The notes under the pieces are model-generated. The model saw only the letters and a program-made list of their open reading frames with translations. It made no database searches and was not told the origin of the DNA. The translations under genes were made by a program, and so were the position numbers. Shown one piece after another: positions 1 to 64,000 of a DNA stretch of 64,000 nt. The stretch spans positions 1,488,001 through 1,552,000 of the forward strand of contig JBLDXI010000003.1 in assembly GCA_047495785.1 (NCBI GenBank). Reading direction: 5' to 3'. The stretch comes from Lepidodermella squamata. Lineage: Eukaryota; Animalia; Gastrotricha. Positions within the stretch are counted from its first letter, which is position 1; every line of letters starts with the position of its first letter.

Positions 1-872
1 ATAACCACGACCTGACCGACGAGCGATGGGTCATGTATTCCTCCAATCGCCGCCTCGACCCGCAGCAGGAAGCTGAAGTCCTGTCCCATTTGCACAACAA
101 CGCCAAGGTGTCGACCGTTGCGCACCATCTGAGCAAAGCGACTAACAAGGTGATTACTGCAAAGCAACTTCACAATTTAGCCCAGGTAATTAGACTTTGT
201 TATTACCCATTTTACCGATTATCTTACCGCGGTTCGTTTTTTCGCAGAAACACCGGCTCAGCCCCGAGGAGAACGCGCGTGTCCTCGACGAGACCCTGGC
301 CGCCGTTAACGAGGGCGATGGCGTTGTGCACACCGCCCGCGACGACAAGGGCAACGTCGACATGTTGTTCATTGCTACAAATCAGATGATTAACGACGTC
401 AACAAGTTCAAGCCGTCATGTATTTTGCTCGACGCCACCTTTAAGACCAACGTCGAGAAGTACAAGTTGTGTACTTTTGTCTACCTCTGCCCGCTGACCG
501 GAAGCACCCGGGTTGCGGCCGTCTCTCTCCTCGCCGACGAACGCCAGCGCAACGTCAAGGCAATGTTGCAGGAGTTCAAGGCGATTTACGGCGCCGGCCC
601 GTGGTTCTTCATGGTAGACAAGGACTTCGATCAAATCGATCTCTTGCGCGAGTTGTTCCCCGGCTGCATCATCCTGTTGTGCATCTTTCACGTGCTCAAT
701 GCGGAACGTCATCGCCACAATTCGCAACAACGACGCCGTCCATCTAGTCGAATACAAGACCCAGGTGTTTGATGCGTTAAAAGCACTGATTAAGGCGCGG
801 CGGTAAGAGGCCTTTAAGGAGGCTGTTGAGGCCTGGCGCGCACTAGTTCCGCAGCACGTGACGGTGAAAATT
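1..872 (+). mobile_element. MULE (Mutator-like) transposase fragment, degenerate
   Basis: LLDATFKTN...FMVDKDFDQ...LLCIFHVL matches the MULE DDE core (DxTxxTN, DxD, CxFH). Intron ~186-247. Frameshift after FHVL and an in-frame stop downstream. Confidence 0.85.
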
Positions 873-1091
873 GCTCTGATTGGGAAACTACGTATAAATC
901 TTAGCTACGACACATTATTTGCATTATTTGATTTTTTATTCAAATTTGCAATTTAATGTGCGTGTCTGAAGTTAAACTGTCTGTCTGAAGTTAAACTAAA
1001 AGCCTCATTTTTGACTTTCAAATCGCATCTTTTCAGCCTGTATCCGAAAATAATTTCTGACCGATGAAAATAAGCTGAAACATGTTTACAG

Positions 1092-2648
1092 GCTGCGGTT
1101 CCATGTTATCAGCCATGCACTTATCCCTTGCCGTTATTCAGCGTTGTTCCAGGCTATGATCATACGCTGCCTGCCGGTTGCAAAACCGGCCAAGTGCAGA
1201 TCAGCATCACAGGGGTAATTCCTAATTCTCAATCAACATAGCGCCTCAACATAGGTAGATATCATGATAAAGATGGCTGTATAACTCTTAACAGATTACC
1301 AAACGATACTCGCAAAACGGTGACATCACATTCCTTTCCAGTCCTACTGTCATCAGCGCGGAAAACTTGAGAACCGCAAGTGATACTAGTAGACCCTGTT
1401 CAATTTCAAATCGCTACTTTCGTTCAACAGATTAAGTACAAGAGATGCACGCGAAACTTGGCATTGGTGTGCAGACCAGTGGAAATAGGCTGCTTCAACC
1501 CTGATGGAGGGGGCGAATTTTTGGTATTTAATGACCTGTCGCCTTCGTTAATTTCTGATGTCGTTCCCTTTCTCATTATTACATTGATTAAAGCTTATGA
1601 CAACCGCTGGCCAAACTTTCAGCTTTCAAGAATGCCGAAGCTTGGTAATTGCTGCCGCCATGCGAACCGTTCGAATTTGTTATTCCGCTGCTTAGATTGT
1701 TCCGTTCAGTTATTATCGATGGGAACTCAACAGCCCGCTGGAAACAAGGGCAGGATTCAATCCATTGGACTGTGCCAATGATTTCTACACTCAGGAGCTA
1801 TAGCAACTCCATGCTGGTATTCTGTGTTTGATATTTGAAACCGATTAATCTAATTGAATACATATATATATGCATATAGCTGCGAAAATTCAATACATTC
1901 GACGAATGCTGGCTTAATATTTTCACTACGGTTCGTTACTGGTATCTTCCACCTATTGCTTTTCAAACGTTCTGTTATTTTGAACGCATAAAACCAGAAT
2001 GATGGGTGAACTTCAAATTTCAGGGTGAACTTGAATCATAATTGGATGTCAGCTCGAGGGCTCGACGGCCAAAAAAATTAATTCATTTTGTAATTCTCGC
2101 CATTATCTTAGAATATCTTCACAAGTTTCCTACGATGCCTTCGCACGTCGATGACTAGCAGAAACTCGCAAAAAGCTAGTGTTTGCCGTCCCACTATTCG
2201 GAAATACTTGCAACAGACGTTAGCATAACACCTGTAGGTTACTTTTACGTGAATACTTTCCCTACGTCATTCCATGTTTTTCCAGGAAGGAGGGCCTTAT
2301 CCAACTACATACGATTGTCTGAGTGCTGACGTTGGGAACGGCCCGGTAAGAATAATTCGCATTGTATTTAGCTATAATTTATAAAAACATTCACATTTCT
2401 ACAGGCCAAATGTTGTTGCCAGTCTTATGTCAATGGTGAGCAAAAATTAGTTGGAACTCTGCAAAATGGCCCTACGCCGCTTACGGGTAACATATCGCCT
2501 TTCTGCGTCTGTCCACTGGAACAACAGTAAAAAAATTCAAGTTTCGTTATATTTAGCCAAATGTTTTTCCACAGCGCACAATAACTAACGGAATTTACGA
2601 CGAGTATTACAGCAGCTCATCTGCTTCTGTTGATTGTTATTTTCAATA
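1092..2648 (+). pseudogene. Multi-exon Cys-rich repeat gene fragment, paralogue of the 45.6-53.5 kb gene
   Basis: Short exons read AAVPCYQP..FSVVPGYDH, YKRC..LVCRP, AKCCCQ and a final ..NGIY..SVDCYFQ*, matching the repeat and C-terminal exons of the 45.6 kb gene. No 5' signal exon found and some exons appear disrupted. Confidence 0.6.
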
Positions 2649-3749
2649 ATGGTCCAGCTCTGACATATCCTTTTGGTTTTTGGTGGTGACGATGAAGTTC
2701 TTTATAAAGACTGTATTAATAAGGCTACAATCTCAATAATTCGATTCTCCAACCTTGAATAAAATCAACCACCGCTACATTAAAATTGGTCTGCACAATC
2801 GAACCGCTGCGCAATCTCTTTACAACTTCCAACTGCTCTGATATTGTAATGTACCACGCGTGACAAACTTACCAAATTTTGTAACAAAACGCTGAAGTAG
2901 CAGCTGTTTCTTGCATTATTGAAATATTTCTATATGGAATTTTCTAAATTTCATAATCGAGAAAAGTGAGAGAAAAGAGAGAGAGAGAGAAAGAGAGCTA
3001 ACAGCTACAATTTCAAATGGATCGGATGAAAATATTATGTATTATTTCGTACGGTTAGCTTCCGTCTACAAAATTTACACGACCCCAACATGGGTAGCAC
3101 AAGGAGCAAATAAATAATTCAGGATCTTAAATAGCACAAATTACTCACAAGGCCGATAATGACAAAAATGCACCCGAACAAATTATTGGCAAAGAGCTTC
3201 TAAAATTGAAAACGGAATGTAATCTCCTATACCTATTGTTTATGCTCTCTAAATGTTGTCCTTCTCAGTATTAGAAAAATTGAGAGTCGCATCGCCTATT
3301 TTGACAATTTTTCCAGGTCCTGAAGGCCAGTTATGGGTTTTGGGAGAATGCTGCTCAAATACGCTTATTGCTCATACATATTTCCGCCTAATGCTAACAA
3401 AAGAACTAGAATTAACCCACGATTTTAATTTGAATTTTTTGTGTCCAAAAATCAATCAATTGGAAACTTGGCGTTCTATTAGAATTCTACGTCCATTTGC
3501 TAGCATAAGGTGTTATTTATTTCCCGTTTAGTAGCAAAAAAGTTCGATTCGTTAGCGCTGTTTTTCCACGTCGCATTTAATGCGGCGATGGTCAATTGAA
3601 TTATTTATACTGTCAATCTGAGGTCGAAATTGAAATTCAAAAATTGCTCGTAGGAGGCACTAATAGTACCACGCCCAACTGTGAATTGTCTATGTAAAAT
3701 TTAAAACCACTTTGGACTGGAAATAGACGTTCAACTAAAGCAAAGGGAA

Positions 3750-6700
3750 ATGACAGCTTCTCTACTTCTAGCTGCAATGCTACTAGGTTTGTCCATTATT
3801 ACCTTCTTCAATTTTCTATGTTTCTGAATAAAAAATAGGGCCAGTAGCGGCCTTGTCTTCGATCAACTGTGGAGGCAGTTATCTCTCACAATATTCATAT
3901 CAATCTGCGAATTTCACGCCCAACTGGGAATACTACACCAGCTCTTCAATGGACAGTGTCAATCAAAGTCCAGGAGCGCTTCGATTAGTCTCGGCAAGTT
4001 CCAGCATGGACGGAGCTATGTGGGCGAGAAACGTAACCTCAACTTTTACTTTGGAATTATGTTTAAGCTTTACCATATCTCATCCTCAGCCTTTCATCCT
4101 GGATGATTTCTACGCCGAAACAACGATCAGCATGGGAGCAGGAGCGGGTCCTTTCTCTGGATCGCCGAAGGGGTTTGCATTGGTCGTATCAAATCAAGCT
4201 GGAATAGTTAGACCGACAACCGGGTATTTGAGCAATTCGAACGGCGAGGAATTCGGTGTAAGACAAAATCGTCATATTGGTACATTTTCTTGTGGTTTTT
4301 TTGGAAATTTTCCTTTATCTCGGCTCTCTAGGACTAACTTTATACTTCAGGCCTATGGATGGGGTAATGGTCAACTTCCTAACCCCGAACGGAAATGCTT
4401 CGAAATGGGCTTCAAACTGCGCAGGGGCAGATTACTGTTGGCCAGTCGGAAGCCAATTCACTAACACATATTTCCAACAAAAAACGACCTGGTCCATAAG
4501 AGTCCGCGCCAACCTGTTGTCTGTAGAGGCTTGTGTCTTCAACAATGATAACTGCACACTGACCCTTAGTAACGTCACGCTTCCCAAGTCATTACAAAGC
4601 GCATTTTACACGGCGAAAATGTCGCTTGGTCTTGTCGCAAGCAATGCGGGTGACTCAGCTTACGTTGATATCCACGCTTTTGATGTTTGGAGCTGCGGCT
4701 CGTCATTTTCCACGCCAGCTCCAACAGTAGGATGTCGATAAATCGATAAGACGAGCAAAATTATGTTTTTGTACTAGGTTGATCCAAATTCTTTAGCTTG
4801 CTACGGAGGTGCTCTAAAATCAAGCTATTCCTACAACAGCCCTGCTGATTTGGCTAGCTGGGACTATTACAGATACGAAAACCTGAACACTACGTCACAA
4901 CCATCTGGAACAATTAGGCTGGTTTCGAATGAGTTCCAGCAAAGCGGTGCAATGTGGACTAAAACTGTAATCATTCAGCATTCATCCTTATTATTTCCTT
5001 GATTGGATTCATGATTATTTTCAGCCGTTTAATCTTCAGGACTTTTACATGGAATTGGTGATTGAATCGGGAATTTATATCGATAGCATGTACCCGTATG
5101 GATTTATGATGATCATTTCGAACCAAGCAGGTATCGCCCGCCCTTCCCCGTACCTAACGTGGGTAGATGGACAACAGTATGGGGTGAATCGCAACAGCCA
5201 CAGCGGTTTAACCGTCTTCGTCCAGCCTAACAAGTTCGAGGGGGTCATGATCCCGTTTCTGCCGAGCCCGAATGAAGCGAAATGGTGGGGTTACTGCGTG
5301 GATGTTGATTGGTGTTGGAACTCGGGGATGAGCCAGCTATGGATTGATACGTTCATGTCGACAAAATCAGTGTGGCAGTGGCGCGTTAGGAATCAAACGC
5401 TATCGATCATTGTCTGCAAGTACGGCACTAATATTTGCTCGCAGACTCTTACGAATGTGACAATGCCTTCGACGATCCCAGCTGCATTTGGAAGCGATAT
5501 CTACCTGGGAATTGCGGCTTGCAATAACGCGCTTGGTAGGACGGTTTTCGACGTTTATTCTGTCAATGTCTACGACTGCAGTCAAGTTACTACGTCCACA
5601 TCTTCGACTACAACCACTGCGACAACCCCTACTACAACGAAGCTAACGTCCACGGTGAGTAGGATTGAAATGGATAAATCATAAGTTTCAGTGTTCCATT
5701 TAGCCCACGAGTACATCGACATCAAAATCGACCTCTCAGGCGCCTACCTTTACTTCCACAGCATCGACGAGTTCAAAAACCACTTCGGCTACAACTACGC
5801 AAGTAAGCTGAAAAATTGAAAATGAACGAGTCATGAATTAGAATAAATAGCCCACTACTACGTCCACCTCTGTGAAATCGACTTCGCAAGTAGCAACTGA
5901 TGTTTCGACTTCACTAATGTCGACTAGTAATGCCGTGGTAAGCTTTGTGTTGATAGAACTATACTTTTCAGCGATCAATAATTACTCATTATAGACTTCG
6001 ATCGCGTCCCCTTCGACTGGGTCAACAACCACATCCACTCCTCTTGCTATTGCTACTTCATTAACAACGGTAAAGCAGGTGCGTCCCAAAATATAAAAGT
6101 CTTCTTCTGTTTTCACTGCTTTGACTTCGATCTATTTTACATACTTCAGCCTGTTTAAAATAAAACCCCAAAAGTTTTTTCAAGTTTCCTCAACTGTGGG
6201 ATGCTCAAACCTCGGTTTCCACTAACTTCATCTTGAGTTTTAATTTCGGCCCCGAAAAATGTACCCTGAGCTCTAGCTAAGGAATCTGGGTGCGCGGCAA
6301 CTTCGAAGCTCATATCTTAGGACTTCATCTCTGAGATAATCATTCCAATTCAGCTTCTTAATCCCTGTTATCATTATATTTCAATCCGGTCAAGACTCTT
6401 TCGACAACGAGCGCAACAACTACAGCAATTTCGCCAACTGGAAGTGCCGTTAATCCTACTCAGAGTACGATCGATACAGAGATATATCCTGCTCAAGCGG
6501 CTGGAGATACAGGTACCATCAATTCCGCTTCATTGCAAACCGCAAGACCTAATTTGTGCTTAATTTCAGATCAAAGCGCTATTTCGTCTCAAATTCAATC
6601 TCTAAGCACCAATACTAACCAACAAATTCAAGGCTTGTGGCCGAAAGACAGCGACGATAGTAAAGATACTCCGATGGCGAATATAACCGCTGCAGAACTT

Positions 6701-7792
6701 GTCAAAATCTGCACGGATTTCGAAAAGAAGCGAGCAGCCCCACCTCCAGTTCCCCCAGAGTCCACTGTCAAAATCCAAATCGCGTTCGGAGTCGATAAAA
6801 TTGTTGAACTGGACAACGTGGCTGAAACACTGACTGTCGTCGGAACTCTCCTTCTATCTTGGACTGTTGGAACCTGCCCAGCTGATAGCTACGACGTCTT
6901 CACAAAACGGCCGACTGAACAGTTGTACGTCTCAGATTCCAGCGAAGTATGGACGCCGTCGTTTCGCTTCGTTAACAGCGCTCGAGGCACGAGCTACATG
7001 CAGGAGTCAGATCAATATGCCGACGACTTGGTTGTCACTTCAGAAAAAACCGCTGGAGCAGTCAATCGGACGCTTAACTTTTTCTGGCTGAAAGATGGCC
7101 AATACGCAGCGTTGTGCCAGCTGGATCTTCAGAATTTCCCATTCGACCAGCAAAGCTGTATTTTCGCGTTTTCGTTGAATCGAGCTATTTCTCTGATGAA
7201 ATTCGCCAATCCGAATTTTCTGTGGAACACAGAGGATTCTTCGGATGACGATAGGTGGATATACAAGGGGAAATCGCTCAGCACGGGCATATTGAAATTT
7301 CGTGGGAAACAAACTCATGCCGTTTATTTTGCTGTTACGTTGGCCAGGAATCCGACTTACTTCGTTCTGAATCTTTTGATGCCATCGGCTGTGTTGTATT
7401 TAATCGAAATTGCGTCTTTCCTACTACCGCCTGAACTACCAGATCGACCTTGCTTTTCCATGTCCGTTCTCCTGGCGATGAACGTTGCGCAATCTGGGGT
7501 CGCCAGCAACATTCCGAAAACGTCCCAGCATGTGTTTCTGGTGGATTACATCGAAGCCATCACCTGGCTTTGCGCTTTGTGTACTCTCTACCAACTAGCT
7601 GCTTGTTGCTTTAGCCATTCCTATAAGCATGAGGATTTCTTAGGCGGAAAAAGAGGTAAAGCGACGAATGGAATTCACGCCTTCATAAAACATATGGGAT
7701 TCATTCGATTTAGCGACGCTTTATGTGTGGCGATGAATATACTCGCTTTCATAGCTCTGCATGCCTTGATTAGCAGGCTTTACGTCTACTGA
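3750..7792 (+). CDS. Cys-loop ligand-gated ion channel subunit with N-terminal tandem L-type-lectin-like domains and Ser/Thr stalk (spliced)
   Basis: Signal exon MTASLLLAAMLL|G, then two similar domains (LRLVS..GAMW..PFxLxDFY..GFxxxxSNQAGI) and S/T-rich exons. An in-frame phase-1 splice (AGDT g|at) leads into a large exon with WTPS, Cys loop CQLDLQNFPFDQQSC and four TM helices. Confidence 0.85.
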
Positions 7793-8582
7793 AACCCTTT
7801 TCACACTTGTGCCTCTAGCAAAGTTTTTGTAATAAATGTCTACGACATCATAAGTGGTTGATTTTCTTTACAATCTTTTCGAAACCTCTGGATGTGTATT
7901 TCTATATCATTCATCTGCATATACACATCTTCGCGCTGAATTCTCTATTCATGCTAACGAAATACTGACGTTTTTTCGAGATGAATACTTCGATTATCGT
8001 ATTGCTAAAGGCAAATAGAACCGCCGGTAAAGATGATAACATAATAATATCATCGCAGAGAATTTGAACACCTGCTTGGGCAATACGCTCCATCTAAACT
8101 ACTAAACGACGAAGGTCCTCAACGGCTAAATTTGAATTTTCCTTTGTATTTGGCGGCATGCTTAAATAGTATACTTCTACTCACTGGGTAGCCAAGTGCT
8201 TAGTGTCATTAGATAGAGAATAAAAAACTACTCGAGCGAAAAATGCCAAAATTTGACGTTGTCAAAAAACGGCGCCAAAAAACTGATTTCAAATTACATA
8301 GCGGCTTTTGTTACTCACCGGAATAAATATTGAATATCAATAAAATAATTAATTTAATTTTAAATTTAATTTTAATAATTTTGTATATTAAATTTTGAAT
8401 TTCCCTCCGCCGAGTTACGCACGTTGCCGGTAGCCGGTTGCCGGTCGCCTGCCGACGACAGATCTTTCCTGGATAACTTTCTGGAGCGTCTTTCTATGCA
8501 TCCCTGTGGAACATCTTGCTACCGTTTTTGAATTTTTTTTTGTAGGTTAGCATCCCAGTTACTTTGTAATTTTGACGTCCAG

Positions 8583-11500
8583 ATGCCGCCGAGAGGGCGT
8601 CCTCCCAAGACGCGGGGGAAAAGGCCGCTAACCATTGCTCGAGAGGATCGAAATAAGCGATCACGTGACACTAACGCTGAGCCTTCTTCTGCTTCTACTT
8701 CTGCTTCTACTTCAGTTACGAGTAACTTTGACCATGTTTACTCTCAGCCCTCGACAGTTACTTTTGTCGACCCGTTGGTTAATGCTGCTGAGTCTACATC
8801 TTCTGTGATAACAAACCTTCCGTTGCCCCCTGTTGAGGAATTCACTGAATACGAAGTTGACCCCGAGTTATTAGCTGAAATTTTTGCTAACGATGAAGAT
8901 GATGACGTCGACTTCGATCCCACAGTTCATTTCGCACCACCCGACAATGACGACGATACAGCTGTTGATCCCCCGGCTCCTGCTCCTGCCCCAGCAAACC
9001 GTCGTTTTGTGCCTCCTTTCAACTGCGCTCGGGAGAGATACATCGAGTCGAATGTTCCGACGCTTGATCTGGGTCTAATGAATAATGCGTGTCGCCATTG
9101 TGGCGCTATGTTTTTCATTGACGAGCGTCTTAGCAATTCGTCTAGAAAGACTCCTCAGTTCACGCTATGTTGCTCTAAAAATGACGTAAGTTGATTATCA
9201 CATAATATAATGACCAAAACTATTTATTTTATTCTTATAGGTTATCCTTCCGCCACTCACTACTCCCCCTTCGTATCTGTTACGTTTACTCAAAGGTGAA
9301 CTACTTGAATCTGAGCATTTCATGAGAGCGATCCGCGTATACAACAATGCTTTGGCCTTCACATCCGTCGGTATGAAAGACATTTCGCCAAACTTTGGTA
9401 GCTTCAAGGTGCAGGGGCAGCTGTACCACCGTCACGGATGTTTGCTACCTGATGAGGGTCAACAGCCTCTGTACTTGCAGATTTATTTCGCTGATCCTGA
9501 AACGCAAGTACAACTTCGCCGCAATTACGTTGGCGACGCTACGCTGCCCCACGTACTAGCCAATCTTCAGCAAATGCTCTATGACGTCGGTAATCCTTAC
9601 ATCAAGCTCTACCAGGCTGGTCTATCGCGGCTGCAATCTGCGCCTGAAGCAAGGATGGCGATTAAAGCTGACGTACGTGGCATTGATAGGCGTCGCTACA
9701 ATCGACCGCAGTGTGAAAATGAAGTCTCAGCTTTAATCTTCGAGTTTCACAATGATAGCGAAGTCAACATGAGCAGGGACATCATTCTTCGCCTGAGAGC
9801 CGGCCCTGATGCTCATCGGTATCAGCGAATTGATGAAACTAACGCAAGCTATGACCCTCTCGCTTACCCTCTAATATTCAGTCACGGTGATCTTGGCTGG
9901 GATACAACGTTGGTTCGAGTTGCTGAAAAACGTGATCGTTTTGGTAATGTCAAGCATGCCAAGCTAACCTGCCGCGATTACATCTGTCATCGTTTCATGG
10001 TTCGAGGTCAAGTTGTTCTACAGCTATTTGGAAAGTTGTTCCAGCAATATGTTGTCGATTCATTCATCAAAATGGAAACAAATGATCTGTCATATCTTCG
10101 CTTCAATCAGGATAAACTGCGCGTTGAAAATTATCGAGGTCTCTGTGATGCAGTCGCCGATGGTCGTCAAGCATCTGATATCGGTACAAAAGTTCGTATT
10201 GTATTACCATCTACGAAGAGTGGGTCGCCAAGACAGATGGCAGAGCTGTATCAAGACGCCATGGCAATTGTTCGGGCTCACGGTAAACCTGACATTTTTC
10301 TAACTATGACAACGAATAGCAATTGGCCGGAAATTCAACGCAATTTGATTGGCAAACAAACTGCAACCGATCGTCCTGACTTGGTTTGTCGAGTGTTTCG
10401 AACTAAATTGAAGGAACTGCTGCAGAACGTCTTGACAGATCAGATATTTGGAAGGGTCAAAAATCTCATCTATACCGTCGAATTTCAGAAACGCGGCTTA
10501 CCTCATGCTCATGTTCTAATCACTCTGGCTAACTCAATTAAAACCTGTGAAGATATCGACAAAACTGTTCGAGCGGATATTCCCGATCCAACTACTGAAC
10601 CGAAGCTATTCGAGTATGTCACCAAGCATATGTTACATGGTCCGTGTGGGTTGAATCATAAAAATTCGCCGTGTTGGGACGATAAAACTGGCTGTACTAA
10701 AAAGTATCCAAAGGATTTTTTTGAAGATACCTGTTTGAATGTCGACGGTTTCCCTCAAGTCAGGCGACCAGCAGATGGAAGAAGTGTTACAAAAGGAACT
10801 GGCCAGAAAAAATTTGATTTTGATAATCGATGGGTCGTGCCTTATAACCCATGGTTAATTGCTCGATTCAACTGTCACATTAACGTCGAAATTTGTACCA
10901 CGGTCAAGGCGATCAAGTACATCTACAAGTACATCCATAATAATAATTTGAATATTTGCAGCATGAATGGTTTAAAATGAATGTTTCAAAAAATTTGTGA
11001 CGAATTTTTTTTAAATAATTTTCTTTGATAAAATTTTCAAATAAATTTTTTTAAATAAATTTTTTTTAATAAATTTCTTTAATAAAACTTTCAAATAGTT
11101 TTTTTTTTAAATAAATTTTTTTTAAATGAAATTTTTAAATAAATTTTTTTTAAATGAAATTTTTAAATAAATTTTTTTTAAATGAAATTTTTAAATAAAT
11201 TTTTTTTAAATGAAATTTTTAAATAAATTTTTTTTAAATGAAATTTTTAAATAAATTTTTTTTAAATGAAATTTTTAAATAAATTTTTTTTAAATGAAAT
11301 TTTTAAATAAATTTTTTTTAAATGAAATTTTTAAATAAATTTTTTTTAAATGAAATTTTTAAATAAATTTTTTTTAAATGAAATTTTTAAATAAATTTTT
11401 TTTAATTATTTTTTTCAATTACTTATTTCAATTACTTTCAATTAATTTTAATTTTCAAAGGTACTGATCGTCAATTAGTCGCCCTTGGTACCGGTGTCAT

Positions 11501-13831
11501 CGATGAAATCCAGGAATTCGTAGATGCGCGATCCGTTTCTGCTATGGAGGCCTGCTACCGTTGCTTTTCGTATCCTATGCATGAAAACTGGCCTGGTGTC
11601 ACCCGACTTGCTGTACATTTGCCAAAAGAAGAACCGGTGTATTTCAATGAACAGCAGCTTCCAGAACTTGACAAATTGATTACCAAATCAACTCTACTGG
11701 CATGGTTTCGATACAACGCCGAATTTGAAGACGGTCGGCACCTGAAATACCATCAATTTCCCTCTGCCTTCTGGTTTGACGATAACGCGAAGCCATGTCG
11801 ATGGAAGCCTAGAGTTCGAAATCCCGACTACAATATGGAACCAGTAGGTCGTATGTATCAGGTTAGCCCTCGCGCTGGTGAGCTGTATTACCTGCGGCTG
11901 CTTCTTCTTCACAAGGCTGGTGCCACATCTTTCGACGATCTGAAATCAGTAGATGGCGTAGTTTGCGAAACCTTCCAACAAGCGTGTGTCGCCATGGGCC
12001 TCCTGCAGAACGACAATCAGAATGTCGATGCTATGGTTGAGGTCATTAATCACGCGTCGCCTAAAACTTGCCGAGAATTTTTCTCCTATCTACTGATACA
12101 CGGTCAGCCATCAGAACCGTTACGATTGTGGTCCCAGTTTCGTGACGACTTATGTGCAGATTTCCTGCATATCGAGAAGTGTAAAAATCCTAATGCAGGC
12201 TATTCCGATTCAATCTATCGCCAGGGTTTGATGCATTTAGCGGATCTGTTAGCGGCTCACGGTCAGACTTTGGCTAACTTTCATTTGCCTACAGTTGAAG
12301 CTAATCATAATCGATTAATCGATGAAGAGCTGAACTACGATTTAGAGTTATTGCGAAAAATCATCGAAACCAATATACCCTTGCTCAATACAAGTCAACG
12401 CGCTGTATTCGATGCTATTATCAGAGCTGTAACTGATAATGCCGGTGGTTGTTTCTTCCTTGACGGTCCTGGCGGCTCGGGCAAAACATTTACGTATTCG
12501 ACGATCCTCGCAAAACTCAGACTCGAATCGAAAATTTGTTTGGCTACCGCTTCCAGTGGTATCGCTGCCATTCTACTACAAGGCGGCAGAACTGTTCACA
12601 GCCGGTTTGCAGTGCCCATCAACCTCAGTGAAACGTCGAGATGTTCCATTTCCAAGAATAGCCATCTATGCGCTCTAATTAGGAGGTCTTCGTTAATTTT
12701 AATTGACGAAGCTCCAATGTTACACCGCCATGCCATCGAAGCTTTGGATTTTACTCTGCGAGACTTGACTGGAGAAAAGGACAAATTGTTCGGAGGCAAA
12801 GGTAATAATTTTTACGATTTTTAAGGTGAATTGATATAACAATTTGTTATTAATAGTTGTACTTCTCGGTGGTGATTTTCGACAATGCACTCCTGTCGTA
12901 AAGCGAGCCTTGGGTGAAATCGACTATTTCCGAGCAAGCTTCAAATCTTCTTCGATTTGGCCTCAGGTTCAGCAATACAAATTGACAACCAATATGCGAC
13001 TCACAGGTGGCGATCCTCGATACGGAGAAGATTTACTTCGCATTGGCGAAGGCCGATACGATGAAATTAACCCCGATGGCTCTGTTACCGTGGAAAAGGG
13101 GCCCGTACCGGATAGTTTTTATATCCCTCCGTATCTGAAGTGTTTCGACAAATTGGACAACCTGCTTTTTCGACTTTACGGCAACTTGAACAACTACGAT
13201 AAGCGGCAGTGCTACACCAGATGCATCTTAGCTGCTAGAAATTCCGAGGTCGACTTCGTCAACGACATCGTTTTGAATCGCATTCCTGGCGAGTGTATCG
13301 AATTCAAAAGCTATGACAGCGTCGATGATCCTGCTAATTTTTCCGCCGGAATTCCTGAACGCGCAAAACCCGTCATCGTTGCCACCACATCTTCTGCGGC
13401 TCAAAACTGGTGCGATTGTGATACTACTACGTAACCTAAATCCGTCCGGTGGTCTTTGTAACGGTACCAGAATGGTCATCACTGCCCTACATCGAAATAC
13501 CCTACAATGTGAGATTCTAACCGGCTCCTTCCGAGGCAAGCAAGTCTTCATACCTAGAATCGAGTTGACCACGGATGAGAGCTCGGACATCATTGCTATG
13601 CGGCGTCGCCAATTCCCTGTGCGTCTGGCTTGGGCCCTGACCATCACTAAAAGCCAGGGACAGTCTTTGGATGCCGTCGGTCTATATCTACCCGACGGCG
13701 TTTTTTGTCACGGCATGGCCTACGTCGCATTTAGCCGAGCTAAAGACAGCCGTGAAGTCTACTGCTGCGTGCCAAAAATTGATAATAAATTTTTTACAAA
13801 AAATATTATTTTCAAAAAAATTTTGAAATAA
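8583..13831 (+). CDS. Helitron Rep/helicase (HUH endonuclease + Pif1-like helicase), spliced, with two lesions
   Basis: Zn motif CRHC..CC, HUH VEFQKRGLPHAH, KYIYKY, Walker A GPGGSGKT, IDEAPM, QFPVRLAWALTITKSQGQS. Introns at 9186-9240, ~10941-11460 (no GT donor) and ~12802-12856. +1 frameshift in a T run near 13340. Confidence 0.92.
11109..11403. repeat. 28-bp AT-rich tandem repeat (~10 copies) in Helitron intron
   Basis: Unit AAATAAATTTTTTTTAAATGAAATTTTT repeated near-perfectly. Confidence 0.9.
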
Positions 13832-14229
13832 AAAAGTTGATCGTAAATGAAGACTGTTTTCTGGTATACTATGGCGCCCGCTCAGCGGGCGCCTGTTATT
13901 TTACTAGTTGAATATAGGTGAAGAGTGAAAAGTCAGTTCGCCATGTTAACAACGACACAATGCATGATGCTCTTTGTGTGATCTTTTTGCACAAATTATG
14001 AATCATCACTTGCAAAAATTCAGCGATTATTCATAATTATTAGCTCTTGTTCACACAAAGTTATGAGTTAACCCGACGAATAGACGAAGCACGGAATCGC
14101 CACGATGTACGACGACGAATAATTTCCCTTTTGTGAAAATTAAATTTTCAGGGTTTAATAAAAATTATTATTTTATTAATCTCTGAAATTTAGAAAATAT
14201 TAAAAATATTGATAAAGTTGATAAAGTCG

Positions 14230-15240
14230 AAAATTTAGCGAAACTTGTTAATGAAAACAAGCCTAGACAAGCCTGGCAGGCGGTGGTCATCAAAATTAGT
14301 GGCCGACGCCGCCAGCGTAAAATTGCCACATTGAATAATAACAGAGGTGTGGATGTGACGGACGACAAAGGTAAGGCCGAACTACTCGCCGAAACGTTTG
14401 GCAGCGTAGTGAAAGGTCCACCAGTCACCTCAATAACGAAACCTTACGACTTGAAATTCTGGCGTGACACAGAAGCCAAAATCGCCCGCAATGACGGTAT
14501 GCGTCAATTTAGTGCAATTTATTTCTAGGGCTCAAACGGTGAAAGTACCTAAATGGGCAGTTCGACAAATGCTCAAAAGCCTCGAATGGAAGCCCCCGGC
14601 CGCGATAATGTCTCAAATGTTTTGTCGAAACAGGGCGGCAAAAAGCTGGCATCCCACTTGCGCTACCTCTACCAGTTAAGCCTCAACAGTGGCTTAACAT
14701 GTCCCTATAGGGCGTGGGTATAGTCGCGATAGTCGCGATCATTGTACAAATTCTAAAAGATGGTAAGGATTCTTCGAGACTTGCGGATTCCTATCGACCT
14801 GTCTCCTTACTGCCTGCTATGAGTAAAGGACTTGAAATTATTCTTGCAAAATTCCTGTATCACTTTTTGGAAACCAGGAACCTTCTACCTCGCTATAGGT
14901 GCCTTCAATCTACCATCGACCCAGTGTTCAGATTCATTTCTGACATTGGATTTCGATTTCGAAACGGTACAAGCTGATAACGTTGCTTGTTTTCAAGGCT
15001 GCGTTTGATTGCAGCTCAACCCGACCAAGTGCGAGTCAATGATTTTCGGCCACTACGGACGCACGCCACCCTCTGCCGCCCTTGAGCTCTATGGCCAGCC
15101 GATCCCGCAGGTCAACCGAGTCCGTTACCTTGGCATTCACCTGACGCCTCAGCTGAGCTGGAACTACCACATAGCTACCACATGAAAGCTTTTGAGTAAT
15201 ATGGAGGCCGCTGCTTAGCGGCTGATCTTGACATGGCGGA
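14230..15240 (+). mobile_element. Degraded non-LTR (LINE) reverse transcriptase fragment
   Basis: KDGKD..SYRPVSLLPAMSKGLEIIL and LNPTKCESM..VRYLGIHLTPQLSWNYHI are typical LINE RT segments. Many stops, frameshifts and deletions. Confidence 0.85.
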
Positions 15241-16978
15241 GTATATCAAATACGCCGCCAAGATCGCACCTACCGCCGATCGCCGATGAAAAGCCCGTCA
15301 AAGTTTGGAGCAAAAATTCCCAGCCTGGCATTTGCGAAACAAAACCAGAACCGAAGTAATCTCAGCAGACAACCGCGTATGCCTGGATATCGAATGCTAA
15401 GAACGAAATCAACGAAGAATCAACAGAAATTAACGAAAAACGGCATGAAGAAAAGAGAAAAATCATGTGTAAAGATCTTGTTTTATAATCAACATAGAGA
15501 TGAATCATCTGACCATCTGGCGCCCATGGCTTACACCTTTTTTCACGCTAGTGGGCGATCTATACTGATTTATATCTATGTATTGAGCCTTCTGGCTCTC
15601 AAGGGTCCGATTGAAATATGCTATCTGTTAGATTTTTTTATCATCAGCACTTCTACATTTAATGCATGCGTCTTTCCGAAATAAAATTTGTCGATGGTTG
15701 TATTGCCAACAGTAAAGAAAACCGCCGGGAAACATGATATTAACAACAACATCGCAGCGAATTTAAACACCTGCTTGGAAAGTACGCTGGGCAACGAAAC
15801 AAGCTGATATAAACTTTAAAATATGTTTTACTACGAACTCTACGAACTCTACGAAGTTCACACGCAGTATCAGGCCCTGTGTCGTCGTTGCTGTCGTGTT
15901 CGGAAGAGTAAGGGAAGAATAGATGACTGACCAAGCAAGAAATCATCAGTGAAACCCAATAAATCAACTGAAATGAGACTTGATGAACTACAGATTATAT
16001 TCAAATGAGGATTTTGATGAATATTCCAAAATTGATCACATAGTATTGCCGTGCGCTTAATGTTACTGGGAACTATTCGCCTAGCTTTAGATCGTCTAAG
16101 ATTTAAATTCTTGTTCGCCGTTCTCTGTTCATGCTAAACACCCGTCATTATGGGCCGAAATACTCGAAAGTTGTAGAATCAACTGCCGGTTTATCAGTTA
16201 GAGACGGCTCGAGCATCTCCTGATCCACTCGTATACAATTAGCCATTGTCTTTTACAGTGTGTCCAAGAAAATGTGAGTTTAAGATTTTTCCCTAGCCTT
16301 TTCATCAATCCGTTTCAACAGGACCTTCGCATATTTGTTTGTTGAGACATTTTGCCTCAACAATTTATTCAAACGGATGTAGCCTCGTGGAAAAACTCCT
16401 CGGTATGATAAATGGCAAGTAAAAAATCTTAAACCTAAATTTTCTTGGACGCACTGCTCCTTTGTATTAGGGATAAGCAAAACTATACACGCCCACGCAG
16501 GGTGCGTTCTTGGATCCTGGAGCTGCCAGGGATGAAAACAAAATGTGTGCACTATTGGCCAAAGTGACAAGTGATTTCAACTAAATGGCGAGCGAGGCGA
16601 GGAAATTGTGAAGATTCACACTAAAGCACCTTCCGAATTGACAAAGTCGCGGGCTAAATTTCCATTTTCTTGTCCGGTCTAACAGACTTATAGCAAAGCT
16701 GCGCAAAAACGTGTTTTCACCCAGAGGTTTTCACATTTTTCAAGCCATCGGATAATTTCGCGAAATATCTAATGTCTCCACACATTCGAGTTCAGTCATT
16801 GTCCAGGGTTGGTAGAGAAAAAAAGCCTGTTTATTTGCTTTGATGCCGGGTGTGCGAGGGTGTTCGCGTGGCTGACTCTTCATAAGGAAGGCAGTTAACA
16901 GCTCTTAATGCACTTCTCAACTTATTTCTTTGACAATTTCTTCTGTTCGCTTCCGAAAACACTGTGTTTTGGTGGAAA

Positions 16979-17404
16979 ATGCTGCGATGTGTAATTTTCG
17001 CTCTTGTCGTAAGTTCTTGCACTGATGAATGAGCTCGTTTTCAATTGCGTTTTCACCGCTATAAGGTCAGCGTCGTTCTTAGCGATATTCTATCCGAGGA
17101 AATCCAGAAGCCAGGAGAAGCAGCCAGAGCCATATTATACCGTCCAAACTCACCCGGGAAGACGGTTCAGGTGTCCTTCAGAGTCAGAGAGGCAGCCAGA
17201 GCCATATTAAACCGTCCAAACTCACCCGGGAAGACGGTTCAGGTGTCCTTCAGAGTCAGAGAGGCAGCCAGAGCCATATTAAACCGTCCAAACTCACCCG
17301 GGAAGACGGTTCAGGTGTCCTTCAGAGTCAGAGAGGCAGCCAGAGCCATATTAAACCGTCCAAACTCACCCGGGAAGACGGTTCAGGTGTCCTTCAGAGT
17401 CTGA
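16979..17404 (+). CDS. Secreted 'SFRV' peptide precursor copy A (4 x 22-aa repeat)
   Basis: Signal MLRCVIFALV|VSVVLS split by one intron, then four 66-bp units EAARAIL[YN]RPNSPGKTVQVSFRV(R). Stop directly after the last SFRV. Confidence 0.8.
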
Positions 17405-17947
17405 AATTTCTTAGATGAAATCAATGTGCAGAGGTCGATGGTTGCTTGTTTGATGGTATAAGCGTTGAATTGCTAAGCCCAAGTGAGAAGTTAATGATTT
17501 GCAAGCGTGCTTTATGATATTCCTGATGAAATATGAAACAAACCTTATTCACAGTAAACTTTAATCAATTAAAAATGCGTTGATAGTGAGATTAATCTAC
17601 CTTCGGCTTTATTGACATGCAGTCCAGCATGATTAAACGCGACATGTAAATATTTAGACCCGCAGAATTACACGCAAAACTACCTAGATTTCCCGTCAGG
17701 ATTTTCGTGGAAACGCAGAAGACGTGAAATCGGGGTTACACTGTAATAATAATATTAATTAATTACGCCATAGCTGATAAGCATTTTAATTGCCATCATT
17801 TGTCAGCTCTCTACAAATTGAAAGAACTTGCAATCTGATCTGAAACTGCTTGTTGGCAATGATTTCGCGTAAAATTGAACAAACCCATGCTACTATGTGT
17901 TCTTCGCCCAGAGGTTTTAACCCTTTTACGCCAGTCTGGACACTTTC

Positions 17948-18110
17948 GAGTTCAGTAATTGTCCAGGGTTGGTAGAGAAAAACTCATCGGTAGGTTGCTT
18001 ATTTGTTTTGATGCCGGGTGCGCGAGGGAGATCGCGTGGCTGACCTGGCTGAGGCTATAAAAGGAAGACGGTTAGCAGCTCCTAATTCATTTCCTCAACT
18101 CATTTCTCTG
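17948..18110 (+). promoter_or_regulatory. Conserved upstream/core promoter block of the SFRV gene family
   Basis: Block (GTTCAGTAATTGTCCAGGGTTG...TTTGATGCCGGGTGCGCG...TATAAAAGGAAG) recurs upstream of all four copies (~16.79, 17.95, 23.03, 29.52 kb). A TATA-like box lies ~90-100 bp before the ATG. Confidence 0.6.
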
Positions 18111-18234
18111 GAAATACCTTTTTTTCGAAAACTTACTTTTTGTTAGATAATGCTGCGCTGTTTAGCTTTCGCACTTTTCGTAAGTTTTAGCATTTGTGAA
18201 TGGATAACTGAATGGTTTTTCATGCATTTTACTA

Positions 18235-19164
18235 CAGTATGGGGCATAAAGATTGAGCCGACTTTATTTATTTACAGCGCAGTCATTTCGGCTCTGATTT
18301 TCAAATATCTTATACCGTTGAAAAGCTCATGAAAAATAGTTTATTCCCCTAACAGTTTGCTTATGGGATCCATACCGAATCGAATCTATAGCAAGTTTAA
18401 GACGTCGAGCTGATTGCTCAGCATCACGTAACTTTATTTTATAACCAAGCGAGTTTTGAGCTCCATTGAGCTCTAAAAAGTCCCTATTTCAACTGGGCTA
18501 GCTGTAAAATGACCCAAATAGTCATGAATCTGACGAAAAAGGTCATTTTTAGCCACATTTTGTGGCAGAAGAGACTTGCGCAAGCATGCTACGGATAACA
18601 AGCTTTAGCTTTTTTCAATTGCTTGCGAGCTTGCTACGTGTTGTCGTAGGCTTTATTTGATGCCAAAGTTGTCGAATTAATTTTTTAAGTTGACTTCTAA
18701 CCCTCTGAGTGAAAACAGATCTATCTGCTGTTCATCACTGGACTGGGGTCTCGCTTATTTGGCTAATATTGGGGGGTGTGTGCCTATATGGTATACCTTC
18801 TCTTTATCGCATCATCGTGTCGCAATGGGGCATATATTAATGTCCTAAATCATTGCCAGAGATGCGTGGAGCATGCAGGGATAGCTATGTGTCAATTTTT
18901 TAGGGTTCGGGAGCGTCCAGAGTTTGCCTCCGATACGTACGAAAACTAGAATTTAAATTTTTGAAAGATGGTGATTTTTGTGCGATCAACTCGTCTTCTT
19001 AAATTTGCTATTACTTGGATTCGATCCGGATCCCCTGAGCGAAAATTTAGCGGAATAAACTATTTTTCATGGGCTTTCCAACGGTATAAGATATTTGAAA
19101 ATCAGAGCCGAAATGACTGCGCTGTAAATAAATAAAGTCGGCTCAATCTTTATGCCCCATACTG
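18235..19164. mobile_element. Tc1/mariner-type non-autonomous element (MITE)
   Basis: ~110-bp terminal inverted repeats starting CAGTATGGGGCATAAAGATTGAGCCGAC, TA duplication on both sides. Sits in the intron of SFRV copy B. Confidence 0.92.
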
Positions 19165-19482
19165 TACAATAAGGTTGGAGTCGTTTTAAGCGATGTTCTC
19201 TCGTAGCAGAGCCGCGCCCCTTCGGCTGCTAAACCTAAGGCGACTGTACCACGCCCGGCCTCCGCACCGCAGCCGTCAAGACCCAAACCTGCTGTTCCTT
19301 CTAAATTGCCCTTTGCCAAATCTCCATCTCGTCCGGAGTCGCTAAAAGACAAAACTGCAAAACCTCAGAAGCCACGGGAGAAAAGCCGAGCTGCGCTTCA
19401 TAGGCACCACGATAAACCGGTCGGCGTTTCTTTCAGAGTGCGCAGGTCGATTCAGAGGCACCACGATAAACCGGTCGGTGTT

Positions 19483-21583
19483 CCTGCCCAGTTGGTTATT
19501 TTTTGCCTAGACGGAAAAAGTGATTCTGCCCGATGTTTCTGCCCGCTGTTTCTGCCCGCTCAAACGATTAGGGTGGATTTTTTATTTTCGAAAATCAATT
19601 AATGCTCTCGAAAATTCGGGAAAACCTCTCACCTGAAATAATGTTGCACAACTTCAATTTCCGTTCCCAGTCCCTTTACTACAACCTTCAGACTCTGACC
19701 AAACGAGTGAACAAGTGAATAACCTTTATTAGAATGTTTAAACTTTAAAACAAGTGTTTGGGCCGGATTAATTGTTAATAACGACGGAGCAATTCGAGAA
19801 ATTGAAGATCGGCATGGGTTTAGCTTGCTTTACGGGTGGCTCATCGCGCGGGTCATTTTCGACGTTTCGAAGCAGCAGCGTTTGCGAGAAATGCGACTCG
19901 GCCACCACCAATCCTTCGGTTGGCTTGATCTCTTGTGCAGACACACCCGAAACTGCAGCTGATTGTCCATCACCGAAACCGACAGCCAGTTTGTCGCTGA
20001 TACTTCGTCGTTCAGAGGTGTTGAGTTTGTGGTAACTGTTCAGAGAATCGACCGATGCATGACCAGTAATCTGGATGATCTTTCGAGAATCGACACCGAG
20101 TTCAGAGAGGGTTGAGACGAGAAACTTTCGAGCCGAGTGGTTCGTGATTCGTTTGGTAATACCAGCACCGACAGCGGCGTCCTTGAGGAGCGATCCAAGG
20201 GGGTTCTTGCCCAAATTTTGGCATTTGTAGAAGAGGCCGTCGGGTCGAAATCGGGTCAGGCAACCAACATACATTGGGTCACTCGGGCGCGAAAACTTTC
20301 CCGGTCGTTTTGCACAAAAAATAAGGAACAATCGAACCGGGCAGAAAAAGCCACCGTTCTCGTATGCTCGTGGTGCCAGTTTTGAGTGGGTTGATTCGCC
20401 ATTCCTGGTTTTAGTCTGTCGCTCGTTGAATTCGAGATACCTGCGACCTCCAGATTCGGTTTTTAGCTGGACATCACCAAACCTGAAAATGGCCAATTTA
20501 ACAATTTTTCAATGGCAATCCAACAACCTACTTTATTTGTAGATGTTCATCACGGCCACGAAGACCGAAATACACGGTGAAAACCAGCCACAGCATCGTG
20601 ATCAAACCGATTGGCGTGTCATCAGTCAGCGTTTTCGCCTCACGCATTTTATCAATATCTTCTCGTTCTAGGCATTCAGATGCTCGGGCTTTATTTCCCT
20701 TTCCAGCACGCTTAGATTCGACAAACTTGGATTTCAGCATTTTCATGCTATAGAAGAAATCGACTCTCGCCATGGTGAAGTTGATTTCGTTCTTCGTCAC
20801 ATCGCGGAGATGGCGAATGATGGAGGAATAAATGCCTCGAATCGTTGTCGGCTCCATCGCGCTACCATCAGTCTTCGTCAACTGCTTGAGAAAAAGAGCG
20901 ACATAGAGATCCATATCCTTGACCGTAAGTTCAACTAATAGTTGCTCCGAAATGTGGAATCGCTGCTCGACAAATGCGACAAATCGGCTCCAGTGCTGCT
21001 TGGTTTTCTGAGCTGTGCCGTTTGCTTCAAAACCAGCCACGAAATTTTCGACTTCTTGAATGAACTCCGACGTATCACCCTCTTCATCGGATTCTTCTTC
21101 TTCGATATCAGCATCAAGTTCTCGTTCGAGAAGTCGAATTGGATCGGATTCTTCGCGCTGTTTCACTTCCATGGAGCCGTCAGCGAGAGCACCGAGGCCC
21201 AGGTCGCCAATATCAAAAGTGATCTCCATTGAAAATTCGACGGAAATTCGCAATATTCAATTGATAATAAAACAAGGAAATGAACAACGAACAAAAAAAA
21301 TTCAAAAAAAAATTTGCTACAAATTTTAAGCTGGATTTCTTATTTTCGTTATTAACAACGGTCATCTTTCATACGCACTATACACCATTCCCCATTTTCA
21401 CTCGTCCGAGTGTCGGATTAACGAAAATAACCAACTGGGAAGGAACAGGAACTCTTCCCTTGTGTCTCGGGCAAAACCTCGAATTCAGCCCTTGAAAATA
21501 CCCTCGGGCTTCGCTTCGCTGCGCTCCGCTACGCCCTCGGGCATTTTCAGCGGGCAGAATTCTCGGTTCTGCCCTCCTTAATT
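19483..21583 (-). mobile_element. Crypton DNA transposon
   Basis: Boundaries defined by interruption of the SFRV repeat. Encodes a tyrosine recombinase, has no TIRs, and has a GC-rich palindrome near 21495-21550. Confidence 0.8.
19768..21253 (-). CDS. Crypton tyrosine recombinase (DUF3504-type), 2 exons
   Basis: GLRGRDEH, ERQTKTRNG, CPV, TNHSAR and ITGHASVDSLNSY give the full R-H-R-H-Y set. The two ORFs join in frame through a GT-AG intron at ~20484-20532 (IK|FGD). Confidence 0.88.
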
Positions 21584-23241
21584 TCTTTCAGGGTTTAACA
21601 CAGGATATGGATTGCGCAAGAAAACGTCAAATTATTCAAGCTTTGTTGTGGGGTATTATTGCTGCTATTTCGAAAATTAGCTCGAAACGGTCTGGATGAA
21701 TGTTGTGTGAATAGTTTGAAGCTTGCTTAATAGTAAACTTTAACTGCAAAGCCAAAGTGAGAAGTAGATGGTTTGCAAGCTTGTTTGATTATATTAATGC
21801 TGATGTATGAAATAAACATTGAACAAGCACAAAGCAGCCTCATGCAAATTAAATCTAATGGCCAACCGTGAATGGATTTGCTCATAATGTCATCAATTTA
21901 TTGAAACTTCATTGAAAACCCTTGAGGCCAGAAGCTCTGCGAGTTCGATCAAAGCGAGCAACTTTTTTTCAAAATTGATATAAAAAAGCTCTGCCCATCG
22001 GCCGATAAATTGATCATTAAAGCCAGTTTCACAAATCAGAAACGCCCCTTGTATAATTTTCCAACGCTTGTAAGAAAATATGGGGGCATAAGGGTCCACC
22101 CGTGGGATTTTTCTCGTTGAAGTTTTCGTGTGGAAAATTCATTTCTTAAAACTTAAAACTATAAAAAATGTCGATGATTGTATTGCTAAAAGTAAATAAA
22201 ACCGCCGGAGAAGACGAAGCGAATTTAAACACCTGCTTGCACAATTCTTGCACACCATATCTGATGCTGCGAGTGCATTCAAGTTCTTAGTGAAACAAAT
22301 ATTGTAGTTGAGTAGGCATTGAGAAAAATAGCTGAAGGACGATGCAATAAGGCACCTATGAACACGCTAAATAAGACTAGTATAGTTGAACTAAGAAGAA
22401 ACCTTCAATAGAGCTTTAGAATTAACAAAAAATAAAGTTATATAAAAATTTAGCCAATACATGACAAAGAAAGTGTTTGTACTCTCCGAACTCTAATGAA
22501 GAGATCGTTTTGAGAAAACAGGTTCGCCCTGTTAGTCACCAAAGATCTTCCTCCCCCGTCTTATGACAGGGTGACCTAGGTGATCATCGATCATCCTAAC
22601 TTGCCATTCAAGCTCGTCAAATGACTTCAGGCGGTTATGATCTCTCAAAAAGATCTTTCATTTCTAAATCCCGTGCGGAAAACACAAATATCAATATATG
22701 AAGCTTCCAAGTGTCACGGTTAAAGATCCAGAGAGGTCACACAGATGACTCAAGATCATCCTCTAGCGGGGTGCTAAGGCGCCGGAGAAGGAAAAAGTAG
22801 ACTTTTCTGTCCTCTAGTTTATATGACGGTTTTAGGTGGTAATTCGACCATTCGATTCCATTCGACTATTGCCCCGCGCCAACAAAAATTGACAGCGATT
22901 TCGCATACCATGGAACAAAACTTGTTTTCACCCTTCGGCCGAAGGTTTTAACGCTTTTTAAGCCAGCTATTTCAAAGGAATAATTATATCGTATTATTTC
23001 TCGAAAGATCTAATGTCTCGATACTTTCGAGTTCAGTAATTTCTCAGGGCTGTTAGAGAAAAAAAACGCCTCCACATCGGCTGTTTATTTGCTTTGATGC
23101 CGGGTGCGCGTGGAAATTCTTGTAGCTGGCCTGGATGAGACTTTAAAAGGAAGGCAGTTAGCAGCGCCTAATTCACTTCTCAACTTTTTTCTTTGTAAAT
23201 TTCTTCTGTTCTTTTCTGAAAATTCACCCTTTTGCAAGAAA

Positions 23242-23519
23242 ATGATGCGCTGTGTTATTATCGCACTTATCGTAAGTTCTTGCGCTTGTGAATGAGCCTG
23301 TTTTCTATTGCGTTTTCACCATACAATAAGGTCGGCGTCGTTCTTAGCGATGTTCTATCTGAGCAAATCCAGGAGCCAGGAGAAGCAGCCAGAGCCGTAT
23401 TGTTCCGTCCTCATAAAGCGAAACCAGTTCAGTTGTCTTTCAGAGTCAGAGAGGCAGCAAGAGCCGTATTGTTCCGTCCTCATAAAGCGAAACCAGTTCA
23501 GTTGTCTTTCCGAGTCTGA
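23242..23519 (+). CDS. Secreted SFRV peptide precursor copy C (2 repeats)
   Basis: MMRCVIIALI|VGVVLSDVLSEQIQEPGEAAR-AVLFRPHKAKPVQLSFRV-REAAR-AVLFRPHKAKPVQLSFRV*. Same intron position as copy A. Confidence 0.8.
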
Positions 23520-24653
23520 AATTTCCTGGATAAATTAAATGAAGAATTTGCAATGCGCTAAATCGTGACCGTGAATTGCAATGCCAAAGTGAGAAGTTGA
23601 TGGTTTGCAAACTTATTGGATGATTGTATTCTTGATGAAATATTAAATAAACTATATCCGCAAGCACATTACTGACGTTTGTTATCACTGTACATCTACC
23701 ACTGTTAACGTTCGATCACATGGCATTTGGTTAACTTATACTTATAGTAAACTTTTAATTAACTTGAGCTTAGCTGCTAGTTATTTCTCGATCACACCCA
23801 TCATATCATGTCTAGTCAACGAGGTCAAGGTCATTCACCGCGAAATTTTTATCACGCATCAGTCATAAGTGCCGATCAGATGATTTTTATGTTTATCGAT
23901 CAGATATCGATCGATTTATCGATAATCGATAATATTGCGATTTTATGCTGATATCAGTGATACTTGGTTATTTTCATGCGATGAACTCAAAAATCACCAT
24001 GAAATTGGACCAATCATCACCCGAATCATGGAAATCAATCACCGATAATCGATAATCGATAATCGATAACTATCCAAAGTGCTATGGTCTATGACTGTTT
24101 CTAGGGGTATTTTAGTGCGCTGATTCGATTGCGCGCGTCAAAAATCTGATACCTGGCTGCGTTTCCATTCTATTAGTGAAAAACATGAATTATCTGTACG
24201 TCACAAAGCAAATTTCTCTGTACGTCACGGCGTTATTAATTTTTTGACGGCTTACCAAGGCAGCTAGCCAATATTGAGTTTCAAAATATGAAAACCTGGG
24301 TCATTACGCGTATGCCTGATTTTTGGCGCAGGGACTGAGCGATATTTGAGGGCTAGGCTGCTAGCCAAAATAGGGTCAGTTTAGGATTGCTCGACTTTCT
24401 CTGTACGTCACGGCGACTTTGCCCTCTGGCGCTGTCTTGAAAACTAGCGTTACATAGCAGGACAACAGCGCAGGACACTCGAAAAATATTCAGGAGTAAA
24501 ACGAGTGCTCATTTGCGTTCTTAGCATGCATAGTTTTTACATAATGCCTCTTTGACCAATCGCAGGTGGGTGTGTCACCTCTGTACGGCACGCGTGGCGG
24601 CACCCAAATCAGAAATAAAAATGCAGTTCTGTAAAATTGGAATTAAACAATCA

Positions 24654-24725
24654 AGGTCCCATCGAGAATCAAACTCGAGTCGCTGGATTCAGAGTCCATA
24701 GTGCTAACCGCTACACCATGGAACC
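24654..24725 (-). tRNA. tRNA-Gln(CTG), probably pseudogene copy
   Basis: Near-identical to the 30967 copy but with T-loop GTTTGA instead of GTTCGA and a changed anticodon-stem base. Confidence 0.8.
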
Positions 24726-24904
24726 TGTGATCAGGTTGACTGTACTCGTTAAGGCTTATTATATTCAAGCTGTTACAACAACAGGCCGTGACTTCATAAC
24801 CTTGTTATCTCCACATCTCCGTTTTCACATCAGCATGAAGCATTGTTGATGAAATACTTAATGCCATTAACAAGACCTTAAAGCCGGTCTCATATTCAAG
24901 CAAG

Positions 24905-24975
24905 GCATCGGTGGTTCAGTGGTAGAATTCTCGCCTGCCACGCGGGAGGCCCGGGTTCGATTCCCGGCCGATGCA
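24905..24975 (+). tRNA. tRNA-Gly(GCC)
   Basis: GCATCGGTGGTTCAGTGGTAGAATTCTCGCCTGCCACGCGGGAGGCCCGGGTTCGATTCCCGGCCGATGCA, canonical cloverleaf. Confidence 0.97.
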
Positions 24976-26899
24976 AGCTATAATGTTTTTATCTCCCATT
25001 TTTTCTTCCATTTTTTCACAATTTTAGCCAGAATACAGTGCACCGCCGTTATCTGCAACCCGCTATCTGCCCACACCCGTTAGCAGTCACCGATTTGTGG
25101 ACCCCGCTAAATAAATTAGTTGTGAATGTTTAATTAAAACATAATTATTTTGATTAATTAAAAAATTAAGTGTGATAAAATGCCAACCTAGTGACACGTG
25201 TTTGAAGTTATTTTCAGTTAAGAGTGGACGCTCTAATTGACAATAAACACATTGCTGAATGATCACTGCTTCAAGCTTCAAGTCGTCTCAAAAAATGCAG
25301 TTACGCAACATTGATAAAATTAGAAATTTCTTTCTCTCAGTTCTTGTTATTTTTATTCTTCCAAATCCAAGTTATTGCCTGTTATTACTACGTTTCAAAT
25401 GTTTACACTCTAGTTTCCTAAATATTGCTACCGATAGGTTTTACTCATCGTCCATCGTCGGATTTAATATGCATTTAGCGCATATGTAAGTTATACCAAC
25501 TATACACAGGTTCTTAAAACCGCGCTGACAACTAACCACTATGATAAACCAGGCGAAAATGTCTCTAAAGGACTTCGCCTCGCTTAGAGAGTAGACGGAG
25601 ATATATCAATCTGAGGTTAAACCATGGGTTGAGGTTTGAATTAGTAATTGAGTTTCTTTATCGCTGAATTTTTTATCTTCACCGAAAGTGGATTGTCATT
25701 TGTCTCATGCTGTTCATCTTTCTAAATAAAGATTCTTATCAGTTATCTATATCGATGATCATTAGCCAGAATCATGAAAGCAGAGCCTAGCAGAGGCCAG
25801 GCGTCTTGAAGTTAATTCCTCAGATCTACTGACGATCTAGACTTCAGGTTTCCTGCTAATTTTTCCTCCTTTTAATTTCTTCTAATTTTGACTTTGAATA
25901 TTGCAACATCCCGAGGAGCCGAAGGCTCTGCCAAAAATGTTTCCGTTTGATCCTCTCCTTTATTGTTTCTAGATTCATGTCATGACTTGAAATAGCTAGC
26001 TATCGCTTCGGCTTTCCGCTTCTCTCGCTTTAAGATTTTGTGAATTTTTTTTTTAACCATGAGCGTGACACATGCCCCGAAATCTGCTCTATCCATAGAT
26101 ATAGTTCAGTATAATATGTCTATGTTCAGTATAGATCGCCCTCTAGCGTGAAAAAGGGTGTACGCCATGCGCGCCAGATGGTCAGCTGACTATATTGATT
26201 CTGATTTCATACTACATAATTAAATGTTGGTGGGGTAGGTGTGCATTTTTAACGTTGTGCGATAAGTGTTAGCTAAATTCAGTATTTTGTTGATTAATTA
26301 AATAGTTGAGCGGCTTTTAATCTAATTTCTTCATTTATTCGGCTAAACCACTGTCTTTGATGCCCAAATCCCCCTTAGAAACCCCGGAGGATCAAAAATT
26401 CTACGGCGGATCAGATGGCTTTTTCAGAATTATTTCAATCATTCTTTTGAAGATAATTGAGGACTGGGGTTTTTTTATATTTTTTTTTACTTTATTTTCT
26501 AATCAACCTAACCATTTTTCGACTATAATCTACTCCAGCCCGTGTAATACATCTACTGCTATTACACCAGCATCTACTAATCTATAACCTACTGCAGATT
26601 TTGACCTAGAATCGCGTGGTGTAGTTCATTTTTGGATGGGAGTGACAGATACGAGGATAATTAAGAAGCCTCAATTACGTCTACCAAACATTATAACCGC
26701 CGGTTAACCGAGAATAACCGAAGTACGCTCGAAAAGCATCGTAACCGAACCGAACCGAACCAGAAGCTTAGAATTTGTACCCGAGGCATCTCTAAGTGCA
26801 ACCACCTACCGCCGGTGAGGCTCGACGCTCACTAGAAACCGCCTTTCGCTTTATTTTGTCTGCGGTGAAACTAACAGGATTATTTCACTGTCATTGTGT

Positions 26900-27240
26900 C
26901 GAAACCTCTGGATATGTATTTCTTTATCGTTATGTATATCAAGTCTCAGCAGCAATTTCTCATGCAATGCATGTCTTCGGGTTTATTCTCCTTCATTTAA
27001 CGAAATACTGATGGCGTCTATCCGAGATGAATTCTTTTGTTAATTGTATTGCCAAAAGTAAATAAAACCGCCGGCAAAGATGATAACATGACAATATCAT
27101 CGCACAGAATTTGAACACCTGCTTGGGCAATACGTGAAAAAAGTCGGTCGATCAGTTCGCCATGATAACAACGACACAAGGCCTGCATGATGCTACGAGT
27201 GCACTTAAGCTCTTAGTAAAACAACATGTTTTGTAGTTGA
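26900..27240 (-). repeat. Dispersed degenerate repeat, probable membrane-protein pseudogene fragment
   Basis: Related copies at ~7880-8092 + 13908-13975, ~15680-15790 and ~22170-22300. The minus strand reads e.g. SVLSKQVFKFAAMLLLISCFPAVFFTVGNT. Confidence 0.6.
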
Positions 27241-28349
27241 GTATGCAGCAGGCTGCGAAGTATAGAGTGCTGAGGTGTCTCGACACCCCAGTAACCTTGG
27301 GAATCCGACCAGAGAAAGGCTGAAAAAACCACACAGCGTTAACGGCGCGCCAAAACAACCACTTAGATGACTCATTCGATCGTACTTTCAGTCGCCTAAC
27401 GTATTGGTGAAGTACGTTAGGCTTATTGAGCACCAATTTTTTCATCTATCGAACGTACTTTCCATATAAAATCTATAAATAGTAAAGTGGTTGTTTTGGC
27501 GCGTCGCTAACGACAGGAGGGATCCTTTGGGATCCTTTGGTTTCTTCAGCTGGTAGCTAGGACCACCTCGCCTCCCGGATCCTTCTGCGCAGGTATGCAG
27601 GAACGACTAAAAGAAACCATCACCAACATGAGACTTAATGAACATAAAAAGCCAATATATATGACACAATAATGGTGTCAACCTTAAAAAATCGTTTAAA
27701 ATCGAAAGTCTTTTTCTTTCATTACTTTTCAAATCGAACAATTTTTGTACTGAATTCTTTTTTGGTGGAAATCGCGGTCGGCATCGGCGATTTAATGCTC
27801 GGAAGCGCAGCCGATTCTAATGCATTCTGCTGGCACCTCGTGCATCAGCTCGTGAAAACCACAATGCCTAAGATATTGAACTACTACAGCAGTCCGAATT
27901 TCCTCTTGGCGAATCCGACTGCGGCGATCAATTCGACGGCGATGACTCTGAAGGCGTTACTGAAAAACTACAACGAAAAATCGAAAAATCGAAACGATTC
28001 GCCAACTATGCTGATCAACGAGTTTTGGAGGAAAATCTCTGTGCGAAGCGACTGCATTTGCATTGTTGGGCTATGATCCTGACCAGCTTTAAGAGCCGGA
28101 TTGAATCACGCCAGTTCACGCCGGCGCCAGTTTTCAAGTGGATAATTGTACGTTGCATTTCAAATAGCTGACTATTTTGATTGTTTATTAGCTCAGCTCT
28201 CGCGTTTAAGCGTGCAATAAAAATGGTTTTTGTTAAAATGCTTTCTTTGGTTCACATTTTTGCTTAGCTCTAGTCTAATCCTTTAATGCAGTCTGGTTCA
28301 TTCAGTGATTTGGAATTTAACAGAAATTAAAAATAAAAGATCCACCATA

Positions 28350-29400
28350 AACGCGTGAGCGGGCGGAATGAGCGGGCAGAAACACAAGGCGGAGACACAT
28401 TTCCCATTGAACCAAAAAAAACCAACCCTGTGGGAATTAAGGAATCCTTAACGGTTTAGGATTCCTGTTCCCACATGGATGGTTTTTTTCTGAAGAAAAA
28501 CTATTTATCCGCTCTAAAACCGGATAGAATGCCGGAACACTCACACCCAAGGTGCCAGGTTAAATTAATTTTGTTGCAATTATATAAAAAATCAATCTTA
28601 AAAAATCGTTTAGCAAATTGCTTTTGTTTGATCCATAGAGAATAGAGTTACCAGAGATGAAACTCCTATTGGAAACTTGAAGTTTTAATTCTTTTGCCGA
28701 TTTCGTAAATTTTCATTATGGCGGATCTTTTTTAAACTCACGCATGCATGTTTACATGTAAAAAAGGGTGTTTTTCAACGCGCTATACCCACTATCCCCC
28801 ATCATGGAATTTTTATTTTTTTATTTTAATCTAAGGGGATCGGTTTCAACTTCAACCAGTTCAAAGGAATCGGCTGGGAAATGAATGGTTTTGACGCCAT
28901 AGCGGTTTTCCCGAAGGTCACTTTTTGGGGGTTCAAAAATAGGTGTTTTCGGCTTGACCCCACGGCCACATCCTTGATCGGACCATCGTTTTCCTTGGTG
29001 GAAATGATAGAACTGAGTCCATATTATCACCATGTGAAATGAGTTGTTTACCAAGGCCGCCGTTCAAAAATTATTCATGGGTTTCAGAAGTTTTTAAGTA
29101 AATAACTCCACGGTGCATGTCCAACATCCAGAACTGACTATTTGATTATTATAAGCTCATCTCTCACAGGTTAAGCGTTCAATAAAAATGGGTTTTGTTA
29201 AAATGCACTCTTTGGTACACATTTTTGCTTTGCTAGTCCAATTTCCAATAGTCCAATAGTCCAATAGTCCAATGGAGCCTGCAACTCGATTTCAGCCCTT
29301 GAAAATAACCTCGGGCTTCGCTTCGCTACGCCCTCGGGCATTTTCAGCTGGCCGAAATCTCGTTTCTGCCCTCAACACCGTTAAGGATTCCTTAATTCCA
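28350..29400. mobile_element. Probable non-autonomous Crypton-derived sequences
   Basis: 29286-29373 resembles the Crypton end at 21478-21576. 28350-28435 resembles the reverse complement of the other end (19483-19560). A 23-bp inverted repeat lies at 28433 and 29377-29399. Confidence 0.55.
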
Positions 29401-29724
29401 CCCTCTGGCCAGAGGTCTTAACATGTTTTCAAGCCAGTTATTAAAGAAAAACAAAAATTCGATGTTTTCGTAATCGTTTTCTTATGCCCTGAAGCATTGG
29501 AGACTTTCGACTTTCCAGTTCAATAATTGTCCAGGGTTGATAGATAAAAACTCATTGATCGGCTGTTTATTTGCTTTGATGCCGGGTGCGCGAGGGAGAT
29601 CGCGTGGTTCACGTGGCTGACTCTATATATGGAAGGCGGTTAGCAGCTCCTAATTCACTTCTCAACTTATTTCTTTAGAAATAATATCTTCCTTTCTTTT
29701 CGAACACTCACCATTTGCTAGATA

Positions 29725-30126
29725 ATGCTGCGCTGTTTAGTATTCGCACTCTTTGTAAGTTTTTGCACTTGTGAATAATCGGGCTTTCAAATGCGCTTTC
29801 ACCACAACAAGGTCGGTGTCGTTCTTAGCGACGTTCTATCCGAGCAAAGCCGTGGCACTTCTGCTGCTAAACCCAAGGTGCCTGTCAAAGTACCGTCACA
29901 AGGCCAAGCTACTGGTGCTCCTACCAAGATCCCAGGCAAACCTGTACAACGCCCTGAGCCACCGAAAGCTAAGCCTGCGGCAAACAAGATTGGAAAACCC
30001 CAGAAGCCACGAGAGGAAAGCCGAACTGTGCCTCATAGGCACCACGATAAACCGGTCGGCGTTTCTTTCAGGGTGCGCAGGTCGATTAACAAAGTTAAGC
30101 CTCTGCAGTTGTCACTTAGGATTTAG
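29725..30126 (+). CDS. Secreted SFRV peptide precursor copy D (Pro/Lys-rich pro-region)
   Basis: MLRCLVFALF|VGVVLSDVLSEQ, a Pro/Lys-rich stretch, TVPHRHHDKPVGVSFRV-RR-SINKVKPLQLSLRI*. RVRR is a furin-type site. Confidence 0.8.
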
Positions 30127-30419
30127 ATTGCGCAAACTTATCAAATCCAGAACGTTGGTGGGATGTTCAGCTTTGTTGTGGGATATTATGCTGTTAATTC
30201 GAAGATGAGTCTGAAATGTTCTGGACGAATGACGAAGCCAAAGTGACAAATAGATGGTTTGCAGGCTTGTCTGACACTTTATTGATGAAAAATTAAATAA
30301 ACTCCATATGCAAGCTTATTATATCACTCTCGTCTTACCCGCATTTCTGATGGAGAACAAGATTTGTTGGTAATTGTAGCACATAGCACATAGATTACAT
30401 GATAATCTAAAGAATTCAT

Positions 30420-30746
30420 TAAACGGAGACCGATTTCGACTAGGAGCCGCGGCGTTTGGTTATCTTGCGGCCGAACTTCTTGCTGTGGCGGCACTTCAGG
30501 GCGGCCACCCACTTACAGAAGGTTTTGCGGTTATTCTCGTATAGGACCGGCTCACCGATAATGGTGCTGTAATGGTGCTCCTGTGGTAGTTGCGGTGCAG
30601 CTTCTTCGATTCGACATTCCACACCTTGGCCTCAGAGCCTCAGAAATTGTGAAAATCATTAGCAAATTTTACTATAGAATCTTGGGCATTTAGTACTTAC
30701 CGAGTCCGAGCAGAACAAGAGCGACAATGGCGAGAATGGCGTGCAT
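30420..30746 (-). pseudogene. Frameshifted paralogue of the cationic secreted protein at 37.6-38.1 kb
   Basis: MHAILAIVALVLLGL|GSEAKVWNVESKKLHRNYH. A short internal duplication (GCACCATTA) shifts the frame, and the homologous frame ends KKFGRKITKRRGS*. Confidence 0.75.
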
Positions 30747-30966
30747 TTTAATGAATTGATCGATTTGCAAGATTGAGAAATAAATAGAAGAAATAACTTG
30801 ATGATTTTATTGACCCAATTTATATACATGAAGATTTATTTCATATCGCGCAGTTCAATTAGTTCCTTTTGGTAGTTGGTACCAAAATACTGGTACAAAA
30901 TTACAAAATGCGGCTAATCAGAAATAAAAATATTTGCGAGTCAATAATATTTGAATAGAAAAATGA

Positions 30967-31038
30967 AGGTCCCATCGAGAATCGAACTCGAGTCGCTGGA
31001 TTCAGAGTCCAGAGTGCTAACCGCTACACCATGGAACC
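30967..31038 (-). tRNA. tRNA-Gln(CTG)
   Basis: Reverse complement GGTTCCATGGTGTAGCGGTTAGCACTCTGGACTCTGAATCCAGCGACTCGAGTTCGATTCTCGATGGGACCT. Confidence 0.95.
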
Positions 31039-31217
31039 TGTGATGAGATTGAGGGTACTCGTTAAGGCTTATTATATTCAAGCTGTTACAACAACAGGCC
31101 GTGACTTCATAACCTTGTTATCTCCACATCTCCGTTTTCACACCAGCATGAAGCATTGTTGATGAAATACTTAATGCCATTAACAAGACCTTAAAGCCGG
31201 TCTCATATTCAAGCAAG

Positions 31218-31288
31218 GCATCGGTGGTTCAGTGGTAGAATTCTCGCCTGCCACGCGGGAGGCCTGGGTTCGATTCCCGGCCGATGCA
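31218..31288 (+). tRNA. tRNA-Gly(GCC)
   Basis: Copy of the 24905 gene with one T-stem C>T change (G-U compatible). Confidence 0.93.
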
Positions 31289-31751
31289 CGCTATAATGTT
31301 TTTATCTCAGAAAATAATTCCATTTTTTCACACTTTTAGCCAGAATACAGTGCTCCCCCGTTATCTGCAACCCCGCCATCTGCCTGGAAAAGTGTTCATA
31401 TTTTTATCCACGACTCAAAGCACAAAAGTGATTTGGCAATGAAAACTGCAATGTCCCATTGTGAATTCCCGGCATTGAGCACATATTATCAATTGAACAA
31501 TATTCACGAATACGATTTTCCACAGGCCGCTGAAAATAGGGAAAGGCGAATAAAAAATCAAGACGCGTTGTCATGTTTACTGTTTGCTTAGTGCCATCTG
31601 GCTTGCAACTCGCTCAAATTTAATCCCTGACTCGTTTACAGCCCCCGTTAGGTGTCTCACTCGATAATTGCACGACCCCGGCTCCGGCCCCAATGCGGAT
31701 ATCGGTGGAGCACTCCAGTGTCATTACGCTCAAAAATGAATCATCATCGCT

Positions 31752-31823
31752 AGGCCCAGGCGGGAATTGAACCCGCGATCTTCTGTTTACGAGACAGACG
31801 CTCTACCACTAAGCTACTGAGCC
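31752..31823 (-). tRNA. tRNA-Thr(CGT)
   Basis: Reverse complement GGCTCAGTAGCTTAGTGGTAGAGCGTCTGTCTCGTAAACAGAAGATCGCGGGTTCAATTCCCGCCTGGGCCT, anticodon loop CTCGTAA. Confidence 0.93.
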
Positions 31824-32093
31824 GATTGATTCTAGCAAAATCCGAATGAATCAACGACTAAAAAGAAAAGAAATTAGCATTCCAAATCATTCAAGGATTC
31901 AAGTTATTACTTTGGTATTTCCTGGCCTAGAAACTTGCGTAAAAGAATAATGTGAGGAAACATGTGAACTTGTTTTATTAAGAGCATGTTCTTCCGGTCT
32001 CTATGTTTCAGGAATTATAGGAGTGTTGAAAGCTGTCGACTACATCATGTTCGCACGTCACAACATTCTAGGTTACAACTGGCTATCATATTT

Positions 32094-35000
32094 TTAGAAA
32101 TGAATAAAGCCGCCCATCAAAGCGTGAAGGCCCAGGAAAGCAATCAGGTTCAGAACGACACACACAGCATCACAAAGTCTGCAGAAGCTAAGCTTCATCC
32201 AACGAGTGCTCGAATCAACCTTGCAAGAATGATCATGGCAACAACTCGCCAATTGGTACAGCGTGGAAACTGCACAAAGCCAACCGATCGCCTCGATGTA
32301 ATCCACCAGAAAGATGTGCTGAGATGTCTTCGGAATGTTACTGACCACCCCAGACTGCGCTACATTCATCGCGAGGAGAACTGACATTGAAAAGCCAGGC
32401 CGGTCAGGAAGTTCTGGCGGCAGGAGGAACGACGCGATTTCAATGAAGAACAACACAGCTGATGGAATGATCATATTGTAGACGAAATAAGTCGGATTCC
32501 TAGCCACACTTACTGCAAAGAAAACTGCATGAGTGACCTTGCCCCTGAATTTCAACCTCCCAGTGCTGTAGGAGTGTCCCTTGTAGATCCAGTGATCAGC
32601 TTCGCTTGTTGCCGAGTTGCTCCACAGGAACATCGGCTCGCCAAACTGGATTAGCGAAACAGCTCGATTTAACGAGAAAGCGAACACGCAGGTTTGCTCA
32701 TCGAATGGGAAATTCGCGAGGTCTAAATCGCAAGATGCCGAGTACTGGCCGTCTTTCAACCAGTAAAAGTTCAGGGATCTGTTCACAGCTTTAGCCGGCT
32801 TTTCCATGGTTACTACCAAATCATCGCCGAAGTGGTCGGTAGTCTGCATGTACATTGAACCTGTAGCACTGTTGACAAAGCGAAAAGCGGGCGTCCAAAC
32901 TTCACTCGGGTCAGAAATGTACAGCTGTTCTAGAGGTCTTATTGTGAAGATGTCGTCAGTATCAGCTGGGCACGAGGAGACTTTCCATGAAAGAAGCAGC
33001 GAGGCGACAACGGTAAGAGTTTCAGCCACGTTGTCGATGTCAACAATCTTTTCGACGCCAAAAGCAGGTTGGATTACGACGTTCGAGTCGCCGGGTAAAG
33101 GAGGAGGTGCTGCTCGACTTTTCGCAAAGTCCTTACATAGCAAGAGCAGTTCTCTTGCTGTGATGTTTGCATAAGACAGGTCGATCAACTCATTGCCGTC
33201 GAATGGCCACAGGTTTTGGATTTGTTGATATGGAGTGTCGCTCAACACTTCGACTATTCGCAACACAGCCTTTTGATCTAGAAACAAAATTATAGAAGGT
33301 AATTAAGTCTTTAAAGCTTCTTCACTCACTCAAAGACCCTGACGTATTTCCCTGTGGTTTTGTTTGGATGGGCGGACTCACTGTTGAGCTAGATTGCTGG
33401 GTAGATGAGGAAACTATAACTGACTTCAAGGTGGATTCAGTTGAGCTGGTTGGCGCATAACTAGCCTGAGAAGACGAACGTCTAATAATTTTAACTAAAA
33501 TATGCAAAAAATACCAGTTGCGAGTTGTCGGTCGTGGTGGGAGAGGATAAAACAGGCGAGCTTTGTGCTTGTATCGAAGTTGAAGCCAAAAGAGAGGTCG
33601 TGGGAATGGGCGTGGAAGTCTTTGAAGTAGTTGATGTAGTCTGGAAAACGAAAACGCATTAACGATCTTGTAACGAAATGCATGAAGGATATAATTTCCT
33701 TGGTGATACCTTGGGAATGCTAAAGGAGAATATTCAAACTTTTGGCATTTCCCTATTTCAACTTCGAAAAGATTGATTTAGAAACTAACGAAGGTTTCAA
33801 AAAGTTCCAAAAAGAAAATCAATTCCACGCCAAATTTGTCCGTGTTACCTAAAACTACCTAGTACGCATGTGAGAATACCTTTGTCGAACTGGTAATTGT
33901 GGTGCTTGACGGAGAAACGGAGGAAATTGTTGTCAGCACAGTGGATGTACTAGTAATCTATTAGGAAGAAAAGTAACGGCATCAAAAAATATCCCTTGGT
34001 AATTAGTCCTCAAATCCAAACCGTTGATGTTGGTAAGGTTGTCGCGATAGTCGTCGTGATGGTTGACGATGCCTAGGAACAGGGACTAGGGATGAAAGTA
34101 GGATCAGTTCGGGCGAAATCTTACTGTCGAAGGCACTGGGGTTGTAGTTGTTGTTGTGGCTGCTGTCGTAGTAGTCGAAGTTGTTGTAGTGGTTGAACTG
34201 GTCGAAGTCGATGGGCTGGTTGTCTGTATTTAAGCGTAAAATAAGCAATTTTCGAGGAAGTTCATGAAATACCGTGGTCGTAGTCGATGTTGAAGTCGTA
34301 ACTTGCGAGCAGTCGTAGATATTCACAGAGTGAACGTCAAAGGTTGTCCGAGCATCAGCGCTATTGCAAGCCGCAACGCCTAGCGATATGTTGCTGCCAA
34401 ACGCCACAGGAATCGTGCTAGGCATGGCAGCGTTCGAAATAATTTGCATGCAGATATTCGTGCCAAATTTACAGACATTGATCGAAAGCGTTTGATTACG
34501 CACCCTGTACTGCCAAACCGCTTTAGTCGACATGAAAGAGTCAAGCCACAGTTGGGTAAGGCCTTGGTCCCAACACCAGTCCATCTGGTTGCAATAGCCC
34601 CACCATTTCGAGTAATCTGGGCTGGGTAGGAAAGGAATCATGACTCCGTATCTGGCGTTGCTAAATACAGTTAGACCAGCGTGATTGTACTGATCGACTC
34701 CATACTGCTGCCCTAATATCCAGGTGAGATAATTCGCAGGTCTGATAATACCGGCCTGATTGGAGATAATCAAAGCAAATCCATAAGGACTCCAAGAGTC
34801 TATGTAGACTCCAGATTCGATGACAAGTTCGATGTAGAAGTCGGACAAATTGAAAGGCTGTACAAACAGAAGTAGACATCCATGAAACAAGGGAAACAAA
34901 CCAATCTTACTGATTTACTCCAAATAGCCCCGCTTTGATAGTAGTCCTCCGATACCAATCTTATCGTCCCCGGTGGCTGCGCAGTCGTGTTGAGATTTGA

Positions 35001-36117
35001 ATATCTGTAGTAGTCCCAATTAGTCACGTCTAAGGGAGTTGTGTAAGATAGCGAAGTCCTCAGAGCTCCGCCGTAGCATGTTAAAGATAATGGATTAACC
35101 TTAAAGTGGCCAAATTACGGCAAGGCATCTTTGATCTTCAAGAAACTTACCACTGGCATAACAGTCGTAGAAGTACCTCCACAATTCCAAACATCCAAAG
35201 AATGCACATCGATGTATGCTGTATCATTCGAGTTGCTTGCTACTAAACCCAGTGACATTTGAGCTGTGGAAAAAGCGCTCTGTATCGAGTTTGGCAGCGT
35301 AGCATTGCTGAGTGTTAGAGTGCAGTTGTTCGTGTTATAGACGCAAGCTTCTACTGACAGCAGGCTCCCACGGACTCGCACAGACCAAGTTGTTTTCTGC
35401 ATGAAATACGTGCCTGGAAACTGCTGGTTGCCAGTCCAGCAAAAGTCAGCCCCAGAACAATTTGACGCCCATTTCGTTGCATTCACGTTGGGAGTTATGA
35501 AATTCGCCATAACGTTCGCAAGGGGACGAAAGTAAACGGTAAGACCTAAATAGGACAGGGTAGAGTTTGATGGCAAATCGAGGTGGTTTCAAACCAATGT
35601 GACGAAATTGTCTGACTCCGAAGATTGTATCACTCGAATAGCTGAGAAATCCAGATGGGGGCCGAACTATGCCAGCTTGGTTCGATATAGTTAGGGCGAA
35701 GCCATTCGGTGACCCCAAAAATGGCCCCATCGACACTGTTATCTCTGCATAGAAATCATCGATGGCAAAAGGCTTACAAATGGAGAGATTCCTTTCAACG
35801 AATTCGACTTGAAAAGAAATAAACTTACAGTTCTAGCCCACATCGAACCGTCGCTGGATGAGTTGGCTGAGACAAGTCGTGTTGTGCCCGCGCTTTGATT
35901 CAGCGAGTTCATACCAGAGTTGTAGAAGTATTCCCAGTTCGCTGACAGATTAGCTGGAGTTTGATAGGAGTACTGAGCTTGGTAAATACCCCCACTACAC
36001 TTCAGGCTCGACGAAGCATATGCCAAACCTTGAACAAGGTAAACATCTTACTTGGCATTTGTGTTTGAGCTACAACTCACCGTGAAGCAACGCGAAACTG
36101 AAAAGGCTAAGAAACAT
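32094..36117 (-). CDS. Second lectin-like + stalk + Cys-loop channel gene (inverted paralogue)
   Basis: Signal exon MFLSLFSFALLH|G, the same two lectin-like domains, S/T-rich exons, and a channel exon with CDLDLANFPFDEQTC and LPPELPDRPGFSMSVLLAMNV. Confidence 0.85.
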
Positions 36118-37054
36118 TGAAGCTTTTGACGTTGATAAATGAACTAGGTTGAGTGGACTTCAAGTTTGTGATGTTTGTACCTAAACACCCCCGTTACACC
36201 AGATTTTTGCTTTGTCGCTGACAACACTTTTACTGGACATGAAAAATTCATGATTTATCTGCCACGCCGTCTGGAGCTGGAAATCAATATCGCCGCAGCT
36301 TTTAGTGACTTTCTGTGATATTTTGCGACCAAAGTGAAAAGTGAGATCTATAGTACCCATTCCCATGTGACGTAGATAGGACGTCACATGCCCATTCTCC
36401 ATTTTGAGATTGATTTTGCAAACCTTGGAAATACTTATGCCAAGTTGGTTAATTGTCCAAAGGAGGTAGTTGTTCATTTTCCGAGGTATTCCGAGGTGAA
36501 ATCTGCGGGGTTATTTGTGCGGTCCCTCGCCACTCCACCAACGCCCACAGTCTACAACCTTGTGCCTAGATGGCGCACGGGCGTCAGACTCTGCGCAGTT
36601 TGTTAGAGTTGAATAAATATAATTCATTTCAAGGTTTCAGGCCTCATCAGCATGTTTCCGTTTCGAGCTATTAGAATAAATCTTTATTAGGTATGAACCC
36701 GAAATTTCAGAAAATGTTGGCTATTAGTTTCGCTTTGTTCGTCCATCATCGGAGCGGCATCAAAATATCAAATAAGATAAAAATCTGGGAGCTGCAACTA
36801 AATCTTGCTACCAATCATCTTTCGAATTTTGAATTCAGACTAAGGACTATAACAAGCGAGTATGGCAACACGGTTTTACCTATAGAAAGCGATAATCCTG
36901 CATTTGGCATAAAACAGAATCCTGCATTGCCATGAAATATTGATGGCAGAATTGAAACGACATTTTCGATATTAAAAATCGATCAGGGAGAATAAACAAA
37001 ACGCAAACGAAGATTCTATAGACTTGATATTGCCATCAGATTTGTCATTGAAAT

Positions 37055-37221
37055 CAAGGGTTTATCTAGCCACCCTCGACCCACCCCCAACCCACCCTCA
37101 AACTTTGGCTACCCACCCCCAAATTTCGAGCTTTTTTGGCTATTTTTGAGCTTTTGAGGTCCATTTTTACCCCATTTTACGACTACCCACCCCCAATTCG
37201 AAAAGGCTAGATAAACCCTTG
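37055..37221. mobile_element. hAT-type MITE
   Basis: 17-bp TIR CAAGGGTTTATCTAGCC with 8-bp direct repeat ATTGAAAT on both sides. Confidence 0.88.
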
Positions 37222-37616
37222 ATTGAAATTATTCTGAGGCCTAAGGCTAAGGCGAGGGACCGAGGGCAAGAGTCAAAACTCTGCCTACAGTTTGAAAATT
37301 GCTCATCGAGAAAGTCACAAATCTCATCCATGCATTAATTTCCCATAAATTTTAGTTATGGGATTCGAATTTTGTTACCGCTTATTACGCTTGTATTCGG
37401 TACTTGGGAAAAGGACCATGGCTTGAAAAATGAATATAAACGCAGACTGTCAACAATCAGGAAATGGATAACTAACTGAATAATACGAAACGATGCGACG
37501 CAGCGAGAAGATAACGGTAAACACTCCAAAACTTTATTTCACGCACGTTTTGCCAGTTTTTATTAACCAAATTTCGTATTGAGAAATATTTTTTTCATAT
37601 CATCATCAGGCGTCAT

Positions 37617-38118
37617 TTAATTGGAAGCGCTGACCGACTTGCTGTACGAGTACGAGCCCTTCTTGTTGCCCTTGCCCTTTCGGTTGAAGTTGTAGCCGAA
37701 CTTGTTGCCGAAGCTGTGGCCCCACCTGTTGCCGGCCTTCTTGTCGTGACGGCCGAACTTGCGACCGCCGTTGTTGCGCCTGTTGCCAGAGAACGAGACC
37801 GAGACGGAGACCGATTTCGAGTAGGAGCCGCGGCGTTTGTTCATCTTGCGGCCAAACTTCTTGCCGTGGTGGCGCTTCGGGGCGGCGCGCCACTTGCCGA
37901 AGGCCTTGCGGTTCTTCTCGAAGGACCGGCTCGCCGAGACACTGGCGCTCTTGTGGTAGTTGCGGTGCATCTCCTTCGACTCGACGTTCCACACCTTGGC
38001 CTCGGAATAGGCTTAAATTACGAAGAGAAAAATTTGAGAAAAAATAAGTAAATTTTGTGAAGTTTGACTAACCAAGTCCGAGAAGGACAACGCCAGCGAT
38101 CGCGAGAACAGCACGCAT
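37617..38118 (-). CDS. Secreted, strongly cationic Lys/Arg/Gly/Ser-rich protein (antimicrobial-like)
   Basis: Exon 1 MRAVLAIAGVVLLGL (38118-38073) and exon 2 from 38011 AYSEAKVWNVESKEMHRNYHKS...YSYSKSVSASN*. GC-rich codon bias, no Cys, few acidic residues. Confidence 0.8.
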
Positions 38119-38662
38119 TTTATTCGGAACGGAAAATAAATGAATGGTTGAAATTGAGAAAAATTGCTTGATGACATTCCCAACTCGCCGGCCTTCTCGC
38201 CCTTTTTTATATGAGGAAATTTATATTTCAAGACGCAGTGAAAAATGGTGATGCGCCACTCGAAATTGTCAATTTCCTTCTGATTTTCAATTTTTAATTT
38301 ATTAATTTTATTACAATCCGTCTCATCATGATTCATTTTTCCGAAAATTTCCGATATAAAATTGAAATTTGCTTTTTATTTAAAATCAATGATTTGCGAA
38401 CCTAATCAAAATCTAATAAAAACAATGTCGTTGCGGTTTACCTTGACTTCATGATGAGCATCGCGGCTGAAAATTCACGCAATCGAATAATTTGCAACAG
38501 GTAGAGTAATGAAACTTGATTTTTAAGGGACTTATTTTCAGGTCACAGAGAAAAATAACTTCACTCAAAATGTCTTAAGTGAGCCTTGGTTCCAATTTCA
38601 TTTACAATTTCCTCAATTTTTTCATCTTTTCGTAAGGAGGCTGAACAGTCTTTGGCCACATC

Positions 38663-40555
38663 GATGAGTAATTTATCTGTGCTAATTCCGCCTATTGTAA
38701 CCACCCACGATGATTCATCAAACGATGACCCGTTGACATCTCTCTCCCGTAAAAATTCATCCGCCCAAGGCTTGAACCCATCATCAGTTCGCCTCGTCGT
38801 GCCGCCGCCTAATTTTCGCCCGGCTAATAACGAAGATGAAGATGCGTTTTTCGAAAATTGGGACACTTTCGATGGCATCACAATGCCGCCTCTCATCATG
38901 CCGCGAACTTCAATTAGCCTTGCGAGCAGTCAAAATTTCGACTCAGCTCGACGGCCGTCACGCTTTAGCGAACAGCAAGGCCAGGTATCTAGTACATGAA
39001 ATGAAGTGACTGCGCAAATTTTTGGATTCCGAAAAATTTCCGTAAAAAAATATAAAAATTCTGCGGAAACGTTTTACAGCAGGATTATTTATTCATTTCA
39101 AGATAAATCGAAAATTCAATTAAAATAGGGAACAAATTCCGAAATTCGTAGGGGGACAAATACGACGGGACAATTAAGACGGGACAAATAAGACGAGGAC
39201 GATTAAGATAATTTATTATTAATTTTATAACGGGACAATTAAGACGAGGACAATTAAGACAAGGACAAATAAGACGAATTAAAAAATAACACAATTACTG
39301 GGCTTTTGGTTGGGATTTTGGTTAAGGTTAAGGTTAGGGTTAGGGGTTAGGGGTTAGGGGTTAGGGGTTAGGGTTAGGGTTAGGGTTAGGTTTAGGGCTA
39401 GGGTTAGGGTTAGGTTAGGGTTAGGGTTAGGATCAGGATTAGTCTTAATTGTCCCGTTATAAAATTAATTATTAATTATCTTGATCGTCCTCGTCTTATT
39501 TGTCCCGTCTTAATTGTCTATATCTTAATTGTCCTGTCTTATTTGTACCCTTTCCCCGAAATTAAAATTCAAATATTAATTCAGATGCAAATTGTCGGGT
39601 AACTTTTTCAAAAAAATTTGAGAAAATTTCAAATTCCAAATTTTGAATTTTGTTATTTTTCCTATTCTAGGAACTCGAGCAAAGAAGGCCGTCCCGGATG
39701 AGTGAGGCCATCAATAATAACCTGGAACGTCGATCGTCTCGCATGAGTGAACGAAGCAGTATTTCGAACACAATGTTACCAGGGGAGAAATTCCGATCGC
39801 GCCTTCGCACGCTGTCGACAATTGAACTGCAAGTTCCGCCCGATTTGCAAAAGGCAGACAGTGTCGTGCGGCTGACACGCGACAAAGACGGCGGTGTCAT
39901 CGTGATCCGAAGCGCCACAGAGGCAATTTAATTTCTTGAATTCGAAATTTTTTTAAAAATGCACAAATATTTATTATTTGAATAAATCAATAATTCTGTT
40001 TTCCACGAAAAAAGAAAAATTCAAATTTTCAATTTTCAACAATTCAAATTTTCAAATTTAAAGAAAAATTTGATTTCCCTAAAGGTTTGTTGGCGAGATG
40101 ACGTTCACGCTCTGCTCGAGCTGTATTCTGATCAGCTGATGCCGACTTATCGAAAGCAGGTCCCAGTTCCGACCGGAGGGTTGGACGTAGCCATGTCACT
40201 ACGCAGATACCACACGCGTTTCATGAAACATCAACGAATTCTACTTCTATCAGCTCGATTCCGGCGAAGAGGCATCGGCGACGTAAAATCAGCCGCGGAA
40301 GCTGAGTCAGGAAAAAGTTATTTCACTACATTTTAGTTATTTTTTCGAATTTAACGCGATTTTTTCCCCCAGCTTCAGCTCGGTCGGTTTTGAGCAATTT
40401 CAGCCACAAAAGCTTTGCTGTGAACGCCTTCATGCCTTCAAAGTCTCAGCAATTAAAGCCCAATGTTACAGCCCGATCTCGCCTGCCTTCAGTAGCGTCA
40501 TCAACAGCATCGGGAAAATCAACATCAAAACGGAATCAGGACAATTTTATTTAAA
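38663..40555 (+). CDS. Uncharacterised Ser/Arg-rich multi-exon protein
   Basis: GC-richer ORF segments (38663-38984, 39671-39922, 40085-~40310, ~40373-40555) separated by AT-rich introns, with repeated RRPS/RRSS sites. Start and some junctions are uncertain. Confidence 0.5.
39147..39555. mobile_element. Foldback/MITE-like element with an internal telomere-type TTAGGG tract
   Basis: Inverted arms built of ~15-bp GGACAA[AT]TAAGAC subrepeats, central (TTAGGG/TTAGGGG)n at ~39320-39432, flanking 8-bp direct repeat CCGAAATT. Confidence 0.8.
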
Positions 40556-40655
40556 ATCAACGTTGAAAAAATTGAGAAAAATAATTATCACAATAATCAC
40601 GTAAAATTGTCACCGTCATTTCATCGAACCAATCGAATAGCCTGAAAAATATAAA

Positions 40656-40803
40656 AAATGTTAGTAAATTCCGATTTTGAAAATCGATAGATCGAAATCG
40701 AATTTCAATGAATGAAATAAACTTTTAATTTGCCCAGTTTTTAAACGGCTTCAAATTGTTGAATTAATAGCCAATCTTTCGAGACCGAGTTATGAAACGG
40801 GCC
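40656..40803 (-). ncRNA. H/ACA snoRNA type A copy 1 (predicted guide for 18S rRNA Psi~105)
   Basis: 5' hairpin with pocket CAUAACU / UUUAA, H box AAAUUA 14 nt after the upper stem, AU-rich 3' hairpin, ACA. Confidence 0.75.
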
Positions 40804-40882
40804 AACTAATTAATGATTTTCATTAAAATTACGTACCTTGAACACTGTAAAGCTCCGAATCGGCTGAAAATATATAAAACAT

Positions 40883-41119
40883 TGATGTCAGATTAACTTG
40901 TTACCGAGTCATTACAAAATATGCTTGGCAGACGGTGAAGTCTGTCGAAATTGGGGCCGCATCAGCGAGCAGGTAAAGCGGCAAAGCGGAGGAGAGACCT
41001 CGTAGGCTGTTGTGCCTGCTCGCGGCACTGTTTAGATTCCCAATATCGATTACCTCTACCCGCCATGAGATAGCAAACTAAGCATTAAGTTGGCTAGCTT
41101 GCTGGGTGACAAGGCAGGT
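40883..41119 (-). ncRNA. Three-hairpin H/ACA-like RNA type B copy 1
   Basis: 5' hairpin, UAGANNNA hinge, long GC-rich middle hairpin closed by UCGAUAUUGGG/CCCAAUUUCGA, 3' hairpin, ACAU. Confidence 0.6.
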
Positions 41120-41216
41120 TTTAAATTAAAAAATCACATTATTGGCTTACCTTATAGTCCATCATTTCGGCGATATATCGCATTTGCAGCTGTTTGTCTT
41201 GTTATCTAGGCAAAAA

Positions 41217-41366
41217 GCATGTATTAAGAATTGAAAAAATTGAAAGAAATAAATATATTTTCCCAATTTTCAAAAATCCTTCTTAATTTAATTTGCCCAG
41301 TTTTTAAACGGCTTCAAATTGTTGAATTAATAGCCAATCTTTCGAGACCGAGTTATGAAACGGGCC
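41217..41366 (-). ncRNA. H/ACA snoRNA type A copy 2
   Basis: Identical 5' hairpin and H box. 3' stem AUUAAGAA/UUCUUAAU is followed directly by ACA. Confidence 0.8.
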
Positions 41367-41459
41367 TAATAATTATCGAATGATTTTTTAGCAACATTAC
41401 TTACCTTCAACGAAAATCAGCTTCGAAGCTTCGAATCGGCTGTAAAATAACAGAAATAT

Positions 41460-41713
41460 TTATGTCAGATTAAGCTAGGACCAAAACATCACAAAATATG
41501 CTTGGTTGGCGTTAGTCTGCCGAAAATTGGGACCCGTAGCTGCATCAGCGAGCAGGCAAAGCGACAACAGGGAGGAGACCACGTAGGCTATTGTGCCCGA
41601 AAGCCTGCTCGCTGGTGCGGCACAGGTTAGATTCCCACTATCGATTATTTCTACCCACTAGTGGTAGCAACCTAAGCATGAAGTTAGCTAGCTTGCTGGC
41701 TATTTAAGCGGGT
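41460..41713 (-). ncRNA. Three-hairpin H/ACA-like RNA type B copy 2
   Basis: Same architecture as copy 1, terminal CUGACAU. Confidence 0.6.
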
Positions 41714-41837
41714 CTTTAATCGAATTAAAAATTTCACATTGAAGTGGTTTTCGGCTTACATTTCTCGCGCTGATAACTCCGTCAATTTGTCGATATTTCG
41801 CGTTTATCAGCTGTTGCTGAGTTATCTAGACACAAAA

Positions 41838-41983
41838 GTTTGTATTAAAACTGAAAAGAAATTGAAAAAATATATTTTCTCAATTTTTCAAAATCCTTCT
41901 TAATTTAATTTGCCCAGTTTTTAAACGGCTTCAAATTGTTGAAATAATAGCCAATCTTTCGAGACCGAGTTATGAAACGGGCC
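41838..41983 (-). ncRNA. H/ACA snoRNA type A copy 3
   Basis: 5' hairpin differs by one loop base. H box and ACA present. Confidence 0.8.
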
Positions 41984-42084
41984 TAAAACGTTTTGCCATC
42001 AAGAAATAACAGAACAACTAACCTTCAATTTTCTAGCTCCTCGACATCAAAGGCGTAGTAGTTGTCTGTTTAAAAAAAAGAGAT

Positions 42085-42330
42085 TAATGTCGATTGCCAG
42101 AAACCGAAGTACTACGTCAAAATGCTTCGATACCGGGACAATCAGCTGAAAATTGGGACCAGCGGCCGAAACAGCGAGTAGACAAAAGCGGCAATGACGT
42201 GGAGTTGCCGCTGTTGAGCGCCTATTCGCTGTTCCGGCGCCAGGTTTAACCCCACTATCGAATCACTCTAGCCACAAGGTGCGCACAAAAAAGCACACGC
42301 AAAGCTTATTTGTGGTCAAGAATGCGGCTA
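42085..42330 (-). ncRNA. Three-hairpin H/ACA-like RNA type B copy 3
   Basis: Diverged sequence with stems retained (CAGCGAAUAGGC/GUCUACUCGCUG), GGUCCCAAUUUUC motif, GACAU end. Confidence 0.6.
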
Positions 42331-42460
42331 TTTTTAATTTGAAATAAAAAAAAATGAAGACTTCCTTACTTTATTTGAAACAGTGAAAAAATTTTCTCCA
42401 AGACGAAAGAGTTGACGGGAGCCTGTAGTTGCTGTAGTCATCTATTATTGGGAAAAAATG

Positions 42461-42609
42461 CGATGTCATTAAATTGAAAAATTAATTGAAAATCCGAGGC
42501 TAGTTTTCAATTTAAAATTCATTTTAATTTTTAATTTGCCCAGTTTTTAAACGGCTTCAAATTGTTGAATTAACAGCCAATCTTTCGAGACCGAGTTATG
42601 AAACGGGCC
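42461..42609 (-). ncRNA. H/ACA snoRNA type A copy 4
   Basis: 5' hairpin differs by one loop base. H box, unrelated AU-rich 3' hairpin, ACA. Confidence 0.78.
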
Positions 42610-42687
42610 GATAAAAATATAAAAATAGCGTGAAAGCCTCACCTGATTCCGAGATCTTGCAAATCGTCGCCTGTAAAATCAGAAAAA

Positions 42688-42940
42688 CAATGTCAGCTCG
42701 CAGAAATACAAAAATTCGACTACTAAATTAAGGAATTTTGGGGCGTGGCGAGCAGCTGAAAATTGGGACCCGGCCGCCCCGGCGAGCTGGCAAAGCAACA
42801 ACAGGGTGTGCGAGATGGATTGTGCCTGAAAGCCAGCTCACCGAAGCGGCGCAAGGTTTAACCCCACTATCGAATTTTTCTATCTGCATGGGGCTCAAAA
42901 TAGCACTAAAATCGCTAGTTTGAGGGTTGGAAATGCGGGA
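42688..42940 (-). ncRNA. Three-hairpin H/ACA-like RNA type B copy 4
   Basis: UCGAUAGUGGGGUUAAACC...GGUCCCAAUUUUCAG, 3' stem GCUCGC/GCGAGC, GACAU end. Confidence 0.6.
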
Positions 42941-43017
42941 GCGTAATCATAATAATAAGCCAGAAAATACCTTTAATTAATTCAAGCCAGCAAATCCAAT
43001 TATAACCTGAAATTAAA

Positions 43018-43270
43018 AAAATGGAGAACTGATGAACACCTCGAAAAGCATCAAGTAGCTGAGTCAAAGTCCAAAACCAGTTCTTTGACAATCAGGTGGT
43101 CGCCGGGCCGTTCAAGACAACGCTTGTCAAACAGGCACTGGAAAGACTGTTGGCAATTAGCCGCATTGAACGACTCAGAAACCAACCTGCTATCACGATA
43201 ATCTACCCATAACTTGAATAAAAGCCGGTTTCACAATGGGATGCATTGAGGCCGGTGGAAACGATGGGTT
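43018..43270 (-). ncRNA. Additional structured H/ACA-like RNA in first host intron
   Basis: Stem ACCCAU/AUGGGU, then H box AGAUUA, a long middle hairpin and a 3' stem AGAACUGGU/AUCAGUUCU ending CCAUUU (not ACA). Confidence 0.45.
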
Positions 43271-45624
43271 CAGCTGACACGATATAAAATTGAACGAGGA
43301 TGTGATAAAATTTACCTGCTTTTAAAAGGCCGCCTTAAGATTTCATCGCACAGAATAATAAGCGATAAGAAAGAAACGCATAGCGCATAGCAATAATAAA
43401 AGCAGTGAGCTAAAATGAGTGGTGTGTAATAAAATTGCTTGCCACGTGGCAGCAGCATGGCTGTTTTTATGAATGACGTAGTAGCGTAATAATCGGAAAT
43501 GAGGTCATAGCGTGTGTTTGTTTTTTTTCGCATTTCTCCACTAACATTTTTATTGCTCGTTGGGCAGCCGAAATTGAATGCCGAAGTTACTCCAGGGCTT
43601 GAAATGAATGAACGACTGAAAATAAACAGAGATAAAATTCGATCAAAGCCGAAACTCCCATCAGCATTTATAGCATGCGACGTTGACATTTCAGTATCGA
43701 GGATATTAAGGCAGCTCAAATCTCAGCGCAAAATCTGGATGAAATCCTATGAAAAATTCTAGTATAAGAAGACTAGCTTGCCTTCCTTTCATACTGGACA
43801 CAGACAGCCAGCTGTATTTTGCGACGGATTGCCATTGATGAAACAGGAAGGGATATCCAACCTCCAATAGAATTAGAGCTACTTTCATCAACTTTTTAGA
43901 AAATGTCTACACATTCAGCGTGTCCCATAAATAACGCAAGCAAAAAATAATACGCGAAAAAGGGCTCAGAAACTCTTAAATGCGAGTCGAAATGACATCC
44001 AATGGCCTAAACATTGTTAGAAAATTTAAAAAAATCACGAGAATAGGAATAAAGTGTATGTCACTTGTCAATGGGATTAATAAGTCCGGAGAAAATTGAT
44101 CCAGCCAAATAAAATTACCGGGAATTACCGAACCAGTTACCATCGTGATTTTCCGGGTTTTCTACGGTAAATTTTCTATCACTTCGGTTAAATCTTATTG
44201 TCGCACAACTCGATTAACTTACACTACTTATGTACTGAGCAAATTGGTTCGATGTTAGCGGCCAGCGTGCCCTTTTGAAACCACAAATTTTTTTGTACCA
44301 AATTTTTATACGAAAGTATATTTTTCGAAATAAACATAATAATAATAATAAATCGTGGATACAGGATAAAATATTTTCTCGGTAGAGGTTCAATTTAAAA
44401 TAATTACTTGAATTTCAACAACAATTCGCCATAAAAATAGTTGAGCAAATTCTGGGAAACGCTAAAGTGGATATCGGGTTTTTTCGCTGGTTCTCGTGAA
44501 AATGTCGAAATTTTTCGCAAAAAATTCATCGTTGTGATGCCACCTTGTCGCTGGTTCAATAAATAACAATTAATTTTCTTCACGATTTTTCTGAAGAGAA
44601 AATGGCATCTATGCCTTACGCCTACAACCTCCAATTTTTCGAATACATTACATTCGAATACGTTCATTTTTTCTACGAAAAAGTAACATACAAGGCTGGA
44701 GGGGGAGAGCAAAAGATTATCCAATAATTTCGTTAATTACAAAAATAAAAAAAAATCGACGGATTTTTTTTACGGGATCTGAATTTTTTTTTGGGAACTT
44801 CATTGCTGTCTGCAATCTATAAAGTAACCGTAATAAAGTAAAAATAGTGAAATTTTGCTCCGCGTTACACATTGGGTACTCTTTCATTTGCAACTCTCGA
44901 TCACTTTTTAATCAGCCTCAGAATCTGAAGTAGAAAAATCGTAGAACAAATCAAGCTGGATCGATAACCTCAGTTTATCTTGATCATTGATTATTTTTCT
45001 CAATTTTCGAAAAAACTGAATCGATCACAATTAGAGCGGAAATATCATTGCTGGGTGTAATTATTACCCGGCGTAAGACTTAACCCACTCGGCATGCTTA
45101 AAGCACTAGAATGAAGGCAAGTTGAACAACGGCTCCGTCCATTGATTAAGCGGCGACGAGTAGGCGGACCGGCTATCTGATAGTTCGAGGCGGCGGTGGC
45201 TCCGTCACGAAACAACTTGCCGAAAAATGAAAAATAAAATAACAATAATATAGCCAGTATATTAAGCTTGACGACCAGGTGGCAAGACGGGTATCCAGCC
45301 CACACTCGGCCGGCGTTTTAGTCGCCGGGCTTGTTGTAGCATCAACATAATAGTAATTTCTACAAAAACTAATTAAACGCTAATATTACGCAGGTATGAA
45401 ACGCGCGCTCGGGTCTATTAGCGTAGTGCTTTTGTATTTATTGACTAACGGCCTGGGAGACGGGCGCCCGGCGGTGCGTTCGGCCGCCGTCTCATCTCAT
45501 CAACATGAGCACTCCATTTTAGACTTCAAGTTGATTTCACAGCCAGTTTTTTGCCTTTCATCACCATTGATCACCAATTATTGACTCTAATTATCTAATA
45601 TTCCATAGGCCAATTATTTAGATA

Positions 45625-48600
45625 ATGCTGCTCAAGTCGCTGATTGCGATTCTTGGTATGTTCGGAAATGAAAACAACGGAAATTTAACCAATTTTTATT
45701 TACCCTAAAGGGCTGGCTCACTTTGGCTACGCATGCGGTCCTCTCGATCAGGCTGCGAAAGCTATATCGAAGGTCGAAGCGAACCCATCTGCAGTAAGCT
45801 GAACCTCCCCAAATCTCAGTTTCAATTCGATGATTCCTCATTTTAGGGTTCGGCCTATGTTCGATGCTCATCGAGTAGCCAACGCATCTGCCGTGTTGGA
45901 TCCTGTAATGGAGGTGAAGCTAGGGTATGGATGTTGTAGTTACCAATCCTGGGACCTCAAAATTCCGACCTTTTTCCAGATGCCGGAATTGTCGATTTAC
46001 AACAGCCTTGGCGATTGTGAAAACGTCACTGTAAGTCGCTAGATTCTTGCCATGAAATCGGTATAGCATTGACTGTATCGCAGAGACTGCTGATCTGCCC
46101 GATTGCTGGTCAGTACCAGTGCGTTTCCGATACAACTGGCTGCAAGGCTTATCCTGAGGTATAGTAATATATGAGCGGATCTCAGCGAATCGAGATTTTT
46201 TGCTTTTTTTTTAGGGCTACGACAAAATTTTGTACACAAACGACACCGTTTGCTCGGCAGCGGCTGATAATTTGGTTGGTGAAATGGGAAAAATAAGTAT
46301 TTTATGATTGATTCGTTCTCGAAAAATAGCAAAGCCAAAGATGGTGGCGATGCAAGCAGCCATCTGGTGACATTACTTGTCGCCAGGGCATTTGCTTGGA
46401 TGGCGAATCTAAGGTAAGATCACTCCGAAAACTTGAGCCGAAGCCTCAAGCATTTGTGCTTAGATCCTTGGAACTCCAGTTACAGATTGGGATTCGCAGC
46501 CGTCTTGCAATGCTTCTCTTTACGTAAGTTATCAGCTTTAGGTGTGGCATTCCTGTTCATCTCTTAATTCTCCATTAGTGGGCTGTTCCTTGCTACAAAG
46601 CTCTTCAAACCGATCCTTACTATCAAATCTACACCGCCTACGATACGGAGGGCAGTTGCAAAGCTGGGGATATCCAGGTCAGAAATTTAGAAAGGCTAGA
46701 TGCCGATTTCTAATTCGATGAACAGGTTAGCACGACTTACGCTACCAAGTCGACCAAGGACATTGTTTTCGACACGAGCGCTGTCTACGCTGCAGTTTCC
46801 GTGAGTTTGCCTGAAACCTCAATGTCAATCCGTAGCCAAAATTCTGTCCTCTGAAGACGATCCCGCATACTCGCTGCCGCGTCGCTTCTGGAGCAAGCTA
46901 CGTCCCAGTTTGCCGTCCCGATATGAACCCGAATAGCGCTGGTTTCCAGTGCGCTTCAGGTGACGATTCAACTGTTCCGGTAAGTTCCCATGGCCAATGG
47001 CGTAATTTGAGATCTGAAGGTGCGGATTTAGCTTGGCAACGTTCCTGCTGCTGGCTACGGCGGTTTGGTTGTTTGCAACGCAAATCTCTATGTAAGTATT
47101 GAACCCGGGCGATTGCTTCGTAAATTACTCTACTCGGCTATATAGGCTGCTGTTCAATGCTACAAACCTACAAAGAACGAGGCTGAGAACTTCTACCAGA
47201 TCGTTCCAGGCTACGATCACCTTAAAACTGCAGCCTGCCCGGGCGGTTCGGGAACCGTAACTGGCCTTATTCAGGTAAGCAAACGGTTAAGTGTAACGCG
47301 TGGTTCAGATTCTTGTTCTCGCTATAGCTTAACAGCGCTGTCACTACCGGTGTTTATCCTATCCTGATGAATTCACCTGCATTCAGAAATGCTTATGAGG
47401 CGAACAGTGCTGCAACGGTATGAATCGCTCTACTTCTTATATTCTTTTCATTATTTGATGAATGTTACCAAGGCCCTCCAACACTACCGTTGTCGAGTTG
47501 CTGGCAGTGAGACCCCTGCTTGCCGTCCAAGTCTTTCGGCAGCAGGCACTGGAGGCATCTGCGCTGGAGATGACGTTGACGCATCAAAATCAATCGTTTG
47601 TCATCTTGGCTTGCAGAATCTTAAATGAATCTGATCTGTCTTACAGTTACCTGGTGGGAGCAGTGCGACGTATGCGAACTATGGGGCTTGCTCTGCTGCT
47701 AGATGGGTAGGTTGAATTTCCACCTACATACTTTGTTTATCCCTTCGAAATTGACCAGCAAGCGAGATGGTGCTACAAGGCTACTAACACGGCGCCTTAC
47801 TATACCATTTACGCTGGCTACGACTCGGCGACAGGGGCTTCGGCAGGTTGCCAGTCCGGGGACTTTGGCGTAGGTTTTGTCGATTTGATGACTTCCGAAG
47901 TCTACATTTCCATCTAGGTGGAAAGCCCTACCTACGTTCCAACCCCGACTCGCAGTACCACATTTGCTGACACAACGGTGTACACCCCAAGCTCTGTGGT
48001 AAGTAAACGGAATTAAACCAGGATATCGCCGTATTGATAACGAAATTCGTAGAATATCAAACATTTCCGATGCCAAGTCTATTCCAATGGCGACGCTCAG
48101 AATCCTCAACCGGTTTGCAGGCCGACGACGGCAGCTAACTGGGGGGCATTCGTATGCCCTCTTGGAGTCGATAATGCTAAGGTAACTTTATTGCTTCATT
48201 GGCTCTAAAGACCTAACTGTTATGCATGACTACCAGATCGGCGCGACAGATGATACAGCTGGATACACCAGTTATGCTGATTGCTCCTCGAAGCTTTACG
48301 TAAGTTTCAGCCGAAGCATTGCTGGTTTACGACGAATGAAACTGTACTTTTAGCAAGCCCAAATGTGCTACCAAGCCACAAACATTCCTGGCAATAACTA
48401 CTACAAACTGTATCCGGGCTGGGACCATGTATATGGCGTAACGGCGGTTAAAGCTGGCAAGTGTGCTTCTGGAGATGTTGTGGTATATTTTGAATAGTCT
48501 TTTAATCTGCCGCGATATTTGCTGTGTCGGATGCAGGTTCCAGGTCAAACTATTTGGCAACTGGTAGGCCCAGACTCAACGGGTACATTCACAAGTACTC

Positions 48601-51600
48601 AGGAGGAGTCAATCTACAAATTTAACACCGTAAGATTTCAAGCGATGTCACAACGTCAATGAAAAATTCGCGATTGTAGGGAATAACGCACTTTAGATGC
48701 TTGGTGAACGATGTCGGTACCGGTACGCCCAATCCTGTATGCCGTCCTGGCAACTGTAACTTTGCGGCTAATACAAACGTCGGATCCACCGGTTCCAGCA
48801 GTTTGAACCCACTAACCGGTGGTTTCAGCAGTCTCACAACTTGCAATACCGCTAGATTTGTAAGAAGACATCAGCAGCGTATTTTTGAAGTATTCATTGG
48901 GTTTCCTGTTTGCAGTACGCCAAGCCTTGCTATAAGGCAACCGCTGATCAGGCTCCGTTCTACCAAATCGTCGTTGGCTACGATCATATCAATGGACTTT
49001 CGGGATGCGCCAGTGGCGATGTTGACGTAAGTGAATTTCAGATTTACGCGCGCGGCTAGAGGAAGTTCTCAAAATTCCCTCAAAACTCATCGTTTATCAT
49101 TTCATCAAGCGCGTGATTGGCCAATCAAAATGGCTTCGAGTAGATTGAAATTGTGCATTTGCTTACAGCTTTCGAAAGGGGGTGGAAGTGATCAGCTGGC
49201 TCCGTGGACAACCAGCGCAGCTAACGACATTCAGTTCACAACTGCAGCTGTTTACACATCTAGAACTGACTTACCTCATCAACGTTGTCGTGTTCTTGTG
49301 AGCGGATCCTCCTGCCAGCCTCAGCCCGTTTGTCGCCCCGATATGACGCCAGGTGCTTCCCCCTGGTGCGTGCAGTCTTACGCGACCACCTGTGCTAGCG
49401 CGGTTCCAGAACGAGACGTAAGGATAAATCGCTCTCGCACTTGAATGCTTACTGTTAACTCTACCTTCACAGCTGGACAACGCAGCGACATACAATAGCA
49501 TCACAGCTTGCAATGCTGCGCTTTACGTGAGATGGCTCCTTTTCTATTCTGAATTTCATTAAACAATTTGTTTCATAGCACTACCGCCCTTGCTACAGCC
49601 CGCTAGTACCTGGCATAGCTTCAATAGATACTTCTGCAAATTGGTACGCTATTAATGGTGTGTTTGATCACATTAGTGCAACATCAACTAATTGCGCCGC
49701 TACCGACCTGGATGTAATAAGTTTTTTAGAGTGACATTTAGCGTAGCTTAATGTTCTCGACCCTTTACACAGATTCCCCTTTCTGCGGTGCCCATCTCTA
49801 ATTGGAAAACTGGACCAAATGTCGGAATAGCAGCATCCTTTAGCCTTGCATCCTTTGATACAGCGGTATATTTACAAATCAGTCATTTGCGGCCGTGCAC
49901 TTAACTAATACGTATTTCAGACATGGCCGCATTACAGATGCGCTGCGACTGTTGGGACAACTGCCGTCATAACTTGTCGACCTGATTTCAGGTTAGACCA
50001 GACTGGTGGTCAGTGCGACGCTGGTGGAACTAATGCGGTATGTTTGATGCTTAATTCAGGGTTTCTCAAACTTGGGGTTGTGGGCCCTTTTTCGTGGGTC
50101 GTCGAGTCAGCCGGGGGTCGCCTGGTGGTTTTCATAAAGCTTGAATATTGCGAAGATTTGGTGCATGCCTTAGTCACTCTTCCAGAAAAAATCTTTGAAA
50201 AGAGCGTTAGCTAAAGCTCGCCTCGCTCGCATCCAATTTTATTCGACTGAAAACCGTCTGAAATTTCGGTTCAGAGCCGAGTTCATGTGAATTTTGAAGA
50301 AATTATGGGAAGAAATGCTGTAAATTAAGTGATATTTTATTGCTTGGTCCCAAAATGTTGCAATTTGTGAGCATATTTTCCCACACTGAAAAATGGAAAA
50401 AATCGCCGAGAGTCGGCGGAGGGCCAGGGGGCCACAGGGTCCGAAAAACTCGATCCCAAAAATATAGGAGAGACATTTAACGATCTATTCGAAATCAAAT
50501 TTGATATTTCACTGACTTTCATCAGTATTGTGTATTGTATTGTCGACTCGGTAAAGGAATAAAATCAAACCAAGTTAAATTAATACGATACCTATAAAAT
50601 GTCTTAACGTGTTTTGATTTTAGGATTTGCTTCATATTATTCTGGCTTTCCCCATGCTGTACACTTTCTAATGATGACTTTTTTCTCTCACCAGCTCGCC
50701 AAACAACCTACAGCTGGATACTACCTCACATTGCAGGCCTGCTGGGCTGCAAAATATGTAGGCTTAATTGCGGCTAATAGGAATATATTTGATAAAACCA
50801 TCTTTTTACAAATTCCTCGCAGTGGTACGGCGTGTGCTATACTCCGCAAGATACAGAAAGCTCAGGTGGCAACAATGAATACTACACATTGACCGGATTC
50901 CCCGATACCGCATCAACGTACTGTACCAGCACGCAAATGACGGTTATTCCGGGTGCCAATGGGGTGTGGTACACCTCTTCCACGTCGCTAGCGACAACGA
51001 ATTCAGATTTACTGGGGAGTGCTAACAATTTTTTGAAACTGGTACATTTTCTCACCTATATTTTGATGTATCTGGTATGTGCGCCTAAACCTATAGCAAA
51101 CTCACTACCGATGCAGGACTACGACAAGTGAACCGCGATGCCGCTCGTCTTTGAGTTCATTGAATGCTGGAAATAATTGCTGGACTGCTGGATCTGAAAC
51201 CGCTGTTGCGGTAAACGGACTAAATTTTGATTTAATTAAGATGACTCACGTTTTCACTGCAGCCGCCAACCGGAGAGAGCTTTGCCAATTTCATCCAATG
51301 CACCAGCAATAGATTCGTAAGCTACCTGAGATCGCTTTGTTTCAACAAATACAATTCGTACTTAATAGTACGTTAAAGTGTGCTACAAGCCTGAAACGAC
51401 TTCTCAAGCGAGCACGAGCGAGTACTTCTCCCTCGCGCAAGTTCAGGATTGGACCGCAACATCGTGCCCGGCGTCGAATCTCGATGTCACTGCTGACAGC
51501 AGCAACAAAAAAGTTAATTGGTTTACATCTCCAACCTCGAGCAATTCTGCCAACTCATATGCGGCAACCTACATCAACAACCAAGTGAGAATTTTAAATT

Positions 51601-53536
51601 TTGTTACTTGCTTGTCAAAAGGAAATGTTTTATAGCCTCACTTCCGCTGCACTTCCTCCTCAAATCCGGATAAGCCGATATGCAGACCGAGCTTCGCAGC
51701 GTAATTTCTCCTTAAAACTGGGAAATCATTAATCTCTCTGATATTTGTTTCATGGTAGCGCTGCTGATGCAGAAGTATGCCCAACGGCAGCACTGTCAGA
51801 AACAAAGGTGCGCATCTTTCACAGTAGAAGAAGTTGAGACAAATTTGTTCATCAAACAGATCGTCAACACTGGAATAGACACTGTGATCGACCCATCCCT
51901 TACCATTAGTGGATTCAGCAACCTGGCTGCGTGCAAACCATATCGATTCGTTAGTACTTGATAGAGCGAACTTCATGAAAATTCTGCCCTTTTTACAGCT
52001 CACTGCTTACTGTTTCAACAATGTGCCAATTCCAGCCTACCCTGGCGCGGCTTTCTGTGCCGCCGATACAGAAAAATCCACACGCGTGTGTGGATCGTTG
52101 CCTGCTGGGCAAATTATGGTATGTTCGAACTAATGGATGGCATAATATCGTAAATTGAACGCCACTTCAAAGAAAACCTTCAATTCCGGTACGAGTCAAA
52201 CCGATGCTACGACGTCATGTACCGATTCCCTTAGCACTGACACCCATGTAAGTCGGTAGCCCATTTTTATATCCTAACACTTTACATTATCATTAACTTA
52301 AGGTTGACTATGTTCGATGTCGCCAACTTGGCTACACCGTCGAAGCTATTTGCCGACCTAGAACACTTGGTTGCTTGAATCAACTCGCGACCGGCACGCA
52401 ACCAGCCGTCACTGAATTTCCGGTATGCAATTTCGAAGCTTAAGTCTTTGAAATTATTATATTTGTATCGGTATTCCAGCTGACGAACATGGGAAAGTAC
52501 AAGATTGCTAACTGTCGCTCTGAAAGGGTAAGGCAACTTCATTCAGTAGGTTTTACCTGGCAAGATTTTACATTCATTCAGAGGTACTTGAGCTGTTACG
52601 ACCCGACAAGCCTTTATAACTACGTGCCAACCTTGTCGTCAACTCCCTGGGCTTGCGTCGACGATTATCTCACCTGCCCATCGACTTCAGTCAGAGTAAG
52701 AACTTAAAGAGCCTCCATTTTTCAGAAACTTGTTCAGAATCGTCGAAGCACCGTAATGAGAGAAGATCGCTGAAATCGGATATATTCTAGTATTACAATC
52801 ACAATAATATTCCTTTGCCGAATTTTCTCTGCAATGTTTTCCGTGAGCAACTGACTAGCTTCAAACAAATCCCGCCCCGTTCACACTTTGATATTATGAG
52901 CTATTAAAAAATCAGAGATTTTTCAATTATTTTGAGAAGTTGTTAACACCTCATCATGATTGTTCCTTTCAGTTCCCCTTGGTTCCTGACTACAGCTCGA
53001 ACATCCTCAATAACAATGCGGGCAATGATTGCTACCTTGCACCGGGAACTGCCGTAGCGTCGTGGAATCGATGCAAAAAATCGCTGGGCTCTAATGTGGC
53101 GATAATTCTTTGCCGACCCACTGACATTTACGGATCAGCATGCGCGGCTGGAGATGACGTTGGTACACCGGTAATACATACCTTTTAATTTGGTACAAGT
53201 AATAATAGGTAACTAATAGGTAACCTATGCTTCAGTGATAGCTTGCCTTCAGGCTGCAGGCACTAATGGCGCAGTGAGTTTCTGTGCAGTGGCTTAAATC
53301 TCAAGGATTGCTCTCATTTCTCCTCATAGACTAAGTGCTGCTGTCAGAATAGTGCAGGAGCCGCTCAAACTTCTGGTACTGTCAACGCTGATGGCACGTG
53401 CAGTTGCCCTAGTACAACCCCAGTAAGTCAAAATGTCAGCTCGCCACTATTTTCTGTAACTACTTGTTTTCAACTTGTTTTCAAGATCAAACAAGGAATT
53501 TACTACGATGCGGCAACGGCTGTGTCCTGTTCTTAG
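45625..53536 (+). CDS. Large secreted Cys-rich repeat protein, several tens of short exons
   Basis: Signal MLLKSLIAIL|GLAHFGYA. Recurring mostly phase-0 exons: ..C..A..[YF] | ..PCYKP..[FY]YQIV.GYDH..C | linker | LPH.RC..PVCRP..C. C-terminus TKCCCQ..CSCP | IKQGIYYDAATAVSCS*. Confidence 0.8.
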
Positions 53537-54202
53537 ATTGGGATCTGATTGGCGTACTCATCAAGATTTTTCGATTAGACAAACTGCGAACTTGACCCTA
53601 TTTATCCCCGAGCCTTCATAGGTGATTAAAGTTAAACCATGGTTCCGCTGCTCGCGTGAAATGACGTGAAGTTAAATATTAAATAGGGCAAATAATATGA
53701 CATTGAATAAAACTTTCATCAAACTTAAGGATTATTGGTCTTATCGTAAATGTTGCTCAATTTTGGCTGAATGTTAGAGAAAACCGTCAGTTGCTGGTAA
53801 CAGAGGTTTGGGTTAATCCGAATTTGTGAAACTGATGAAGCTGGGGTTTTATCATGCCAAATTGCAGATCAAATTATTGTTTAGAACTTCATTTTCCCGG
53901 CTCGAAATTTTGTAGAATTCAAACAATTTATCTGACGAAATGGAAATAAGGGGAACGAGGAACATTTAACAAATTTTGTGTCCGGAATCGTGAAATACAT
54001 GCATAGAGAAAAAAGCTGGTCATTCTCTCTCTGTGAGGACAAGTTTTTCGGACCCAAATTGGACAGGCGCTTGCTCAAAATGTAAAGGGTCATTCGGCCC
54101 CATTTAGCTACCTTTTATTTTAGGTATTCGTGATTTGTTGCCTAGAAAGCATTAGTTCGCAATGCCCAAGAAAAATAAATAACGAAGTGATGCCTGTTAT
54201 TC

Positions 54203-55174
54203 ATGAACTTCGGCGGCTCCAAGTTAAGTGAGTTCATACTGAGTTGCGTCAACATAGCGCACCTAGGTGTTTTCACGAGCCGGCGGTGCGAGAAGTCATT
54301 TCCGAAAAGAAAATTCCTCAGCATTGTTGCCCCGGATGTATTTGTCTCAAATCGCAATCTCTCACGAGACGCATTGCCCTTTACTTACTCAACAGTAAAA
54401 AAATACACACACATCATTGCTCATTTCGTACGAATCATGCGAAAAACGCTGAAATCAGCAATCAGCTCGAATCGAAACCCAGATGAAACCCACTTCAAGC
54501 CAGAAACAAGGCGAATATGCGTCGATTTCAAAGCCCCACTCGACTGCAAGCGGAGACCTTCGTTACGTCCTTTCACGGCTCCAGTAATTTCTTCGCCCTC
54601 GTCGGATTACGATCTCATCGAATCGAAATCATCATGGCGAAATCAGGTCCCCATCCTCCTTCAAATGCTAGCCATTCAAAAGGCGGACAACTATAAAGAA
54701 AACGTGAAAGATACGTACGCCCTATGGCAAGAGCCGTCGATTATTCGGTTCCATCAGTGGAAATCCTATCAACAGTTGCTTCTCCACCAACACGTCAATT
54801 CAAGTAGTACTACGCTAACAATCCAGCTGCCGAACGGCTCTACTGGAAGTTTGAGCAATCGAAGGCGGACTTTCATGTCCAATGCAACTCCTGGCAGTAG
54901 CATAGCAAACAGCGAGATTCATAGCCAAGAGATCAGATCTGCCAATCTCTACCTTGCAGCCCCGAAAAGCTCGATGAATCGGTTTAGCACTGGCGATATT
55001 TCGAGCAGCTTCCTGAAACCGCCCGAAACTGTGAAACGGCTTTCTTTCGCTGATTCTGTCATTCAGGAAGATGAGGCTAGGTCGTCAAATTCGTCGTCAA
55101 GGGTATCCTCTCGGAAGAACAGTGAAGCCAGTGCTAAAACAAGCCGCCGGCAATCTACTAAACACATCGATTAA
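54203..55174 (+). CDS. Uncharacterised intronless Ser-rich ORF (true start may be downstream)
   Basis: 323-codon ORF sharing motif WxxQ[VM]PILLxMLAxQ with the next ORF. Confidence 0.55.
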   Translation: MNFGGSKLSEFILSCVNIAHLGVFTSRRCEKSFPKRKFLSIVAPDVFVSNRNLSRDALPFTYSTVKKYTHIIAHFVRIMRKTLKSAISSNRNPDETHFKPETRRICVDFKAPLDCKRRPSLRPFTAPVISSPSSDYDLIESKSSWRNQVPILLQMLAIQKADNYKENVKDTYALWQEPSIIRFHQWKSYQQLLLHQHVNSSSTTLTIQLPNGSTGSLSNRRRTFMSNATPGSSIANSEIHSQEIRSANLYLAAPKSSMNRFSTGDISSSFLKPPETVKRLSFADSVIQEDEARSSNSSSRVSSRKNSEASAKTSRRQSTKHID

Positions 55175-55339
55175 AGTTCGCAAAACGACTCTATTGTCCG
55201 TTTTTTCAGTCTGTTTGTTACATTTATGAAACAATGCGCCGGTCACCTGAGAGAAATCGATTGAGTAAATACTCATTAACTCGCGCTTCCTCGGCCGTTT
55301 CCTCACTTCGATGAAGCATTTTTCAATTTTTGCCCCGAA

Positions 55340-55873
55340 ATGGACTTGGGTCCTAGCTTCAACTTGCTCGGCAAGCAACGACCCCGCCGGCTACGCTCGA
55401 CCTGCTACAGCTGCCAAGTCCTTCTCGAAGATTTCCACCGCCGGATCGAAGATAAGGAAAAGCAAGAAGATGCCGAGAAGTTAGCGGCAGAGTTAGAGCA
55501 GAAGCGTTTGGAGGAAATCGAGGCGATATTGGCGGAGGAAGATGACGATCAAAAACTTGTCTGGCAATACCAAATGCCGATCTTACTCAGAATGCTAGCC
55601 GAGCAGTTGGAATCGCGACCTCACGTTAGGTACTTCCCGCCTGTTTCCAGCGAGCTGGAAGTTTTTCGAATTCATTCAATGTTGAGAAGCCTCACGATGA
55701 ATACATCTATCAGCCAATCGCCTAGCCCCCAGCCCCCAGCTGCGGGCGCATTGAAGCGGATCAGTGACGGCCAGGTTGATAATCAGTTGCCAAAGCTGGC
55801 CGTTATCAAGACGCGATCACGTGGTCGGAGGATGAGTGTCGTCAATAAATCGACTAGTAATAAGAAACTATAG
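55340..55873 (+). CDS. Uncharacterised intronless ORF with acidic coiled coil
   Basis: 177 aa, CxxC, E/K-rich helix, WQYQMPILLRMLAEQL. AATAAA at ~55953. Confidence 0.6.
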   Translation: MDLGPSFNLLGKQRPRRLRSTCYSCQVLLEDFHRRIEDKEKQEDAEKLAAELEQKRLEEIEAILAEEDDDQKLVWQYQMPILLRMLAEQLESRPHVRYFPPVSSELEVFRIHSMLRSLTMNTSISQSPSPQPPAAGALKRISDGQVDNQLPKLAVIKTRSRGRRMSVVNKSTSNKKL

Positions 55874-56269
55874 GCTAAATCTAGCGTCCTTAGCAACGCG
55901 TTGCTAGGGAGTCACCTAATTGTTTACCTTAGTGACCAAACTAGTGGAAAGCAATAAAATGAGTACCAAGGAGCTGATTCTTTGTTTTATTATGATTTTT
56001 TTTCGTTTTTTACTCTAAAGGTTTCAATAGGGTCAAGAAACATCGTAGTGAAAAACCGGAGATTAAAAATGATGGCTATACAAGTAAAAGAATACAGGTT
56101 TTTCGCTAAAATGTCATACGATTTTCGCTGATAATCGCATCAGTCGGACAGTTCGAAGCTCTATTTAATATAATGTAAACATTGATCGACGACTGGAAGT
56201 CATGAGAGAGAAAAATAATAAAAAAGTATTATTTTTCGAAATTTTTTTGATTGATTTTTAAAAAACAAT

Positions 56270-56644
56270 TCATGCATAGCTATTTTGCTCGCGATTGTTA
56301 TGACTAGGATGACTACTATTTAAATGTTCACCATCTTCAGCATATTCGGGGTTGAGGTCCTGCAGTTGGGCAAGAAATACCTAAAATTAAATTTAAATTT
56401 AAAAAATCCTCCTTAAAAAGTCGAAAATTAATACTTACTCCTTTCTCGAATAATTTCCCATCGACGACAAATCGAACGTAAACGACAGTTGGCTCGCCCA
56501 TTTTCACCTCACACACCTTGCCCATGGCGATTTCCTCTGCAGAAAAAAGCGGCCAATATAGGCTGAAGGATGAATGATGAAAGTTATCAACTTACTAGTC
56601 CCACTCCGCTCGAAGAAAACGATATCGCCAACTTTAGGAAACAT
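56270..56644 (-). CDS. Small 3-exon protein, SH3/Tudor/KOW-like beta-barrel suspected
   Basis: MFPKVGDIVFFERSGT|KEIAMGKVCEVKMGEPTVVYVRFVVDGKLFEKG|VFLAQLQDLNPE...*, with canonical GTAAGT donors and an in-frame join. Confidence 0.55.
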
Positions 56645-57739
56645 ATCTCTAAAAAATGAGCATCGACATGATGTATAAATCAAGAATCGATATAAGAAAA
56701 TTCTGGCTTTTTTCCAGTAAAATAAACGCGCGCTATAGCTTAAGACAGTATAAAAATGAAAGCTATTTCGCCGCGAGAAAATTTTGTCGCGAGTGATACT
56801 GCGTATTACGAGTCGATGCGATAAATTTCTGGAGTAACAAAATAACAAAACAACAATGATGATGATAATCGACCGGCCATAAAAAAGCGGCGACAATTTT
56901 TTCTCATCCGATCGCGTGTAATATATTATTAGTAACACAATTTATTCGTCGCGGCCCTGCCTTGTGGCGCAAATTCAATTGGGCGAGCGCGCGCGCGTGT
57001 GTGGCGCGGTCACGAATTTAGCACGCGACTTGATTTTTCTTCGCGCTTTTTTATCTCGAAATGCGAAGACGTGAGAAAATTGCTGCGCTCAATCGCAAAG
57101 TGGCCGCCAATTTTCTTCGACAAATTAACATTATCTGCACAAGAATGATAACAATTTATTTCCCGCTATTCAGCTAAAGAAATTTTTGTACAAAAAAAAA
57201 TAATTTAATTTTCAACCGTCGGTGCGGTTCAAAAAAAAATGAGGTATCGTTTACCCATTAAAATAGACGCAATTGAAAAAAATATAGTTGTGTCGCGTTG
57301 AAAATTTCAGATCGATACTATATTAATAGCGCGATTACTTTTCCCCCGCCAATTCCTTTGAGGGCTAATTATTTGCGGACAAATCGTTTTGTGTCTGGCC
57401 GCAACGTGCGTTTTATTACTATTATTGATCTCTTTCGCGGCTAATAAAAGGCCAGGTCACCGCGCAATGAAAACTCATGGCGCGATGAAACGTTGAATAA
57501 ATAAATAAAAAATATAGGTCACTCATATTTTAACATGACCCGACACAATAATAAAGCCACACATTTATCAAAAATGAAAGAAAACTCGGCGAAATTATAT
57601 TTTTTTCTTCTTTATTATATAATTTCCTTGAAATAAAATTTACAACAAGTTTCAGGTGTAAAAATGAATGATTCAGCAGCGATTTTTGATTAAACGAATA
57701 AGACGAGGTGAAATATTGAACAGAAACTATCGAATAAAT

Positions 57740-59787
57740 TCAAACATGCAGCGCCGCCGCTGGTTTATTGCCCGGCCTAGGCTGGGCGCATTTGTTGAGC
57801 CCGCCTGATGCCGACGGCGGCGACGGCCTGTTCGCGCCGAAAATAGCCGACGGTTGCAAGAAGTTGTTCGGATTCGCGAAATTGTTGCTGTTGTTACTCG
57901 TATTGTAATAACAATTATTCGATGAAGAAGTCGCGCCGGGAAATTGGCCGCCGAAAATTTGAGGCGGATTTTGATTATAATTAAACATCGCCACGTTATT
58001 TTGCTGTTGATACACGTGGAAATTTTGTTGCAACGGCAAAATTTGCTGATTCTGGTAATGCGATGACCAATCAACTGGCTGTTGCTGCTGTTGAATTTGA
58101 GGAATTTGGTTCATTTTAGGGTGGCTCAGCTGTTGAGGCTGCTGTTGGTTAGGCATGACGATGAGCCGGTCTTTGAACTGCGCGTACAACTGGCCCAAAT
58201 GGCCGCCGACTTGGTGGTTATGGCGCTGAGCCGACGACGAGGAGTGTTTCGAAGAGCAGCCGTTATTACTCCGGCTTGACCCAGAATTATTGCCTCCAGA
58301 ACTCACGCCAGCGCTTCTCGACGCAAATGGCCATGACTGTTAATAAAACACATTTTTAGCGCATTGAAGCCAAAAACATCGAATTTCCCGAATTTTTCAC
58401 GTATGTTAAGAGTTGTATGAATCGAAAGAGCTAAACGAGACGAATATTTTGATATAAGTCTCTAAAAACGTCCCAAAAACTTGATTTTGTCTGCAATTTC
58501 TTGCAATGTTAATTTTGATTTGTTTCTCTTTATTTTTTTTATTAAATTCAAGGTTGATTACCATGAGTGGTAAATTCGGCGGTAAATTAGGACCGGCAGT
58601 CGTTGTTTTCGAGTTGGAACTGCTAGCATTAGCAGCCGGGTTGTTGGGTGCTGCGAGAGGTAGCGCCATGCTGAGTAATTTCGAAGCGGAGGCGGAAACA
58701 GCCGATAAAATGGCCGAACTCTGCTTGCCCTGCCGCGTTGATGTGCTCGAATGGCCGGGCTTCGGCGCGCTCTCACTCGGCTGGTCATCGTCGAGTATTT
58801 GTTTCAAATGAGCAATATACTGAAAAAATAGAAAAAATTAAAAACGGGGTTAAAAAGCAGAATAAAAAAAATGAAAATTCTCAAAATAAATTGCTTAAAA
58901 ATTGAAAAATTTGAAAAATGTTCAACTTCAATTCTGTCAATTCCTTTTCAATAATATTTTTCGAAAAATTCATAAAAATATTATTTGTAACGAATTTTTA
59001 AGGGTGTGAAATTGCAGGGTTCCAGCGCTAAATTTGAGGATCCAATAATGAATTTACCTAACTAAAATATGGTTTTTCGAATTTTTTCTTCTTCCTTATA
59101 ATATCGATATTTTCGCTATCAAATTTACGCGATAGATATTGCTTTTACGTGTGATGTGCGGTTCAATTTGCCCTACACTCACTCATGCATAGCCGATATC
59201 GATTCAAATTATCGATTTTACAAATCACTGATTTTTCCGATGAAAAAAGCCGAGAAAGCAAAACTTTAAAACAATTACACCTATCTCGCAGCTAATACTA
59301 AAATTTCAAGGTTTATCGCGAATAGAAAAGGCCAAAATCGCGAAGAACCAGAAAAAATTAGCGCTGGAACCTCAGTTTTATGGTCATTAATCAAAAATCG
59401 ATAAAAGCTTACGCATGATGCCAGCCGGAGCGTGTCGAGTTTTGAAAGTTTAGTATCAGGCGGTACCCAGGGCAGACTGGTTTTCAGGCGGCAAAAGGCC
59501 TTCGATAGCACCCGCATGCGCTGCCGTTCACGCGCATTGGCCGCGTTCCGCTGCTGGACAGGCTTCGCCGTTCCGGTTGAGCCATCGCCACTGCTCAAAT
59601 CCGACCCGGTGCTATTAGCCGAGCCAGATGACGCTAGCGAGAGGTTGTTATTGCAGCTTGACCCAGTTCCAGAGCGGCGCTGTCGTTTCGCCGCTGAGAC
59701 ATTGACAACAAGCGGGTCGAGTTTGACCGAAGGCAGCTGTTGGCCGAGCCCGGCCAGGGGCTCGCACTTGGCTCGAGATCGCTTCAT
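57740..59787 (-). CDS. TCF21: bHLH transcription factor of the TCF21/musculin (MyoR) family, 3 exons
   Basis: [46 protein letters not shown]|YIAHLKQIL and a downstream WPF motif, near-identical to the TCF21/MSC bHLH. Confidence 0.92.
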
Positions 59788-62783
59788 TATCCACCGTAAA
59801 AATCGTGATAAATAGCTCTATAACACTTAAACCGTTTGGAGGGTGATCAGCACGGTCGATAAGGCACCTTCTCTATTTAAAAAGTGGCGCAATTAATAAC
59901 GATCATTAGCGGCGCGTCAAAAGCTGGAGCGTAAAAATTAATCTCTAAAATAAACAACTTTGAAAATGATAATGATAGCGCGGCGGGTGCGGATATCGTT
60001 TGAGGCGATCTCTCTCTCTCTATTTTCTATCGACTAGGTGCTAAAACTTGGTGGTAGGTCTATATGCGCGCACCAGTGTAATGAGTAATGATAACGAGCG
60101 CGCGCACGGGTCGGTTCCACTGTAATAAGATCTGATCGCGGCGCTCAACGCGCGTGCGTCTTTTGACCGCGGCGCGCCCTTCCGAGGCGCTAAATTGCAC
60201 GCACCCGTCAATCATCGTCACGCTAAACGCTCAACTAGATAACAATCGACTACCAGCGCCCGCACTTGTGCGATATCTTGAACCCAATTCAACAGTGATT
60301 ACGAACCTAAAATGCTGGTGAAAAATCGGCAAAGTCAAAAACTTTTTACGTGATGCCATCTTAGCGGAAAAATTCGAATCAAACAAAAATAAAACTAGTT
60401 CGTAACATAAATTTTTACCTTAATTTTTTCGAAATTCTTGAATATTTTAGTTCGAAAATGGAAAAATGAAAAAATTATCCCAATTATCTTCATTTCTCAA
60501 TAGTCCGCTACTAATCGTAGGTGAATGGGCTCGAAAAGTTATTTCAACTGTGTCTAAGGTATGAACGATACGCGTAAAATCGCTCAGAATTGGAAAACTG
60601 TAAATTGGGCTAAAATCTGGCCTTGGTAATTAATAGTTGCAATAATTTTAAAGTGATGGGTTTGATGTAACATGACTTGGTCGAAACTGCCAAAAAATCA
60701 CATTTCGTTCCGCTATTTCACGTTATATAGTCAATTTTCGACGCGCACCAAACGGGCGCAATCAATCGACGGGCGCGTACTTGCGTACTGCGCGTTGTCT
60801 TGGTGCAGGAATTTGCAGTAAGAATCTTCACGATGATGATGATGATACGTTTCTCGTTTGATTGGCCGGAAAAAATTGTCCAGGTGGATGCAGCTGGCTG
60901 GCGCTCGCAAAACCGGTTGAGCGTAACACATCGCGCGCGCGCATCATTATATAATTATGTAATTGCGCGCACTTTTGTTTACTCATCGCGCAGCTTATAT
61001 ATTATCGCAACTATGATAACTCGGTATACTTACCATCATTACAGTATATCGCGATTAAACAACCAGGGTAATAATATAACCAATTTTTAAGTGTAACAAA
61101 AACACGGCAATAAAAGATCGGTATCTCGATTTTTATTGATCGCCAATCACTCAGTTGAGAATAATAATCGTAATGTTCATCGGGTTATTCACCTATATAA
61201 TATTATGATCGAAAATCGAAAATTGATATAAATAAATATTAAGGCTGCGGTTTTAATTATTTATTTTAAACACCCGTTTTCTAGATTATTTCAGCAGATT
61301 ATTCTTCGTCTATTATATTCAGCAGCAGCTCAATATATACCCGACATTATAATGCGATAAAACCTGCGATTCGATAATTGAAGCATCATGAACTTGACCT
61401 AAATCATGAAGATAATAACAGATTAAAAAATGTGATTTTTCGGTCATTTGACGCACGTCTGTTGATTAGGCCGAGTCATATATCATATTAAAACACTGAC
61501 AGGGTGACACAATAATGAAAATTGACCAAGTTTTAATTTCACACCTCTTCATCATCATCATTCACACTTAAAACGAGAATACGAGAGCGAATAATCATCG
61601 TTCAAATAATATCTACACCCTCGCAATTTTTCTTAAATTTTCTGCGCAAATTAAAATATTCATTTATCCGCGTATGTTCGCCATTATCGCAAATATATCA
61701 CCGGCGTAGAGTTTACTTAAAACAATTGAATCGCCATCATAACTCATCGTGGTTTGTTTAGCTGCTGAATTTTTAATGATTATGATACGAGCCCCATTTA
61801 GATCAATAATTCAACAAATTAAAAGGGTGATAAATTGCGAGAGCCGAGCGCGACAGCGAGCAGAAAAAAAATTGTCAAATCTCACGCCGGTGCAGAACAA
61901 AACAGGGGACACGCGCGGCTCGTAATGGCATTAGAAATGCTGCTGGCACGCACTGCCCTATCGATAATTGAGAGCGCCTCGTGAGCCACGCGCGCGCTCG
62001 CGCCTCCGTTCCAACCCTCGCGCGTACACAGACAACGCTCGTTTTGTGTGTTTAAAACTAATGACAATAATATTATTTTTTTTCTATAATTTTTATAGCT
62101 TTCGTCATAAAACTCACGTTTTACTTTCAACATAGGACATTTGGTGCAGTTTTCTATAATTGGCCCTCGTTTGAGCCCTGTCAAAACGAAGTTTTTCGGT
62201 GATAAGTCGAACATTGTTTACGACGAACCCAATCTTCTATAGACCATTTGATCACATAACTCTGGTTTATAGATCAATTTTTGTCTTTAAACACCCCCTG
62301 CATCTCGGCGACCTAGCTAGCCGGACCATAACAGCCCTGGAAAAGGGGATATATATCCGCATAGCCCAAAGTCTGTGTTAAACTGTGCCTATTTTTACCG
62401 TTATTAACTAGAGATTATTTCGAGTAATGGACATTTCAATATGAAGATACATTACATTTCTTAAGCCTGATTTTTCCGTAAAGCGTGGGCGCGGGGCACA
62501 CTTAACGGTAAATTGATATTTTTAATTGATTTGACCCCTATTAAATTATGAGATAATCCGATTTTGTGTTAATTTCCTCACAAATCAGATCTAAGGCCAC
62601 GGACTTGATAGCTAAAAATTGATTAAAATTATCCTTTAATTGATTTAACCCTAGAATTATAAGGCATGATTTAATCAGAAATATTTTTTGTCAAATTCAC
62701 AACCGAATTTTAGGTCACGCAATTATCATTTTTTTAAACACCCTGCTTTTCATTACCATATATAGAATTTAGAGAAATACGAA

Positions 62784-63705
62784 ATGAATAACTTATTACA
62801 GCGAAACTTTTTCGTCTTCATTGCGGTTGGACTCGGGTGTCATTTCACCGTTTTTGCTGCGGATGAAAATGCCGTCGAAAATGAATATTCAGAGGAAGAC
62901 GCAGCCGGAGATTTCGGCAGCCTCGTCAGGTTCGAATAAATTAATTTTACAAATTTGTTCTAATTTTTTTTCACCATGCAGTAAACGAATTGTTCCTTTT
63001 ATGGTCGTGAAACCAAAATATCGGCTAAGGGACGAAGCTTTGAGGCGGATGTTAGATCAGCAAGGCCCCGAGTGAGTTTATTTTCCCGAAATTCGAACTA
63101 TAATTATTTTTTATTATTTTTATTTATTTATTTATTTATTTATTATTTTTAGAAGCAAGCGTATCGTACCATTTATGATTGTGAAGCCAAAATATCGAGC
63201 AAGGGATGGCGATGATCTGAGGCGAATGATGACTCAGCAAGCTCGAAGGTGAGAATTAAAAAAAATTGAAAAATAGGGCAAAAATTCGATTATTTAATTA
63301 TTAATTAATTATTAATCCATGGAAATTAATTACTTATTATTTATATTTTAATTAATAATTTGATAATTAATTTGATTGATTTTTTATTAATTTTTTTTCC
63401 TATTTTTTTAAATTTTTTTTAGCAAGCGAATGGTTCCGTTTGTGAATATGAGACATCGTTATCACCAAAAAGGGGACGGCGAGTCGCTGCGGCGGTTGGC
63501 TATGCAAGTTCGCCAGTCACCCGAGTCGACGGGCTTCGAGCGCCTGGGCGCTGATCTCAAGCGCATCGTCTTACGCAGCGGCGGCGTGTCGAAGCGCGCA
63601 ATTTCCGACACTGAAATGGATTTCCACGCACACCGGCCTGCTGGCAAAGACGGCCGATACAAAGGCCCCATTGTTCAACAACTCGGCGAATATTTATTTT
63701 TCTAA
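62784..63705 (+). CDS. Neuropeptide-like prepro-protein, 4 exons
   Basis: Signal MNNLLQRNFFVFIAVGLGCHFTVFA, an acidic spacer, then three exons each starting SKR-[IM]VPF[MV]...LRR[ML]..Q, plus further KR sites. All junctions in frame. Confidence 0.75.
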
Positions 63706-64000
63706 ATTTCCTCACAAGACAACAAAATATAATATATCGCTTGCATATATCGTATCTATTCTATAACACATTAGCCACAGTTTTGTCTGAAAAAAATCTG
63801 AAAATATTTCAGGCAAATCAATAAAAAAATATGTTTCAAAAAAATTTGAAATGTGAGCACGTGACCTAATTTGTTTGCGGAGTTTTTTTTCTCGATTTTT
63901 ATTTCGAACAAGCACTTAACTGCCTGGGTTGTCCTATCATTTTAGAACAAATATCGGGTGCCAAGTGACGCGTGATAATAAATGACATGTATTATAATTG

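Follow-up and report, generated by a model that had tools for sequence, protein, structure and literature searches.

Candidate orphan H/ACA-type RNAs with a conserved internal hairpin in the introns of a non-coding gene of the gastrotrich Lepidodermella squamata

Four introns of a non-coding gene of Lepidodermella squamata each contain, on the minus strand, one 240–258-nt RNA of a family (family A hereafter) that combines an H/ACA-type frame with a long internal hairpin (IH). The gene lies in the window, that is, the whole stretch of 64,000 nucleotides that was analyzed (contig JBLDXI010000003.1, positions 1,488,001 to 1,552,000), and coordinates below are those of the window unless a contig is named. 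We propose, with a probability of a little over one half (about 0.55), that family A consists of lineage-specific, intron-encoded orphan H/ACA-type RNAs, in which the outer hairpins provide an RNP scaffold and the IH is the selected part. According to this model, the RNAs would be released from the spliced host gene, which would have grown by tandem duplication of a unit made of an A intron, an exon, an intron containing a second snoRNA (snoRNA B), and another exon. The 5' and 3' hairpins, together with the H (AGA...) and ACA boxes, would protect the RNA by allowing a two-protomer H/ACA particle to assemble on it, the pseudouridylation pockets would escape selection and guide nothing detectable, and selection would act on the IH, preserving its long stem through compensatory changes and its base in sequence. 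The IH could then be where a protein or RNA partner docks on the H/ACA particle, as the snR30 IH contacts Utp23; this role is a guess made by analogy. Binding of the H/ACA proteins (Cbf5/dyskerin, Nop10, Nhp2, and Gar1), accumulation of the RNA and a function of the IH are what we infer from the sequences.

The host gene (table 1) has GT..AG borders at 9 of 9 introns, with AAG/GTAAG-type donors and pyrimidine-rich acceptors, while its exons are short and neither coding nor conserved. Upstream of exon 1 is an E-box (CACGTG, 43448–43443), and a pyrimidine-rich, TOP-like stretch lies near 43375–43360; no clear conserved coding neighbor was found within about 5 kb of the gene. Intron 1 contains the diverged copy c5, introns 2, 4, 6, and 8 contain c4, c3, c2, and c1, respectively, and introns 3, 5, 7, and 9 contain B4 to B1, an array that expanded through tandem duplication of a ~600-bp unit. 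In all nine introns (40642–43316), the ACA is located 14–26 nt before the 3' splice site, the snoRNA ending near the acceptor, and a branch-site-like word (UUAAU, CUGAC, or CUAAC) falls on or beside the ACA box; an overlap between the branch point and the snoRNA 3' end is thus possible and would be odd for processing. The GACAU of family A, found 23–26 nt before the 3' splice site, is itself branch-site-like (CUGAC), so that part of its conservation could be for splicing. Two other features of the window were recorded. A degenerate, interstitial TTAGGG-like tract occupies 39288–39444, close to the downstream side of the host gene, and is flanked (39160–39277 and 39440–39560) by 14–15-bp tandem repeats of the type GACGGGACAAWTAA. 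The DRE-like word TATCGAT forms clusters at 23894–24068 and 59102–59216, and the densest repeat cluster adjoins the tRNA genes at 24654–24975.

Table 1. Features of the host gene and its intronic RNAs (window coordinates)
Feature	Position	Strand	Internal hairpin	H box	Description
Copy c1	40883–41122	minus	40946–41049	AGAGGU	240 nt; 5' hairpin, H box, IH, 3' hairpin, ACA+3; CM 194.9 bits
Copy c2	41460–41717	minus	41521–41644	AGAAAU/AAAUAA	258 nt; CM 252 bits
Copy c3	42085–42332	minus	42147–42261	AGAGUG	248 nt
Copy c4	42688–42945	minus	42757–42873	AUAGAA/AGAAAA	258 nt; weak 5' lower stem
Diverged copy c5	about 43020–43268	minus	43084–43199	AGAUUA	intron 1; three hairpins
Non-coding host gene	40530–43370	minus			10 exons; one snoRNA per intron; start site inferred
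Host exon E1	ends 43316	minus
Host exon E2	43006–42971	minus
Host exon E3	42670–42643	minus
Host exon E4	42441–42370	minus
Host exon E5	42065–42023	minus
Host exon E6	41825–41760	minus
Host exon E7	41439–41405	minus
Host exon E8	41205–41151	minus
Host exon E9	40863–40837	minus
Host exon E10	from 40641 to AATAAA at 40552–40547	minus
snoRNA B1	40656–40803	minus		AAAUUA	canonical two-hairpin H/ACA guide, 18S U105
snoRNA B2	41217–41366	minus		AAAUUA
snoRNA B3	41838–41983	minus		AAAUUA
snoRNA B4	42461–42609	minus		AAAUUA

The second RNA of the gene, snoRNA B, is 146–150 nt long and consists of a 5' hairpin, the H box, a 3' hairpin and an ACA box. Its 5' (guide) hairpin is near-invariant (identity 0.94), and its pocket forms 13 bp with the 18S sequence around U105 at 14 nt from the H box; the score is 12.5, and 0 of 200 shuffles attain it. 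The second hairpin has drifted in sequence to the level of the flanks (0.35 for the downstream flank), retaining its fold and the ACA. The idea that B might be a single hairpin was ruled out by the H box and by the diverged 3' hairpin and ACA downstream. A weak match of B to SNORA50 rests on the 18S U105 pocket of B; SNORA50, the guide for human 18S position 105, has the U105-fitting pocket in its 3' hairpin, whereas B has it in the 5' hairpin. Genome-wide, the SNORA50 search returned nothing at E up to 1, hence no other SNORA50-like locus. Because the guide hairpin is held at 0.94 while the second one has drifted, only functional parts appear to stay conserved at this locus: in this gene, to judge by the B copies, a pocket that works is held in sequence, and a hairpin that is only structural retains no more than its shape. 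By the same comparison, the outer hairpins of family A behave like the structural hairpin of B.

Copies c1–c4 share the same order of parts, namely a 5' hairpin with an internal loop, U-AGA..., the IH, a 3' hairpin and ACA. This three-hairpin layout is the minimum-energy fold of c2, and the folding energy of each copy is better than that of its own shuffles (z from −2.8 to −4.3). The pattern formed by TCGATAKTGGG, 80–108 nt and CCCAATTT has 4 occurrences in the window (0.00 expected), and with c5 this agrees with the four intronic copies and more distant fifth of the original prediction. The predicted succession of 5' hairpin, hinge, middle hairpin and 3' hairpin ending in GACAU applies to c1–c4 and fails at its end in c5, which has no ACA box. 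When compared with ANANNA, the H boxes have the first and third A in all copies; c1 and c3 lack the last A, read AGANNN and are thus not strict matches, and the AGAUUA of c5 is perfect. The distance from the H box to the top of the 5' pocket is 13–14 nt in c1–c3 and only 10–12 nt in c4; that from the ACA to the top of the 3' pocket (upper stem) is 14–15 nt in c1–c4, the mature 3' end being a predicted one. As MAFFT could not align c5 and the 3' hairpins in register, the 3' hairpins and the c5 stems were compared by hand, which gave, for the 3' hairpins, a basal stem differing in each copy, an internal loop, an upper stem, and a 15-nt loop. In c3, the two strands of the 3' pocket can pair with each other, closing the pocket. 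The hinge of c4 (AAAAAUUCGA, 42870–42879) shows uninterrupted 10-nt complementarity to the 3' strand of the 3' hairpin in the same copy (42716–42725), and c3 has a 7-nt self-match of this kind, elsewhere in the 3' hairpin; these complementarities may be alternative folds or A/U-rich chance.

The internal hairpin comprises a conserved base helix of 9–11 pairs with a U-U mismatch and a bulged A, a 4–13-nt 5' bulge (UUAA or UCUAA), a long G+C-rich stem, and a variable apex. Its base strands have the highest mean pairwise identity of the RNA (0.86–0.88), as compared with 0.41–0.42 for the 5' pocket strands, 0.47 for the 3' hairpin, and 0.32–0.35 for neutral intron flanks in the host gene. The outer pockets of family A thus lie near neutrality and appear unconstrained. 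In the four-copy alignment, 95% of the cells are paired over the 46 predicted pairs, and 9 of these pairs carry changes in both partners; shuffles give 3.4±1.4 such pairs (none of 500 attains 9), and controls with slid partners give 0–3. The signal supports the 5' lower stem and the IH, the stem of the latter contributing most; between c2 and c4, for instance, all three substitutions (3/3) in one 12-bp segment of the IH stem are compensated. These counts derive from few events, because the comparison covers 4–5 paralogs of one locus in one genome. At the base of the IH, a G to U change in c1 is matched by the loss of one U opposite, the formerly bulged A being now paired, while c5 displays two double changes (U-A to C-G and G-C to A-U) and a U-G in place of the U-U mismatch, with the bulged A kept. 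Since the two conserved motifs pair and change together in c1 and c5, they form a helix rather than a pair of free antisense elements. An Sm site at AAUUUUC was discarded for similar reasons: the stretch is paired and changes with its partner in the same two copies. The original prediction had announced compensatory changes, a conserved base of the extra hairpin and unconserved outer pockets, all of which are found here. Because its stem is compensated and its base kept in sequence, the IH is likely to be the working part of family A.

No partner was found for the pockets. Scanned against 18S, 5.8S, and 28S rRNA, ITS1/2, the whole IGS+ETS, and U2, U5, and U6, the eight pockets of c1–c4 score 6–9, and 18 to 188 of 200 shuffled guides do as well; against U1, U4, and 5S no target was found above chance, and a looser scan across all pocket boundaries only added noise. 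Because no pocket has a target above chance, family A is orphan, which does not exclude the H/ACA frame. The search for complementarity to pre-rRNA and snRNAs, as the original prediction advised, did reveal that the c2 hinge pairs over 14 nt with a conserved 28S stretch at 2643 and the 3' motif over 13 nt with another at 1024, but the conserved cores that the copies share are alone at the level of chance (81 and 13 of 200 shuffles, respectively) and the extensions are copy-specific, so that an antisense element directed at pre-rRNA was rejected. Noise was all that blastn-short returned against the rDNA unit and the snRNAs, apical-loop matches to 18S 784 and to the ETS stay at noise level, and no partner of the IH emerged. 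The middle hairpin was also considered as a third guide protomer and rejected, as there is no ANA box after the IH and the distance from the IH internal loop is 19 nt. The rDNA (contigs C130 and C62) has a unit of about 9.4 kb with 5S on the opposite strand within the spacer; C130 contains an inverted partial copy head to head with a full one, and the spacer holds a 14-nt copy of the conserved 28S word AGAUUCCUACUGUC.

The architecture of family A has precedents. The H/ACA RNA snR30/U17 has a third, internal hairpin between box H and the 3' hairpin, some other H/ACA RNAs also have an internal hairpin, and that of yeast snR30 crosslinks to Utp23, yet is dispensable for viability (PMC7601244). 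Orphan H/ACA RNAs have been recognized as a group (PMC2664660), no eukaryotic H/ACA RNA with three protomers is known (PMC12745780), and AAA is a known variant of ACA (PMC7991803). The suggestion of a possible "undescribed RNA class" in the original prediction was thus too strong, because the internal hairpin and the orphan H/ACA group had both been described already. Family A and snR30/U17 are alike in being orphan H/ACA RNAs with an IH between box H and the 3' hairpin, and snR30/U17 is also intronic and multi-copy in some animals; that snR30/U17 functions otherwise than by pseudouridylation we count as a further likeness. They differ in the conserved part, which is the IH in family A and the 3' hairpin in snR30/U17, and in the m1 and m2 motifs, present only in the latter. 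Canonical guides such as the SNORA50-like snoRNA B share with family A the intronic location, the hairpin-H-hairpin-ACA frame, and a pocket-to-box spacing of 14–15 nt, but family A has an extra hairpin of 104–124 nt and unconserved pockets with no rRNA or snRNA target. Vertebrate-type telomerase RNA likewise uses an H/ACA frame to stabilize an RNA whose function lies elsewhere; unlike it, family A is multi-copy and intronic and lacks a template, a CAB box, and a pseudoknot region 5' of the frame. Archaeal H/ACA sRNAs may also have three hairpins per RNA, each of which guides and has its own ACA/ANA box, whereas the middle hairpin of family A has neither a box nor a pocket at the right distance. 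What is unusual in family A is not the architecture but the pattern of conservation, with free pockets and a fixed hairpin base.

Could family A nevertheless be a known RNA in divergent form? Rfam 15, the first check suggested by the original prediction, matched no known family in the A copies, with nothing at gathering score and nothing believable at E up to 10, and SNORA73 in particular gave no match even at E up to 10. In the genome searched (121.2 Mb, 151 contigs), the covariance model of family A (R1) found the four copies only, and a degenerate pattern added none; the published assembly, the first genome of the phylum, is of 122 Mb in 157 contigs (PMC11660948). A metagenome scan with the two-motif pattern yielded 120 stretches, all attributable to chance (best nhmmer E = 0.19). 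Judged from these searches, family A is restricted to a single locus of this genome, the collections searched having yielded no relatives. A divergent paralog of U17/snR30 or a telomerase RNA might be suspected from the three-hairpin layout with an IH, from the multiple intronic copies, which recall the intronic, multi-copy U17 of Xenopus, and from the proximity of the TTAGGG-like tract. The m1 (AUAUUCCUA) and m2 (AAACCAU) motifs that mark the basal side of the 3' pocket of U17/snR30 are, however, absent from all A copies, as the original prediction had noted, and we found a separate U17/SNORA73 homolog on contig C21 (2178646–2178839, plus strand), which is intronic, 194 nt long and provided with an ACA; it scores 35 bits, below the Rfam cut-off of 74, and has clear m1 (AUAUUCC) and m2 (AAACCAUGCAG) motifs in its 3' hairpin. 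Family A was accordingly rejected as U17/snR30. Telomerase RNA was ruled out for lack of a template: matches to (CCCUAA)n, (CCUAA)n, or (GCCUAA)n extend to 6–7 nt at most, in one copy only, again as the original prediction had it. Overall, we regard either identity as scarcely credible. An H/ACA-type scaRNA was dismissed as well, since the terminal loops of the 5' and 3' hairpins contain no CAB box (UGAG) and no snRNA target was found.

The other explanations bear on what the copies do. They might be ordinary pseudouridylation guides, each with its own target (an mRNA, a tRNA, another ncRNA, or a non-canonical pairing), the IH being a passive expansion. Most copies do have canonical pocket geometry, and orphan guides, whose targets are unknown, are common. 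The dispensability of the yeast snR30 IH for viability points the same way (PMC7601244). We nonetheless consider this explanation unlikely, given that the pockets are near-neutral (0.41) and different in every copy, that c3 has a self-paired 3' pocket and c4 a weak 5' hairpin, and that sequence conservation in the RNA peaks at the base of the IH, which would not be the case for a passive insert. Alternatively, B alone would be functional and the A copies would be decaying passengers, duplicated along with B and not yet eroded, in agreement with the loss of the ACA in c5, a 14-nt deletion in the IH stem of c1, and the unconstrained pockets. Against this stand the contrast within the same introns between the flanks (0.32–0.35) and the hairpin base (0.87), the persistence of the boxes, and the compensated changes in the stems, which together make such decay quite improbable. 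The nearly continuous 30–40-bp stem also evokes a small-RNA precursor, that is, a Drosha or Dicer substrate set on a snoRNA-like frame; a weak MIR1846-type match on the opposite strand reflects the hairpin shape only. As the arms vary by compensation without keeping a mature sequence, and none of six stem and base motifs occurs in the files that supplement the Lepidodermella miRNA/piRNA survey (PMC6468455), we hold this to be very improbable. Finally, the conserved motifs could act in the DNA or the pre-mRNA rather than in the mature RNA, as splicing signals or as a DRE-like TATCGA and a CCAAT box: the window is enriched in TATCGAT (29 vs 9.3 expected), and the 3' motif includes CCAAT and reads UUUUCAG in c3 and c4. 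This is more improbable still, as only c1 and c2 have the complete TATCGAT and the two motifs pair together and co-change in c1 and c5.

We thus favor the reading of family A as orphan H/ACA-type RNAs with a selected IH. The original prediction of an H/ACA scaffold presenting a non-pseudouridylation domain is upheld as regards the architecture, the box-to-pocket spacing, the bona fide guide in the same gene, the unconstrained pockets with no target, and the IH as the probable selected part. A broader interpretation, which we hold to be rather doubtful, is a gastrotrich-specific class of RNPs whose H/ACA particle no longer guides at all and only stabilizes and delivers a conserved IH module, which recruits a protein or RNA partner; if true, it would add a third non-guide kind of H/ACA RNA to snR30/U17 and telomerase RNA. 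To our knowledge, very few H/ACA RNAs work beyond their pockets, namely snR30/U17, telomerase RNA, and partly snR10. The drifting pockets and selected inserted hairpin of family A point to another pocket-independent case, in a phylum for which only one genome has been sequenced and no snoRNAs have been annotated. A control is available within the locus itself, as the neighboring snoRNA B shows selection on a working pocket in introns of the same gene. Should the RNA prove to be stable and bound by dyskerin, the conserved base of the internal hairpin would offer a defined handle in the search for its partner.
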